A stretch of DNA of 54,618 nt from Syntrophus aciditrophicus (lineage in GTDB: Bacteria > Desulfobacterota > Syntrophia > Syntrophales > UBA8958). The DNA lies in contig DYRD01000006.1 of assembly GCA_020718905.1 (NCBI GenBank), forward strand, positions 1 to 54,618. The letters run 5' to 3'. The position numbers and the translations under genes are program-made. The notes under the pieces were generated by a model. The model worked only from the letters and a program-made list of their open reading frames with translations. It searched no databases and had not been told where the DNA came from. Positions 1 to 54,618 of this stretch are shown piece after piece (within the stretch, counting starts at the first letter, position 1; each line of letters starts with the position of its first letter).

Positions 1-148
1 AATTTCCCACTTATAAAAACCTGTATCCTGTCCAAACAACCCCCACCACCTCTATCTTCTCCTTTGTTATCCATTTGATTTTTTTGTTGTAAATTAGGTT
101 ATGGCAATAATGAAACTTTATATAGACAATAATGGAACAAATTAGTTA

Positions 149-1503
149 TTAATTGAAGGATTGGAGATGAGAGCGAAGATTCGCTTTTTTATTAGTGATG
201 CGGAGTTTCTTTCGTATATTGTTCCGGTGGGTGTTAACGGAACTGGATGCTATCCCCATAACCTGAGCGATGTCTTTAGTTGATCTTCCCTCTTTGATCA
301 AAGACGCAACTTTGGCCTCCATAGGGGTGAAATTGAATTGATGCATTTTTTTTATGACTGCCGAAGTGATATTGTTGAGATAGGATTCGATGATGCTCAT
401 AAAAGCCAGCTGTCGCTCATCAAGGCCGGTGTTTCTCATTTTTTCCGCAAAGGGAATGATCAGCTGCTTAACGTTCGCAACAAACCGATCTTCCAGTTCC
501 TGCTTGTCTTCCTCCTGGTGTTTTAGAAGCACCTTTAAGGCGATATTGACTTCCTCAAGGGTTTTTGTCTTGCTTTCCAATTCCGCAGTCCGCTCCTGAA
601 CCAGCTTTTCAAGATATTCATAGTGGATTTTCAATTCTTCCTCCGCTCGCTTCCGCTCGGTAATATCCACCATTACGCCGACCAGTCCCGCCAGGGTGTC
701 GTCGGCATTCACATAGGTTGCCTTTTGTTCACAACGACATCGTGCTTTTTCCCATCGGCATATGTTATTGGCTGTTCATATACTTGCCGGCCCGGCTGAC
801 GAAACAATGCCAGATCCATTTCATGATATTTGTCGGCCACATCCCGGGGATACATATCGTAAACGCCTTTCCCGATGATATCTTCCTTTTTGAAACCGGT
901 ATAGTCCTCGAATTCCCTGTTGCAGCCCTGGTATCGTCCATGAATGTCTTTGCAAAAAATCGGACTGGGAATTGTGTTGATCATGGTTTCGAGAAAATTC
1001 AACAGGTTCTGTGATTTCTCTTCCGTTAACTTGCGTTCGGTAATATCACGCCCGAGGACGGTAATTGATGAGACTCGTCCGGCGGCATCAAGAACAGGGG
1101 TATAATTTACTTGGATCCATCGCTTCCCCGCAGCAAGATTGAATGTATTTTCGTAGGAAACCGATTTTCCCGAATTCGCTTCGTCAATATATTTTAAAGC
1201 GAATTTATAGTTATCTTCTCCCAGGATATCCTTTAAATGGCTGCCAATGATTTTTTCCCGTGGAATCCCGAATGATTTTTCAAACGCGTCATTCACAAAT
1301 TCATACTGTAAAGTAGCTGCGTTGAGGTAGGCAATATACCTGGGGATATTTTTAGCAAGACGCAGAAATCTGTCATTACTTTCCTTGAGCGCCTTTCCCG
1401 TCCCCTTGCTCGCTCCTGCCGATTTTGCCAGGACCTGGATTTTTTGCTTTAATAAGGCATTCGCTTCGATCAGTTCCTGTTTTGTCGGGGCTCGCTTAAT
1501 CAT
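149..1503 (-). CDS. PAS-PAS-LuxR HTH transcriptional regulator, split by a 1-nt frameshift near 722-727
   Basis: ORF 709..1503 has two PAS/PAC domains (DITERK); ORF 149..712 has a PAC end, a coiled coil and a LuxR HTH (FTPMEAKVASLIKEGRSTKDIA..HRNNIRKKL). Removing one A from the A run restores VVNKATYVNADDTLAG. Confidence 0.85.
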
Positions 1504-1674
1504 CCCGTGTTAGCACCCAGCAGTCATTGTATTATATGATTTTAGGCATAAATAGGGACATGAAATGTCAGTAGAAGATCTAACAGTTGTCTAATAAAGA
1601 CATCCCTAATTTTAGACTTCAGGCGGCCCGTCCCGGCAACTGCCCCCATTTATGCCCCCTATATCAAGATGGAC

Positions 1675-2904
1675 TTATTTACTTTTTTTCTTCTTTTGCA
1701 GGCTCTTGTGCATCAGTTCCCCGAAGCTACCGAAGCCGCCGGAAGTAGTATCCGCGGGAGCTCCCGGTTCGGGAACATAAGACTCCTCTTCCTCCGAGGG
1801 GGTTTCCAGGGAAAGGGAAATCTTGCGCTTTACCGGATCGACGGCAGTTACATAAGGTTCTACCACTTGCCCTACTGCGACGACGTCTTTGGGGTGATTA
1901 ATGCGCTTTCCCGTCCCGAAGTTGGAGATGTGGATCAAACCGTCTATCCCCGGGGCCAGATTGACGAAGGCCCCGAAAGCGGTGAGTCTGACGACGGGCC
2001 CCTTCACCCTGCTGCCCGGCCGGTACGCCGCGGCCGCGGTCTCCCAGGGATCTGCTTGCAGGTCCTTGAGGCTCAGGGTCAGGCGGCCCTTCTCCCAGTC
2101 AATACCGATAACCCTAACCTTTACCTCCTGACCGGGGGACAGGACGTCCTCCGCCTTCCCCGTCCGGTCCCAGGCCAGCTCGCTCATGGGGATCAAGCCT
2201 TCAATCCCCCCGATATCGACGAAGGCGCCGAAATTCGCCAGGGAACGCACCGTGCCGGCCAGATCCGTTCCTACGACCAGGGTCTCCTTGATACGGTCGG
2301 CCTGGGCCTGCCGCTCTTCCTCAAAGAGGACCCGCCGTGACAGGACGATGTTCTGGCTTTCTTCCTCAAACTCAATCACTTTGAAAGGGAAGGTCTGGCC
2401 GACGTAAGTCTCGCTGTCCTTATCCCGCTTCAAATCGATCTGGGAAAAAGGGCAAAAGCATCTGACGCCGCCTACGGTCACCTCAAAGCCGCCTTTCACG
2501 GCCGCTTTGACCTTTCCCGAAACGGGCAGGTTCGCCTGGCGGGCATCGCGGATCTCGGCCATATCGAGGGTCGAATAACCATGCCTGATGGTTGTGAGCC
2601 GCTTGGCGCCGTCCCGGACATGGAGAAAGAAGGCCTCGATCTCGTCGCCTTCCTTTACCGCACAGGTCCCGTCGGCGCCCTTGAACTCGGCCAGTTCGAT
2701 GACCCCTTCGCTCTTCTCGTCCAGGTCGACGTACACCATATCTTTCGATACACTTATTACGGTCGCCTTTATCTTCTGGCCGGGCTTCAGCCTTAGGGGC
2801 ATTTTATTCTCTTTTGCAAACATTGCCCCAAAATCATCCTCCGGCAAAGAGGCTTCGCCTCCAACCGTCTCCATCTTTCCCGCTCCCACTTTTTCTTCCG
2901 TCAT
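1675..2904 (-). CDS. rpsA: 30S ribosomal protein S1-like protein (short, about 4 S1 domains)
   Basis: Repeated S1 motifs (FCPFSQID, NFGAFVDIGGIEGLIPMSEL, FGAFVNLAPGIDGLIHIS); 409 aa, probably a second S1 paralog. Confidence 0.85.
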   Translation of the reverse strand: MTEEKVGAGKMETVGGEASLPEDDFGAMFAKENKMPLRLKPGQKIKATVISVSKDMVYVDLDEKSEGVIELAEFKGADGTCAVKEGDEIEAFFLHVRDGAKRLTTIRHGYSTLDMAEIRDARQANLPVSGKVKAAVKGGFEVTVGGVRCFCPFSQIDLKRDKDSETYVGQTFPFKVIEFEEESQNIVLSRRVLFEEERQAQADRIKETLVVGTDLAGTVRSLANFGAFVDIGGIEGLIPMSELAWDRTGKAEDVLSPGQEVKVRVIGIDWEKGRLTLSLKDLQADPWETAAAAYRPGSRVKGPVVRLTAFGAFVNLAPGIDGLIHISNFGTGKRINHPKDVVAVGQVVEPYVTAVDPVKRKISLSLETPSEEEESYVPEPGAPADTTSGGFGSFGELMHKSLQKKKKSK

Positions 2905-2977
2905 GTTCCCGCTCCTTAATTGATGTCACGCAGATAAATCGTCTGATTTTCCCCGCAAGTAAAATTTGCTATTATTG

Positions 2978-3836
2978 CTATTGCCCCGTTTTGATCGACA
3001 AGACATCCTCGGAGAACTCGGAGGGCAAATCCTTCCTGCCACCGGATTGTTCCTGCACCTTCACACCCCTGGTCAGGCGCGACACATCCTTAGAGTTTGT
3101 CATCACCCGGTATACTTCGCCCCGGGCGGCAAGGCTGATGTCCCCTAAGGGTGCCGTGCTCGTATATATGGAGATGCTTTCCTGACCGAAGGGGGGCGAG
3201 ACCTCCAGGTCGAAACGGTCGTTTCCCGAGGGGATCTCGTAGATGATACCGCCGTTGAAATAGGTTTCGCTCCGATAAGGGTTGGGCAGGAGTTGGAGGA
3301 GATTGCCGGCCGTATCTCTGTAAATGATGCGGGCATGGAAGGGCTTGTTGCTCTTGAGGTATATTTTTATCTTTTCCCCCTGTTTATACTCCTGTTTGTC
3401 CGTCCATAATTTAACCTTCAGAGGCGCCGCCGGGTCGTCGGTAAAGTCCTTCACCTGGGCGGCCTTGGTCATTGCTTTTTCATCGGGGACGACCTCCGCC
3501 TTGATCTTCATCCGGTAGCATTCACCGGCGACGGCATCCTGGTACCAACCCTTTTCCAGCTCTTGGACAACCTGCACCGCGGCATTGGCATAGGCGGCGA
3601 TAAGATCCTTTTCCACGGCCAGATCCTTCACCTGGGTTTCGCTGCTTAAATAGGTCACGGCCCGCTCCGCCGCGCTGCGCTTGGCGTCCGTCATGGCCGC
3701 CTGCTCCGTCTGCTTTCTCGACTTGTCGTCTCCCCATGCAGGCTTTGCCCTCCACATCCACAAGGGTGGATTGAGCGGCGTAGAGAGGGGAGGAAAGGCA
3801 GACCAGAAACAATAAGGCGAGCCAAGCATTCTTCAT
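2978..3836 (-). CDS. Secreted DUF4384-domain protein, frameshifted near 3730-3737
   Basis: Signal peptide MKNAWLALLFLVCLSSPLYA from ATG 3836; an extra G in ATGGGGAGAC breaks the join to GDDKSRKQ; C-terminal region LKVKLWTDKQEYKQGE..LLPN..VSPPFGQE is DUF4384-like. Confidence 0.7.
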
Positions 3837-3925
3837 CCCCGAGACCTCCACCTTCTTGATTAGCGGTGGGAGTTTGGCATATTTGCCATAATTCGTCAAT
3901 CCATAGGGCGATGTTATTTGCCAAG

Positions 3926-4753
3926 TCACCCTTTTGCCTCTTCCCAGAGGCGGTCCATCGTAGGGAGATCGGCCTCCTCCATCCTGACGCCTTCCTCCTG
4001 CAACCTGGTCTCGATATATTGGAACCTCCTCAGGAATTTAGCCGTCGTCCGGCGCAGGGCCTCTTCGGCCCGCACATGGGCAAAGCGGGAAAGGTTGACC
4101 ACGGAAAAGAGGAGATCCCCGATCTCTTCCTCCATGCCGTCCTGATCTTGCCGCCCGATGGCTTCTTTCAGCTCCTGAAGCTCTTCTTCGATCTTCTCGA
4201 TGACCTGCTCTGTCCTCTCCCAGTCAAACCCGACCGTTGCGGCCCGGGCGGTTATTATATCCTGGGCCCGCGACAGGGCCGGCAGGGAACGGGAGATACC
4301 GTCAAACAGCGTGCTTGCCTGCCTGCCCTTACACTTCTCCGTCGCCTTGATCTGTTCCCAGTTGGCCTTCACCTCGGCGACGTCCCGGACCGACTGGTCG
4401 GCAAAGACATGGGGGTGGCGGCGGATCATCTTTTCCGATACCTCCCGGACCACCCCGGCAAGATCGAAATGCCCCTGTTCTTCCGCCAGGACGACGAGGA
4501 AGAGGATTTGAAAGAGCAGGTCTCCCAATTCCTCCCGGAGGTCCGCCGGAGAACCTCCGGCGATGGCATCGATTACTTCATAGGCTTCGCTCAGCACGTA
4601 CCGCCCGAGATCTTTTTCTTTCTGCACCCGGTCCCAGGGGCATCCGGCGGGAGAACGGAGGCTCCTGATCAAGGCAAGAAGTTCGCCGATCTCCGGCGAC
4701 GGTTCGCGATTGCGCGCTGTCTCCCCTTGTTTTTCCACTTCAAAACTCCTCAT
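3926..4753 (-). CDS. mazG: Nucleoside triphosphate pyrophosphohydrolase MazG
   Basis: GCPWD, EAYEVIDAI, EELGDLLFQ, RRHPHVF, GFDW and EEEIGDLLF motifs. Confidence 0.95.
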   Translation of the reverse strand: MRSFEVEKQGETARNREPSPEIGELLALIRSLRSPAGCPWDRVQKEKDLGRYVLSEAYEVIDAIAGGSPADLREELGDLLFQILFLVVLAEEQGHFDLAGVVREVSEKMIRRHPHVFADQSVRDVAEVKANWEQIKATEKCKGRQASTLFDGISRSLPALSRAQDIITARAATVGFDWERTEQVIEKIEEELQELKEAIGRQDQDGMEEEIGDLLFSVVNLSRFAHVRAEEALRRTTAKFLRRFQYIETRLQEEGVRMEEADLPTMDRLWEEAKG

Positions 4754-4813
4754 TATTCCATTGAATCAACAGGTAATTGGGGCAAGACTGTTTGCCATCC
4801 CCGGCGGGAGAGG

Positions 4814-5374
4814 CTACAGGCCGAGCTGTTCGCTCCGCTCCTGCATCGCCGTCAGGGAAATCTCCACAAATTCATCGAGAGGAATCCCGATCCCTTCGCA
4901 TTCCCGGATATTATCCCGGTTCACCGAGGCGGCAAAGGCCTTCTCCTTCATCCGCTTGGTCACGGACTTGACCTTGACGCTGGCGAGCTTTTTATCGGGA
5001 TAAACGAGGGCCGTGGCCATGATCAGGCCGGTCACCGTCTCCCCCGCCGCCAGGGCATGCTGAAAAATGGTCTCCCGGGTCTTTTTCGTAGCCATTTCGT
5101 TGTGCATGGCGATGGCGTCGATAATCTCCGGATCGATCCCCTGCTCCGTCAGCATTGCCACGGCGGCAATACCGTGCACGGTCAGGTCTCCCCCTACCTG
5201 TTCGATATCCAGATCGTGAAGAAGGCCAGCCAGGGCCCACTGCTCCTCGTCCTGACCGAGGCGGCGGCCCAAGGCTTTCATGACGGCTTCGGAGGCGTAG
5301 GAATGGGCCAGCAGCTTATCGTTTTTGATGTGCTCATGGAGCAGTGACAAGGCTTGGTCGCGGGAAAAGCTCAT
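4814..5374 (-). CDS. HDIG-domain metal-dependent phosphohydrolase
   Basis: HSYASE..GLLHDLD..HG..HN..VTGLI motifs; AAGGAG RBS before ATG 5374. Confidence 0.9.
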   Translation of the reverse strand: MSFSRDQALSLLHEHIKNDKLLAHSYASEAVMKALGRRLGQDEEQWALAGLLHDLDIEQVGGDLTVHGIAAVAMLTEQGIDPEIIDAIAMHNEMATKKTRETIFQHALAAGETVTGLIMATALVYPDKKLASVKVKSVTKRMKEKAFAASVNRDNIRECEGIGIPLDEFVEISLTAMQERSEQLGL

Positions 5375-5393
5375 CGTTGTTATCTCCTTGGTT

Positions 5394-5885
5394 CTATGAT
5401 GGCAATGCTGCCGTAAGGCCTCTCGATTCCATGCACGCGCGGCACCAGGGGGTATAACCGCACTGGCCGCGGCAATTGTCAAAATCGTCCCTGTTTATCT
5501 TGACCATCCGGAAGATGCTCATGAGAAATTCATCCCGGTCCTCCGTTTCCAGGGCAATCACCTCCCCGGGACAAATCGCTTTGCCGTCTCTGGCCAGAAT
5601 ATTATCCACCCCCCGGGCCGCATGGACGGAAACCCCCTGAGCAAGGAGAAAAGATCGGGCCGGGGCGGAGGCAACCCCCGTGACCACTTCGGAAATAAGG
5701 CCTGAATAGACGATCAGTTTCGCCGCTGCCAACCCGACGACCTTGTCGTGGAGGAGACAGCCCTGGTACTTGCCCCGGTAGATCTCCAACCACTCCGCCA
5801 GAGGCCTCAGCCCCGGCTCGCCGGACGTGAAGACCCTGCTCCCCCCGCAGAACATGGCAAGAGAATAGTCCTGGAAATCCGGCAT
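5394..5885 (-). CDS. DUF1893 (TM1506-like) protein
   Basis: GLRPL..LHDKVVGLAAAKL..S..A..ICPGE pattern; start placed at MPDFQDY, just after the upstream stop. Confidence 0.75.
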   Translation of the reverse strand: MPDFQDYSLAMFCGGSRVFTSGEPGLRPLAEWLEIYRGKYQGCLLHDKVVGLAAAKLIVYSGLISEVVTGVASAPARSFLLAQGVSVHAARGVDNILARDGKAICPGEVIALETEDRDEFLMSIFRMVKINRDDFDNCRGQCGYTPWCRACMESRGLTAALPS

Positions 5886-5887
5886 TG

Positions 5888-6382
5888 TCACGCCAGCCAC
5901 CTTTTCAGCGGCCTGTTCAGCCTCGCGGCGCCGACCGCCCAGAGGGTATTGGACAGGAACAGCATGAGCACCAGATTTTGAATAAAGGCGGCGGAAAGGC
6001 CGGCAAGATAATAATCCGCCGGAATCAGCCAAAGCAACTGGAGGCAAAAGGCCATCCAGACGGCCAAGAGGGGGCGGCGGCCGCACCGGAGAAACCAGCC
6101 GATGAAGAACCCGAGGATGCCGTTGCCGATAATGAGGTAGGGATTAGCCAAGGTCAAGGCCGAAAAGAGCGATCCGATCAGGCCGGACAGCAGCCCGCCC
6201 AGGGGACCCAGCAACGACGCGGCAAGAAAGATGGCCACCGGGAAGGTATGAATCTTTAATCCCCCCGGGATGGGCAGATTTACCATACTGAGGATGTTGG
6301 GCAGGAACACGAGGAGCAGCATCGCGCCTACGGTTTTGCGATTCCAGGGTCGTTCCCAGGATAAGCTACCTGATCCGATCAC
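5888..6382 (-). CDS. ECF transporter S component
   Basis: 164-aa highly hydrophobic protein with AxxxGPxxG motif (LAASLLGPLGGLLSG); GGAGG RBS before GTG. Confidence 0.75.
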   Translation of the reverse strand: MIGSGSLSWERPWNRKTVGAMLLLVFLPNILSMVNLPIPGGLKIHTFPVAIFLAASLLGPLGGLLSGLIGSLFSALTLANPYLIIGNGILGFFIGWFLRCGRRPLLAVWMAFCLQLLWLIPADYYLAGLSAAFIQNLVLMLFLSNTLWAVGAARLNRPLKRWLA

Positions 6383-6467
6383 ATTTCACCTCCCCTAAAG
6401 ATACGTAATATGGATACGTTGCCCAACCGCAGCAAGATGGAAGCCATCTTTCAGATGGTTTTTTACC

Positions 6468-6497
6468 ATCTTAGCGCAGCATGCCGAGAAAGGTCAA
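6468..6497 (-). promoter_or_regulatory. Putative sigma70 promoter of the ECF-S/DUF1893 operon
   Basis: Minus strand TTGACC-N18-TAAGAT; the -10 overlaps AGATGG/CCATCT palindromes. Confidence 0.4.
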
Positions 6498-6734
6498 ATG
6501 AAAAGGTTCACAACCACCTTTCCGCAAAGCCGACGAGGAGGTTCTCCGGACAACAACCTTCACCATGAAAATTCTTTCATATTTTCCATAGTTACCGGCG
6601 ATGGGAAAATCATTGATTTGTCAGGCGGGCTTAAGAAATAGGCGAAGCGCAATCCCCGGAGAAAATGCTTGCACTGCTATTTCACCGTGTTATAAAATCG
6701 TTTCGTCCGTGATAATGGTCAAAGGCAACGCAGC

Positions 6735-7663
6735 ATGGATCTCGCGACGATGGAAAAGATTAAAATAGGCGTCAGCGCCTGCCTTTTGGGGGAGCATGTC
6801 CGTTACGACGGGGGACATCAACCGGACGCTTATCTTACCCAGACCCTGGGCCGTTACTTTGAGTGGGTCCCGGTCTGTCCGGAGGTCGAATACGGATTGC
6901 CCGTCCCCCGGGAGGCCATTCGCCTGGTCGGCGATCCCGCCGCGCCCCGCCTCATGACGGTAAGGTCGGGAATCGACCATACAGCCGGGATGAAGGCCTG
7001 GGCGGAAAAAAAGCTCCCCTCCCTGGCGAAAGCAGATCTCTGCGGCTTCATCTTCAAGGGTAAATCCCCGAGTTCCGGGATGACGGCCGTCGAGGTATAT
7101 GGTGAGGGAGGAATTCCTTCCCGCCGGGGAACGGGTATTTTTGCCGGGGCGTTCATGGCCGGCTTCACGATCCCATCCTGCGGGAAAATTTCATCGAAAG
7201 GGTTTTTGTCTCCCATCGCTGGCAGGTCATGACGGGCACGGAGTTTAAACTTGGGGATCTCGAAATTTTCCACCGCCATCACAAACTGCTCCTCATGTCT
7301 CACAGCCCGCAACATCTGACGGGGCTGGGCCGTATCGTCGCCAATCACGATCAACTGCCCCCCTCCCGGGCGGCGGCTGCATACCATCAACTCCTGATGG
7401 CGGGATTGAAACTGATCGCAACCCCTAAAAAGCAAACCAACGTCCTCATGCACATGCTGGGGTATTTCAAGAAGCGGCTCACCAAGGATGAAAAACAAGA
7501 GATCCTCGACATCATTGAGAGATATCGCCTGGGCGCGCTGCCTTTGATCGTACCGGTGACCATGCTTGTCCATTATGTCCGGAAATTTGACGAGCCTTAT
7601 CTGGGGGAGCAAATCTATCTCCATCCCCATCCCGCCGAGCTGATGCTGAGGAATCACAGTTGA
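6735..7663 (+). CDS. DUF523-DUF1722 (2-thiouracil desulfurase-like/YbgA) fusion, broken by a short deletion and frameshift near 7155
   Basis: N part VSACLLG..VRYDG..VCPEVE..SPSSG; alternate frame resumes GRLHDPILRENFIERVF; C part FHRHHKLLLMSH..NVLMHMLGYFK..YLHPHP. Confidence 0.85.
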
Positions 7664-7687
7664 AGGAAAACAAACGCACAATCTGCA

Positions 7688-7716
7688 TTGACACAAGGTC
7701 GCTGTTCACCTATATG
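7688..7716 (+). promoter_or_regulatory. Putative sigma70 promoter
   Basis: TTGACA-N17-TATATG upstream of the MORN-repeat gene. Confidence 0.4.
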
Positions 7717-7721
7717 TAAGC

Positions 7722-8429
7722 ATGGAAGGGATCGAGCCCATGCCCCGGAAGGGAAATCTTAAAGAGGAAATACAGCATAATGACAAAGAGCATGTCATTG
7801 AGCGGCGCTTTACCCTGGATGGCAAGCCCGAGGGGGAGTATGCCTCTTATTTCGGCAACGGGCAGGTCATGGTCCGCATGCAATTCCGGAAGGGCGTGAA
7901 AAACGGCGCCGCGACGTCCTATTATCGGGACGGACAGCTTCGCGAGCAGGGAACCTTCAAGAATAACCAGCTCATCGGCAGGTATGTCTGCTATTACGAC
8001 AACGGCCAGATCCGGGAAGAGGAATACTACAACGAGGCGGGAAAACTCGCAGGCAAATATCTGCTCTATTATCGAGACGGACAGATCAAGGACGAAGAAA
8101 ACTTCCGCAACGGACTCTTTGAGGGCGATTACGTATCCTACTACAAAAACGGGCAGATCCGGGGAAAAGGAAGTTTTAAAAACGACAAGCGGGAAGGGGA
8201 ATACCGCGCCTATTACAAGAACGGCCGGATCAAAGAGCAGGCCAGCTACCGTAGCGGCAAGCTTGTCGGCAAGTTTCGCTTCTATGATGAAAACAGCCTG
8301 GAAAGCAAAAAGCCACCGAGCGAGGACCAGGGAGAGGGAGACGAACATGATGTCCGGGAAAGAGAACAAATGGTTGACGATCTCATGAAAAATCTCGGCA
8401 ATTACAGCAACCAGGGAAAGGAGCCATAA
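7722..8429 (+). CDS. MORN-variant repeat (YwqK-like) protein
   Basis: About seven tandem G-x-Y-x-x-YY-x-[ND]G-[QR]-I repeats; stop overlaps the next start (TAATG). Confidence 0.85.
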   Translation: MEGIEPMPRKGNLKEEIQHNDKEHVIERRFTLDGKPEGEYASYFGNGQVMVRMQFRKGVKNGAATSYYRDGQLREQGTFKNNQLIGRYVCYYDNGQIREEEYYNEAGKLAGKYLLYYRDGQIKDEENFRNGLFEGDYVSYYKNGQIRGKGSFKNDKREGEYRAYYKNGRIKEQASYRSGKLVGKFRFYDENSLESKKPPSEDQGEGDEHDVREREQMVDDLMKNLGNYSNQGKEP

Positions 8430-9268
8430 TGATCAAGACAATCCTGATTCCCACCGACGGTTCCGATTACGGGAACACGGCCATCGATTACGGCGTTTAT
8501 ATCGCCAAACGTCTGGAAGCAAGGCTGACGGGCCTGCACGTTATCGACATTCGCCTGATCCAGGGACCGGTGATCACCGATATTTTCGGTTCCATTGGCC
8601 TCCCCCCCTACCAGGAATTATACCCGCTCATAGAAAAAGGTCTCGCAGAGCGGCCCGACGTTATCCTGAAGACCTTCGCAGAGCGTTGCTCCCGGGGGGG
8701 GGTGCCGGCGGAAACGCGCAAGGCGGTCGGAATCATCAACGAGGCGATCATCGAGGAAGGGAAAAATCACGACTGGATCATTCTGGCCCAGCGAGGCGAA
8801 CATTTCCACATCGCCAAGGGCGGCATTCTCGGTTCCACCGCCGAGGCCGTTGTCCGTCACGCCGGGAAACCGGTCCTGGTCACCCCCCAATCCTATCAGG
8901 ATATCGAAAGCATCGGCCTGGCTTACGACGGCAGCCCGCCCGCCCAACATGCTCTCGAATTGGCCGTTTTTCTAGCCGACAAGATATCCTGGCCCCTGAC
9001 GATTCTCATGGTCACGAACGACCAGGACCGGGCCGCAAAATGGACAAAGAAAGCCGAGGCGTATCTCGAAGCCTTTCCAATCGACTGCGAAATGATCGTG
9101 ATGGAAGGCAAGGAGGACCGGGCGATTCTGCAATTCATCAGGGAAGGAGCCGTCGAGATCATGATCATGGGGGCATACGGGCGCAACCTCCTGCACGAGC
9201 TTTTCATCGGCAGCACCACCACCCAGATCATTCGCAAGAGTACTATCCCGGTACTGCTGACCCGCTGA
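8429..9268 (+). CDS. Universal stress protein (tandem UspA domains)
   Basis: ILIPTDGS, LGSTAEAVVR..PVLV, AYDGS, MGAYG..IGSTT..PVLL. Confidence 0.92.
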   Translation: MIKTILIPTDGSDYGNTAIDYGVYIAKRLEARLTGLHVIDIRLIQGPVITDIFGSIGLPPYQELYPLIEKGLAERPDVILKTFAERCSRGGVPAETRKAVGIINEAIIEEGKNHDWIILAQRGEHFHIAKGGILGSTAEAVVRHAGKPVLVTPQSYQDIESIGLAYDGSPPAQHALELAVFLADKISWPLTILMVTNDQDRAAKWTKKAEAYLEAFPIDCEMIVMEGKEDRAILQFIREGAVEIMIMGAYGRNLLHELFIGSTTTQIIRKSTIPVLLTR

Positions 9269-9278
9269 TTCCGGTCCC

Positions 9279-9365
9279 AAATCAAAGCGCTACCTTCGTT
9301 GGCTTCGTCAGCGGCCCCTCGGCGTATTTACATATACGCCTGGGCAAGCCTCTTCCTTGCCGCGT
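9279..9365 (+). repeat. Dispersed ~87-bp intergenic repeat, copy 1
   Basis: Aligns by eye with the reverse complement of 13562..13646 (shared cgttggc-tcgtcagcggc-cctcg-cgtat..acgcctg..tcttcct). Confidence 0.75.
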
Positions 9366-9412
9366 CGCTGTCATCTTTTGCTTTGGACCCCGGAGAATCA
9401 GTACCCCTCTTC

Positions 9413-10186
9413 TTAGAAAAAGACCTCTTTATCAGCATGCACCTTGTCGCTAAGGTCCTTCAGCACTTCATGGCGGGTCAGGTCGTAATAGATGGGCGTG
9501 ATGGTTATGTAGCCCTGGCGCAGGGCGCAGGCGTCGGAATCGGGGGATTCGTCGTCGGCCAGATGAGTTTCCCCGGCCAACCATTAATAGATATTGTCCC
9601 GGGGGTCCACCCGCTTTTCAAAATTCTCCAGCAGCCGTGCCCGTCCTTGCTTGACAACGACAAGACCCTTCATTTCCGCCTCCGGCAGGGCGGGGATGTT
9701 TACGTTGATGGCGATATCCTGCCAGGAATTCCTGAGGATAAAGGCCGCCATTTTCCGGGCGAAACGGGCGGCGAAGGAGTAGTCCGCCTCCTTGTGGGAA
9801 TCGAGGGATATGGCCAGAGACGGCACTCCGAGGATAACCGCTTCCGTCACCGCGGACACCGTCCCCGAATAAAGCACGTTGATGCCCACATTGGCGCCGC
9901 GGTTTATACCGGAGACGACGAGATCGACAGGGGTTGCGGCTAATTCACGGATGCCGAGCTTGACGCAGTCCGCCGGCGTTCCCGCTACGGCATAACCCAG
10001 GATAGTACCGTTTTTCCGGGCCTCCCGGACCATTATGGGCCGAAAAATGGTTATGGCATGCCCGACGGCGCTCTGTTCTACTTCCGGGGCAACAATAATA
10101 CACTCGGCATCCCGGGAAAGCTCCTGATATAAAGAAGCCAGTCCTTTCGCGTAGATCCCGTCGTCATTGGTAAGAAGAAAACACAT
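9413..10186 (-). CDS. surE: 5'/3'-nucleotidase SurE with an in-frame TAA at 9584-9586
   Basis: LLTNDDG, GTPADCV, SGINRGAN..YSGTV; past the TAA the frame continues WLAG..SD..ALRQGYITITP to TAA 9413. Confidence 0.92.
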
Positions 10187-10202
10187 GCGTTCCTCCTGAA
10201 TT

Positions 10203-10238
10203 AAAAACCCGGAAGTCAAATAACCAACTTCCGGGTTT
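10203..10238 (-). terminator. Rho-independent terminator after dnaK
   Basis: Inverted repeat AAACCCGGAAGT..ACTTCCGGGTTT followed by a T run on the minus strand. Confidence 0.7.
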
Positions 10239-10272
10239 AGGGAAAGATTAATATGCCGGGAGGGGACCGGTA

Positions 10273-12210
10273 TTACTTCACCTCTTCGAAGTCGGCGTCG
10301 ACGACATCGTCGTCCTTTTTGCCTCCGGGCTGAGCGCCCGCTTGGGCACCCGCTCCGGCCCCAGCTCCCGCTCCGGCGCCCGGACCACCGGCCTGCTGCT
10401 CCCCTGCCGTCTTGGCGTACATCGCTTCGGCTAATTTGTGGGAGGCCGTCGTCAGCTCCTCCTGAGCCTTCTTAATGGCCTCAATGTCTTCGCCTTCGAT
10501 GGCCTTTTTGGTCCTCGCCATGGCGTCTTCGATCTTGGCCTTTTCCGCGGCGTCGATCTTGTCGCCGAATTCCTTGATATTCTTTTCCACGCCATAAACG
10601 AAGGCGTCGGCCTGATTTCTCGCCTCGACAAGATCGCGCTTCCGTTTGTCGTCTTCGGCGTGGGCATCGGCATCCTTGACGAGCTTCTGGATCTCTTCCT
10701 CCGACAAACCGCTTGAGGCGGTTATCTTGATGCTCTGCTCCTTGCCCGTACCCAGATCCTTTGCCGACACATGGACGATGCCATTGGCATCAATGTCAAA
10801 GGTCACCTCGACCTGGGGCAATCCCCGGGGCGCCGGGGGAATGCCGACGAGTTCAAATCTTCCCAGGGTACGGTTATCCGCCGCCATGGGACGCTCTCCC
10901 TGAAGAACATGGATACTTACGGCCGGCTGGTTATCCGCCGCCGTCGAAAAGATCTGGCTCTTCCGGGTGGGGATGGTCGTATTTTTCTCGATCAGCTTGG
11001 TCAGGACACCGCCCAGGGTCTCGATCCCCAAAGACAGGGGCGTCACATCGAGGAGGAGGACATCCTTGACATCGCCGGCCAGGACGCCGCCCTGAATGGC
11101 CGCACCGACGGCGACGACTTCATCGGGATTCACACCCTTGCTCGGCTCCTTGCCGAAAATTTCCTTCACTTTCTGCTGCACCCGCGGCATGCGGGTCATG
11201 CCGCCGACGAGGATGACTTCATATACCTCCTGAGAGGACATGTTCGCGTCCTTGAGGGCGGTACGACACGGCGCCTCCAGCTTCCCGATGAGATCCTCGA
11301 CGAGACCCTCAAGCTTCGCCCGGGTGAGTTTGATATTCATGTGTTTCGGACCCGAGGCGTCAGCAGTGACAAAGGGGAGATTGATGTCCGTTTCCATGGC
11401 CGTGGAAAGCTCGATCTTCGCCTTTTCCGCCGCTTCCTTGAGGCGCTGGAGGGCCATCCGGTCCGTCCGGATGTCAATACCCTGGTCTTTCTTGAACTCC
11501 GTCGCCAGAAAGTCAATCAAACGCTGGTCGAAGTCCTCCCCCCCCAGATGGGTGTCGCCGTTGGTTGATTTCACTTCAAATACGCCGTCGCCGATCTCAA
11601 GAATAGAGATATCGAAAGTTCCGCCGCCGAGGTCAAATACTGCAATCTTGCCTTCTTTTTTCTTGTCCAGACCGTAGGCCAGAGCTGCCGCCGTCGGTTC
11701 GTTGATGATTCTGCGGACATTCAGCCCGGCGATCCTGCCGGCATCCTTGGTCGCCTGGCGCTGGGAGTCGTTAAAATAGGCCGGGACGGTGATCACGGCA
11801 TCGGTGATCTTTTCGCCCAAATAATCTTCCGCCGTCTGCTTCATCTTGACGAGAATCATCGAGGATATTTCCGCAGGACTGTAATCCCTGCCCCGCACCG
11901 ATATCTGGCCGTCGCCGTTGGGCGCCTCGGTAATCCGGTAAGAACTAATGCCCTTGTCATACTGGACCTCTTTGGTGCTAAATTTTCTCCCGATCAGCCT
12001 TTTGACGGCATAAACGGTATTTTCCGAGTTCGTAATGGCCTGACGTTTGGCCACCTGCCCAACCAATCTTTCTCCGCCCTCCGTAAAGGCCACCACGGAC
12101 GGAGTCGTCCGGTTTCCTTCCTGGTTGGCGATTACAACCGGGTCACCGCCTTCCATTACCGCCACACAGGAATTAGTAGTTCCCAAATCAATCCCGATAA
12201 TCTTTCCCAT
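10273..12210 (-). CDS. dnaK: Chaperone DnaK
   Basis: [26 protein letters not shown]-terminal VVDADFEEV. Confidence 0.99.
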
Positions 12211-12212
12211 GG

Positions 12213-12803
12213 TTATCCTCCTCCTTTATTATCGTAATCAGGCCGCTTGCATACCGAAACCTTGGACGGCCTAAGCAGCCTGCCGTTCAAGAGATAGCCC
12301 TTCTCCAATTCATCCACGATCTGATTGGTCTCATGATCCGTGCTGGAAACCTGCATCAGGGCCTCATGATAGTTGGGATCAAAGGCCTTGTTTGCACAGT
12401 CGATGGCCTCCACGCCGTGTTTCTCCAGAGAACAGATCAGTTGCGCCTGCAGCATGGCCAATCCCTCCTTAAAGGCCTCAAAATCACATGAGGTCTCCGC
12501 ATGCTTCAGGGCCCGGCTAATATTATCTACCAAAGGAAGCAAGTCCCTGATAAGTTTCTCATTGCCGTATTTGATGGCCTCTGCCTTTTCTTTTACGGCC
12601 CGTTTCTTATAGTTGTCGAGGTCGGCTACGGCGCGCAGATACCGGCCATAATTTTCCGCTGCTTCCTTGACCTTCTCCTGAAGTTTCAGGTCCGAATCAT
12701 CATGAACTTCCCCGGTCTGCGAGTCCTCGGTCCCCAACCGGTCATTGGCTTCCGCCTCTGCACCGATGCTGTCCTTTGTATCCTTCTTCGTCTTCTTTAC
12801 CAT
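12213..12803 (-). CDS. grpE: Nucleotide exchange factor GrpE
   Basis: [32 protein letters not shown]; directly upstream of dnaK. Confidence 0.97.
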
Positions 12804-12833
12804 AAATGATCCAAAACTATTCCGTTCCTGTCG

Positions 12834-13418
12834 TTATTTAATATCCGGTCTCTGAAAGAGCTTGAGATCGATCATCTGACAGAGAACATGCCCCAGGGTA
12901 ATGTGCACTTCCTGAATCCGGGCGGTGCTGTCGGATGCCACATTAAGTGCATAATCGGCGATGCCCGCAATATCGCCGCCATCTTTTCCCGTCAGGGCCA
13001 GGGTGACCAATCCCATCCTCTTTGCCTGTTCCAGCCCTTTGAAGACATTCTGTGATCTCCCGCTGGTGCTTATACCCCAGGCAATATCTCCCGCATGTCC
13101 GAGGGCACGAATCTGCTTGCTGAATATCTCAGAGAAATCATAATCATTGCCGATGCTCGTTATTGTAGAAGTATCCGTGCTTAAAGAAATAGCCGGCAGG
13201 GGCGGCCTCTCGATCATAAACCGGTTGACGAATTCCGCCGCGAGATGCTGGGCATCGGCGGCGCTGCCGCCGTTCCCGAAGATCAGGACCTTGTTGCCCG
13301 CCTTTAAAGCCGCAGTCATGACATTGACAACCCTGACGATCACCGGGAGATTGTCGTTTACAAAGTTTTCCTTGAGATGACTGCTCTCTTTAAAAATCTT
13401 TACGATGAGATCTTCCAT
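12834..13418 (-). CDS. gmhA: D-sedoheptulose 7-phosphate isomerase
   Basis: GNGGSAADAQH, GNDY, ISTSG, RIQEVH. Confidence 0.96.
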   Translation of the reverse strand: MEDLIVKIFKESSHLKENFVNDNLPVIVRVVNVMTAALKAGNKVLIFGNGGSAADAQHLAAEFVNRFMIERPPLPAISLSTDTSTITSIGNDYDFSEIFSKQIRALGHAGDIAWGISTSGRSQNVFKGLEQAKRMGLVTLALTGKDGGDIAGIADYALNVASDSTARIQEVHITLGHVLCQMIDLKLFQRPDIK

Positions 13419-13440
13419 TTTTCCCCCTCAAAACGGCGCT

Positions 13441-13469
13441 AATATATTTATCCCCCCTTCCGGTGTCAA
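13441..13469 (-). promoter_or_regulatory. Putative sigma70 promoter for gmhA-grpE-dnaK
   Basis: Minus strand TTGACA-N17-TATATT. Confidence 0.6.
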
Positions 13470-13561
13470 GGTCAGGAGGAGAATAAAATGGCGGGCGGTC
13501 AGGGTTTGTCCCGAAGAAAAAAGGGGAATCTCTGCTGCGGATTCTAAAGCAGATGCTATCC

Positions 13562-13646
13562 AGGCAGCGAGGAAGAAACGACGCAGGCGTGGCTTGCATA
13601 CGTCGAGGAGCCGCTGACGATGCCAACGCAGATAGTGCTTGCATTT
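13562..13646 (-). repeat. Dispersed ~85-bp intergenic repeat, copy 2
   Basis: Reverse complement resembles 9279..9365; lies just after the nrdD-like stop. Confidence 0.75.
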
Positions 13647-13656
13647 AAAATTCGCA

Positions 13657-15708
13657 TTAGGCGAAGTGTTCCTGGCGGAAACGATCCTGCAGTTCGGCAA
13701 GCTTGCCTTTATTCCAGTCCAACACGCGACTGTAATACTGGGTGATTTTGGCAATACCATCCACATTTACCGATGCACAGTGACCACATAGCGCCTTGAG
13801 CCCGCGGGTGGTCTTGCCGCAATCGAGACAGGTAGTAAAATCGGGAGAAAAGATGAGTTGGCGGCAGGTCGTTTCCCTATAGGCCCAGATAACGAATGCG
13901 GCCAACTCATCGGCAGGAGGCTTATATTCCCCTATCCATAACTGACTGGCAGCCCCGGTCTTAATCAGGGGGTGAAACCGGCCCTCCCTGCTGATCAGGT
14001 CCTGCGGTTTTAAAGGCGCATAAACAGGAATATGAGTTGAATTAGTGTAATAAAGACGTCCGTTGACGATACTTCCCCGTACATGGCGACCCGCCTGGGG
14101 GGGAAAATAGCGAAGATCGAGACGGGCAAAGCGGTGGGATGTCGTTTCGGCGTGGGGCTGATCCAGAACCATGCTGATGCCATGGCGGGCGCTGAGGTCC
14201 GCTGCCTGTTTCTCCATAAATTCTATTATCTTAAGCCCAAAATCAAATGATTCTGAAGATGCCTGCAGGGGCTTTCCCATGTGGATCTGTACCAGCTCAT
14301 TCAACCCCACCATCCCCAGCAGGTAAGATACACGATCCATGCGCAGGTAGGGCAATCCATCCAGATTCATCGCCAATGCCGACAGAGGCCCCTGGTCTCC
14401 ATAAGAAAGCAGTCTCTCCAGAAATGCCCTTTTCTTGTCATGGGCACCGGCTGCCAGGGCCATGATATCCGCGAGGCTTTTAAATAACCGCTCGGTATCC
14501 CCTTCGGCCCGGTATCCGAGACGGGGCAGATTGAGGCTGATGCTCTGGAGAGCGGCATAGCGCCCTTGCCATGGCATTTCCCTTTCATCAGGATCAAAGG
14601 GGATACCGAAGGCACAGAGGGCATCCTCTTCGCTCTTCCTATCCAGGACGAAACAGGGATTGCCCATAGCGGCAGCGGCCTCACAAACATGGCGGAGGAA
14701 GTTCTCGTGACCGGGAGTTTCAAAAAAGCGCGGCGTAAGGTGCACAATAGGCCTGGGAAAGATAAAGGGTTTGCCCGTACCGTCTCCCTTTTTAAAGACA
14801 TCGAAGAGGGCCCAGGCGAAGCGCTGCGCTTCCCCCTCATACTCCCCGCAGGTACGGCCGGTGAGTTTTCCCGCCGGACCGGTCATTGGCAGCCCCCGCA
14901 GCGGCTGGGGGACCTCCCAGAAGACGTGAATATCGGTAAACATGGCCTGCCCGCCCCGGGCCGCCGTTAATTGAGAAAACTCATAGACGAGCATCTGGGC
15001 CAATTGTCGTACTTCCCGGTCTGACATGCCCTCAAGGTAAGGGGCAAAAGACAGGTTCACAAAATTCCAACTGATGATCCCGGCAAAATATCCCTGGAGG
15101 ATGGCGCCGAAACGAACCATGTGGGCCAGCAGCACCTCCGCATGTTTGGCCGGCTTGGCAACGGTCAGGGAGCGGGGAAGATTCAGGCCGTATCTTTTCA
15201 GATACTCCAGGGATTGACAGATGGCCAAAGGTCGATCGATGTACCCCAGTCCATGGATATGGAAATCCCCCAGGATATGGGCGTCGCTTATTTCCTGGGA
15301 AAAGATGCTGTGGAGGGCATACTCCCGCTTGATCCCCTGGGCCAGCACCAGATTTGTCCCTTCGGGGCCATGGGGAACGTTGGCGTCTTCTTTATTCTGG
15401 TGGAGAATGAGGCGATCGACATCATACAGGGAAAAACCGAGGCGGGCATGCATACGCCTGGCCTTCTCCAAACCCCGCTCCACAAGCTTTGCATCTACCA
15501 GTTCCCGGACCAGGGATGTTGTCAGCACGGAAATCCCGGAAGCAAACAGGCCTTTTTCCACATCCTTGCTGATCGCCGCCGCCGTTTCGAGGTCGATACC
15601 CGTTTCACGGATCAGCGTATCCACAATCCGCTGCCGGTTCCACTGCACAACCTCCTCCCCGGAGGTCCGGACAAACAGTGTGATATCCGTTGTTTCCAGT
15701 GGGATCAT
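13657..15708 (-). CDS. nrdD: Anaerobic (class III) ribonucleoside-triphosphate reductase homolog lacking the glycyl-radical Gly
   Basis: N-terminal ATP cone, AHILGDFHIH, KPAKH, RGGQ, FIFPRP, LNLPR, YYTNSTH, CLDC..CGHC, WNKGK..E..DR; the radical motif reads KITQY instead of RxxGY. Confidence 0.9.
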   Translation of the reverse strand: MIPLETTDITLFVRTSGEEVVQWNRQRIVDTLIRETGIDLETAAAISKDVEKGLFASGISVLTTSLVRELVDAKLVERGLEKARRMHARLGFSLYDVDRLILHQNKEDANVPHGPEGTNLVLAQGIKREYALHSIFSQEISDAHILGDFHIHGLGYIDRPLAICQSLEYLKRYGLNLPRSLTVAKPAKHAEVLLAHMVRFGAILQGYFAGIISWNFVNLSFAPYLEGMSDREVRQLAQMLVYEFSQLTAARGGQAMFTDIHVFWEVPQPLRGLPMTGPAGKLTGRTCGEYEGEAQRFAWALFDVFKKGDGTGKPFIFPRPIVHLTPRFFETPGHENFLRHVCEAAAAMGNPCFVLDRKSEEDALCAFGIPFDPDEREMPWQGRYAALQSISLNLPRLGYRAEGDTERLFKSLADIMALAAGAHDKKRAFLERLLSYGDQGPLSALAMNLDGLPYLRMDRVSYLLGMVGLNELVQIHMGKPLQASSESFDFGLKIIEFMEKQAADLSARHGISMVLDQPHAETTSHRFARLDLRYFPPQAGRHVRGSIVNGRLYYTNSTHIPVYAPLKPQDLISREGRFHPLIKTGAASQLWIGEYKPPADELAAFVIWAYRETTCRQLIFSPDFTTCLDCGKTTRGLKALCGHCASVNVDGIAKITQYYSRVLDWNKGKLAELQDRFRQEHFA

Positions 15709-15786
15709 CCTTAATAACCTTTCCTCTGAAAATGCATATGCATATCTCCCTTTATCACCCTTTTGTCAAAGGGAGAATGGTGCCGG

Positions 15787-17202
15787 TTAAATATTCGTTC
15801 TCGATGTCGTCCGAGGATTATCAAGAACACTTTCCGCCGCCATGGTAACCTCGGCATCATGGTCATGGGTCATCGTAAAGACCCGGAAATGAACTATCCG
15901 GGCCGGAATAAATCGATAGATTTCCCGCAGGGGTTCCTGGGAGGTACGGCCCACAGCGGGATTAAAGATATTGACCTGCTTCTCCGTCTGCGCCATGGGA
16001 TTGATCGGCCGCGGGTCCTGGGTCGCCAGGTCAACCCGGAGGGCCAGACTCTTGAGGGATCTTGGCAGACAGCTTCTGATCTGCCTTTCGTAATCCCCGG
16101 CCTCGGAAAAACGGGTGCCCTTCTGAACCCCTTCAAGGGATATCTCCGTGGAAAAAGACATCTTCCACTTCACCTGCCGGCTGTACAGCCGCTGCCACTC
16201 CTTGCCGAGCCTTTTCCTGACCGGATCTTCAGTATGCGGCCATTGCCGGACTTCATCGAACAACCGCCATTCATCCAATTGGCCATAGGCATCCAGGTCC
16301 TCCAGGGGATTCCGTGGGAAAATGATATCCATCGTATCCCGGAAGATCTCCTGGAGATGGAGGTCCAGGGCCCGGGTGGTCCGATGGAAATAGACATTGG
16401 CATAAAGAGTCAGGCGGGCATTCAGGAAGCGGCGCAAAGCGGAAATTCCCGCCTCATGGAGGGTCAGGCAGGCATCGGTAAAAAATGAATAATACCGTAT
16501 TCTCGCAATGTCAACCATATCGAGGGATATCCCCGACATTAAAGCGTCCCGCTGCACATAGTCGAGATTGTCCACCGTGTAGATCCCGGAAAATAGTTGC
16601 CGGAGCAAGGGAAGCCACGGGGGGACCCCTTCCGCAGTATCTCCAGGCATCTTGATGAGATAGGCCACCTGGAGGGGGTCCAACAGCTCACCCTCCGTAA
16701 ACGGTCCCGAGGGGCTTCTCTTGATTTTCCTGATGATTCTGCCCAGCTTGCCGACAATGATCTGCCGCCCCAAATCCTCGTGGGTGGTTCCGTATTGATC
16801 CAGAAAATGATCGTCGAAAAAATGCCCATAGGGGCCATGGCCGACATCATGGAGCAGCCCGGCGACGCGCAGCAACTCCTCAATATATCTTGCCGAGGGA
16901 ACATCACCGCAAATTTCGCGCAGACTGGGATAAAGGGATTGGGCAAACTCTCCGGCGACATGCATGGTCCCCAGGGAATGCTGAAACCGGGTATGCTCCG
17001 CCGCCGGATAGACCCAGCGGGCGCTCTGCAACTGGTATATCCGCCGCAACCGCTGCAGCCAGGGTGAATCGATAAGATCCTTCTCCGTTTTTTCCGTCGT
17101 ATCGCCCCCGTCGGGGACGGTAAAACAGGCATACTGATGGATCGGATCGGCAATCAGCGCCTTGCCCTTGTAAATACGGGGATATGTGGTCTCGTAGCCC
17201 AT
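15787..17202 (-). CDS. HD-domain phosphohydrolase, SAMHD1/dNTP triphosphohydrolase-like
   Basis: DPIH, LQRLRRIYQL, HTRFQHSLG, LLHDVGHGPYGH, HE, VDNLDYVQRD, VYFH. Confidence 0.88.
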   Translation of the reverse strand: MGYETTYPRIYKGKALIADPIHQYACFTVPDGGDTTEKTEKDLIDSPWLQRLRRIYQLQSARWVYPAAEHTRFQHSLGTMHVAGEFAQSLYPSLREICGDVPSARYIEELLRVAGLLHDVGHGPYGHFFDDHFLDQYGTTHEDLGRQIIVGKLGRIIRKIKRSPSGPFTEGELLDPLQVAYLIKMPGDTAEGVPPWLPLLRQLFSGIYTVDNLDYVQRDALMSGISLDMVDIARIRYYSFFTDACLTLHEAGISALRRFLNARLTLYANVYFHRTTRALDLHLQEIFRDTMDIIFPRNPLEDLDAYGQLDEWRLFDEVRQWPHTEDPVRKRLGKEWQRLYSRQVKWKMSFSTEISLEGVQKGTRFSEAGDYERQIRSCLPRSLKSLALRVDLATQDPRPINPMAQTEKQVNIFNPAVGRTSQEPLREIYRFIPARIVHFRVFTMTHDHDAEVTMAAESVLDNPRTTSRTNI

Positions 17203-17259
17203 AACGTAGCTTCTATAATATTTGAGTAGAAATATCAACTTAAAAGGACCGCTTTGTCC

Positions 17260-17288
17260 TTGACATGACCCGGTCCTTTCTCTATAAA
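17260..17288 (+). promoter_or_regulatory. Putative sigma70 promoter
   Basis: TTGACA-N17-TATAAA upstream of ATG 17324. Confidence 0.55.
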
Positions 17289-17323
17289 ATTCGCGAAATC
17301 ATTAAACGCGCGGGATAGAGGTC

Positions 17324-18024
17324 ATGGGCGCGGGCAACGTCGTCTTTCCGGAAGTGATCGAGTGGTTTGATGAATCGGGCAAACAAATGGTGCAGCGGAT
17401 TCCCCAAGAGGGCTCCGGAGAAATCAAAAGGGGGGCGCAACCGACCGTCCGGGAAAGCCAGGCGGCGGGGTTTTCAATATCCGCATCCTCCCACCGGTCC
17501 TGCTCATCACCACCCTCGTCGGCACCCGGGAAGGATCGGGAGCGAGGCTCCCTTATCTACCCTTCTGGCGCATGAAGATCCGTTGCGAGGGAATGCCCCT
17601 GACCTCCCTCGCCGAGTTGGTCCGCATCGCCAACCTTCCCAAACCCACTACTCCGGCCATGGAAGAGCAACAGGTCTGCTTCTGGGCCCCGGCCTTCAAG
17701 ATCAACCCGGCCCTCTTGCTCAGCTGGGCGCGGCAAACCACTATTTACCAGCCCGAGGATGATTTCCTGGAAACGCTTCCGGTGCCACCGGTTTACCCGG
17801 CAACCCTGCCCACACAGGAAGCAGTGGAAAGCGTCGCCCCTACCCCGGGAGGAATCGTCACGGATAAACGGATGTTCTTCAAAAATCTCCGTCGGATGCA
17901 AATCAATATTGAAGACTCGCACCTGGTCTACCAACCTTTTGTCGAGCAAGGCCCGGAATTGATTCACGAAAAAATGAGGATCGTCTTGGACAGGAACGCC
18001 CTGACCTTGGGCGCTTTCATGTAA
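17324..18024 (+). pseudogene. Deletion chimera: SPFH-domain gene N-terminus joined to the C-terminus of a hypothetical gene
   Basis: First ~50 aa (EVIEWFDESG..RIPQEGSGEIK.GAQ.TVRESQAA) resemble SPFH/Band7 N-termini, then the frame breaks; a different frame carries YLPFWR..ANLP..PAFK to 18024. Confidence 0.55.
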
Positions 18025-18043
18025 AACAACATCGGGAGGCCCC

Positions 18044-18838
18044 ATGAGCAAGATCATCGCCTTATGCAATCAGAAGGGCGGCGTCGGGAAAACGACGTGT
18101 ACCCTGAATATCGCCGCGGGAATGGAAAAAATCGGGAAGAAGGTCCTGCTCATCGACCTCGACCCCCAGGCGCATCTCACTTACTGCCTGGGGATACAGG
18201 CCCATGAACTCGCCCAGACCATCTATGACGTCTTCAAGGGCAACCGCGGGATCGAGGAGGTCGTCCTCCCGATCGATGGCATCGCGGTGATGCCTTCCTC
18301 CCTCGATCTCGCGGGGCTGGAAATGGAACTGGCCGGGGTTCCGGGCCGGGAATTTCTCCTGCGGGAGGCCCTGGCCAAAACGGAGGGTTATGATTTTATC
18401 ATCATGGATTGCCCGCCGTCCCTCGGCATCCTGACCCTCAACGCCCTCACCGCCGCCCAGGAGATTTATATCCCCTTGCAGACCGAATTCTTAGCCCTCA
18501 AGGGGATGAGCAAGCTCATCGACACGATCGCAACAGTCAAGAAACGCCTCAACAAGGATCTCGAGATTACGGGGATCATCGGCACCCGTTACGACGCCCG
18601 GAGGAAACTCAACAAGGGCATCATCGAAACCATCAGCGAGCGCTTCGGCGACAAGCTTTTTCAGACGATCATCAGGGAAAATATCAGTCTCGCCGAGGCC
18701 CCTGGCTACGGCCAGACGATCTTCGCCTACGCCCCGAGAAGCTACGGCGCCGAGGATTACCTCGCCCTGGCCAAGGAAATTGCGGCCCGGGAACAGCCGC
18801 CGCCTCCCGCCGCCGCAGGGAAACGCCGGAAGGCATAG
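18044..18838 (+). CDS. ParA/Soj family ATPase
   Basis: NQKGGVGKTT, IDLDPQ, DCPPSLG, IRENISLAEAP. Confidence 0.95.
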   Translation: MSKIIALCNQKGGVGKTTCTLNIAAGMEKIGKKVLLIDLDPQAHLTYCLGIQAHELAQTIYDVFKGNRGIEEVVLPIDGIAVMPSSLDLAGLEMELAGVPGREFLLREALAKTEGYDFIIMDCPPSLGILTLNALTAAQEIYIPLQTEFLALKGMSKLIDTIATVKKRLNKDLEITGIIGTRYDARRKLNKGIIETISERFGDKLFQTIIRENISLAEAPGYGQTIFAYAPRSYGAEDYLALAKEIAAREQPPPPAAAGKRRKA

Positions 18839-18851
18839 AAAGGGGCCGTCT

Positions 18852-19157
18852 ATGTTGATCTTCACTAATAAAGGATTTCTGTCCATCATTCAGGACTTCC
18901 GCGACCCCGACATCCTGATTGTCCGCGCCCGTTTCCCCGATCATATTGAGAACCTCTTTCCCGACGCCAAGATTACCAAGACAACCAGCCGGGATTATTT
19001 GTACCGGACGCTGCTTCCCCGCCAGGAAGTGGTGGAAACGCTAAAAAAATATACGGAGGAACTGGATTATACGAACTTCAAGGATGCCGTCGAGGAACCG
19101 CTCTACCAGCGGGCCTGTTCCGAGGTATGGGGGATTATGCGCCGGTATCAGAAATAG
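18852..19157 (+). CDS. Conserved hypothetical protein (101 aa)
   Basis: MLIFTNKGFLSI..VRAR..DYLYR..LDYTNFKDAV..VW looks like a real conserved family; purine-rich RBS before ATG 18852. Confidence 0.75.
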   Translation: MLIFTNKGFLSIIQDFRDPDILIVRARFPDHIENLFPDAKITKTTSRDYLYRTLLPRQEVVETLKKYTEELDYTNFKDAVEEPLYQRACSEVWGIMRRYQK

Positions 19158-19158
19158 A

Positions 19159-22100
19159 TTATTTGTGGAAGATACTATTTAGAGTAGTCCTTATCTGTTC
19201 TATGGAGGCGGGCTTAACCAGCGCCCCTTTAAATCCATAGGCGCCGTAGTGAGACATAACCGGGTCATCGGTGTAACCACTGCAAACAATGGCTTTGACC
19301 GCAGGATCGACATCAAGGAGACGCTGAATAGTCTCCCGCCCCCCCAAGCCGCCCCGGATGGTCAAATCAAGGACAACCAGGTCATATGGCCGTGATGCCA
19401 TGGCCTCTCGATATATCTCCACCGCTTTGCCCCCCTCGTCGCACGTAGTAACGTCATAGCCGAGCAAGGAAATGGTTTCCTCCAGGAAAGACCGGATCAA
19501 TGCCTCATCGTCCATAACGAGGATGCGTCTCGCAGCTGCTTCGGGACTTCCTGAAACCGGGAATACTTCCTTGGCAGCGCTCTCAGATTGTGAAATGCCG
19601 CTCCCTGCCGGCAGATATACGCTGACGGATGTTCCCTTGCCGACCTCCGATTGGAGGGTGATATCACCACCGTGCTTCTTAATGATAGCATAGCTTATCG
19701 AGAGCCCCAACCCTGTTCCTTTCAGCGCTCCCATGTCTTTGGTCGTGAAATAGGGATCGAATATGCTTCCTAATGACTCCTTGGAGATACCTTTTCCGCG
19801 ATCGGAAATGGTTACTTTGATGAAAGGTTTTTCATCTTTTTCCCGGCAAACAACGTTTTCCCCCTTGACGGAAATCGAGCTCCCTGCGGGAGACGCCTCC
19901 AGGGCATTGATGACAATATTGCCGATCGCCTGCCTGATCTGCTCTTCATCCGCCCGGACGGGATGGAGCTTTTTTGCCAAGTAGTAACGGCATTGGATAT
20001 TGGATCCGCTAAGGACCAGCCTGACAGATTCGTGAACTACGTCCCGGACATCTATGGGCTTCATCCGGGGCTCCCCTCCCCGGGAAAAGGTAAGCAGGCG
20101 CCGGGTAAGTTCCTTGGCACGCAGACACGATTCTTCCGCCTTGCTTAGACTTCTTTCGACAACCTTCGCTTGTTGGGCGTTTAATTTGGCCAGTCCGATA
20201 TAACCAATGATACCCATCAAGAGGTTATTAAAATCATGAGCGACACCTCCCGCCAGGGTCCCTATAGATTCGAGCTTCTGGGACTTGATCATTTCTTCCT
20301 GGAGCCTCTTTACCTCTGAAATATCCCGCAGGATCCCCCGGTAGCCGCAAAAGCGCCCTTCTTTAACGTAGAAAGGATTTCCGCTTACCTCGACGGCAAT
20401 ATGCCCCCCCCGTTTATGAACAATTATCCCCTCGACAGCAGTGAAGGAAACGCGCTTGACGAAGGCATCCTGAAAACATCCCCTGATCTTTTCCAGTTCC
20501 TCAAAGAAGGCAAATTCATAAGGTAATTTCCCGATTACTTCCTGCTGGGCGTATCCGATCAGTTGCTCAATATTCGGGCTTATGTAGGTAAAGTGGCCGG
20601 TGGCGTCTATTTCCCAAACGATTTCATTGATGCTTTCTACGAGGTCCCGGTATCTTTTCCTGCTTTCCTGGAGGTCGACTTCCGCACGTTTCTGTTCGGT
20701 AATATCCAGCAGCATCCCATTGAAGATAACCTCTCCCGGGTGCTCCTCGGGAATTGAGACACCGCGGACATATTTTTCCTCCCCTGCCGGCGTAATGAAT
20801 CTGCCCTCATATTCCCACTTGCTGGCGGTGCGGGCGGCATGGTGAATCGAGTCCACTAACCTTGGCCTGTCCTCTTTAGGGACACAGGCTGAGGCCTGTG
20901 TAAAGAAATCTTCCCGATTGTTGTCCAGCCCCAGGATTTCCCGTGACCGTCCTGACACATAGTAAAGTCCCATGTCGCCATTCTTGCGGACATAGAACTG
21001 ATAGACAATGCCGGGCAGGTTATTGGCCAGATTTTTCAGACGCTCTTTGCCGCCCCACAGCTCCATCTCCACCCGCTTGCGTTCGGAGATGTCCCTCACA
21101 AATCCAGTTACGATACCTTTTCCCTCCCGACTGACCACCTTCACGCTGACTTCCACTCGTATCAATGACCCGTCTTTGCGAATATTCTTCCGCTCGAAGA
21201 CATTTTTGTTGTCCATTAGCAGGACATCGAGATCCACATTTGCCGAGGCACGCCAATCCGCGTCGATCTTTGCGAGCGTGGCGCCGATAAGGTCGTCCCG
21301 CTCGTAGCCAACCATTCGGCAGGCATTGTCATTCACATCGATTATGTTCCCCTCGAAGTCGTGAATATAGATCGCATCGTTGGTATTTTCCACCATCATC
21401 CGGTACCGTTCCTCGCTCTTGCGGAGCTTGTCCGCTATCTTCTTTCGTTCCGAGATATCCTTGGTTATTCCCTCAAAATACCGAATCTGTCCTTGATTAT
21501 TGCGGACGACGCGGATGCTCTTCAAAAGCCAGATCAGTTCCCCGCCTTTTCGCTTTACCTCGATCTCAAACTCGCCGCTGCCCTTTTCCAGGACCTTGCG
21601 GATGGCATCCGTCCTTGCTTCGTCATGGACATAAAGCTGTTTCCCGATATCCGTTATGGAGTTAAAGAGATCCTCCGGCGAATCGTATCCAAGGATGCGG
21701 GCAAAAGCGCTATTCGCCATTATGTAACGACCTTCGGGGGTGCTGCGGAAGATGCCCTCCGTTGCGTTCTCCACAATATTGCGATATTTGCGGGCCAGTT
21801 CGAAGTATCGCCGCTCCGACTGACGGACTGCTGCTTCCATCTTTTTTCTTTCCGTAATATCCATGCAGGTCCCGAAACTGCCTGCAAACCGCCCGCTGCT
21901 GTCGTAAATCGGCCGGGGAGACATGAGAAAATGCAATAAACGTCGATCCTTGCACTTTATGGCAAGCTCATAGGGGTGAAACCGCCCCAGGGATCGCTGA
22001 GAAAATTCCGTCTGGAAGATGCGGAGATTGTCATCATCGAGAAAAGAGGAAAGGGGGCGACCAATGATCTCCTCCGGCAGATAACCTGTCATTTTACAGA

Positions 22101-22689
22101 AACGCTGATTGACAAAGACGGGGATTCCGGATTCATCGACGGTAATAAAACCTTCGTTCATGGTATCCAAAAGGAACCGCCACTGTTCTTCTCTTTCCTT
22201 GAGTAATTCCGCTGCCTCGCCGCAACCTTTGACGTCCGTCAGCATGGAAATCACCGTTCCGTCTGCCATGGTGAGCAAGTTGCACTCGATGGATTTTGTC
22301 TTTCCATTTTTACAGGTGACCTGAAGGACATCTTCGGTTATTAGCTGCTGCGTCTGGTACTTAACCCAGGCATGCAGGGCCTTGCGCCGATATTCCTTAT
22401 CGGGATAGGCCTTTTGAAACCATTTCTTCTCCGTATCAATATCGGTGAGGGTATAACCGGTCAACTTAACGAAGGCGGGATTGACATAGATGAAAAAGCC
22501 GTCTTGCCGGATTACGGAGATACCGCAAGGAAACTGATCGAAGATCATGGCGTAGTGTTCTGCGGGAATCATCGGGCTCGCCCCGGAACGGAGCGCATCC
22601 TCGCCACCACCCGTCTTCAGTTCAAGCTGCGCCCGCAGGGATGACACTTCCTCGATCAATTGCTGTTTGGTCTTGTATCTGTCTTGCAT
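19159..22689 (-). CDS. Multi-PAS hybrid sensor histidine kinase/response regulator
   Basis: Multiple PAS/PAC repeats (DITERK, DISERK), HisKA AGGVAHDFNN, HATPase GTGLGL, REC ILVMDDE..LDL. Confidence 0.95.
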   Translation of the reverse strand: MQDRYKTKQQLIEEVSSLRAQLELKTGGGEDALRSGASPMIPAEHYAMIFDQFPCGISVIRQDGFFIYVNPAFVKLTGYTLTDIDTEKKWFQKAYPDKEYRRKALHAWVKYQTQQLITEDVLQVTCKNGKTKSIECNLLTMADGTVISMLTDVKGCGEAAELLKEREEQWRFLLDTMNEGFITVDESGIPVFVNQRFCKMTGYLPEEIIGRPLSSFLDDDNLRIFQTEFSQRSLGRFHPYELAIKCKDRRLLHFLMSPRPIYDSSGRFAGSFGTCMDITERKKMEAAVRQSERRYFELARKYRNIVENATEGIFRSTPEGRYIMANSAFARILGYDSPEDLFNSITDIGKQLYVHDEARTDAIRKVLEKGSGEFEIEVKRKGGELIWLLKSIRVVRNNQGQIRYFEGITKDISERKKIADKLRKSEERYRMMVENTNDAIYIHDFEGNIIDVNDNACRMVGYERDDLIGATLAKIDADWRASANVDLDVLLMDNKNVFERKNIRKDGSLIRVEVSVKVVSREGKGIVTGFVRDISERKRVEMELWGGKERLKNLANNLPGIVYQFYVRKNGDMGLYYVSGRSREILGLDNNREDFFTQASACVPKEDRPRLVDSIHHAARTASKWEYEGRFITPAGEEKYVRGVSIPEEHPGEVIFNGMLLDITEQKRAEVDLQESRKRYRDLVESINEIVWEIDATGHFTYISPNIEQLIGYAQQEVIGKLPYEFAFFEELEKIRGCFQDAFVKRVSFTAVEGIIVHKRGGHIAVEVSGNPFYVKEGRFCGYRGILRDISEVKRLQEEMIKSQKLESIGTLAGGVAHDFNNLLMGIIGYIGLAKLNAQQAKVVERSLSKAEESCLRAKELTRRLLTFSRGGEPRMKPIDVRDVVHESVRLVLSGSNIQCRYYLAKKLHPVRADEEQIRQAIGNIVINALEASPAGSSISVKGENVVCREKDEKPFIKVTISDRGKGISKESLGSIFDPYFTTKDMGALKGTGLGLSISYAIIKKHGGDITLQSEVGKGTSVSVYLPAGSGISQSESAAKEVFPVSGSPEAAARRILVMDDEALIRSFLEETISLLGYDVTTCDEGGKAVEIYREAMASRPYDLVVLDLTIRGGLGGRETIQRLLDVDPAVKAIVCSGYTDDPVMSHYGAYGFKGALVKPASIEQIRTTLNSIFHK

Positions 22690-22836
22690 AAAAAGTTGAA
22701 CGTCTTCTCCCCCTTTTTCTCATCCCCTTCCCAACAGAGGGGGCATGACGGCACCGGGAAAAGCCCTGGAATCCCCTTTTCGCGGGGAGATGGTGAGGGC
22801 AAGTGTGGGGATGAATAATCAGACAATCCAATATCT

Positions 22837-22869
22837 TATTTCTCCCTCTCTCCGGGAGAGGGAGAAATA
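22837..22869. repeat. Perfect 14-bp hairpin (REP-like or terminator) downstream of the fadB-like gene
   Basis: TATTTCTCCCTCTC-tccgg-GAGAGGGAGAAATA. Confidence 0.7.
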
Positions 22870-22895
22870 TCCGTTTTTGAGAGGTCGTTATGTCT

Positions 22896-24890
22896 TTAGT
22901 AGAAGTTTTTCCCGAACAAGCGACGGCTCATGCCGGTCAGGTCCGCCCATTTCATGGGGCCGCCCTTGTCCGCCGGGAAGCCGACGCCCCAGATCATGCC
23001 GACATCGATCATTCGCACGTCATCGACAATCTTCCGATCCAGGAGATCTTTCCCCGTCTTAAACATCGCTTCGAGCAAACCTTCCTGGATCTGTTCCGCC
23101 GTCAATTCCTTAAGCCCTTTTTTGGCAATGAGGGGAAGGACTTCGGGATCGACGCTGCCGTCTTTCAGGAAGAACCCTTTCCCGGATTTTTTCAATCCCA
23201 TGCGCCCCGCTTCGACGACATTGGCCAGGGTCTCCTGACGGATACCCATCCACTGGAAGATCTTGTAGGGGACATCGATGCCGACCTCATCGGTCAAGCG
23301 GATGGGGCCGACGGGCATACCGAAGGACGTCATGGCCCGATCGACTTTCTCGATGGCGTTACCCTCCTCAATGTACTTGAAAGTCTCGAGGAGCATGGGG
23401 AACAGGAGGGCGTTCACGACAAAACCCGCATTGTCCCGGCAGACGATGGGGCGTTTCTTGATGGCGGCGGCAAAGTTCAGGAGGTTGTCCACTGTCTCCT
23501 GACTTGTCTGCTCTCCCCGGATGACTTCCACGAGCTGCATCAGCCAGACGGGAGAAAAGAAATGGAGGCCGCCGAAACGCTCCGGATTTGTCAGCAGGCC
23601 GGCCATGGATTTGATGGCAAGGGAAGAGGTGTTGCTCGCCACGAGACAATCCCCGGGAATCACCTGACAAAGATCCTGATAAACCTGCTGCTTGATCTTC
23701 AGATCCTCGAAGACCGCCTCGACGACAATATCGACATCCTTGAATTCCGCCCCGTATTCGGTAGTGGTTATTATCAATTTCAGGTAATCGTCTACGGCGC
23801 CCTTGAGACGCTTCTTCTACGCCATGCCGGCTAGGATCTTCCCGACAAAGGCCTTCCCCGGCTCCAGGGCCTCGGGAATGTCTTTCACGACCACCGGCAC
23901 CTGCATATTCCGGATAATATCGATGACGATCCCCCGGCCCATCGTCCCGAAACCGAGAACGGCGGCTTTTTTCAGTGGTTTGGGAACAAATCCTTTGGTC
24001 ATCATCGCCCGGGGCTTGTCCGTCATGGTCTTGATGAAGAAGGTATTGATACTTCCCTTGGCCTCGTTGGACATAACGACATCGACAAAGTTCGCCTTTT
24101 CGATCTCCAGCCCTGCCGCCAGGAAAACCTTGAGGCCGTCCTGGATCGATTTCATGGCCAGCATGCGAGCAGGCAGGGCGCGTCCCCTGGTTGCCCTGAG
24201 AACTGCCAAACGGGCCATCTCGGCGACCTCGTCCAGTTGGGTAAAATCGTGTTCCCGTCTTTTCAGGTTGGCCGTGCCGGCAATCATCTCCCCGATAAAG
24301 GTCTTGGCCGCCGCCAGGAGATCGGTATCCGCGGGAATGAGACGGTCGACGATTCCCAAGTCGCAGGCCTTCGCCGCCGGCATCCTGGTTCCTTTCAGGA
24401 TCAGTTCGATGGCGGGATAGCCGATCAGGCGGGGCAGACGCTGGGTGCCGCCGCCACCGGGGAAAAGGCCGACATTACATTCGGGAAGACCGATGAGGGT
24501 CGTCTTCCCCTCTTTGGCGATGCGGGCTGTACAGGCCAAGGCGAATTCGAGGCCGCCGCCGAGGCAGTGGCCATGAATAGCCGCCAAAACAGGCAGATTC
24601 AGATCGTTTAGCCTCCGGAACGCGCCATGGAAAAGTTCGAGGACCTCCCGCACCTCATCCGGTTTCACGAGGTCGGCGATCATCTTTAGATTCGCCCCGG
24701 CAAAGAAATTGTCTGGCTTCCCGGAAATGAAGACGATCCCCTGCAGGGATTTCTCTTGCTCCAGCTCCCCCATAAGCTCGGCAAAGCTCGTAAAGGCCGC
24801 CTCTGTCCAGGTGTTCATGGCGTCTCCGGCAACGTCGAAGGTCGCCACCCCGATGCCGTCTTCCACTTTCAGTTGGAATATCCTGCTCAT
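22896..24890 (-). CDS. Enoyl-CoA hydratase/3-hydroxyacyl-CoA dehydrogenase (FadB/FadJ-like) with an in-frame TAG at 23817-23819
   Basis: FFAGAN, CLGGGLEFALAC, GLPE, GGGGTQRL, GFGTMG; past the TAG the frame continues KKRLKGA.. into VEAVFED, SNTSS, HFFSP, GFVVN. Confidence 0.9.
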
Positions 24891-24922
24891 AAAATACCTC
24901 CGTTAATCAAACTCAAAATAAC

Positions 24923-25987
24923 CTATGTTCCGTACTGGTCATCTATCCAGTGCTGGTATGCCCCGGAGCGGACCCGGTCGGACCAGTCCCGATTGTTCAC
25001 ATACCACTCAATCGTTTTTCTTAAGCCCGTGGCAAAAGACTCCCGAGGTTCCCATCCGAGGGCTTGCTGAAGCTTGGAAAAATCAATGGCGTAGCGGCGG
25101 TCGTGCCCGGGACGGTCTTTTACATAACTAATCAGATCCTGCCGGGATTTCCCATTCTCCCGGGGCCGGATCTCGTCGAGGATGGCGAGGATCATGTTGA
25201 CGATCACGATATTCTCGATCTCCGAAGCGCCGCCGACATTGTAGGTCTCTCCTCTTTGCCCCTCCTTCATGATCGTCCAGATGGCCGCACAATGATCCGC
25301 CACATAGAGCCAGTCCCGGACGTTCTTTCCATCGCCGTAAATGGGAAGGGGTTTTTCTTCGAGGGCGTTCAAAACCATGAGGGGAATGAGTTTTTCCGGA
25401 AACTGATAGGGACCGTAATTATTGGAACAATTCGACAGGGTCGTCGGCAGGCCGAAGGTTTCGTGGTAGGCCCGGACCAGGTGGTCGGAGGCCGCCTTCG
25501 ATGCCGAATAGGGGCTGTTGGGCCGGTATGGCGTCTCTTCCGTAAAGATCCCTTCCTGGCCAAGGCTGCCATAGACCTCATCGGTGCTGATGTGATGAAA
25601 TATCTGCAAGGCATCGCCCAGGCCGCGGGCGATTTCCAGAAGATTGAAGGTACCGACGATGTTACTGAAGATGAAACTGTCGGGACGCTTGATGGAACGA
25701 TCCACGTGGGACTCGGCGGCAAAATGGCAGATCCCGTCGATCCCGCATTCGGCGCAGATAGTTTTCATGGCCTCAAGGTCGCAGATGTCGGCCCGGACAA
25801 AGGCATACCGTCCGGGCCAGGCCTTGGCCACCCCTTTGAGGTTTTCCTGATTCCCGGCATAGGTGAGGGTATCGACATTGATGATTCGCCCCTTAAAATC
25901 TCTCTGCTCCAAGAGATACCGGATGAAGTTGCTGCCGATGAATCCGCAGCCACCGGTCACCATTAGGTTTTCAATGTTCATGGTCAA
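24923..25987 (-). CDS. rfbB: dTDP-glucose 4,6-dehydratase
   Basis: TGGCGFIGSN, FAAESHVDRS, STDEVYG, YSASK, DRPGHDRRYA. Confidence 0.97.
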   Translation of the reverse strand: MTMNIENLMVTGGCGFIGSNFIRYLLEQRDFKGRIINVDTLTYAGNQENLKGVAKAWPGRYAFVRADICDLEAMKTICAECGIDGICHFAAESHVDRSIKRPDSFIFSNIVGTFNLLEIARGLGDALQIFHHISTDEVYGSLGQEGIFTEETPYRPNSPYSASKAASDHLVRAYHETFGLPTTLSNCSNNYGPYQFPEKLIPLMVLNALEEKPLPIYGDGKNVRDWLYVADHCAAIWTIMKEGQRGETYNVGGASEIENIVIVNMILAILDEIRPRENGKSRQDLISYVKDRPGHDRRYAIDFSKLQQALGWEPRESFATGLRKTIEWYVNNRDWSDRVRSGAYQHWIDDQYGT

Positions 25988-26020
25988 ATAATTTTCCTTT
26001 AATTTTTGTTAGCAATCGCC

Positions 26021-26941
26021 TTACTTCAGGAATCCCTGGATAATCCTGTTTACGGCCTCCTCGTAGGTCAGCCCCAGACTCATCAGTTTCATGAGCTGGT
26101 CGCTGGCAATCTTGCCGATGGAGGCTTCATGGGTGAGAGCCGCGTCGGGATGGCGGACCTTCAGCGACGGCACCGTCTCGTTCCGCCCGTTGTCCATGAT
26201 GATGGCATCGCACTCGATGTGGCCGAAACAGGGGGCCAGGGCCTCCATCGTGGCATAGAAATCCTGTTCCGAATCCCCCTTGATCACGGAACGGGAGATC
26301 ATGTTGGCCCGGCTGCCAGCTCCCGCCAGGGTGATGGTATTGGCGGATACGGCCTTCTGGTTCCCTTCCGTCAGGACCCGTTCGGTAATGAGCAACAGGC
26401 TGTCCGGCCCCAGGACAGCCTCGTTGGCCCGGTTCGCCTCGTCCACCCCGCCGATCTGGGTCAACTCCATCGCCGCCGTCGCCCCCGCTTCGAGCAATAC
26501 CTTCGTCGTCGGATTCAGGGTGCGCCGGCCCCGGCCGGGACCGCTGGCGTAGTGTTTTTCCACATACTTCACCTTCGCCCCCTTGCCGACCCGGAACTCG
26601 TGGATCCCCGCGTGGCCCTCCGGTTCCAGGCCGCCGCAATGGATGCCGCAACCGGCGATAATGGTCACGTCGGCCCCTTCCCCGATGATGAAATTGTTAT
26701 AAACAACGTCGTAGAGGCCCGCCTGGCTGAGAATAACGGGGATATGGACGGATTCGTTGATGGTCCCCGGCTTGATGGTAACGACGATCCCCGAACCGTC
26801 GGCGCTCGACTCGATATTGATATTGGCCGAAACCTCTCGCTGCAGGAGCTTGCCGTTCTTGCGGATATTGAAGGCCCCTTTGGGGAGCCCCTCGAGATCT
26901 GCAACCTTCTTCAACAAATCCTTATCGATAGCATCCAACAT
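26021..26941 (-). CDS. SufB/SufD-family Fe-S scaffold (SmsB-like)
   Basis: VHIPV, IIAGCG, GHIECD, THEASIGKI, LMSLGL..IIQGFL; follows and overlaps the SufC-like ATPase. Confidence 0.88.
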   Translation of the reverse strand: MLDAIDKDLLKKVADLEGLPKGAFNIRKNGKLLQREVSANINIESSADGSGIVVTIKPGTINESVHIPVILSQAGLYDVVYNNFIIGEGADVTIIAGCGIHCGGLEPEGHAGIHEFRVGKGAKVKYVEKHYASGPGRGRRTLNPTTKVLLEAGATAAMELTQIGGVDEANRANEAVLGPDSLLLITERVLTEGNQKAVSANTITLAGAGSRANMISRSVIKGDSEQDFYATMEALAPCFGHIECDAIIMDNGRNETVPSLKVRHPDAALTHEASIGKIASDQLMKLMSLGLTYEEAVNRIIQGFLK

Positions 26942-27656
26942 CTTTGCCACCTACGCATTTCCGGTAATTGCACACAGTCAGGTCATTAAGCATGGGGAGG
27001 GCGCCCTCCAGGTCCCCTCTGTAAACAAGTTTGCCCTCGCTGATCATGAGGACAATGTCCGCCGCTTCCAGAAAGGCCCGGTTGTGGCTGACGACAACCG
27101 TCGTTGTTCCGTGTTCCTTCTGTTCCCGTTTGAGGAGCCGAACCATGGGCTGGATCGTCCACAGGTCGATGCCCGTATCCGGTTCGTCATAGATGGCAAG
27201 CTTGGGATTCCGGGCGATAGTAGTGGCTAATTCGATTTTCTTGATTTCTCCCCCGGAGAGTTTTGCATCCACGGGGTTATCGAGAAAGGAGAGAGAGCAG
27301 ATGCCGACCCGCCGCAGCAGCGCCAGCAGCATCCCCTCGTCGTCCGTGCCCGCCGCCATGGCGAGGAGGTCCCGGAAGGTGATGCCTTTGAAACGGGCAG
27401 GCTGTTGAAAGCTATAGGCAATTCCTTCCCGGGCCCGCTCCGTGATGGATAAGGAGGAAATCTCTTTCCCCAGAAAACCGATCGATCCCGCACTTGCCAG
27501 ATTGATACCCATGATGAGTTTGGCCAGGGTGGTCTTGCCGCTGCCGTTCGGCCCGGTAATTGCGTAGAATTTACCCCTTTCGAAGGTATAACTCAGCCCG
27601 TCGATGATATTCCGGCCCGCTACGGAGAAATAGAGATCCTTAAGTTCCAGCATCAC
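26922..27656 (-). CDS. SufC-like ABC ATPase (SmsC-like)
   Basis: GPNGSGKT, FQQP, LSGGEIKKIE, DEPDTGID, SH; Cys-containing C-terminus. Confidence 0.88.
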   Translation of the reverse strand: MMLELKDLYFSVAGRNIIDGLSYTFERGKFYAITGPNGSGKTTLAKLIMGINLASAGSIGFLGKEISSLSITERAREGIAYSFQQPARFKGITFRDLLAMAAGTDDEGMLLALLRRVGICSLSFLDNPVDAKLSGGEIKKIELATTIARNPKLAIYDEPDTGIDLWTIQPMVRLLKREQKEHGTTTVVVSHNRAFLEAADIVLMISEGKLVYRGDLEGALPMLNDLTVCNYRKCVGGKDVGCYR

Positions 27657-27808
27657 TCACACCTCCTTAATGACGCCTATCGTATGGAAACAGATTTCAA
27701 AGCCCTATCCGTATGATGGATATTGCCTTTTATGTCAAATCATTTGTGGCGGCTCTCAAGGGATAACCTTTTGTGAGCTTACATTTAGGGTTTATTAGTG
27801 AATAAGCC

Positions 27809-28609
27809 CTAAATGTAAGCCCGTCCCCCCAGATAGCGTTTCTGATAATAGGCATTGGACAGAGAATCGATACGGATCTTTTTGTCTTTCCCCGGGGCAT
27901 GGATAAAATGGCCCGCGCCGATAGAGACCCCGACATGGGAGCACTTGTTTCCCTGCCCCGTGGCAAAAAAGACGAGGTCCCCCTTTAAAAGCTCACCTTT
28001 ACCCACATCCTCTCCCGTTCCGAATTGCTCACCCGAGGTCCGGGGGAGATCGATACCGCTTAACTGATAGACCGTCATGGTCAGCCCGCTGCAATCAAAG
28101 CCCGCCTCCGGTGAGGTCCCCCCCCACAGATAGGGAACGCCGAGGAAGTTCCGCGCCGCCTTGACAATTTCACCACGGAGATAATCATCCCCCAGCGTTT
28201 CAACCTTGGAGACGGCATACTCCTCCGGGGCGACGATATAATACGCTTCGATAATTCCTAATATCTTCAGGGCTTCCGCCTGGTTAAGAGCGCTTTCCCG
28301 GGCGGCGAAATTCCCGATCCGGACCTTGTAGAGTCCTGTTTTGGCGGCGAAATAGGTGGCGGCGAGACCTTTGTCTTTCAGGACATCGGTCAAGCGGGCG
28401 GCGTTTTCCGGCTGGGAAAAGGCGCCCGCCTGAATGGTATAACCCATCCGGGGCAGGGCCTTTTTAACGGTTGCCGGCCGCGCTTTCTTGGAGGTCACCG
28501 GCGTGGCTCTGTACGGGGAAGGGGAGGCCTTGCGGCTTGCGCATCCTCCTCCGAGGAAAAGGCAGACAAGACCCAAGACAATGACTTGGCAGGTTCTTCT
28601 CCCCCTCAT
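27809..28609 (-). CDS. SPOR + NlpC/P60 peptidoglycan hydrolase lipoprotein
   Basis: Lipobox-like GGGC, SPOR (YTIQAGAFS..NA), NlpC/P60 PYLWGG..FDCSG..GDLVFF..HVG..FIHA. Confidence 0.9.
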   Translation of the reverse strand: MRGRRTCQVIVLGLVCLFLGGGCASRKASPSPYRATPVTSKKARPATVKKALPRMGYTIQAGAFSQPENAARLTDVLKDKGLAATYFAAKTGLYKVRIGNFAARESALNQAEALKILGIIEAYYIVAPEEYAVSKVETLGDDYLRGEIVKAARNFLGVPYLWGGTSPEAGFDCSGLTMTVYQLSGIDLPRTSGEQFGTGEDVGKGELLKGDLVFFATGQGNKCSHVGVSIGAGHFIHAPGKDKKIRIDSLSNAYYQKRYLGGRAYI

Positions 28610-29793
28610 GGCAACGCGTTCACCAGGAGTCCCTTCAGGTAGCGCCCCTCGCTGTGGGCAAGGTTTGTCGGGTGATCCGGGGCAGCGGCAAACTTCTTCA
28701 GGAGCCGGATGGTCTTGCCCGCATCCCGGGCGGCACCGAGGACGATCTTTTCGAAAAGGGCCTCGTCAATGGCATTGGAACAGGAGAAGGTCGCCAGCAA
28801 ACCTCCGGGCGACAGGCGACGAAAGGCCTGAAGGTTGATGTCCTTGTATCCCCGGGCGGCGTGCTGAACCTCCCGGCGGTTTTTCGCAAAGGCGGGGGGG
28901 TCCAGGATGATCAGATCGTAAGACGCTTCAGTCTTCCGCAGATACTGGAAGACATCGTCCCGCAAGACCGGATGGGCCTCCGGGGAAAAACCGTTCTTCT
29001 CCAGATGACCGCGCGCCGCAACATTTGCCGGTTCCGAAGCATCGACAGAGACCACCCGTTTCGCCCCTCCCCGGGCGGCGTAAACCGAAAAGGCCCCGGT
29101 GTAAGAGAAACAGTTCAGGACCGACAACTCATTGCAGAGCGCTCCGATCCGGCTGCGGTTGTCCCGCTGATCGAGAAAGAAGCCCGTTTTCTGTCCCGCA
29201 AGGATGTCCGCCTCAAAAGCGAGGCCATTTTCCCGGATAGCAATGCCTTCCCGGGTCTCCTCCCCCCAAACCCAGCCGGTACGATCCCCAAGGCCTTCCA
29301 GGCGCCGCGCCGGGCCGTCGCTCCGCTCCAAAATGCCAAGGGGCCGGTATTCCCCAACCAGGGCTTCGATCACTGCCTCGCGGCGCTCTTCCATACCCGC
29401 CGTGCTGATGACCATGACCAGATAGTCGCCATAGCGGTCCACCACCAGTCCGGGCATGCCGTCTCCTTCGGCGTTGACGAGTCGGCAGGCCGTCGTCTCC
29501 GCCGCCACGATTCTGTTTCTCAGGGCGCCCGCATTCCGGAGGCGGCGGTGCCAGAATTCCCGATCGACCGGGGAGGCGACATCCCTGGTCAACATCCGGA
29601 AGGAAATGTCTGATTGGGGATTATAGAAGCCAAGGGCCAGGGGTTGGCCCTCCGCTGTCGTCACCATCACGATCTCCCCCGGACCGGGACGGCCCTTTAT
29701 TTTTGCCACGGCCCCGGAAAAAAGCCAGGGGTGGCCTCCCACGAGAGACCTTTCACGGCCCCCCTTCAATACCAATTGCGGATAGTCAGTCAC
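28606..29793 (-). CDS. rlmI: 23S rRNA m5C1962 methyltransferase RlmI-like
   Basis: GHPWLFSG, GQKTGFFLDQR, LNCFSYTG, LDPPAF, TFSCS, YLKG. Confidence 0.88.
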   Translation of the reverse strand: MTDYPQLVLKGGRERSLVGGHPWLFSGAVAKIKGRPGPGEIVMVTTAEGQPLALGFYNPQSDISFRMLTRDVASPVDREFWHRRLRNAGALRNRIVAAETTACRLVNAEGDGMPGLVVDRYGDYLVMVISTAGMEERREAVIEALVGEYRPLGILERSDGPARRLEGLGDRTGWVWGEETREGIAIRENGLAFEADILAGQKTGFFLDQRDNRSRIGALCNELSVLNCFSYTGAFSVYAARGGAKRVVSVDASEPANVAARGHLEKNGFSPEAHPVLRDDVFQYLRKTEASYDLIILDPPAFAKNRREVQHAARGYKDINLQAFRRLSPGGLLATFSCSNAIDEALFEKIVLGAARDAGKTIRLLKKFAAAPDHPTNLAHSEGRYLKGLLVNALP

Positions 29794-29828
29794 AGATATC
29801 TCCTGATTTTTCTTGTCATTTTTTCAAA

Positions 29829-31126
29829 CTATTCGGCCTGCTCGCTTTCCGTTTGCATCAGACTGATCAGCCGATTAAGCAGCCAAATGATCTTTTCCAT
29901 CATTACTGTCAGCTCCAGCAGGCATCCCTTGTCATTTGCCGAAGCGAGTTTGTCGCTGTCCATATATGCCTGGCGCAGTTGTTCCATCGCCGTACCATTG
30001 CGGGAACTGAGGTCCTGGAGTATCCGGACCTGCTCCGGATCGTTTGTTTTCTCGATATCGGCGGCAAAGAGGTCAGCAGAAAGTCTATCGATTCCCGGCA
30101 AGCACCCGCAAGTTCCTTCAGGGAAGGATATGTACTTGCCTGCAAGATGATTTTCACACCGGAAGCGGTACTGTCAGCGAGTTGATCAAGCAAGGCCTGA
30201 CGGGTCTGAAAATAGGCCTGATTCTTAGCCGTATGGGGTTGCATCTTCATGGCTGCCACCGTTGCCGTCGACGCCGCTACCTCGCTCGCAAGGGATTTGA
30301 AGGCAACATACCGGGAGGAGAGGTCCGTACCCCAATAATCTTCCCTTGCCGTAGCGACAAATGCTGCTATTTGTTCCAATTCGCGCGCCTGTTCCAGACG
30401 AATCAGTGCCAGCCCCGTGTCCGGGTCCTCCGGTTGAAATTCCGACAGATATCTGGGATGGGACAGGCCCTCTTCTTCCGATGGCGGGAGAGATCTTGCC
30501 AGCCAGCGGGTCAGCGGTCCATTGATGGTAATAAAAAAGATCGCCGATGTCAGATTGAACAGCAGGAACACCCAGGCGGCCTGATCGTCCAGGTCCGGAA
30601 GGAACGAATTCAGCAGGGCCATTACCAGGGGAACGTGCCAATAGACCTCGATGTAATAGAGGAGAATAAAAACTGACGCCCCAAAGACGTTGAATATGTT
30701 TACAAAGCGAACAAGCTGTCGCGACGTGCCGCGAAACCTCTGTCCGATCATCACCTTGCATATGGTCGAACCGATCGCGGCGCCATACATGAACAGGAAT
30801 GCCTGCGGACTCGTCAGGATACCTTCCCGCGCCAGTCCAATGGCCACCAGTGCTACCGCCGTTGAGGACTGGGCTATGAATCCGAGCATCATGCCTGCAC
30901 TGATCAGGCTTGCCAAGATTACCAGCGCTGCCGAGGTGCTCTGCATAACTGCCCCGGATCCCAGGCCGAAGGCCAGGGCACGTACCCGCGATGAGACAAA
31001 CCGGGTTGCCAACATCCGGAACTGCCTGCTGCCCACTTGCTTGAGAACGAAGGAGAGCATTTGAACGCCGGTGAACATCAACCCCAGGCCCAGAAGAATT
31101 TTACCGATTACGACGATCATCATCAC
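29829..31126 (-). pseudogene. Na/Pi cotransporter family protein, internally deleted and frameshifted near 30070
   Basis: Two QS[TS] repeats (MQSTSA, AQSSTA) sit abnormally close and only one GAAIG is present; the PhoU-like C-terminus continues in ORF 29829..30101. Confidence 0.7.
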
Positions 31127-31371
31127 CCCAAATTTCCAGACTTATTGCCTTTCAGACTTTTCCGCGGGGGATTGGGAATATAGGGTAAAAAGGTCTTGCA
31201 TGTCAAAAGAATAATAACTTTTGGATAACGGGTTGACAGAATCTCCGGAAAAAAATAGACTTCCAAACGCCGATACGGGTCGCCGCCTGACTTTAAGCGG
31301 ACAGTACTATTGACAGACCTTCCCCGGCAAGATCCCGACGCCGTTTATCATATTGATATTCAAGATATTTT

Positions 31372-32547
31372 ATGAAAACTACCGTAAATCTTTTCCGTCA
31401 GCCCCTCTTCCCCGCAATAATGCCGGCCCGGTACCTCCGCCGTCTCAACCGTTTTGTCATCGAATGCGATCTCGACGGACGGGTAGTGAAGGCGCACCTG
31501 CCCAATCCGGGGCGGCTATGGGAGTTGCTCGTTCCGGGAAGGGTGGTTAAGCTGGCAAAAAACACCGCTCTTCCCGAGGGGGAGACCCATTTTACCGCCG
31601 TCGCCGTGGAACGGGAAGGCGTCACGGTGCTCCTCCATACGCAGAAATCAAACGACGTCGTACAGTTCCTCCTGGAGCAACGACTGGTCCCGGGCCTGGA
31701 AACCGCAGCAATCGTCAAGAGGGAATTCTCCCTGGGGGACAGCCGCTTCGACTTTCTCCTGGAGGAGGGGAAAGAAAAGATCCTCCTCGAAGCGAAGTCC
31801 TGCACCCTCTTCGGCGCTTCCCTCGCCATGTTCCCCGACGCCGTTACCGCCCGGGGGAGGCGGCATCTCCTCGAACTGGCCGCCCATACCCGGAACGGCT
31901 ACCGCTGCGGCGTGATCTTTGTGATCCACTCTCCCCGCCCCGGCCTTTTTCTTCCCGATTACCACACCGACTACGCCTTCTCCCAAACCTTCCGGGCGCA
32001 GCAAAACATCCTTTTTTTCCGGGCGCTGGGCATCGCCTGGCAGGAAGACCTCCGCCTCAGCACGGACATTCGGGAGGCCAAAATCCCCTGGCCCCTCCTG
32101 GACCGGGAATGCCGGGATCAGGGCAGCTACCTGCTCCTCCTCACCCTCCCATCGGACATCGTGGTCTCCGTGGGTTCCCTGGGGCGGATCCATTTCCCCG
32201 CCGGTTATTATCTATATGTGGGCTCGGCAAAAAGAAACTTGGCAAAAAGGCTGGAACGCCATCTGCGGAATCGGAAAAACTTTCACTGGCACATCGATTA
32301 TCTCCGGGACGTGGCGTCTTCCTGCCTCGCCCTGCCCTTCCGGACCCAGGATGATCTCGAACATGACCTGGCCGCCGCCCTGGATAGAATCGCCGACTGG
32401 TCCATCCCGAAATTCGGTGCCGCGGACTGCTCCTGCCCGAGCCATCTCTTCGGCATGACTACCAACCCTCTCCCCAGGCCTGACTTTTTGAAATTACTTC
32501 AATATTTCCGAATGGACCGCCTCATCGTAGCGAATAGAGACCTTTGA
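31372..32547 (+). CDS. sfsA: SfsA nuclease fused to a GIY-YIG (DUF123) domain
   Basis: RLNRF, HLPNPGRL, SRFDF, EAKSCTL, FPDAVTARGRRHL; C-terminal GYYLYVGSA..RH..HWHIDY..FGAADCSCPSHL. Confidence 0.9.
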   Translation: MKTTVNLFRQPLFPAIMPARYLRRLNRFVIECDLDGRVVKAHLPNPGRLWELLVPGRVVKLAKNTALPEGETHFTAVAVEREGVTVLLHTQKSNDVVQFLLEQRLVPGLETAAIVKREFSLGDSRFDFLLEEGKEKILLEAKSCTLFGASLAMFPDAVTARGRRHLLELAAHTRNGYRCGVIFVIHSPRPGLFLPDYHTDYAFSQTFRAQQNILFFRALGIAWQEDLRLSTDIREAKIPWPLLDRECRDQGSYLLLLTLPSDIVVSVGSLGRIHFPAGYYLYVGSAKRNLAKRLERHLRNRKNFHWHIDYLRDVASSCLALPFRTQDDLEHDLAAALDRIADWSIPKFGAADCSCPSHLFGMTTNPLPRPDFLKLLQYFRMDRLIVANRDL

Positions 32548-32701
32548 AAAATCACCTTTCAGCACCCCTATTATCATTCCGGGCTTAACCTGGAAGGATA
32601 TAAAAGGTAATTTCACTAAAGTCCCGGATCATGGTCATATTTGCATCTTCTGATTGAATAATTCCGCCTTTCATGACAGAAAAATATCGCACCCTTTCAT
32701 T

Positions 32702-32784
32702 CTGTCATTCCGGGCCTGACGAGGAATCCAGCATTTTCTATCAGCTATGCATTTTCCCGATTCCCGCCTGCGCAGGAATGACAG
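32702..32784. repeat. REP-like palindromic element (GTCATTCC..GGAATGAC type)
   Basis: 10-bp perfect terminal IR CTGTCATTCC/GGAATGACAG with internal GGAATCCAG and GATTCCCGCCTGCGCAGGAAT; degenerate copy near 32573-32640. Confidence 0.75.
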
Positions 32785-32831
32785 CTTGAGGGGAAGCAAA
32801 ATTTTGCGAACTTGTCGACAATAGGCCTGCG

Positions 32832-34012
32832 ATGAAAATTATCCACACCTCCGACTGGCATCTTGGCCGCGCCCTCCACGGCCGGAAAAGATACGAAGAA
32901 GGCGAGGCGTTCCTGAACTGGCTGGCCGGTCTCATTGAAGAGCAAAATGTCGATGCCCTCCTCGTTGCCGGCGATGTCTTCGACAGCACCACCCCCAGCA
33001 ACCGGGCCCAGGAATTGTACTACCGGTTTCTCTGCCGGACGGCTGCCGCTGCCCACCGCCAGGTGGTGATAATCGCGGGCAATCACGATTCGCCGTCCTT
33101 CCTGAACGCCCCCCGGGAAATCCTGAAATTCCTCAATGTCCATGTCGTCGGGGACGCCTCCGGCCCTCCCGCGTCTGCGCCATCCCCTATCTCCGGGACC
33201 GCGATATCCGCACCACCGAGGCGGGGGAAAGCGTCGCGGACAAGGAAAGAAAGATCGTTGCCTGCATCAGGAACCACTACCGTCGCGTCTGTGCAGCCGC
33301 CGCAGAGCGGCGGGCCCTCCTGGGCAATCCGGTTCCGATTGTCGCCATGGGACACCTCTTTACGGCAGGCGGCCAGACCATGGACGGCGACGGGGTGCGG
33401 GAGCTCTATATCGGCGCCCTGGCCCAGGTCGGGACGGATATTTTTCCCGGGAACATCGATTACCTGGCCCTGGGGCACCTCCACATGCCCCAGGCAGTGG
33501 GCGGCTCCGAATTTATCCGTTATTCCGGCTCGCCTCTCCCCATCGGCTTCGGGGAAGGGAACCAGGAAAAAACGGTCATCATGATCGAGTTTGCCGGGCC
33601 TAAACCCCGGATCACGAATATCCCGACGCCGCGGTTCCAGGAGTTGCTGACCCTGAGGGGAGATTGGCCGGCGGTTTCCGGGAAAATTGAGGAGCTGAAG
33701 TCCCGCCGGAGCCGTGCCTGGCTGGAGATCGTCTATGAAGGGGACGAGGTCGCGGGGAGTCTGCGGGGACGGTTGGATGAGGCCGTTGCCGGAACGGATA
33801 TGGAAGTCCTCCGGGTCGGGAACAACCGCATTCTGGAACGGGCCCTGAGGGGAACGGACGGGGGGGAGACCCTCGACGATCTCGATGCGACCGAGGTGTT
33901 CCGACGCTGCCTCGCCGCCCATGAAGTCCCGGAAGATCAACATTCCGCCCTCCTGGAGGCCTACGGGGAGGTTATCGTCTCCCTGGAGGAGACAGATCCC
34001 CGGGCGGAATAG
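32832..34012 (+). CDS. sbcD: Exonuclease SbcD, broken by a deletion and frameshift near 33170
   Basis: HTSDWHLG, AGDVFD, GNHDS; second frame VCAIPYLR..MGHLF..YLALGHLH..RYSGSP. Confidence 0.92.
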
Positions 34013-34025
34013 GAGACAAGAAGAA

Positions 34026-36571
34026 ATGAGAATTCTCGGCATCCGGTTCAAGAATCTGAATTCCCTCACCGGGGAATGGCAGGTAGATTTTACCCATCCC
34101 GACTATGCCTCCGACGGCATTTTCGCCATTACCGGCCCCACCGGGTCGGGAAAGACCACGATCCTTGACGCCGTCTGTCTTGGCCTTTACGGTCGGACGC
34201 CCCGCCTCGACAAGGTCACGAAAGGCAGCAACGAGATCATGTCGCGCCAGACCGGAGAGTGCTTTGCCGAGGTCGATTTCGAGACCCAGCAGGGGCGTTA
34301 CCGATGCCACTGGAGCCAGCATCGCGCCCGGAGGCGCCACGACGGGGAATTGCAGCCGGCCCGGCATGAAATAGCCGCCGCCTCCGGCGCCGTCCTGGAG
34401 TCGGGAATAACCCCCGTAGGTGAATTCATCGCCAAGGTAACGGGCATGGACTTCGAACGGTTCACCCGCTCCATGCTCCTTGCCCAGGGAGGGTTCGCGG
34501 TCTTTCTTCAGGCCGGGTCCGAGGACCGGTCCCAGATCCTGGAACAGATAACGGGCACGGAAATCTACATCCGGATCTCCATGAAGGTTCATTAACGAAG
34601 GACGGCGGAACGCACCCGCCTGGAGAGCCTCAAGAGTGAATTATCGGGGATACGGATTCTCGGCGGCGACGCAGAGGAAGAGCTGCAAAACAACCTGGCC
34701 GTAACACAGCGCCGGGAAGGGGAAAGCCTCCGCCAAGCGGCAACCTGGCTTGAGGGATTGGCCGTCATGGAGAAAGACTTGGCTGATCTGGACCGGCGGT
34801 GTCAGGAGGGAGAAGTACGCCAGGCGGCCTTTGCTCCGGAGGCAAAGAGGCTCGCGAAAGCACGCCGGGCCCTCGTTCTGGAAGGAGACTACCGGTCGGT
34901 CGTGAGTCTGCGCACCCAGCAGGATCATGAGCAAAAGGAGCTCATCACCACTGCCGTAAGACTTGCGGAAATTGAACAGGCCGGGGCCGACGCCCGGGCA
35001 ATAAAGGATAGCGCCGAGAACCGGTTGGCGGAGGTCCGAAATGAGCAGTCCGCGGCGGCAGAAATTATCAGAGCGACCCGTGAGCTCGATACCAGGCTCA
35101 GGGAAATGAAGAACCAGGGTGAAGAAAAGGAAAAGGCCCTTCAGGAAGGAAACAGGCGGCATCAGGAACATGGCCGCCGCCTGGAAAAGGGTCGGGAGGA
35201 ACTGGAAAAAGCACAACAGGACCTGGAGGCAGTGCGTGCATACCGTCAGGCCCATGCTCATGACGCCGTCCTGATGGCCAATTTGGCCGCCATTCGCCTT
35301 GGCTTTGCCTCGCTTCGGGAGATCGCCGCGCGCCATGAAGGCACCTGTCAAGAGCTCGCCCTCCATGAGGCAACCAGAGAGACCCTTTATGCAGAACACA
35401 AACAGAGGGGGGACACTTACGAAAAAACATGCCGGGAATTTGAGGAAAGGCAAAGAACGGTCAATCTTCTCACCGCGCAACTTGACGAGCTGCGGCAAGG
35501 ACGTGAACTCAGCCAGTGGCATAACGAACGAAACAATCTGAAAGACCGGGAGGTTTCCCTCGTCAAAGCCATGGAGATCGTCACGCGGAGAGAGTCAACC
35601 CTTGAAGCTATCCGCGCCGCCGCGAAGGAACTGGCAGCGACAAGGGACCGTCAGGGGGCACTGGCTATAGAGATTAAGGCCGCTGTCGATAAAAAATCCG
35701 CCCTGGAATCACATATTACCGATCTGGAAACCCAAGCCGCACTCCTGAACCGCATCCGCAGCCTGGAGGAAGACCGGAAACGCCTCCTAGACGGACGACC
35801 CTGCCCTTTGTGCGGCGCCCTCGACCATCCCTACGCCCAGGGCAATGTCCCCGAACCGAGCGCCGCGGAGCAGGAGCTGAACAAATCAAGACGGCCGCCG
35901 CTATTGAACATGAAGAAAACATCCGTTCCTGCGAGGGGCAGCTCAAACAGATCAGACTCGAAATCGGCGGCATAATCAAAACTCTGCAGGATAACGATGA
36001 CCTGAGGAAAAGACAGCAGGAACGCCTCCGGCAGCTCGACGCCCAGAAAAAGGAATGTCTGCGCTGGGATACGTTGCATCAATTGATCGGCTCGGCGGAC
36101 GGCAAGAAATTCCGCAATTTCGCCCAGGGGCTGACTTTCGAGATGATGGTCTCTCACGCCAACGGGCAACTCCGCAAGATGACGGACCGCTATCTTCTCA
36201 TCAGAGACGTCGGGCAGCCGCTGGAACTGAATGTGATCGACAACTACCAGGCCGGGGAGATCCGCTCCACGAAAAACCTCTCCGGCGGCGAAAGCTTCCT
36301 CGTCAGCCTGGCCCTGGCCCTTGCGCAGATGGCCAGCCGGAACGTGCGTGTTGATTCCCTTTTTCTCGATGAAGGATTTGGAACCCTTGACGAAGAGGCA
36401 CTCGAAACGGCTCTGGAGACGCTGGCCGGCCTCCGGCGGGACGGAAAGCTCATCGGCGTCATCTCCCATATCGCCGCTCTTAAAGATCGGATCAGCGCCC
36501 AGATACAGGTCATACCATAGCGGGGGGGCCGCAGCCGCATCGTCGGTCCCGGCTGCCGGCGGATTGCTTAG
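34026..36571 (+). CDS. sbcC: Exonuclease SbcC, interrupted (TAA 34593, frameshift or deletion near 35885, TAG 36518)
   Basis: NLNSL, TGPTGSGKT, LAQG.F..FL, coiled coil, Zn hook CPLCG, LSGGE, LFLDEGFGTLD, VISH. Confidence 0.92.
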
Positions 36572-36586
36572 GTGTACGGTTAATCC

Positions 36587-37045
36587 TCAGGCCATTTCCC
36601 GGGCGTGATAATTCATGACCATGCGTCTCAGATTGCCCTTGAAGAGGACATCCATCCGCTGCTCTTCCAGGATCTTCTCCACAAAACCGATCCCGAAGGA
36701 CGGATGGTTGATCACATCCCCTCTTTGATACCGGCCGGTCATGTGATAATCGGCAATGGCGGCATTCTCCTTTAACTCCCGGTGTCTCTGGAGCCAGCGT
36801 TGCGTCTCCGCTGCTTCCGCCTGCCGGCTCTCCTCGTCTGCCTTTGTTCCGACTCGCCTCGTTCGTTCTTTTCCGGCTTCTCCGCTTTTCGTCCGGGGCT
36901 TCGATCCCCGATACTTGTGTTCGGCACCGCAGGTCTTGCATTTTACCTGGGCAATCACACCTCGGACTTCATAAAGGATGATGTGGGCGAGAACCATCCC
37001 GCACTTGGTGCAAAGGGCGTCGATATTTTTTCCAACGGATGACAT
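36587..37045 (-). CDS. Conserved hypothetical Zn-ribbon protein
   Basis: CTKC..H and CKTC..H motifs; C-terminal I.HPSFG.G.V beta domain. Confidence 0.8.
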   Translation of the reverse strand: MSSVGKNIDALCTKCGMVLAHIILYEVRGVIAQVKCKTCGAEHKYRGSKPRTKSGEAGKERTRRVGTKADEESRQAEAAETQRWLQRHRELKENAAIADYHMTGRYQRGDVINHPSFGIGFVEKILEEQRMDVLFKGNLRRMVMNYHAREMA

Positions 37046-37138
37046 ATATGTTTCCTTCCTGAATCTTGTTTTTATGTATACCACACTTTTCGATGAGGCA
37101 GCCATTTATTATCACCCAGGGGAAAATTTACCTTCGCA

Positions 37139-37420
37139 TCAACTCTTAGGGTGCCGATTTACGAAGGCTTCTAATTTCTTGTACTGCGCGGCGGCAGCTG
37201 TCTTAAGATCGTCATACCCTTTCTTGTAAGCATTCATCCAGGCGTTGACGAACTTCTTGCCCTCTGCGGAAAATCAGGGTGATTGCTCCAGAGAATTACC
37301 GACCAGCTTCTCTGTGTTTTTCTTAATCCTTGTCATTGCATTAACGCTGTTGTCGATGGCATTTTTGTAAAAACCCGTCATCTGCTGTATCATCTTTGCG
37401 TAGTCTTTTGCGTAATCCAT
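37139..37420 (-). CDS. Small helical phasin-like protein with an in-frame TGA at 37274-37276
   Basis: MIQQMTGFYKNAIDNS..EQSP*FSAEGKKFVNAWMNAYKKG; the frame stays open to TGA 37139. PHA-granule protein resemblance is from recall. Confidence 0.6.
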
Positions 37421-37574
37421 TTTTTCATATATCATTTTCTTTATTTTTATTAATATAATAACGATATTTCCCCTTGTCAATAAAATATCTTTTGCCCTTT
37501 TCAGTTATGCAAAACATTTCGTTTGGTGCTAGTCAAGGAGAGATAAACCGATACAGAAAGGACCTTTATAATTT

Positions 37575-38651
37575 ATGTACGCCGTCATCATGGCGGGAGG
37601 CAAGGGCGCCCGGTTCTGGCCGCGGAGCAGAAACCGCCTCCCCAAGCACCTCCTTGACATCTGCAACGAAAGAACAATCATTCAGGAAACTGTGGAGAGG
37701 ATTATCCCCCTGACACCGCCGGAAAAGATCCTCATCGTCACCGGGGCCAGTCACGCCCGAGAACTGATCGGACAACTCCCCCAAATCACGCCGGAGAATA
37801 TCCTCATCGAACCGGTGGGTCGCAACACCGCCCCCTGCATCGGCCTGGCGGCCCTCGTGGTCCGCAAACGGGCCGGAAATGCCGTGATGGCCGTCCTGCC
37901 CTCGGATCATCTGATTGCCGACGAGGAGCACTTCCGCCACGTTCTGGCTGCCGCCGCCGACATGGCCGCCCGGGGAGATCACCTGGTAACGCTCGGGATC
38001 CGTCCCACGGGACCGGAAACGGGCTACGGCTATATCGAGGAGGGCAAACTTGCCACCCGCGAGCGGGGAGAAGACATCTTCACCGTCAAGTCCATTCGGG
38101 AAAAACCGGATGCCGAACTGGCGAAAACGTTCCTGGCCCGGGGGGGCTTTTACTGGAACAGCGGCATGTTCATCTGGCAGGCCGCAACCATTCTCAAGGA
38201 AATGGAGGCCTCCCTGCCGGATATCTATGAGGGCCTCCTTGCGATCGACAAGGCCCTGGGCACACCGGCGGAGGCAAAGATCATCGCCGATGCTTACGGC
38301 CGTTTTCGCTCCATATCCATTGATTACGGCGTCATGGAAACGTCTAAAAACACCCTCGTCATTCCCGCCGACTTCGGCTGGTCCGATGTCGGAAGCTGGG
38401 ACGCCCTGTGGGAGGTTTCCGAGAAAGACGATCAGGGGATCGCCGCCCGGAACCGGGAAGGCCTGATCAGCGTAAATTCCCGTAACTCTCTTGTTTATTC
38501 ACCGAAGAAGCTCGTCGCCCTGGTGGAGGTCACGGACCTGATCGTCGTGGAAACGGAAGACGCCCTGCTGATCTGTAAACGGGGGGCCTCCCAGGAGGTG
38601 AAAAAGGTCGTGGAGACACTGGAAGAAGAAAAGCGGGAGGAATATCTGTAA
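37575..38651 (+). CDS. manC: Mannose-1-phosphate guanylyltransferase
   Basis: MAGGKG.RFWP.SR..PK, EPVGRNTAP, PSDH, ETGYGYI, WNSGMF, SIDYGVME, WSDVGSW; no cupin isomerase domain. Confidence 0.93.
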   Translation: MYAVIMAGGKGARFWPRSRNRLPKHLLDICNERTIIQETVERIIPLTPPEKILIVTGASHARELIGQLPQITPENILIEPVGRNTAPCIGLAALVVRKRAGNAVMAVLPSDHLIADEEHFRHVLAAAADMAARGDHLVTLGIRPTGPETGYGYIEEGKLATRERGEDIFTVKSIREKPDAELAKTFLARGGFYWNSGMFIWQAATILKEMEASLPDIYEGLLAIDKALGTPAEAKIIADAYGRFRSISIDYGVMETSKNTLVIPADFGWSDVGSWDALWEVSEKDDQGIAARNREGLISVNSRNSLVYSPKKLVALVEVTDLIVVETEDALLICKRGASQEVKKVVETLEEEKREEYL

Positions 38652-38986
38652 TACCCTTTCTTTCCCCAGCAACTAGGGCAGGGTCATCTGTTAATGGTTA
38701 TCCCCGGTGACTATCAAAGTGGTGATTACGGAAGAAGTAATGGATATAACGAAGAATCCATTGGCAATGGTTCTGCTCCATGCGATACCCGTAGCGGTGA
38801 TAACGAAGGACCTCGCGACCTGGTCCATTACCTTGAGATTTGGCTGGTGGCTGCGCTTCGCTTGGTTTTTGAGAGATCAACACCGACGTTGACCTGAAGA
38901 AAAACCAAAGACGGACCCTGGGGTCCTTCTTGCCGCAGCTTGGCTGCACGGTCCGGGAGCAAACGCCGAGCACCAAGGAAAAATCG

Positions 38987-39439
38987 ATGAACGCTGACAC
39001 AACGCAATTTTCTAATATAGCTGAATTGTTGGTGGAACAATCCCCGGATGGCATCGTGTTCGCCGACAAAGCAGGCATAATTCGCGTTTGGAATATTGCA
39101 GCGGAGAGGATTTTCGGATTTACAGCCAGTGATGCCCTGGGAGCAAATCTAAATATTATCATTCCCGAACGCCTCCGGGATACCCATTGGCGCGGGTTCG
39201 AACGTGCCATTGCCGAGCGCGCCACGAAGTACGCCGGGCAAGCTCTACCCACCAGAGCAGTTCGTTCGGATGGCACTTATCTATATGCCGAGCTCAGCTT
39301 CGCTATTGTCCTTGATGCAAAGAGTGATGTCCTGGGCGCGCTAGCCCATGCACGCGACATTACTGAACGCTTCGAGAAAGAGCGTGTTGATAGAAAACGT
39401 CTCCGAGAGCTCGAGAAAATATTAGCTTGCAAGGCCTAA
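38987..39439 (+). CDS. Stand-alone PAS-domain protein
   Basis: SPDGIVFAD..WNIAAERIFG..IIPERLR..HW.GF..RDITER. Confidence 0.88.
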   Translation: MNADTTQFSNIAELLVEQSPDGIVFADKAGIIRVWNIAAERIFGFTASDALGANLNIIIPERLRDTHWRGFERAIAERATKYAGQALPTRAVRSDGTYLYAELSFAIVLDAKSDVLGALAHARDITERFEKERVDRKRLRELEKILACKA

Positions 39440-39512
39440 TCTGGCAGCCGGGGGTAGCGAAACCCCAGCTCCTTGGCAGATAGAAGCCCTCGATCTTTTA
39501 GCTATTCGCAAC

Positions 39513-39914
39513 CTATCTTGACATGGTACCGCTGGAATCGGGGGAAGTAATGTAAAGAGGCAACCCCGGAAACGACTGAGTACTTGACCCCGGGGAAGCG
39601 CCCTGCTGAGCAGACGCACTCGGTTCGACATAAACCGGTTTCCCCTTGACGGTAAAGCTTCCTGTTGTGAGGGCCTTGACGATTTTTGCCGCCGTGGTTT
39701 TCCCGTCGTCAAAGGTGACGACGACAATCCCTTCTCTCGGCATCTCGAATTTGCCGACACCGTCCGTACTTCTAAGGATGGACCCCATCCTGGCCCGATC
39801 CCCTCAGGAATTGCAGCCGGGAACGCTTAATTGCACCGTCCTCATTTCGGCCCGGGCAAATTGGCTGCTCCCCATCTGGATCGCCAAACAGAGGGTGAGA
39901 ATAAAAGCCTTCAT
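39513..39914 (-). CDS. Putative secreted HMA-like selenoprotein (CxxU), 133 aa
   Basis: ATG 39914 reads MKAFILTLCLAI..ARAEMRTVQLSVPGCNS-TGA(39806-39804)-GDRARMGSIL, in frame with ORF 39513..39788; hairpin just downstream of the TGA. Confidence 0.7.
39775..39791 (-). promoter_or_regulatory. Candidate bacterial SECIS element
   Basis: AGGATGG-GGT-CCATCCT, a perfect 7-bp stem with a GGU loop, starting 12 nt after the UGA. Confidence 0.6.
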
Positions 39915-40071
39915 AAATGACCCTTCAAGCTCCTTTTGCTGCAATGATTCTTGCGATTATCGCCGCGGCGACGGCAGGCGATTTTTCTGTCCTTCTTCGC
40001 CGCAAATTTTCAATTTGTCAAGTAGCAAAGAAGCTGTTACATAGTTGCCGCTTCACGAAAGGAAAGACGAT

Positions 40072-40668
40072 ATGGGTCTGATTCTTAGCCATCCCCTGAT
40101 CCTTGCCTCCGCCTCTCCCCGGCGGGAGGAACTGTTGCGCCTGTTGGGACTTGATTTCCAGGTTATCCCCAGCCGGACCGACGAGACGTTCTTCATTAAC
40201 GAAAAACCTGCCGAGCACGTCCTGAGGCTTGCGGAAAACAAGGCCCACACCGTCGCCCAGACCCATCCTCACGCCTGGGTCCTGGGGGCGGATACCATTG
40301 TGGTCATCGACGGCGAGGTCCTGGGCAAGCCGGCCGATGCTTCCGCCGCAGGGCGCATGCTTGAAAAACTCAGCGGCCGGACCCACGAGGTCTTTACGGG
40401 CTTTGCTCTTATGCGCCTGGCCGGACAGGTCGCCATCAAAGAAGGGGTCCGGGCCGCCGTCACCTTTCGGAACATTTCCGCAGATGAAAAATTGTGGTAT
40501 ATAAAGTCGCCGGAACCCTATGACAAGGCCGGGGCCTACGCCGTCCAGGGGCTGGGGGCCTTCTTCATCAAGGAGATCCAGGGGTCCTATACCAATGTCA
40601 TGGGCCTGCCCCTCTGTGAGGTCGTGGATGTGTTGAAAAAGACCGGATCCCTGAGGTTCGAGGTATGA
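40072..40668 (+). CDS. maf: Maf nucleotide pyrophosphatase
   Basis: ILASASPRR, GADTIV, LGKP, LSGRTH, DKAGAY, NVMGLP. Confidence 0.95.
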   Translation: MGLILSHPLILASASPRREELLRLLGLDFQVIPSRTDETFFINEKPAEHVLRLAENKAHTVAQTHPHAWVLGADTIVVIDGEVLGKPADASAAGRMLEKLSGRTHEVFTGFALMRLAGQVAIKEGVRAAVTFRNISADEKLWYIKSPEPYDKAGAYAVQGLGAFFIKEIQGSYTNVMGLPLCEVVDVLKKTGSLRFEV

Positions 40669-41384
40669 CGGAAAATGCGATCAGGAGGAACGTGGAGGAT
40701 ATCCGGCGGCGAATAGGGGCCGCCGCTGCCAGAGCGGGCCGCCGGGCCGATGACGTGCGCCTCATGGCGGTCACCAAGACCGTGGACGACCAGCGGATCA
40801 TCGCCGCCATCGCCGCCGGCGTGGACATCGTCGGGGAGAATTACGTCCAGGAGGCGAAGCGGAAGATCGAACTCATGGGCCGGCCGCGGGAATGGCATTT
40901 CATCGGCCATCTGCAGACCAACAAGGCCAAGTACGCCGTCAAACTTTTCGATATGATCCATTCGGTGGACCGGACGGACGTGGCCCTGGAACTGAACCGG
41001 CGGGCGGCCAAGGAAGAACGGCTGATCAAGATCCTCATCGAGGTGAATATCAGCGGGGAAGCGACAAAGCGGGGCATCGACGCTACGGGGGCGCCGGGAC
41101 TGACAAAGGAGGTCTCCCGGCTCGAACACCTCTCCATTCAGGGGCTCATGACCATGGCGCCCTGGTTTGACGATCCCGAAGCGGCGCGGCCCTGTTTCGC
41201 CTCCCTGAGATCGTTGCGTGATCGTATAGCCGACGCGGGCATTCCCGGGGTCACGATGAGGGAACTTTCCATGGGCATGTCGGGGGATTTTGAGATTGCC
41301 GTCGAGGAGGGGGCGACCATCGTCAGGGTCGGGCGGTCCCTTTTCGGGGAACGACCGGCAAGCTCGATATCCCACCAGCCCTGA
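40665..41384 (+). CDS. yggS: YggS/PLP homeostasis protein
   Basis: AVTK, GENYVQE, WHFIGHLQTNK, GLMTM, LSMGMSGD, VRVG. Confidence 0.96.
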   Translation: MTENAIRRNVEDIRRRIGAAAARAGRRADDVRLMAVTKTVDDQRIIAAIAAGVDIVGENYVQEAKRKIELMGRPREWHFIGHLQTNKAKYAVKLFDMIHSVDRTDVALELNRRAAKEERLIKILIEVNISGEATKRGIDATGAPGLTKEVSRLEHLSIQGLMTMAPWFDDPEAARPCFASLRSLRDRIADAGIPGVTMRELSMGMSGDFEIAVEEGATIVRVGRSLFGERPASSISHQP

Positions 41385-41688
41385 TCTCGTTGCTTGAAGA
41401 GACCTGGGCGGAGAATTACTGACAAGCACGGCGGGAAGTACCATAATTTTCAGTCTGTTTATCAGGAATTCACGGAACTACCCCGGGACAAATCCGGAAC
41501 CAGCCATCAGGCAGGCGTCTTTTTCTCCTAATGAACCATGCGGCCTCGGCTCCCGCCGGGAGAGAGGCATTATCCAGAATTTTTAACAGTTTATCGGACA
41601 TTTCGCTGGTTGACATTCTTACTGCAATCATGGTAGAGCAACTCCTCTGAAAAAGTGAACACAGCCGGGCGGATATTTGGAGGTTACC

Positions 41689-42321
41689 ATGTTTTTAAGG
41701 CAGATGCAGGTCAGTCAGATGGCCGTTTTCGCCTATCTGATCGGAGATGAGGAAACGGGCGAGGCCCTGGTGATCGATCCGGCGGCGGAGACATCCAAGA
41801 TTGTTTCCCTGGCGGGGAAAAATAACTTTAAAATCAAATATATTGTCAATACCCACGGGCATGTGGATCATATATCCGGCAATAAGGACATGCAGGAACG
41901 TACCGGGGCCAAGATCATCATTCATGAGGGAGACGCCGAAATGCTCGTCTCCACCCCCGCCATGTATCTCCGCATGTTCGGCGCCAAACAGTCCCCTCCC
42001 GCCGATGTCATCGTCAAGGAGGGAGACCTGATTACCTTGGGGAAGGTGTCTTTACAGGTCCTGTCCACTCCCGGTCATTCTCCCGGCAGCATGTGCCTCC
42101 GGGGCGACGATCTGGTTTTCACCGGCGACACCCTGTTTGTGGGGGCCGTGGGCAGGACGGATCTGCCCGGAGGATCATGGGCCGTCATGGCCCGCTCCCT
42201 CAAAGAGAAACTGGCGGTCCTTCCCGAAGAGACAAAAGTGCTGCCGGGACACAATTACGGCGCCGCCCCGACCTCGACGATCGGATACGAGAAGCGCCAC
42301 AACCCGTATCTGAAGTTTTGA
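41689..42321 (+). CDS. MBL-fold metallo-hydrolase (glyoxalase II-like)
   Basis: NTHGHVDH, TPGHSPG, TGDTLF, GRTD, PGH. Confidence 0.92.
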   Translation: MFLRQMQVSQMAVFAYLIGDEETGEALVIDPAAETSKIVSLAGKNNFKIKYIVNTHGHVDHISGNKDMQERTGAKIIIHEGDAEMLVSTPAMYLRMFGAKQSPPADVIVKEGDLITLGKVSLQVLSTPGHSPGSMCLRGDDLVFTGDTLFVGAVGRTDLPGGSWAVMARSLKEKLAVLPEETKVLPGHNYGAAPTSTIGYEKRHNPYLKF

Positions 42322-42473
42322 TAAACCCGTAAAAAGCAATTTTCTCCCTCCCCTTCAAGGGCGGGGAGAGGGGACTTTGGGATATTCTGCGAGTTCGTCA
42401 AATTGGAGCAGTTTATGGTTTTGCCTGCTTGCGGCAACACCGATAAGATTAAAGACAGTAAGGAGTTTATAAT

Positions 42474-43355
42474 ATGACCGCTGCGCTTATCTCCACATCT
42501 ATGCCCGGCCTTTCCTTAATCGGCAGGGGGAAGGTCAGGGATATCTATGCCCTCGAATCCCAGTTGCTGATCGTGGCCACGGACAGGATTTCCGCCTTTG
42601 ACGTGATCATGCCCAACCCCATCCCGGGGAAAGGGCGGGTTCTCACCCAGATGTCCGCCTTCTGGTTCGGCCAGATGGAAGATATAATCGGCAACCACAT
42701 AATATCAATCAATCCCGATGATTACCCTGAGGTGTGCCGTCCTTACGGGGATATCCTGGCCGGACGCAGCATGCTCGTAAAAAAGGCGCAGCCCCTGCCC
42801 GTGGAATGTATCGTCCGGGGATACCTGAGCGGCTCGGGATGGAAGGATTACCTCCGTGACGGGACCGTTTCCGGAATTCGCCTGCCCGCAGGGTTGAAAG
42901 AATCGTCCCGCCTGCCGGGACCGCTATTCACCCCTTCAACCAAGGCCCCCGCAGGGGACCACGATATGGCCATCAGCAAAGGGGATACGGAAAACCTGAT
43001 CGGCGCCGAATTGACGGCAAATATCATCACCACCAGTATTGCCATTTATAACCGGGCCGCCGCGCTGGCCCTGACCCGGGGGATCATTATCGCCGACACG
43101 AAGATGGAGTTCGGAATTTTTGACGGAGATCTGATCATCATCGATGAGTTGCTCACTCCCGACTCATCCCGGTTCTGGCCCCAGGACGCCTACGAGGAGG
43201 GAAGAGGACAGAGCAGTTTCGACAAGCAATTTCTCCGGGATTATCTACTCTCCCTCGCGTGGGATCAACACCCGCCGGCACCCAACCTTCCCGATGATAT
43301 AATCCGTAAAACTGCCGAGAAATATGAGGAGGCACTGCGTCGATTAACCGCTTGA
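42474..43355 (+). CDS. purC: SAICAR synthase
   Basis: [45 protein letters not shown]. Confidence 0.97.
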
Positions 43356-43371
43356 GATGTCTTCATGAACC

Positions 43372-43400
43372 TTGACATAACCACCCGTCGTAAATAGATT
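43372..43400 (+). promoter_or_regulatory. Putative sigma70 promoter of dnaJ
   Basis: TTGACA-N17-TAGATT. Confidence 0.55.
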
Positions 43401-43474
43401 AGCGAACTTTATACCGCCGCCGGAAAGTCCGGAAACATTAAGAAAAAGATCAGAAAAGAGATTGAAACAACTCC

Positions 43475-44530
43475 ATGACGAAACGATGTTATTATGAAAT
43501 TCTGCAAGTAACCCGCACGGCCACCGAAGAGGATCTCAAGAAAAGCTACCGCCGCCTGGCGATGCAGCACCATCCGGACCGAAATCCGGGGGACCGGGAA
43601 GCGGAGGAAAAGTTCAAGGAAGCCGCCGAGGCCTATGAGGTCCTCAGCGATCCGCAAAAAAGGGAGATATACAATCAATACGGCCACGAGGGATTGAGCA
43701 GTTCCGGCTTCCAGGGCTTTTCCGGCAACGATATTTTTGCCAGTTTCGGCGATATCTTCGGCGATATCTTCGGCTTCAGCAACGGGCGCTCCCGGTCGCG
43801 AAGCTCCGCCCGGGCGGGGGCTGATTTACGATATGACATGCAAATCTCCTTCCTGGAGGCCGCCTTTGGCCTCTCCCGGGACATCAGGATCGACAAACAT
43901 CAAAGATGTCATGAATGCGGCGGGAACGGATCGGCGCCGGGAACCGCGCCGGAGGTATGCTCCCGATGTCACGGCCGCGGTCAGGTAACCCAGTCCAGCG
44001 GTTTCTTCAGTATCAGCACCACCTGCCCGAACTGTCGCGGCATGGGCCAGACCATCTCCCACCCCTGCAAGAACTGCCGGGGCGCCGGCCTGGAAAAGGT
44101 TACCAAAACCGTCCAGGTCAAGATCCCTGCCGGTGTCGAGACGGGCTCCCGCCTGCGGTTGCGCGGGGAAGGCGAACAAGGGGAGCATGGCGGTCCCAAC
44201 GGTGATCTTTATGTCTTCATCCACGTGGAAGAACATGACTTCTTCCGGCGCTCCGATGACGACATTATCTGCCGGATTCCGATTTCCTTTATCCAGGCAG
44301 CCTTGGGAGACAATATCGAGGTGCCGACCCTCGTAGGGACGGAAAAACTGAAAATTCCCCGGGGCACCCAGAGCGGCAAGATCTTCCGCCTGAAGGGAAA
44401 AGGAATCGCCCATCTGCGCGGCTTCGGCCGGGGCGATCAGATTATCGAAACCGTCGTGACCATTCCGACCAATCTAAACCGGCGTCAGGAAGAACTCCTC
44501 AAGGAATTCGCCCGCACCGGCGATAAATAA
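43475..44530 (+). CDS. dnaJ: Chaperone DnaJ
   Basis: J domain with HPD, G/F region, four CxxCxGxG repeats, C-terminal domain. Confidence 0.97.
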
Positions 44531-44613
44531 TAATCCTGACTGCCCCTTTACAGGCAAGGGTGAATAAGGTAAAGGAGTGGTCATCATAAATCTTGATGAG
44601 GGAGGGATGGGAT

Positions 44614-45018
44614 ATGCAAAAAAGGATTCGCCGTTCATTAGCGCTACTTGTGGTTGGCCTTTTTATTCTAACCGGTTGCGCCGCCGTACTCGTCGTCGGG
44701 GCCGTTGTGGGCGCCGGCACGGGAACGTACATGTTCATCAACGGGGAACTGAAGACCGATTATAATTTCAATTTCGACAAGGTCTGGTCAGCAGCAGAAA
44801 AAACCGTGGCTTCGATGCGGGGCACGGACGTAGCTCCGGCAAAAGGCATCGGCACCGGTCATATCGATGCGGTGATCAACGGCGAAAAGGTCCGGATTGC
44901 CATCACCTTCAAAGAAAAAACCATTACCACCGTCGGCGTCCGGGTAGGGGTGGTTGGCGACGAAACGGCATCCCGAATGATTCAGACTAATATCGCCGAT
45001 AATCTGGCCAAAAAATAG
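44614..45018 (+). CDS. DUF3568-like lipoprotein
   Basis: Lipobox LTGC, then GAVVGAGTG..G.L and C-terminal VRVG..GD..S. Confidence 0.75.
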   Translation: MQKRIRRSLALLVVGLFILTGCAAVLVVGAVVGAGTGTYMFINGELKTDYNFNFDKVWSAAEKTVASMRGTDVAPAKGIGTGHIDAVINGEKVRIAITFKEKTITTVGVRVGVVGDETASRMIQTNIADNLAKK

Positions 45019-45030
45019 CCGCGCCGGAAA

Positions 45031-45933
45031 ATGCTTTATCGCCTCTTGCCTCCCCTCTTCTGCCTCCTCATGCTGTCTTGGACCCCTTCTCTCGTCCATG
45101 GTCAGCAAATACCCGTTTATCAATGGCCGGACCGGCTGACCCTGTGCGGAGAAGGGGTCCCCCTCGAACGCCAGGACGTCTGGGAGATGGCGGACCAGGC
45201 CTTTGTCTCGTCGGTATATAATCAGCCACGGCTGATTCTTTGGATCAAACGGGCCCACCGCTATTTCCCCTATCTGGAAAAACGTCTCCGGGAACGAAAA
45301 CTGCCGGACGACCTCAAATATGTCGTCGTCGTGGAAAGCGCCCTGAAAACCTATGCCACCTCTAGTGCCAAGGCCGTCGGCCCCTGGCAGTTCATTGACG
45401 GGACGGGGAAGAAGTACGGTCTCCGCAACGACCGCTGGATCGATGAGCGGTACAATTTCGAGCGGGCAACGGAGGCGGCCCTGAGCTACCTGAGCGATCT
45501 TCACAAGGAATTCAACAACTGGCCGCTGGCCATCGCTGCCTATAACTGCGGAGAAAACAGGATGGCCAGGGATCTGAAGACCCAGGGGGTCAGCAATTTT
45601 TATGACGCCGATCTGCCTCTGGAGACGGAGGGCTATATCTTCAGCATCCTGGCGGCAAAATCAATCCTGGCAAATCCCGCCGCATACGGCTATTCCATCC
45701 CCGCCGCCACAAGGTATCCCCCCCTGGAATATGACGAGATCGATCTCTCGTTGCGCCGTGAGACGCCCATAACGGCCATCGCCCGTGCCTGTGATGCCAC
45801 CTACAAAATCATCAGGGAGATGAACCCGGAAATCCGCCAGAACGCCCTTCCCCAAGGACATTTCAAGTTGCGCATCCCCAAGGGGAAAGCCCCGGGATTC
45901 AATGCCCGCCTGGAAAAAGAGCTGTGCCGGTAA
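45031..45933 (+). CDS. Lytic transglycosylase (SLT/MltD-like)
   Basis: VES..A.S..A.GPWQF, AAYNCG, LPLET..Y; N-terminal signal peptide. Confidence 0.9.
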   Translation: MLYRLLPPLFCLLMLSWTPSLVHGQQIPVYQWPDRLTLCGEGVPLERQDVWEMADQAFVSSVYNQPRLILWIKRAHRYFPYLEKRLRERKLPDDLKYVVVVESALKTYATSSAKAVGPWQFIDGTGKKYGLRNDRWIDERYNFERATEAALSYLSDLHKEFNNWPLAIAAYNCGENRMARDLKTQGVSNFYDADLPLETEGYIFSILAAKSILANPAAYGYSIPAATRYPPLEYDEIDLSLRRETPITAIARACDATYKIIREMNPEIRQNALPQGHFKLRIPKGKAPGFNARLEKELCR

Positions 45934-46194
45934 GGCGGCCCGTAAACATTCCGGTGAATAACACAATACATTTCGCGTAGAAAGCAACATCCTACCTCCG
46001 TCCCGACCTTCTTGATCATCCGGGACCGGTTCCTACCCGGGAGTGGTTTATTCATGAGGTCAATGTACGCTGGCCGGACATCGAGACGGAATTTCAAGCC
46101 CTTGCCCTGAGGAAGCAATCCCTCGCAGACAGATTCCTGCTGGTCCCCCTCCCTGAGACGGAAGCTGCTGTTTAACGAACCCGGCATCCGGCGG

Positions 46195-47181
46195 CTAGGT
46201 ATTTCTTAGGGCATCTTGGCCCACGGAAGCAAAGTTTACAGGCACATCTATCCGGGTAAACAGTGGAAAATGATCCGAGGGATAACACTTTTTGACACAA
46301 AGTTGAATAATCCTCGCATCCAGAACCCGGATAGAGGCGGAGACAAAAGTATAATCGAGTTTGAAGCGGAAGAAAAATCTGCGATACCCATGGAATGTGG
46401 CGGCATTGCGCAGATTTGGATAGCGAGTCCGAAAGGTATCTCTCACCGGGTCGGGATTTGAAACTTTACCTTTATTTATTATTTTTAAAGGAGTTTTCCC
46501 TTTTAAATATTTAATGGGGGCACTCTTTTCCCGGGCGTTAAAATCGCCTGTCAGGACAAAGGCATCCGGGCAAGACCGGCCATGAATGCGCTGCATAAGC
46601 AAGATAACGCTTTTCTTCCGGGAATGCGGGGAAAGATGATCCAAATGGGTATTATAGAAATAAAAAGAACGCTGAGAATCTTTGTCGGTCAGCCGCACCC
46701 AGGCGCATTTTCTCGTCATGATGTTCCCCCATCCCTTTGAACCGGGAATATCGGGCGTGTCGGAAAACCAGAAAATGCCTTCCTCCGAAAGGACAAAACG
46801 CGCCGCATCAAAAAATATGGCATTGTGCAGCGCCTTGCCACTGCCCGAATTTTCCATGCCGCTCATCTTGTATCCGGGAAGGATGGAATGAATCTCCTCT
46901 ATTTGAAAACCTAACGCCTCCTGCAGACCCAGAACGTCCGGGTTGTATCGGGTCAAAACCTCGCGCACAAGGTGGCGGCGAAACGCCCATCTGTTTCTGC
47001 CGTCCCGCACCGTTCCCCGGCGAATATTAAAGCTCATTATTTTTAAGCTTAAGCCTGTCTCCAGCGGTTCAGTAGAGAAATCATCCAGGGGGGCACGGGC
47101 GGATTTTCGCCGCAGATTGAAAGTCCGCAGCCAATTTAGCGGTCGAAAAATCGACTTCTTGACAAATCTAAATCCCTTCAT
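46195..47181 (-). CDS. Endonuclease/exonuclease/phosphatase (EEP) family protein
   Basis: SFNIR, GLQE, NTHLD, GDFN, LDY, SDHFP. Confidence 0.9.
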   Translation of the reverse strand: MKGFRFVKKSIFRPLNWLRTFNLRRKSARAPLDDFSTEPLETGLSLKIMSFNIRRGTVRDGRNRWAFRRHLVREVLTRYNPDVLGLQEALGFQIEEIHSILPGYKMSGMENSGSGKALHNAIFFDAARFVLSEEGIFWFSDTPDIPGSKGWGNIMTRKCAWVRLTDKDSQRSFYFYNTHLDHLSPHSRKKSVILLMQRIHGRSCPDAFVLTGDFNAREKSAPIKYLKGKTPLKIINKGKVSNPDPVRDTFRTRYPNLRNAATFHGYRRFFFRFKLDYTFVSASIRVLDARIIQLCVKKCYPSDHFPLFTRIDVPVNFASVGQDALRNT

Positions 47182-47414
47182 CTTCTTATCTTATCGCAAA
47201 TCATGGTAATTATCCCCAAAACATTTTATTTTTGAAGCCCATCGTTCAGAATGCCACCTGACAACTTTAGTTCTATAATAGAATAAACATGACACATGGG
47301 AAAAACAAGCGCCCGTAAGACATAAACCGCTTGCACCATTAATTATTTGCTGTACATTGTTGACAGTAGACCTCATATCCCTGGCAGGACGAAGCATTGA
47401 CATTCGGATAAAAA

Positions 47415-48794
47415 ATGACACTCACCAGGCATCTTTTTTCGTTATTCTTTTTGGTTTCCATTTTGGGTATCAACAGCGGCTGTGCGACCTTGCCGAATGT
47501 CTCCGAAAAGATTGACGCAGCACCGGCTGCTCAGGAACCGCGCCAAATCGCTTCGGCCAAAGGCCTGTTGTCTCCAAAACAGAGCAAGGCCATCATGGAA
47601 CGGCTGAAGCGATGTATCGACCCGACGGACATCCTGGAACGTTACACGGCCGTCGTAGAATCGATCACCGAAAGCCCACTGACGAAGGGGAACAAAGTCA
47701 CCCTCCTCGCCGACGGTCAGGCCGCCTATGCCGCAATGTTCAAAGCCAGAGAGAATGCCAGAGACCATATAAACCTTGAAACCTTTATCATCGATGATGA
47801 TGACGTGGGCCGCGAATTTTCCGACCTGTTATTAAGAAAAAAGACGGAAGGCGTCCAGGTCAATCTCATTTATGACAGCGTGGGCAGTTTCACTAATTCC
47901 GCTTCCTTTTTCAAGCGCTTGCAGGACGGGGGAATTCAGGTCGTCGAATTCAATCCGATACATCAAGGTAACTGGTTGCTAGCACATCTGGATCACCACA
48001 AGATTTTGATTGTCGATGGTAAAATCGCCATTGCCGGCGGCATCAACATCAGCAGCGTCTACTCGAGTAAGCTTTCCGGAAGACATAAGGAGAATAAAGC
48101 ACCTCTGCCCTGGCGTGACACGGACGTTCAAATTGAAGGGCCCGCCGTGGCTGAATTCCAAAAACTCTTTCTTGATACATGGTCGAGGCAGAATGGGCCT
48201 AAACTATCCGGAGGTAACTACTACCCGCAGCTAAAAGAAGATGGGAAGGCCCTCGTGCAAGTCGTCGGCAGCACGCCCGGCGCGGACAACAGGATCACGT
48301 TTATCGTGTATGTGGCTGCCATCACGTTTGCGGAGCATTCTATCCACCTGACGAACGCCTATTTCATGCCCGATGACCAGGTACTGAAGGCCTTCACGGA
48401 TGCAGCGGGGAGGGGTGTGGACGTCAAGATTATTCTTCCCGGAGCCACCGATTCCACGCTGGCCTTGTATGCAGCGCAGTACAATTATTCCCGGCTCCTG
48501 GAAGGGGGGGTAAAGATATACGAACGCTTCAACGCGTTACTCCATGCCAAAACCGCGGTCATTGACGGTGTCTGGTCGACGGTCGGCTCCACCAACATGG
48601 ACTACTGGAGCCTTTTAAGCAATGACGAGGCGAATGCGGTTATCCTGAGCCGTGAGTTTGCCCAGGAAATGGAGAAGACATTTGCCAAGGATCTTGCCGA
48701 GTCCCATCAGATAAAATTGGCAGAGTGGGAAGCAAGGCCCTTGTCCGTGAAGATGAGGCAATGGTTTGCCCATTTATTCGTCCGCTGGTTGTAA
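47415..48794 (+). CDS. cls: Cardiolipin synthase/PLD-family lipoprotein
   Basis: Two HKD motifs (HHKILIVDG, HAKTAVIDG), GGIN, WRD, GSTN; lipobox-like SGC. Confidence 0.88.
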   Translation: MTLTRHLFSLFFLVSILGINSGCATLPNVSEKIDAAPAAQEPRQIASAKGLLSPKQSKAIMERLKRCIDPTDILERYTAVVESITESPLTKGNKVTLLADGQAAYAAMFKARENARDHINLETFIIDDDDVGREFSDLLLRKKTEGVQVNLIYDSVGSFTNSASFFKRLQDGGIQVVEFNPIHQGNWLLAHLDHHKILIVDGKIAIAGGINISSVYSSKLSGRHKENKAPLPWRDTDVQIEGPAVAEFQKLFLDTWSRQNGPKLSGGNYYPQLKEDGKALVQVVGSTPGADNRITFIVYVAAITFAEHSIHLTNAYFMPDDQVLKAFTDAAGRGVDVKIILPGATDSTLALYAAQYNYSRLLEGGVKIYERFNALLHAKTAVIDGVWSTVGSTNMDYWSLLSNDEANAVILSREFAQEMEKTFAKDLAESHQIKLAEWEARPLSVKMRQWFAHLFVRWL

Positions 48795-48884
48795 ACGGAG
48801 GATTAAGCTGAGATGACCTGTCTTGCTCCGGGAAACTGGTAACAGGACCATACACAACAGTGATTTTCCCATTTAGAGCGCGCT

Positions 48885-50108
48885 ATGACACATAGGAAAC
48901 TATATCTATTCTTTTATTCATTGTTATTGACAGTCGCGCTGCTGCTTCCTGCCTTCATGGTGGAGACAGGCATATCCGCCGAGAAAATGCAGCAGGTTTC
49001 GGACCACTTCGATGGTCTCCGGTATTTCAATCCCGGTGTTCCTCAAACCCCGCCGGACCCCTCGGGGCAGGCGTCAAGACGCGGCGTCTCCTGGTGGGTT
49101 TGGAACTGGCTTCTAAACGATGATTGGCCGGAATGGCCGGAGGTAAGAGATATTACGCTTGGACCGCGTCCTGTCGCCCGTGCCCCGAAAGGCGTGATCA
49201 GCATAACCCCTGTCGGTCACTCCACTTTCCTCATTCAGATGGATACTCTAAACATTCTCATCGATCCGACTTGGTCGGACCGCTGCAGCCCCGTATCATG
49301 GACGGGTCCCAAAAGGCACCTTCAGCCCGGCATCCGTTTTGAAGATCTGCCCGCTATTGATGTCGTGCTCGTGTCCCACAACCACTATGATCACCTTGAT
49401 CTTCCCACCCTGGAGCGCCTCGCGGCAAAGGGAACACCGCGTTCCATCGTGCCCCTCGGCAATCTCGATCTCGTCCGGAGCGCCGGCATCCCCGCCGTGG
49501 ATGAGCTCGACTGGTGGCAGTCGGTCCGCGTCTCTCCCGAAGTCACGATAACCTTGGTCCCGGCACAGCACTTTTCGATGCGCACCCTCTGGAACCGCAA
49601 TCAAACCCTCTGGGGAGGTTTTGTCATTTCCGGACCCTCGGGTAACATTTTTTATTCCGGTGATACCGGGTATGGTCCCCATTTTCAAGAAATCGCCCGC
49701 CGCTTTTCACCTATCCGGGTGGCGCTCCTTCCCATCGCGCCCTTCCGGCCGCAGAAGATGCAAGCGTCGACTCCCGTGTATAGATCCATTGTCCACATGG
49801 GACTTGTGGAAGCCGTCAAGGCGCATCTGGATCTCGGTGGACCGTTCACCATCGCCGCCCACTTCCAGGTTTTCCGGCTTGGCATCGAGGGGTTTGATGA
49901 TGCCGTGACTATTCTTGCCTCGGAACTGAGGGAGAATAACCTGAAGCCCGACATCTTCATCGCCCCTGTGTTTGGTCAAGCCATTATCATGCCCACGATT
50001 CCGGATGTACTACCGTCGCTCGTTGCTAAGGAGCATCGTGCCGGACCTGAGCTTCTCAGCGACTGTCCGTCCGTAAACTTGCATCGGGGAGCAAAAGCAT
50101 TACCCTGA
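48885..50108 (+). CDS. MBL-fold hydrolase, RomA/NAPE-PLD-like
   Basis: GHSTFL, DP.WS.R.SP, SHNHYDHLD, PAQHFS.R, LWGG, GDTGY, HM. Confidence 0.88.
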   Translation: MTHRKLYLFFYSLLLTVALLLPAFMVETGISAEKMQQVSDHFDGLRYFNPGVPQTPPDPSGQASRRGVSWWVWNWLLNDDWPEWPEVRDITLGPRPVARAPKGVISITPVGHSTFLIQMDTLNILIDPTWSDRCSPVSWTGPKRHLQPGIRFEDLPAIDVVLVSHNHYDHLDLPTLERLAAKGTPRSIVPLGNLDLVRSAGIPAVDELDWWQSVRVSPEVTITLVPAQHFSMRTLWNRNQTLWGGFVISGPSGNIFYSGDTGYGPHFQEIARRFSPIRVALLPIAPFRPQKMQASTPVYRSIVHMGLVEAVKAHLDLGGPFTIAAHFQVFRLGIEGFDDAVTILASELRENNLKPDIFIAPVFGQAIIMPTIPDVLPSLVAKEHRAGPELLSDCPSVNLHRGAKALP

Positions 50109-50196
50109 CAGCCAGGGTGAAGGTCCATGGAATGATTAATTCAGGGGCGCCTTTGGGCGGGTTGGAAACATGAGTTGCATACAGGGGGGCAATTGC

Positions 50197-50565
50197 ATGA
50201 ATAAAATCATTGCAATATTAATAGTGTTCATTGTTTTGTTGGTCGCAGTGCGCGCCTTTGCTCAGGATTCCCTAGAAGCAGCAAAAATCCGGTATTTAAT
50301 TGCCTCCGTTGCCACCCTGGAAGGGGCGAAGTTTATTAGAAACGGCAGCGAATATGATGCCCCGTCGGCTGCTGACCACTTGCGCCTTAAACTCAAAAAT
50401 GCCGGTAAGCGGGTAAGGACGGCGGAAGAATTCATTAAGTTTTGCGGCTCTAAATCTTCCATGTCGGGCGAACCATACCTGATACGGTTTACAGACGGCA
50501 CTACCGTGAAAGCGGAGGTTTTTTTCAGGAAAAAGCTCCTGGAGCTTGCTAAAGATAGACCATAA
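50197..50565 (+). CDS. Secreted DUF5329 (YfeK-like) protein
   Basis: Signal peptide, FIRNGSEY..AADHL..K..AEEFI..SKSSMSG.PY. Confidence 0.8.
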   Translation: MNKIIAILIVFIVLLVAVRAFAQDSLEAAKIRYLIASVATLEGAKFIRNGSEYDAPSAADHLRLKLKNAGKRVRTAEEFIKFCGSKSSMSGEPYLIRFTDGTTVKAEVFFRKKLLELAKDRP

Positions 50566-50609
50566 CCTCACGTAACTGCTCGTCAAAGCGGCAGTATGTT
50601 ACCCCCCGC

Positions 50610-50906
50610 CTAGTTCTCTTTTGCATGTCGGCACTCCGCAATCACCGTTTTCGGGATCAGCCTGACAGCCATCCAGATCAGCAGGGGCAGGATGACCAGG
50701 TCGTCGAGATGCCCCACCACGGGAATAAAGTCCGGGATCAAATCTATCGGGGAAACGGCAGAGGCTATTGTAGCCCCGAGCAAGAGTTTTGAACGACGCG
50801 GCGTGCACGGATGGCGAAGCACACGCCGATAGAATTCGATCTCCTGCAAGAAACGACCGATCAACCGGCGCGCACGTTCGGCTATTTTCATTTTTCCTGT
50901 CAACAT
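50610..50906 (-). CDS. YkvA/DUF1232 membrane protein
   Basis: SPIDLIPDFIPVVGHLDD motif. Confidence 0.85.
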   Translation of the reverse strand: MLTGKMKIAERARRLIGRFLQEIEFYRRVLRHPCTPRRSKLLLGATIASAVSPIDLIPDFIPVVGHLDDLVILPLLIWMAVRLIPKTVIAECRHAKEN

Positions 50907-50944
50907 GGATAATCGCTAATCCGTATCGCGTCACGACGATGTTC

Positions 50945-51117
50945 CCCCGTATGGGTGAATACTCAACGGGGACCCAGGTGTAGGCTTTGTTACCTTCCGC
51001 CCGGATGGGACCGATCCCCGGGAAAGGCAGATGCATGCCGGCAACCAACACCTTGCCTTCCGCGGCGCTACGAAACAGCCACTCCCTCACGGTGACGGCC
51101 TGCTCCTTGTCCGTCAT
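50945..51117 (-). pseudogene. C-terminal fragment of an MBL-fold (methyl-parathion hydrolase-like) gene
   Basis: D..QA..R..LVAGMHLPFPGIG.I..Y.WVP matches MPH-like C-termini; no N-terminal HxHxDH region upstream. Confidence 0.65.
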
Positions 51118-51254
51118 GTGTATAGCTCCTTTCGGAAATAACTTCTCCTCTCCTATGGTCTGGGAAGATCTTAACAGCTAAAGACTATGTCAGTTTTCTC
51201 CTTGCCGGGCGGACATTATCTAGTTAATTTTATGGTAATTTTTCCTCCTTCTCC

Positions 51255-52447
51255 TTAGAAGTCGCCCGGGGGGATCTGGAAGAGTCCGGCGATTACGGCG
51301 TCAAAATATTCCGGCAGATAACGGTCCCATAACTTCACGGGGAGGTCTTTCAATTCCAACTGGGCGGACAGGGGAAACAGGAAAAGATAGCGCATCAGAT
51401 ATTCCACGTTTCTTGCTAAATGTCCCCGGTACTGCTGGCGGAGGCGCTGAGAGATAATCCGGTCTTCATGCATGCAGCGGCCGATCTCGCTTTCCAGTAT
51501 CTCCTGGTAGTTGGAGACGATGATTTCCAGATAGACATCTTCCTCTCCGGAAAGGACGAAATCGGCAAAATGTCGGTCCGCCAACTCCGGAGCCACCCCC
51601 CGCCTTGCCAAGACGGCGCGGATGCTCGCCGGCATGGGACCGCGGACCAATTCGTCCTTGGGCGGCTCGATGCGAACCACGAGATTGAGGGCGTTGTATA
51701 TCCCCTGATGGCGTTCCTCCTCGACCACCCGGCAATGTTCGATATTGGCGAGGGCCGTCCTTATCCGCTCCTGTTCGTCGTCCTCCAAAACCACTTTTAC
51801 GCCGGCTACGTCATTGATTACCAAGTCGGTCGCCCCTGCGATCTCCCGCTGCTGCTGGAGGTCTTCGACAAACCGCTCTTCCGCGTCGAGAAATTCGCCG
51901 AGCATATCCTCCGGGGAAGAAAGAAGGTATTCCCGGGGAATGCATAGACGCACGGCCCGCTCATCAGCCAGGGTTTCGGCGTGTCTTTTGATCGCGTCAA
52001 AGATCCGGTCAATTATCCGCCTCGCCCCTTTTTCCGCCAAACGCCGGATGCGTTTGATCCGCAATGATCCGAGATAACCCCCCCCTCTTCCTGCCTCTTG
52101 AAAAACAGCATGGCGTGGCAGGGGGTTTCGCGATAGAACCTTCCGGGATGATCCTTATAGTCCCTGATCAGTCCCGCGATGCGGAGGTTGGAGTACGGCG
52201 GCCTGCGGACCATGGCGTCCTTGACCTCTCCCTTCAGACCGGTCCGCTCCCCCCGCAGGTCTGAACCATATAATTCCTGGAAAAGCCTCCCCGCAAAATG
52301 GTAAAGATACCGGGAAACGAAAAGCTGATTGAAATGGACCAGGCGCATAATCAGGTCGCCGTCGCCGCCCTGGACATTGCCGTACATGCAACGACGGATA
52401 AGATCCTTCATAGCATTACGGTGCAGATAGCTGTCAATGGTAATCAT
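51255..52447 (-). CDS. Conserved hypothetical protein with a RelA/SpoT-like nucleotidyltransferase pattern, frameshifted in a G run near 52080
   Basis: ORFs 52013..52447 and 51255..52064 join as EEGGYLGSLRIKR; motifs NDVAGVKVV, YNALNLVV, LEIIV, HE. Confidence 0.65.
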
Positions 52448-52565
52448 GGCATCTCCGCCGCTGGTGATTTTTCCTTTACAAAAGGCTTTTCCTTCTTTAT
52501 GGTAACTCGTATACGGAAGATATCATAAACAAGACAAAATAGACAGGCATGAAAGGGGTGACACC

Positions 52566-53168
52566 ATGGCGCAAGACGACGCATTGGACCAGGCCTACGG
52601 AGGTCCAGACATCGGCAGGAAGATCCGGACCCTCAGGGAGAAAGAACAGTTGACGATCATGGATCTGGCGGCAAAAACAGGCCTTTCCAGATCCGTCCTT
52701 GGCGAAATAGAGTCGGGAGAGGTTACGCCCCCCGTCGGCGTACTTCTCAAGCTTGCCAAGACCCTGAATGTAGGCATGGCTTACTTTTTTCAGGATACGG
52801 TCGTCGCGGACAAGACTTCCGTTACCCGCAAAGACCAGCGATTGAGGGTCAGGAGGCGTCCCCATCATCACGAGGGCGAAGTGGACTATACCTACGAATC
52901 CCTGGAAACAGGTAAGCCGGACAAGCACATGGAGCCCCTCTTCGTCGAATTCATGCCTATGGAAACAGGGGACATGATTTTTTCCACCCATTAAGGAGAG
53001 GAATTTGTTTATCTCTTAGAAGGAAAACTGGCATTCAGATCCCACGAACGTACAGAAATCCTCGCCCCGGGAGACACCATCTATTTTGAGTCCGACATCA
53101 GTCATGCCTTCCGGGGACTCGACGGCAAGGCGGCGAAGGCGATCGTAGTCGTCTGGAACAGGTTATAG
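52566..53168 (+). CDS. XRE-family HTH + cupin regulator with an in-frame TAA at 52992-52994
   Basis: HTH (IGRKIRTLR..LAAKTGLS..IESG..P); past the TAA GEEFVYLLEG..PGDTIYF.SD..H.F to TAG 53168. Confidence 0.9.
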
Positions 53169-53189
53169 GAAAGATTTGGGAGGCTGATT

Positions 53190-53749
53190 ATGCTGGAAAT
53201 CCGGTTTCACGGACGGGGGGGCCAGGGAACGGTCCTCGCCACGATCCTGCTTTCGCAGGCATTCTTCCAGGCCGGCTATCAGGTACAGAGTTTTCCCTTC
53301 TTCGGGGTAGAAAGGCGAGGCGCTCTCGTGGAAGCATACCTGCGTCTGGACGCAAAAAAATCCTCCTGCGGACCAACGTCACGGCCCCAGATCATGTGGT
53401 TGTACAGGACCAGACCTTATTGCAGAGTATCGACGTCACCAGGGGTTTGAAACCGGGGGGGTGGATACTTCTCAACAGTCCCGAAGCCGCTGCGAACCCG
53501 GCTCGGTTCCGCGGTTTCCGGCTTGCCTGGGTGGATGCGACCCGGATCGCCATGAAACACCACTTGGGAAGCCGCACCCATCCCATTGTCAATACGGCCA
53601 TGATGGGCGCCTTTGCCCGCATGTTGGCAATACCGCCGATGGAGGCGGTGTGTAACGCCATCCGGGAGGAGGTCCCTTCCGAACCGGAAGCGAACATTGC
53701 CGCCGCCCGGGAAGCCTATGAGGAAGTCACGTTATTGGGCGAGATATAA
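53190..53749 (+). CDS. 2-oxoacid:ferredoxin oxidoreductase gamma subunit (PorC-like), frameshifted in an A run at 53354-53360
   Basis: [19 protein letters not shown]; second frame VVQD..LK..VDATRIA..NTAMMGA. Confidence 0.9.
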
Positions 53750-53788
53750 CTCCGCTTCTAAAGCGGAGATAAAATTGAGAGGAAAGAT

Positions 53789-54618
53789 ATGGAAACTGAC
53801 CTCAGTCTGAAAAAGAACCTCTACATGCCTCGGACATCAGTTACCACTGAAAGCAATAAAACCGGGTCCTGGCGTTTTCTGCGTCCGCGATATGAAGAAA
53901 AGACATCTCCCTGCAGCGCCGCCTGCCCCGTGGGAGAAGATATTGCCCGGATCGAAATGCTCATCACCCAGGGTGCCTTCAAGGAGGCCTGGGAAACGAT
54001 TCTGAGAGAAAACCCCCTGCCCGGCGTCTGCGGCCGGGTCTGCTATCATCCCTGTGAAGGCCGCTGCAACCGCCGGGAATTCGACACCGCCATTGCCGTC
54101 CATACAATGGAGCGTTTTCTTGCCGATACGGCGGTCCGGAATGAAATGAAGCCGGCCATGAAAAGGCAGTCCCCCAAAGGAAAGAGCGTCGCCATTATCG
54201 GTTCCGGTCCGGCGGGGCTCGCGGCGGCCTGGTTTCTCAACATGCTCGGTTACGAAAGCGAGATCTTCGAAGCCCTGCCCGAGGCGGGGGGCTGTTGCGC
54301 TGGGGAATTCCAGCCTATCGGCTGCCGGCGGCGGTCCTGAGTGCCGAGATTGGCCGGATCGAAAGCCTGGGGGGCCGCATCAGAAGCGGCGAGGCCGTAT
54401 CGGCCTCCCGCTTTGAGGAGTTACAGGCCTCCTATGACGCCGTTTTCCTTGGCTGCGGTTACGGGCCGCCCAGCACGGCTCTGAATATTCCCGGCGAATC
54501 CGGAACGGGCGTTGCAGACGGCCTCTCATTCCTGAGGCAGCTCCGCCAAGGTGAAAAGCCGGACGTAACGGGAGTTTCCGCCGTCATCGGCGGGGTCAAT
54601 ACGGCCATAGACCTCGCC
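53789..54618 (+). CDS. FAD-dependent Fe-S oxidoreductase (PorD-like N-terminus + GltD/SudA-like body), frameshifted near 54286 and truncated by the window end
   Basis: KTGSWR..P, PCSAACP, NPLPGVCGRVC.HPCE..C.R, GSGPAG; next frame LLRWGIPAYRL..GGVNTAID. Confidence 0.85.

What the first reader, a model, noticed from the sequence alone, without database searches (positions are those of the whole stretch)
13657..15708. Intact class III RNR (NrdD) homolog that cannot carry a glycyl radical: candidate pseudoenzyme or repurposed nucleotide sensor
Seen: the C-terminal radical motif reads AKIT-Q657-YYSR (codon CAG, plus strand 13738-13740). CAG is two substitutions from the nearest Gly codon, so a single base error is unlikely. 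The 683-aa ORF is uninterrupted in a window full of lesions and keeps the ATP cone, CxxC..CxxC Zn site and WNKGK..E..DR. No radical-SAM activase (nrdG) lies beside it. Established: class III RNRs need the RxxGY glycine plus active-site cysteines. From recall of related NrdDs, DRPYCSGQ has become DRPLAICQ (Ala162 at the Cys position) and ECCRL has become ALCAF. Inference: coordinated catalytic loss with a conserved fold suggests a non-catalytic role, such as a regulatory heterodimer partner, a (d)NTP sensor, or new chemistry.
Basis: partly seen in the sequence, partly recalled or inferred. Interest (0 to 1): 0.85.

Follow-up and report, generated by a model that had tools for sequence, protein, structure and literature searches.

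The report
Conserved dead anaerobic ribonucleotide reductase paralog
This intact gene is a relative of the anaerobic enzyme that makes DNA building blocks, it has lost exactly the residues needed for that radical chemistry yet is kept under strong selection across a whole bacterial order, so it probably now binds or senses nucleotides instead of making them.

Summary
ORF 13657-15708 (-) is an uninterrupted 683-aa NrdD homolog with Gln657 (CAG, 13738-13740) at the glycyl-radical position, Ala162 at the beta-A cysteine and Ala366 at the catalytic finger-loop cysteine.

It is not a lone decaying copy. 115 of the 120 closest database homologs carry Gln there. dN/dS is 0.08-0.17. About 138 of 151 sampled genomes of the order hold an ortholog.

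Of 64 columns conserved in canonical relatives, 53 are kept. The only two switched to a new conserved residue are the radical Gly and the beta-A Cys, and the finger-loop Cys pair has become variable.

Outside the order, 20 of 20 sampled homologs (53-57% identical) are fully canonical and have nrdG directly downstream. Inside the order nrdG is gone, and a SAMHD1-like HD dNTPase gene sits directly upstream in 37 of 45 loci.

Some genomes keep the dead copy with no canonical NrdD and no NrdG.

Best reading: a pseudoenzyme that still binds nucleotides, probably a (d)NTP sensor in dNTP homeostasis, possibly working with the HD enzyme. That partnership is not obligatory and is untested.

I found no description of such a clade in four literature searches.

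The parts
13657..15708 (-). Dead NrdD paralog ('NrdD-Q'), 683 aa, intact ORF
   Evidence: open frame, PF13597 at E 5.3e-109. TIGR02487 scores 312.7 bits, under its 326.35 cut-off. AF2 model has pLDDT 82.1 and pTM 0.80, and its best fold matches are class III RNRs.
13738..13740 (-). Codon CAG for Gln657, at the position of the glycyl-radical Gly
   Evidence: The residue is Gln in 115 of 120 closest homologs. Both CAG and CAA are used across loci. The codon is unchanged in DNA contigs of runs X3 and X4.
15223..15225 (-). Codon for Ala162, at the position of the beta-A ('bottom') cysteine of RPYC
   Evidence: Canonical relatives have Cys in 18 of 19. The clade has Ser in 67, Ala in 6, Gly in 2 and Asn in 2 of 77.
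14581..14643 (-). Finger-loop region (residues 356-376). Cys365-Ala366 replace the canonical Cys-Cys pair, and the loop is hypervariable in the clade
   Evidence: The second (catalytic) Cys is kept in only 5 of 77. The loop's dN/dS is 0.09-0.69, against 0.08-0.17 for the whole gene.
13777..13830 (-). CxxC..CxxC zinc ribbon of the C-terminal domain (C627, C630, C641, C644)
   Evidence: Invariant in 77 of 77 clade members. Also kept in canonical relatives.
15466..15675 (-). N-terminal ATP-cone-like domain (residues 12-81), a sub-threshold match
   Evidence: PF03477 at 19.1 bits (cut-off 25.8), E 0.002; helical, with pLDDT mostly 56-82.
15709..15786 (-). 78-bp spacer between the HD gene and NrdD-Q. 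It holds TTGACA and the palindrome ATGCATATGCAT
   Evidence: Read directly. Its function was not tested.
15787..17202 (-). SAMHD1/EF1143-family HD-domain dNTP triphosphohydrolase homolog, directly upstream. The ORF listing starts the ORF at TTG 17238, but the likely start is ATG 17202
   Evidence: PF01966 and PF19276. PDB 2hek at 7.8e-27, EF1143 (2o6i) at 6.9e-22, SAMHD1 about 2e-15. H75, H118, D119 and D214 are invariant in 41 orthologs; start codon. In 37 of 45 related loci its match ends 189 bp or less upstream of the NrdD match.
12834..13418 (-). GmhA/DiaA-family SIS-domain gene, the conserved downstream neighbour. Included as context only
   Evidence: all NCBIfam matches are under their cut-offs; it follows the NrdD paralog in most loci.

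Best explanation
The ORF encodes a catalytically dead descendant of the canonical class III ribonucleotide reductase (NrdD) of its phylum.

Shown:
- In the order that holds this genome, the gene lost its nrdG activase neighbour. Record titles of the closest loci name Syntrophales, Syntrophus and Syntrophaceae.
- In the lineage of the window it lost exactly the three residues that carry radical and redox chemistry. The radical Gly became Gln. The catalytic finger-loop Cys became Ala here and Gly or variable elsewhere. The beta-A Cys became Ala here and Ser in most.
- The rest of the protein stays under strong purifying selection: the barrel, the Zn ribbon, the two His of the triphosphate-binding HxH motif, the flap Asn, the Glu of the PAE loop, the Tyr after the former Gly, and the WNKGK tail.

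Inferred:
- The protein can no longer reduce ribonucleotides but still binds a nucleoside triphosphate in the old active site, with flap and C-terminal domain closing over it. It therefore works as a non-catalytic nucleotide-binding protein, most likely a sensor or regulator of (d)NTP status.
- Its most plausible output is dNTP homeostasis together with the SAMHD1-like dNTP triphosphohydrolase encoded directly upstream. That partnership cannot be its only role, because some lineages keep the dead NrdD without that gene.
For: 1) Clade, not lone copy.
- 115 of 120 best homologs (57-91% identical) have Gln at the site. The rest have H (2), L (2) or R (1), and none has Gly.
- 28 of 28 sampled Gln-clade proteins form one clade, SH-aLRT 97.
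- On a tree of 83 rows the non-Gly rows form a starred clade of 32 (support 96), plus one long branch.

2) Surgical loss.
- 64 columns are at least 90% conserved in 19 canonical relatives, and 53 of them are kept in the clade.
- Only 2 switched to another conserved residue: Cys to Ser at 162 and Gly to Gln at 657.
- The finger-loop S-C-C columns are variable.

3) Selection.
- NG86 dN/dS is 0.078-0.172 in 19 of 19 pairs.
- The Gln codon is CAG in 32 loci and CAA in 4.

4) Origin.
- Outside the order, 20 of 20 sampled homologs (53-57% identical, 19 families) have RPYC and RITGY, with nrdG directly downstream and no HD gene.
- Inside the order, 0 of 65 loci have a clear nrdG. There is one weak radical-SAM hit, in L050.

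5) Spread.
- 145 of 151 genomes of the order match at E <= 1e-20.
- About 138 of these are the high-identity ortholog, by my reading of the best E-values.

6) Independence from radical machinery.
- In 5 of 5 genomes of family f19 the Gln type is the only PF13597 match, and no NrdG2 match reaches the cut-off.
- 4 of those 5 have a PF02867 RNR.
- In the own genome the canonical nrdD is frameshifted while this gene is intact.
- Of the two closest relatives (89-91% identical NrdD-Q; a third genome, G150, in another genus of the family, also gave no match), G121 and G142 gave no canonical NrdD match, yet both carry PF02867.

7) Binding elements kept.
- Bimai et al. 2024 (PMC11226230, passages) describe triphosphate binding by HxHD and the loop at 577-581, an NxN flap over the substrate, and a Tyr712-Glu581-substrate network.
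- The equivalents H150, H152, N110, E521 and Y658 are at least 90% conserved in the clade.

8) Fold.
- The AF2 model has pLDDT 82.1 and pTM 0.80. Its top Foldseek hits are class III RNRs, E 1.8e-26 and TM up to 0.73.

9) HD link.
- An HD match lies 189 bp or less upstream in 37 of 45 loci.
- The HD protein is homologous to solved dNTPases and keeps its metal ligands.

10) Weak hint of expression.
- Contigs of two metatranscriptome libraries (X15, X16) lie on the ORF at 97-100% identity.
Against: - No binding of any nucleotide or partner has been shown. The sensor role is inference from conserved residues.
- The Asp of HxHD is Gly in 58 of 77 clade members, including this one. This may weaken triphosphate or metal binding.
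- The loop carrying Gln657 (655-664) is modelled with pLDDT under 50, so its placement in the barrel is not supported by the model.
- The ATP cone is sub-threshold.
- The HD gene is not obligatory. It was not found in 0 of 7 f21 genomes, nor in f3, f10, f23 and two f16 genomes that do hold the NrdD ortholog. Loci L031 and L034 have 6 kb of upstream sequence without it.
- The synteny lies within one order and could be inherited gene order rather than function.
- 4 of 45 related loci (L034, L047, L048, L054) have an interrupted reading frame. These are either assembly errors or real decay.
- In one genome (G126; completeness 100, contamination 6, 140 contigs) I found no other RNR at all. Its NrdD is a Gln type with no finger-loop Cys.
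- Lineages of the same order keep Gly with part of the cysteines (f2, f5, f7, f13). Part of the wider orthologous group may therefore still be catalytic.
Confidence: 0.6

Rival explanations
1. It has a stand-alone role unrelated to the HD enzyme. The dead NrdD would be a nucleotide-responsive regulator of something else, for example replication initiation or the downstream SIS(GmhA/DiaA-like)-grpE-dnaK cluster. Alternatively it would be an enzyme with non-radical chemistry on nucleotides.
For: - The gene persists without the HD gene in family f21 (0 of 7 with HD), in G055 and G070, and in locus L031.
- It keeps its place upstream of SIS-grpE-dnaK in most loci.
- The spacer upstream of it holds a TTGACA, so it may have its own promoter.
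- A second, more reduced NrdD-like family lacking the C-terminal domain lies between nrdR and a uridine-kinase gene in the one locus seen.
Against: - No new conserved catalytic constellation appeared. Only 5 clade-specific invariant columns were found: A195, G201, T248, T522 and Q657.
- Adjacency to the HD gene is the commonest arrangement, in 37 of 45 loci.
- The SIS protein is under every NCBIfam cut-off, so 'DiaA-like' is weak.
Confidence: 0.25
2. It is a regulatory or structural partner (heterodimer or spare subunit) of the canonical class III RNR of the same cell. This would be analogous to inactive subunits of class I RNRs.
For: - Most genomes of the order hold both genes: about 121 of 151 genomes have two or more matches.
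- NrdD enzymes are dimers (passages).
Against: - The co-resident canonical NrdD is only about 27% identical.
- 5 of 5 f19 genomes have the Gln type as their only PF13597 gene, and none has NrdG2 over the cut-off.
- In the own genome the canonical gene is frameshifted. It was not found in the close relatives G121 and G142.
Confidence: 0.05
3. It is still a radical enzyme. On this view a C-alpha radical forms on Gln657, as on Ala, Ser or Thr in aminoacyl radical enzymes, or a radical is delivered by another route, and the protein still reduces ribonucleotides or does related radical chemistry.
For: - Fu et al. 2024 showed stable C-alpha radicals on Ala, Ser and Thr in PFL-type homologs (PMC11528403; abstract and passages).
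- Gln is conserved, with both codons used.
- In G126 no other RNR was found.
Against: - The catalytic finger-loop Cys is Ala here and is kept in only 5 of 77 clade members. Some members have no Cys in the loop at all: P0009, P0013, P0015 and G126.
- The beta-A Cys is gone.
- The site also accepts Arg, Lys, His, Leu and Pro in sister lineages.
- No activase gene lies nearby in 65 loci, and none is over the cut-off in the f19 genomes.
- The aminoacyl radical enzymes keep their catalytic Cys and their activases (passages).
Confidence: 0.04
4. It is a pseudogene in slow decay, or an assembly artefact, with no function.
For: - 4 of 45 related loci have interrupted frames.
- The finger loop evolves fast.
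- The own assembly contains at least one frameshifted gene elsewhere.
Against: - The 683-codon frame is intact.
- dN/dS is 0.08-0.17 in 19 of 19 pairs.
- Orthologs occur in about 138 of 151 genomes of an order spanning 24 families.
- 53 of 64 canonical conserved columns are kept.
- The codon is confirmed in contigs of an independent study.
Confidence: 0.03

Closest known systems
Canonical class III ribonucleotide reductase NrdD (double-cysteine 'xCCR' finger-loop type), encoded with its activase NrdG
   Same: - Same Pfam family and fold.
- 53-57% identity to canonical NrdDs of the same phylum.
- Same Zn ribbon, HxH, flap Asn, PAE Glu, YTNS and WNKGK motifs.
- It is the vertical descendant of that enzyme lineage.
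   Different: - Gln replaces the radical Gly.
- The catalytic Cys and the beta-A Cys are gone.
- No nrdG neighbour: 0 of 65 loci inside the order against 20 of 20 outside.
- It scores under the TIGR02487 cut-off.
- It persists in genomes with no NrdG over the cut-off.
Aminoacyl radical enzymes (AAREs; Fu et al. 2024, PMC11528403)
   Same: - They are homologs of glycyl radical enzymes in which the radical Gly is replaced.
- They were found mostly in metagenome-assembled genomes.
   Different: - AAREs are PFL-type, carry Ala, Ser or Thr (one base change from Gly), and keep the catalytic Cys and an activase. They form radicals (passages).
- Here the family is NrdD, the residue is Gln, Arg or Lys, and the cysteines and the activase are lost.
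- That paper states that its search of class III RNRs (IPR012833) found only Gly.
Catalytically inactive class I RNR relatives: yeast Rnr4, and the herpesvirus R1 homologs M45/UL45
   Same: - They are RNR-derived proteins that lost catalytic residues but are kept for another role.
- The M45 'inactive ribonucleotide reductase' appears in the listing. The rest is recalled, not read.
   Different: - They belong to another RNR class, in eukaryotes or viruses.
- Rnr4 works as a partner of an active subunit.
- M45 works through an added N-terminal motif.
- Neither is a class III protein or a bacterial one.
NrdR, the ATP-cone transcriptional repressor of nrd genes
   Same: A nucleotide-sensing module taken from RNRs and used for regulation. 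NrdR is present in the own genome.
   Different: NrdR is a small Zn-ribbon plus ATP-cone protein that binds DNA. Here the whole 683-aa reductase body is kept, and no DNA-binding domain is evident.

Membership tests
Class III RNR catalytic subunit (functional NrdD) | NRDD fold and family match (10-stranded barrel, PF13597) | tested here: met
   PF13597 at E 5.3e-109. The AF2 model matches solved NrdDs at E 1.8e-26, TM 0.57-0.74.
Class III RNR catalytic subunit (functional NrdD) | Glycine of the C-terminal RxxGY radical motif | tested here: not met
   Gln657. Gln in 115 of 120 homologs and Gly in none.
Class III RNR catalytic subunit (functional NrdD) | Catalytic (thiyl) cysteine on the finger loop, the third residue of xCCR/MGCR | tested here: not met
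   Ala366. Cys at this column in 5 of 77 clade members against 19 of 19 canonical relatives. The motif definition comes from Burnim et al. passages.
Class III RNR catalytic subunit (functional NrdD) | Cysteine on the first barrel strand (beta-A), needed for reduction | tested here: not met
   Ala162. The clade has Ser 67, Ala 6, Gly 2 and Asn 2 of 77. Canonical relatives have Cys in 18 of 19.
Class III RNR catalytic subunit (functional NrdD) | Dedicated radical-SAM activase NrdG, usually encoded beside it | tested here: not met
   None beside it. 0 of 65 in-order loci have a clear nrdG, against 20 of 20 outside the order. 0 of 5 f19 genomes have NrdG2 over the cut-off. The own genome's one NrdG2 lies beside the other, canonical nrdD.
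Class III RNR catalytic subunit (functional NrdD) | Curated equivalog score (NCBIfam TIGR02487) | tested here: not met
   312.7 bits against a cut-off of 326.35. All seven other NrdD equivalogs score far below their cut-offs.
Class III RNR catalytic subunit (functional NrdD) | Structural Zn site (four Cys) in the C-terminal domain | tested here: met
   C627, C630, C641 and C644 are invariant in 77 of 77.
Aminoacyl radical enzymes | Ala, Ser or Thr at the Gly site, with the catalytic Cys and a partner activase retained | tested here: not met
   Gln at the site. The catalytic Cys and the activase are absent. The family definition comes from Fu et al. passages.
Pseudoenzyme (catalytically dead homolog kept by selection) | Loss of residues essential for the ancestral reaction | tested here: met
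   Three of three radical or redox residues are lost.
Pseudoenzyme (catalytically dead homolog kept by selection) | Purifying selection and wide vertical retention | tested here: met
   dN/dS 0.078-0.172 in 19 of 19 pairs. Orthologs in about 138 of 151 genomes of the order.
Pseudoenzyme (catalytically dead homolog kept by selection) | Demonstrated absence of the ancestral activity | not testable with these tools
   Needs an enzyme assay and EPR.
SAMHD1/EF1143-type dNTP triphosphohydrolase (for the upstream HD gene) | HD domain with H..HD..D metal ligands, and homology to solved dNTPases | tested here: met
   PF01966 and PF19276. PDB 2hek at 7.8e-27, 2o6i at 6.9e-22, SAMHD1 about 2e-15. H75, H118, D119 and D214 are invariant in 41 orthologs. 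The NCBIfam dGTPase models score far under their cut-offs. Activity was not tested.

The most novel reading that the evidence does not exclude
Dead class III RNRs may be a widespread, unrecognised class of bacterial nucleotide sensors.

In this order a fossil NrdD, with Gln, Arg or Lys in place of the radical Gly, would read NTP and dNTP levels through its old active, specificity and cone sites. It would then gate the SAMHD1-like dNTPase encoded beside it. Together they would form a dNTP homeostat built from the enzyme that once made dNTPs.

A second family lacks the C-terminal domain and carries an extra ATP cone. It accounts for 31 of the 150 nearest cluster representatives and would be a further version of the same idea.
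Probability: 0.25. Interest if true: 0.85.

Novelty: new variant of a known kind. Interest (0 to 1): 0.75.

Why it matters
1) Annotation. Public records name these proteins 'anaerobic ribonucleoside-triphosphate reductase' (names). Metabolic reconstructions of Syntrophales-type syntrophs therefore credit them with a class III RNR that this gene cannot provide. In family f19 it is the only NRDD gene.

2) Enzymology. The glycyl-radical field recently reported that class III RNRs, unlike PFL-type enzymes, always keep Gly (Fu et al. 2024, passage). This clade is a counter-example of a different kind. It is not a new radical residue but a clean, selected loss of the whole radical apparatus. It also shows a visible series of intermediate states among sister families.

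3) Biology. A reductase body kept only for its nucleotide-binding sites, next to a dNTP-degrading enzyme, would be a testable new element of bacterial dNTP pool control.

Tried and rejected
- NrdR boxes. I scanned for the recalled 16-bp NrdR-box consensus upstream of the HD and NrdD-Q genes. The controls were the regions of the canonical nrdD and the PF02867 RNR of the own genome. No control matched, and the contig ends about 90 bp upstream of the canonical nrdD, so the scan says nothing.
- Complex prediction. HD protein (alignment A2, 471 aa) with the C-terminal domain of NrdD-Q (residues 614-683 of A1). The verdict was 'no answer', scores 0.00 and 0.00, and the controls were not run. This is no evidence either way. 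Full-length chains exceed the 1000-residue limit, so the whole pair could not be tried.
- RNA contigs. Those of X15 and X16 lie on the NrdD-Q ORF but not on the HD ORF. Contigs cannot show absence, so I draw nothing from the uncovered part.
- The 84-aa ORF at 13390-13644. It has no family match and only 22-44-aa matches in the closest loci. I did not treat it as a gene.
- Metagenome scan with P0162, for neighbours of the family that lacks the C-terminal domain. It gave only 3 loci, one usable. That is too few to test a link with HD genes.
No earlier findings and no source names for the divergent representatives could be used.
- Supplements of papers are closed. Tables S1-S3 of Fu et al. and the data sets of Burnim et al. 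may bear on the claim that no non-Gly NrdD is in print.
- The 'not in print' claim rests on four searches and on passages of five papers.
- That IPR012833 is built on TIGR02487 is my recollection, not a tool result.
Full report
**1. What is in the window**

ORF 13657-15708 on the minus strand is open for 683 codons. It is a clear member of Pfam NRDD: PF13597, E 5.3e-109, residues 107-677. It falls just under the curated cut-off of the NCBIfam NrdD equivalog TIGR02487 (312.7 against 326.35 bits) and far under seven other NrdD equivalogs.

Its C-terminal motif reads GIAKITQYYSR. Gln657 is CAG at 13740-13738 and aligns with the Gly of RITGY in the solved Prevotella copri NrdD. DNA contigs of two public runs, one from an unrelated study, cover the codon and show no difference there.

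Aligned with the nearest canonical relatives, Ala162 stands at the Cys of RPYC on the first barrel strand. Cys365-Ala366 stand at the Cys-Cys of SECCRL. Burnim et al. (bioRxiv 2022.04.23.489257, passages) name the second Cys of that motif as the catalytic one.

The four Zn cysteines and the WNKGK..E..R tail are invariant in the clade. The N-terminal domain is only a sub-threshold ATP-cone match (19.1 bits, cut-off 25.8). That is about the same as in a canonical relative.

**2. Not a lone decaying copy**

- Among the 120 best hits of a search of 5.8 billion proteins (57-91% identical), 115 have Gln at the site, 2 His, 2 Leu and 1 Arg. None has Gly.
- In 45 loci from species-representative genomes, 36 have Gln (32 CAG, 4 CAA) and 2 have Arg. 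Three are cut by a contig end and four have an interrupted frame.
- Pairwise dN/dS (NG86) is 0.078-0.172 in all 19 pairs computed. The finger-loop segment alone runs at 0.09-0.69.
- A sample of 151 genomes of the GTDB order that holds the window's genome gave a match in 145. Record titles of the closest loci name Syntrophales, Syntrophus and Syntrophaceae.
- By the best E-values, about 138 of those are the high-identity ortholog. One family (f20) has only the distant canonical NrdD or nothing.

**3. What was lost and what was kept**

I compared 77 clade members with 19 canonical relatives that have RPYC, CC and Gly. Sixty-four columns are at least 90% conserved in the canonical set.

- 53 are kept with the same residue in at least 90% of the clade.
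- Exactly two have switched to a different conserved residue: Cys to Ser at 162 (Ser 67, Ala 6 of 77) and Gly to Gln at 657 (72 of 77).
- Seven have become variable. Three of these are the finger-loop S-C-C columns. The first Cys is kept in 42 of 77 and the catalytic one in 5 of 77.
- Some members have no Cys in the loop at all.
- Only five columns are clade-specific invariants, so no new catalytic constellation is apparent.

The kept columns include the elements that Bimai et al. 2024 (PMC11226230, passages) describe as holding the substrate:
- the two His of HxHD (H150, H152);
- the flap Asn (N110);
- the Glu of the loop after the third-last strand (E521);
- the Tyr that follows the radical Gly and bonds to that Glu (Y658).

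The Asp of HxHD is not kept. It is Gly in 58 of 77.

**4. Where it came from**

A sample of 301 genomes of the phylum gave 126 with a homolog 49-58% identical to the window's protein.

I fetched 20 of those from outside the order, from 19 families:
- all 20 have RPYC and RITGY;
- my pattern found SECC or SQCC in 19, and I did not inspect the twentieth;
- all 20 have an nrdG homolog directly downstream;
- none has the HD gene.

Inside the order, 65 loci gave no clear nrdG. One weak radical-SAM hit lies in L050.

I classified 61 in-order orthologs from 23 families.
- 33 have no Gly: Gln 20, Lys 5, Arg 5, Pro 1, Leu 1, His 1.
- 28 keep Gly. Only 6 of those, all in family f2, keep the full triad.
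- The other 22 have lost the catalytic Cys (a conserved SECG in f7, in f2 genus g55 and in G116), the whole loop (f13) or the beta-A Cys.

On a tree of 83 sequences the non-Gly rows form one starred clade of 32 plus one long branch. The Gly / non-Gly label needs two changes.

The gene is thus the vertical descendant of the phylum's ordinary nrdD of an nrdDG pair. Its radical apparatus was dismantled stepwise, with the catalytic Cys apparently lost before the Gly.

**5. The other reductases in these genomes**

- The own genome (97.8% complete) has a second, distant canonical nrdD with SMCCRL and VVGYL, next to the only NrdG2 over the cut-off. In this assembly that gene is split by a frameshift into ORFs of 307 and 417 aa.
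- The own genome also has a PF02867 (class I/II type) RNR of 778 aa.
- The canonical gene is intact, with open frames of about 700-846 aa, in 9 of 12 other genomes of the family. It was not found in G121, G142 and G150. G121 and G142 are the two closest relatives and both carry PF02867.
- In all five f19 genomes examined, the Gln type is the only PF13597 match and no NrdG2 match reaches the cut-off. Four of the five have PF02867.
- The closed chromosome G007 has a canonical NrdD plus the Gln type and no PF02867.

The dead copy therefore depends neither on a canonical NrdD nor on an activase. That argues against a heterodimer role and against radical activation.

One genome, G126, is unexplained. 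I found no RNR other than its Gln-type NrdD, and that protein has no finger-loop Cys and has Ser at the beta-A site. G126 is a 140-contig assembly and its genus-mate G072 has PF02867, so I take it for an assembly gap. I cannot show that.

**6. The neighbour**

The gene directly upstream, 78 bp away, is 15787-17238 as listed. Its likely start is ATG 17202. It encodes an HD-domain protein (PF01966, PF19276).

- It is homologous to solved dNTP triphosphohydrolases: 2hek at 7.8e-27, Enterococcus EF1143 (2o6i) at 6.9e-22, SAMHD1 about 2e-15.
- Its metal ligands are invariant in 41 orthologs.
- In 40 of 45 related loci the HD gene is present. In 37 its match ends 189 bp or less upstream of the NrdD match.
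- In the order, 127 of 151 genomes have it.

The link is not obligatory.
- Family f21 (0 of 7), f3, f10, f23 and two f16 genomes hold the NrdD ortholog without the HD gene.
- In L031 unrelated genes lie upstream.
- G066 has the HD gene without the ortholog.
- The six full-triad orthologs of f2 are never directly beside the HD gene. Two lie 5-6 kb away. For the others the HD gene is on another contig or was not found.

All of this lies within one order, so inherited gene order cannot be separated from function.

**7. Structure and likely mechanism**

An AlphaFold2 model from the 77-sequence alignment has mean pLDDT 82.1 and pTM 0.80. The barrel is confident. The N-terminus, the flap region (105-119) and the Gln loop (655-664) are under 50. 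Foldseek ranks class III RNRs first: S. thermophilus, P. copri, T. maritima and T4, with E down to 1.8e-26 and TM up to 0.73.

Shown:
- the fold is kept;
- the radical residues are gone;
- the substrate-holding residues are conserved;
- the gene is under strong purifying selection;
- the activase is lost;
- the HD gene is the usual upstream neighbour.

Inferred:
- The protein still binds a nucleoside triphosphate. As in the active enzyme, where cone-bound dATP disorders the flap and the C-terminal domain (passages), it would change state with nucleotide levels.
- The long polar side chains accepted at the former Gly (Gln, Arg, Lys, His) may reach into the space left by the thiyl loop.
- Its output is unknown. 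The upstream dNTPase is the best candidate.

**8. Comparison with what is known**

It works like an RNR-derived pseudoenzyme. It fails five of the seven defining tests for a functional NrdD (see Membership tests) and should not be filed as one. It is not an aminoacyl radical enzyme either, because those keep the catalytic Cys and an activase.

- Fu et al. 2024 state that their search of class III RNRs (IPR012833) found only Gly. The sub-cut-off TIGR02487 score may explain why this clade escaped, if that InterPro entry rests on that model. That dependence is recalled, not checked.
- Four full-text searches turned up no description of a non-Gly or dead NrdD.
- Neither did passages of Burnim 2022, Lundin 2010, Bimai 2024 and a 2026 review of glycyl radical enzymes.
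- Supplements could not be read.

**9. Verdict**

'A selected, catalytically dead NrdD' is close to certain. 'Nucleotide sensor' is likely. 'Works with the HD dNTPase' is plausible but open.

I rate it a new variant of a known kind and of high interest. The loss is unusually clean, the intermediates are preserved in sister families, public annotation is wrong for a whole order, and the hypothesis is directly testable.

Noticed in passing
G000 contig C240, 13456-17126 (locus L001): The own genome's canonical nrdD (SMCCRL, VVGYL) is split by a frameshift into ORFs of 307 and 417 aa, directly upstream of an intact nrdG. Relatives have open frames of about 700-846 aa. It was not found in G121, G142 and G150. 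I cannot tell an assembly error from real decay.
   Followed up: partly
Proteins P0162, P0172, P0176, P0185 and others (31 of the 150 representatives); locus L119 2565-4892: A second NrdD-like family of about 730-790 aa.
- It has an extra, full-scoring ATP cone.
- It has no beta-A Cys and a deleted finger loop.
- PAE and YTNS are degraded, and the whole Zn/Gly C-terminal domain is missing.
- In the one usable locus it lies between nrdR and a uridine-kinase-family gene.
   Followed up: partly
Proteins P0123-P0134 and others: Many of the nearest canonical (Gly) relatives are 1000-1700 aa long and match in 2-5 separate stretches. This looks like inteins inserted in NrdD, but I did not examine it.
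   Followed up: no
Loci L064, L065, L080, L081, L088-L091, L108, L109, L115-L117: Sister families keep a conserved S-E-C-G finger-loop motif: the first Cys is kept and the catalytic Cys is replaced by Gly. It occurs with Gly and RPYC still present (f7, f2 g55) or with Arg at the Gly site (f21). The first Cys may have a role of its own.
   Followed up: partly
window 15787-17238: The HD ORF is listed from TTG 17238. Five orthologs have a stop 3-6 codons into the upstream extension and most matches begin near residue 15-20, so ATG 17202 is the likely start.
   Followed up: yes
window 12834-13418: The conserved downstream SIS-domain gene scores under the cut-offs of both the GmhA (phosphoheptose isomerase) and DiaA (DnaA-associating) models. 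A DiaA-like role would tie the cluster to replication, but I did not test this.
   Followed up: no
window 15709-15786: The spacer before the NrdD-Q start holds TTGACA and the 12-bp palindrome ATGCATATGCAT. This may be a promoter with an operator.
   Followed up: no
Genome G126 (f19); genome G057 contig C4: G126 shows no RNR other than the dead Gln-type NrdD. In G057 the PF02867 RNR is broken into five matches with TGA stops.
   Followed up: partly
Locus L050 4361-4702: A weak radical-SAM-like match (31% over 121 aa to NrdG) lies on the opposite strand, in a 2.7-kb insertion between the HD gene and the NrdD ortholog.
   Followed up: no

Follow-up and report, generated by a model that had tools for sequence, protein, structure and literature searches.

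A conserved in-frame UGA and a covarying hairpin point to an exported HMA-fold selenoprotein in Syntrophus aciditrophicus and related anaerobes

The window analysed here, the whole 54,618-nucleotide stretch of contig DYRD01000006.1 in the Syntrophus aciditrophicus assembly GCA_020718905.1, contains on its minus strand a frame of 133 codons (39914..39513) whose codon 37 (39806–39804) is an in-frame TGA. Under translation table 11, the only ORFs at this locus are a 91-amino-acid piece beginning at an internal ATG (39788) and a 46-amino-acid N-terminal piece. The initial annotation had read the gene from an ATG at 39914, through a signal peptide ending in FARA before a Glu and the stretch TVQLSVPG-C-N-S-UGA, into a continuing downstream frame, and each of these elements is present in the sequence: after TVQLSVPG-C-N-S comes TGA, followed by a frame that stays open up to a TAG. 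Neighbouring genes in the window encode Maf, YggS-like, ManC-like and PAS proteins, which marks a housekeeping locus; a consensus scan of 39350–40100 for promoters and terminators found none. The features of the gene are collected in Table 1.

Table 1. Features of the read-through gene, in window coordinates
Feature	Position	Strand	Remarks
Whole gene	39513..39914	-	ATG 39914-39912; Sec-UGA at codon 37; TAG stop 39515-39513
Predicted Sec-type signal peptide, residues 1-22	39849..39914	-	Cleavage after A-R-A; by inspection
Predicted HMA / MerP-like beta-alpha-beta-beta-alpha-beta domain, residues 24-96	39627..39845	-	AlphaFold2 core pLDDT 85-96
Cys34 codon (TGC), first ligand of C-x-x-U, strand 1/helix 1 loop	39813..39815	-	Invariant in alignment A2; aligns with first Cys of HMA CxxC
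Sec37 codon (UGA), N-terminus of helix 1	39804..39806	-	TGA in 41 of 44 homologous genes, Cys in 1; TGA in contigs of runs X3, X5, X10
SECIS hairpin AGGAUGG-GGU-CCAUCCU, 7-bp stem, apical loop GGU	39775..39791	-	Starts 12 nt after UGA
Ser/Pro/Gln-rich tail, residues 97-133	39516..39626	-	Low model confidence; ends in genus-conserved LPLY..SPDSSGTMSR

A search of 61 related genomes gave a homolog of the read-through protein in 41 of them, with orthologs of full length, and conservation of the family extends over an entire order of anaerobic bacteria. The 44 distinct homologous genes recovered from these 41 genomes include 41 whose corresponding loop contains TGA, as CxxU in 34, CxU in 6 and YxxU in 1; the rest comprise one CxxC form and two genes with neither Sec nor Cys in the loop. 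The Cys ortholog (L036, genome G050) has TGT at the Sec position and occupies the same syntenic locus, and Cys forms among the database relatives include P0026, P0028, P0038 and P0056. The first Cys is itself absent from some relatives, being replaced in the YxxU form (L062) and in three genes with a PGVVUG loop (L071, L072 and L080). Across the 20 aligned homologs of alignment A2, G33, C34, U37 and G38 are invariant, and protein conservation runs on continuously across the TGA.

The initial annotation had cautioned that TGC to TGA is the same class of change, C>A, as other apparent errors in the window. One such change, introduced in sequencing or assembly or by recent mutation into a pseudogene, would suffice, and the true protein would then be an ordinary CxxC HMA protein; frame breaks do occur elsewhere in the window, where an sbcD-like gene is split between two frames. 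However, the caveat does not apply to codon 37, because the TGA recurs in the family as described, is also present in contigs of three other runs and is followed by a covarying hairpin. The three runs (X3, DNA; X5, DNA from another study; X10, an RNA library, which can contain DNA) were compared as assembled contigs, those of some runs leaving parts of the gene uncovered, and list no difference at 39804–39806. An error or a fresh mutation is a vanishingly unlikely account of this codon.

A second alternative is that UGA37 simply terminates translation, yielding a 36-residue peptide and a separate 91-amino-acid protein initiated at the internal ATG. Database gene callers yield exactly these shortened proteins: all 21 protein-database matches to the gene are incomplete (75–117 amino acids, covering at most 68% of the query) and carry the name 'hypothetical protein', apart from one 'copper chaperone CopZ'. 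By contrast, sequence conservation is unbroken across the TGA, and the Cys ortholog reads straight through at its syntenic locus. Moreover, the internal Met is not conserved: of the 20 aligned homologs, 10 have it and 10 have Ile or Val instead. It lies within helix 1, so the 91-amino-acid product would be devoid of strand 1 and the ligand loop. We therefore consider termination highly improbable; the database entries are cut short because a Sec codon looks like a stop.

The genome carries the machinery for Sec insertion that the initial annotation had named as a test: tRNA-Sec (75.6 bits, anticodon TCA), SelA (598 bits), SelB (374 bits) and SelD (388 bits; its own gene carries an in-frame TGA) were all found, each exceeding its curated cut-off. 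This machinery bears on a third alternative, in which TGA is a genome-wide sense codon for Trp or Gly and not for Sec. Several database relatives, for example P0023, P0024, P0025 and P0029, are indeed full length with W at the Sec position; judged from the protein entries, these are most simply the product of gene calling under a table in which TGA encodes Trp. A sense TGA is at odds not only with the Sec machinery but also with the use of TGA to end 10 of the 35 long ORFs of the window, with several orthologs that stop at TGA exactly where others stop at TAA, and with the identity of the alternative residue at the site, which is Cys and neither Trp nor Gly. Reassignment of the codon is almost inconceivable here.

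A perfect hairpin had been placed 12 nt 3′ of the UGA by the initial annotation and lies exactly there (Table 1). It is found in the minimum-free-energy fold, and its stem is extended in most relatives, and in a variant from runs X5 and X10, by pairing of 39792 with 39774. In the family the hairpin has 7–8 bp, begins 12 nt past the UGA, or 15 nt in the CxU forms, and has GGU as its apical loop, with the G typical of bacterial SECIS elements. In 17 sequences, 97.1% of stem cells are paired, compared with 39–48% when the partners are slid. Three pairs have changed on both sides: columns 18–36 (GC in 8, CG in 7), where both columns are third positions, in Ala and Leu codons; columns 24–30 (AU in 8, GC in 8, CG in 1); and columns 21–33. 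The covariation falls at synonymous third-codon positions. The Cys ortholog is devoid of the hairpin, and the genome's own selD has a matching layout, with the UGA followed by 11 nt and a 6-bp stem capped by a GGG loop. The expectation that homologs would have TGA or Cys at position 37 and a conserved hairpin is borne out, TGA being present in nearly all and Cys rarely, with the hairpin both conserved and covarying.

Several measures taken on the window sequence by itself are less telling. A 68-nt stretch showed no unusual folding stability (z = 0.99), and perfect 7-bp hairpins with 3–5-nt loops number 40 in the window over both strands. The chance that such a hairpin starts 9–16 nt after a given TGA is about 0.3%, with about 0.2 expected over 72 candidate in-frame TGAs; these figures alone do not settle the matter, and the hairpin is taken as more than chance because it is conserved across genomes. 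A second in-frame TGA followed by a hairpin, at 33846–33848 on the plus strand, was rejected as spurious, since it lies out of frame inside the broken sbcD-like gene. An Rfam scan of 39500–39950 returned no SECIS family, the sole match being weak and unrelated (DABA-DC-AT, 15 bits against a gathering threshold of 56). Judged on sequence, a recoding signal is present downstream of UGA37. The three lines of evidence on which the reading had been staked beforehand, namely the sequencing runs (as assembled contigs), the Sec machinery and the homologs, were all examined, and none of them refutes it.

The N-terminus is hydrophobic in the 20 aligned homologs, and in most of them a small-x-small pair closes it immediately ahead of strand 1. 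The alignment to the MerP model TIGR02052 starts at residue 9 and takes in MerP's own signal region. The HMA-like character proposed for the downstream sequence was borne out both by the fold prediction and by searching solved structures with a profile. The profile search aligned CxxU over CxxC in CopA (1p6t, E = 7.5e-10), MerP (E = 1.7e-7) and CopZ (6ff2, E = 1.2e-6). With Foldseek, HMA domains made up most of the matches listed, and the best was MerP 1osd (E = 7.1e-5, 32% identity, TM 0.82 on the target). Pfam gave no family at E ≤ 10 for the 133-amino-acid protein, HMA (PF00403) included; among the wider relatives, P0041, P0057 and P0032 pass the Pfam HMA cut-off and P0026, P0023, P0061 and P0044 fall below it. 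The tail was modelled with low confidence (AlphaFold2 block-mean pLDDT of 46–52 from residue 101, with residues 106–118 below 50), and its terminal motif is conserved in L020–L024 and partly in L025, L027, L028 and L030. According to the model, the protein has an HMA fold, with Cys34 and Sec37 at the HMA metal-binding positions. We take the locus to be a real gene whose small, probably exported product is of metal-binding type, with Sec predicted in place of one of its two metal-holding cysteines; that the product is a genuine, exported HMA-fold selenoprotein is, on the sequence and the predicted structure, a conclusion we hold with good confidence.

Among known systems, MerP (TIGR02052; PDB 1osd and 1afi) is both the best sequence-model match (E = 8.5e-9) and the best structural match. 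In both proteins a signal peptide, predicted in our case, precedes one HMA domain some 70 residues long, with two chalcogen ligands, the first in the loop that follows strand 1 and the second where helix 1 begins. They also share an FDD-x-KT stretch before helix 2, which we take to be a feature of MerP. The Hg(II)-binding consensus of MerP is GMTCxxC. In the aligned HMA domain, GM-T-C-x-x-C stands opposite PG-C-x-x-U-G (here PG-C-N-S-U-G), a loop with no Met-Thr ahead of the first Cys, with two extra residues past the second ligand and with Sec in place of the second Cys. The read-through protein further differs in its Ser/Pro-rich tail, in its score of 35.8 bits, far under the equivalog cut-off of 92.55, and in its setting, which is a housekeeping locus conserved among relatives and no mobile resistance operon. 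Searches of its genome gave neither merT nor merA (MerT, 0 matches; MerA, none above the cut-off, with a best score of 280 bits against 454). On the score, the missing MerT and MerA matches and the locus, we rejected the assignment as a MerP equivalog.

Two other groups of HMA proteins were compared. NF041115, a UxxU metal-binding selenoprotein, corresponds to the 'putative mercuric reductase' of an Olavius symbiont study, according to the accessible passages of a 2026 review (PMC13188914). It resembles the read-through protein in being an HMA-type selenoprotein whose metal-binding motif contains Sec, but its loop is the canonical GMxUxxU, with two Sec residues, whereas the loop of the read-through protein is shortened and contains a single Sec preceded by Cys. 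The read-through protein, for its part, has a predicted signal peptide. Membership in NF041115 was rejected (16.2 bits against a cut-off of 95; CxxU, not UxxU); a UxxU example was seen in L079 (GM-I-U-P-A-U). CopZ and the N-terminal HMA domains of CopA (PF00403) have the same fold and ligand positions but are cytoplasmic and use Cys only, and PF00403 itself does not match the read-through protein, as noted above. Finally, the GOS selenoproteome table (PMC2398784) lists, as one of the known selenoprotein families, a 'Mercuric transport protein MerP' with 2 sequences, 1 of them unique, and 0 Cys homologs. Its name, in a main text that gives neither motif nor sequence, suggests a Sec-containing MerP-like protein; the entry does not appear in the accessible passages of a 2022 review or of the 2026 review (PMC13188914).

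The initial annotation had proposed a periplasmic Sec-containing metal-binding or redox protein. The Sec-containing part is supported by the conserved UGA, the SECIS hairpin and the machinery, whereas between metal binding and redox chemistry the choice is one that we infer. In the mechanism that we propose, SelB with Sec-tRNA(Sec) would bind the hairpin 12 nt past UGA37, so that Sec would be inserted and termination avoided. The first 22 or so residues, a Sec-type signal peptide, would direct export across the inner membrane, giving a mature product of about 111 residues, with a 73-residue HMA-fold domain followed by a flexible Ser/Pro-rich tail. Cys34, in the loop after strand 1, and Sec37, at the start of helix 1, would occupy the sites of the two HMA metal-binding cysteines. 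In the periplasm, the protein could serve as a metal buffer or chaperone whose thiolate–selenolate pair binds a soft, thiophilic ion, for example Hg(II), Cu(I) or Cd(II). Compared with a thiol, the selenolate might confer tighter binding, or binding at lower pH. Periplasmic soft-metal binding is the most likely function, and we favour it somewhat. Because the first Cys is missing in some relatives, two-ligand chelation within one chain cannot be universal in the family.

Genomic context gives this metal-binding function no support, since no metal operon was seen around the gene at its conserved housekeeping loci. The conserved neighbours, YggS-like (12 of 20 loci), Maf (11 of 20) and ManC-like (10 of 20), are not metal-related; these counts rest on greedy ORF picking, by which some neighbours were missed, including in L020 itself. 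HgcA is encoded in the genome (443 bits), and hgcA occurs in 29 of the 61 sampled genomes. A link between hgcA and the family was nevertheless rejected: the two co-occur in 22 genomes, 19 have the family without hgcA, 7 have hgcA without the family, and 13 lack both (Fisher p = 0.19, ignoring kinship), and when only strong family hits are counted among the 61 genomes, co-occurrence is likewise not significant (p = 0.31, kinship again ignored).

The main rival is that Cys34 and Sec37 of the secreted selenoprotein form a redox-active selenenylsulfide, the protein serving as a periplasmic electron carrier or reductant and not as a metal site. MerP can itself form a disulfide, 1osd being the oxidized form. 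Prokaryotic CxxU and UxxC selenoprotein motifs are mostly redox-active, according to the accessible passages of the 2026 review (PMC13188914). In one genome (G024), moreover, a CxU paralog lies between the gene for a disulfide-reductase flavoprotein and that for a secreted peroxiredoxin that has its own in-frame TGA, located at the active site; the flavoprotein is a class-I disulfide reductase whose best NCBIfam match, dihydrolipoyl dehydrogenase, scores 536 bits, below the cut-off. However, this cluster was observed in a single genome and with the CxU sub-form alone. A survey of eight wider paralog or out-group loci, in which 20 of the 32 picked neighbouring ORFs were scanned, revealed no recurrent partner, and the seven loci other than that of G024 have unrelated neighbours. 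Furthermore, the fold is HMA and not thioredoxin-like, and members lacking the first Cys could not form an internal selenenylsulfide. We regard a redox role as unlikely, if a serious competitor to soft-metal binding.

The CxxU MerP-like family is mis-annotated in the databases searched, and no specific NCBIfam model recognises it. It is absent from the accessible passages of the table in the 2026 review (PMC13188914), and a 2006 survey, in the part available, gives 19 selenoproteins for Syntrophus aciditrophicus and names none of a MerP-like kind. As a consequence of the mis-annotation, selenoproteome counts for these organisms may be too low. The near universality of the Sec form and the rarity of the Cys form suggest that the selenolate is functionally required. 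More boldly, and at long odds, this periplasmic HMA scaffold, which almost always bears Sec in the genes sampled, may belong to the vertically inherited housekeeping equipment of an entire order of syntrophic anaerobes, where it would act as a selenolate trap or hand-off for soft metals, be it Hg(II) or another, and control the amount that reaches the cytoplasm, including, in the many hgcA-carrying members, Hg(II) for the methylation machinery; alternatively, the HMA fold may have been recruited as a periplasmic selenol redox carrier for secreted Sec-peroxiredoxins. A secreted HMA selenoprotein would be a good model for what selenium adds to soft-metal coordination, and the family is a candidate player in the handling of metals, possibly mercury, in syntrophic anaerobes, nearly half of whose sampled genomes carry hgcA.

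The minus-strand frame opening at ATG 39914 runs for 133 codons and contains a single in-frame TGA, at codon 37, around which the loop reads V-P-G-C-N-S-U-G (U, Sec). Translation table 11 yields only two pieces here, a 46-residue N-terminal ORF and a 91-residue ORF starting at an internal ATG, in agreement with the initial annotation, which had claimed an uncalled read-through gene. In an alignment of 20 homologous proteins (A2), conservation is unbroken across the TGA, and G33, C34, U37, G38, R42, G52, D70, G85 and P93 are invariant; the Met used by gene callers as an internal start is Met in 10 of the 20 sequences, the other 10 having Ile or Val. The unbroken conservation, the variable internal Met and a syntenic Cys ortholog support one read-through gene. 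Its C terminus, in which LPLY and then SPDSSGTMSR follow a variable Ser/Pro/Gln-rich linker, is kept within the genus (also at loci L021–L024 and partly at L025, L027, L028 and L030) and might serve as a tag for sorting or interaction.

Coordinates of the features discussed (window positions unless a locus or contig is named)
Feature	Position (strand)	Remark
Read-through gene	39914..39513 (-)	133 codons
In-frame TGA, codon 37	39806-39804 (-)	
Stop codon TAG	39515-39513 (-)	
46-residue ORF		N-terminal piece
91-residue ORF	from 39788 (-)	internal ATG
Hairpin	39791-39775 (-)	7 bp, loop GGU
C-terminal LPLY..SPDSSGTMSR	39516-39563 (-)	
Contig of run X3	39714-39997	0 differences
Contig of run X5	39714-39903	4 differences
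Contig of run X10	39765-39933	4 differences
sbcD-like gene with following sbcC-like ORF	32832-34595 (+)	sbcD-like gene broken across two frames
sbcD-like N-terminal part	from 32832 (+)	sensible for about 110 residues
sbcD-like C-terminal part	33347-34012 (+)	other frame
sbcC-like ORF, after sbcD-like gene	ends early at 34595 (+)	
selD in-frame TGA	L018 1528-1530	contig C136
hgcA (locus L042)	C223:9154-10146 (-)	
G024 peroxiredoxin gene	L086:4318-4872 (+)	secreted product
G024 peroxiredoxin TGA	L086:4546-4548 (+)	F-T-P-V-U active site

Sixty-one genomes were searched in six frames, namely that of the window (G000) and 60 relatives from its genus, family and order, and 41 of them contain a homolog. 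The 46 match rows represent 44 distinct genes, two rows being tail fragments of genes already counted, and all 44 were read. A TGA lies in the ligand loop of 41 of them: 34 genes, at most loci, have C-x-x-U; six (L048, L051, L052, L055, L056 and L067) have C-x-U, with Sec one codon earlier; and one (L062) has Y-x-x-U. One gene has C-x-x-C with a TGT codon (L036, genome G050), and two are without Cys or Sec in the loop (L053 in G044 and L059 in G007). In the genomes sampled, genes are as a rule of the Sec form and only exceptionally of the Cys form. L036 has the ManC-like, Maf and YggS-like neighbours of the Sec loci, and all other genes read from its taxonomic family (L058, L073, L074 and L075) are of the Sec form; on these sequences it looks like a recent Sec-to-Cys replacement. 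The C-x-U sub-form was also seen at L070, and Sec stands without a partner Cys at L062 and, as P-G-V-V-U-G, at L071, L072 and L080. All sub-forms keep the downstream hairpin, which in the Cys-less forms was judged by eye only.

The initial annotation had cautioned that the TGA might be an error for TGC. Assembled contigs of three other public runs span the codon with zero differences listed at it: X3, DNA from a different sample within the study of the possible source; X5, DNA from a different study; and X10, a metatranscriptome library. Because these are contigs rather than raw reads, and DNA can be present in an RNA library, the runs are taken as sequence support, with X10 a weak hint of expression. 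These contigs and the TGA in most homologs remove the caveat: the TGA is conserved, rather than an error. The frame breaks in the sbcD-like and sbcC-like genes are real, arising from assembly errors or pseudogenes, and are probably the other apparent errors to which that annotation referred.

A perfect hairpin was indeed found 12 nt past the UGA, as initially described, and is present in the minimum-free-energy fold. In the window alone, hairpin and TGA together are suggestive, short of decisive. The stability of the 68-nt stretch is not unusual (z = 0.99); both strands of the window hold 40 perfect 7-bp hairpins with loops of 3–5 nt; and the chance rate is about 0.3% per TGA, so that about 0.2 would be expected over the 72 in-frame TGAs enumerated as candidates. 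Among loci L020–L039, the hairpin occupies the same place at 19/19 TGA-bearing loci and is absent at the Cys locus L036. Covariation was assessed in 17 of the 19, with L023 and L028 omitted as duplicates or near-duplicates of L022 and L027. Standard pairs fill 97.1% of the cells of the 8-pair helix, versus 39–48% when the 3′ partners are slid by 1–3 columns; 500 shuffles gave neither a pairing percentage nor a covariation score as high as those observed. Both sides change in three pairs: columns 18–36 (GC 8, CG 7, unpaired 2), 24–30 (AU 8, GC 8, CG 1) and 21–33 (GC 16, AU 1). Column 18 holds the third base of an Ala codon and column 36 that of a Leu codon; their covariation is hence synonymous for the protein and points to selection on the RNA. 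The window's own outer pair is a C-U mismatch, and the 39774 A>C difference in X5 and X10, which turns CTT into CTG, restores a C-G pair. As an internal control, selD of the same genome reads UGA, 11 nt, AGGUCC-GGG-GGACCU (6-bp stem), a layout in common with the hairpin here (stem 11–12 nt past the UGA, G-rich triloop). The SECIS of Escherichia coli fdhF has a SelB-binding apical stem-loop about 11 nt past the UGA with G and U in the loop, in agreement in spacing and loop bases. Where the motif is C-x-U, the hairpin keeps its position relative to the protein and hence lies 15 nt past the UGA. No Rfam family matched the hairpin, which, judged from these alignments, behaves as a SECIS.

Sec machinery is present in the window's genome (3.0 Mb, 319 contigs, 97.8% complete): a tRNA-Sec (75.6 bits, above the Rfam cut-off; called tRNA-SeC, anticodon TCA, by ARAGORN), and SelB (374 bits), SelA (598 bits) and SelD (388 bits), each above its curated cut-off. 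The selD gene has an in-frame TGA of its own (n = 1) and is itself a selenoprotein gene in G000. TGA is otherwise an ordinary stop: among 35 long ORFs of the window that do not overlap, 10 end in it.

No Pfam family matched the 133-residue protein at E ≤ 10. The NCBIfam MerP model TIGR02052 matched residues 9–84 (E = 8.5e-9), and weak matches were obtained to NF041115 (UxxU metal-binding selenoprotein; 16.2 bits, cut-off 95), MerTP, Gram-positive MerP and CopZ. Against solved structures, the A2 profile retrieved CopA N-terminal domains (7.5e-10), MerP 1osd (1.7e-7) and 1afi (6e-7), and CopZ (1.2e-6), with C-x-x-U falling on the metal-binding C-x-x-C; relative to these HMA structures, the family is two residues shorter between Gly and the first Cys and two longer past the second ligand. 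An AlphaFold2 model built on A2 (mean pLDDT 76.4; block means 85–96 over residues 21–100 and 46–52 from 101) predicts strand 24–30, helix 37–49, strands 53–60 and 63–69, helix 75–84 and strand 90–96. Its best Foldseek match is oxidized MerP 1osd (E = 7.1e-5, TM 0.82 on the target, 32% identity), and HMA domains make up most other matches listed. Fold and alignment put Cys34 into the loop that follows strand 1, with Sec37 opening helix 1; in the model, this is HMA ligand geometry. The HMA-like character proposed at the outset is thereby borne out, and, with the conserved TGA, the covarying hairpin and the Sec machinery, so is the selenoprotein reading; the gene is very probably a genuine selenoprotein gene. 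The protein is MerP-like in architecture, yet its loop motif differs and its score falls short of the model's cut-off (35.8 versus 92.55 bits), and it is not a MerP equivalog.

The initial annotation had also called the protein secreted. The N terminus is hydrophobic, with A-R-A just ahead of E23, and most A2 homologs have a hydrophobic stretch and a small-x-small pair directly ahead of strand 1; there is no canonical lipobox in this region. Residues 1–22 look like a Sec-type signal peptide, from which we infer export.

In 301 genomes sampled across the phylum (E ≤ 1e-5), 20 gave matches, 8 of them (G000 included) from the order to which the window belongs. Four strong TGA-bearing matches lie outside that order (G330, G314, G278 and G308), and the weaker matches include canonical GMTCxxC HMA proteins (L076–L078). 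Also among the weaker ones is L079 (G088, contig C122), which encodes a canonical GM-x-U-x-x-U HMA protein with two in-frame TGAs that looks like the known UxxU metal-binding selenoprotein type. A profile search of 1.84 billion protein representatives returned 612 at E ≤ 1e-3 and 50 at E ≤ 1e-10. The first 80 of 150 listed fell into four groups: fragments starting just past the Sec position; full-length proteins with W at that position (at least P0023, P0024, P0025 and P0029); true Cys forms (P0026, P0028, P0038, P0056, P0027 and P0034); and a sister group in which the spacing is C-x-C or C-x-W, together with members that have no Cys. The W entries presumably come from gene calling with TGA read as Trp, which adds to truncation another type of mis-annotation in public metagenome protein sets. 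Relatives P0041, P0057 and P0032 pass the Pfam HMA cut-off; closer relatives do not.

The gene is flanked by a ManC-like gene on one side and, divergently on the other, by Maf and then YggS-like genes. This housekeeping locus is kept across many families of the order, the Cys locus included, which indicates vertical inheritance and a constitutive role rather than a mobile resistance function. MerT gave no match in the genome and MerA none above cut-off. HMA domains at Pfam level number only two there, both N-terminal in a single large ORF of contig C36 that looks like a P-type ATPase.

Because of the fold, the ligand geometry and the relationship to MerP, a periplasmic thiolate–selenolate site for a soft metal ion would be the most likely mechanism, and we favour it by a modest measure. 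The genome encodes HgcA (443 bits, cut-off 275), the mercury-methylation corrinoid protein, which scores above cut-off in 29 of the 61 genomes sampled. Co-occurrence of the family with hgcA is not significant (p = 0.19; counts 22/19/7/13, in a comparison that is not phylogeny-aware), there are no metal genes near the locus, and some members are without the first Cys, three points that do not sit easily with a soft-metal site. In G024, moreover, a C-x-U paralog follows genes for cytochrome bd subunit II and a class-I disulfide-reductase flavoprotein and directly precedes the gene for a peroxiredoxin with an in-frame TGA at F-T-P-V-U, a grouping suggestive of a periplasmic cluster for redox or oxidative-stress functions. 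In the light of these observations, a redox role is a serious rival, to which we give a little under half the weight of the soft-metal site.

HMA-type and mercury-related selenoproteins are already known: the passages of Table 1 in a 2026 review (PMC13188914) include MerT-type proteins (C/SxxU), a P-type ATPase (UxxC), the UxxU protein NF041115 and MbdU, with no secreted CxxU MerP-like or HMA entry, and the words 'MerP' and 'HMA' are absent from its main text. Passages of a 2022 review (PMC9312934) hold no such entry, those of a 2022 preprint on eight new families name MerP only as a classical protein, and a keyword search of the BSepDB main text (PMC13326102) gave zero matches. The 19 Syntrophus aciditrophicus selenoproteins of a 2006 survey (PMC1794560), as far as its passages describe them, include none of this kind. 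Related sequences may already be listed in the 2008 GOS selenoproteome paper, in whose main-text table of known families 'Mercuric transport protein MerP' (2 sequences, 1 unique, 0 Cys homologs, motif not given) is judged here by name (PMC2398784). No model in NCBIfam release 20 recognises the protein, and NCBI/JGI records of close relatives, under the source names Deltaproteobacteria and Syntrophus, are truncated 'hypothetical protein' entries and once 'copper chaperone CopZ'. The finding brings no new principle, and the specific function proposed is putative. What emerges is a selenoprotein family of HMA fold, distinguished by its loop motif, probable export and near-obligate use of Sec: a solid, apparently uncurated family, and a clear case of public annotation truncating a gene.
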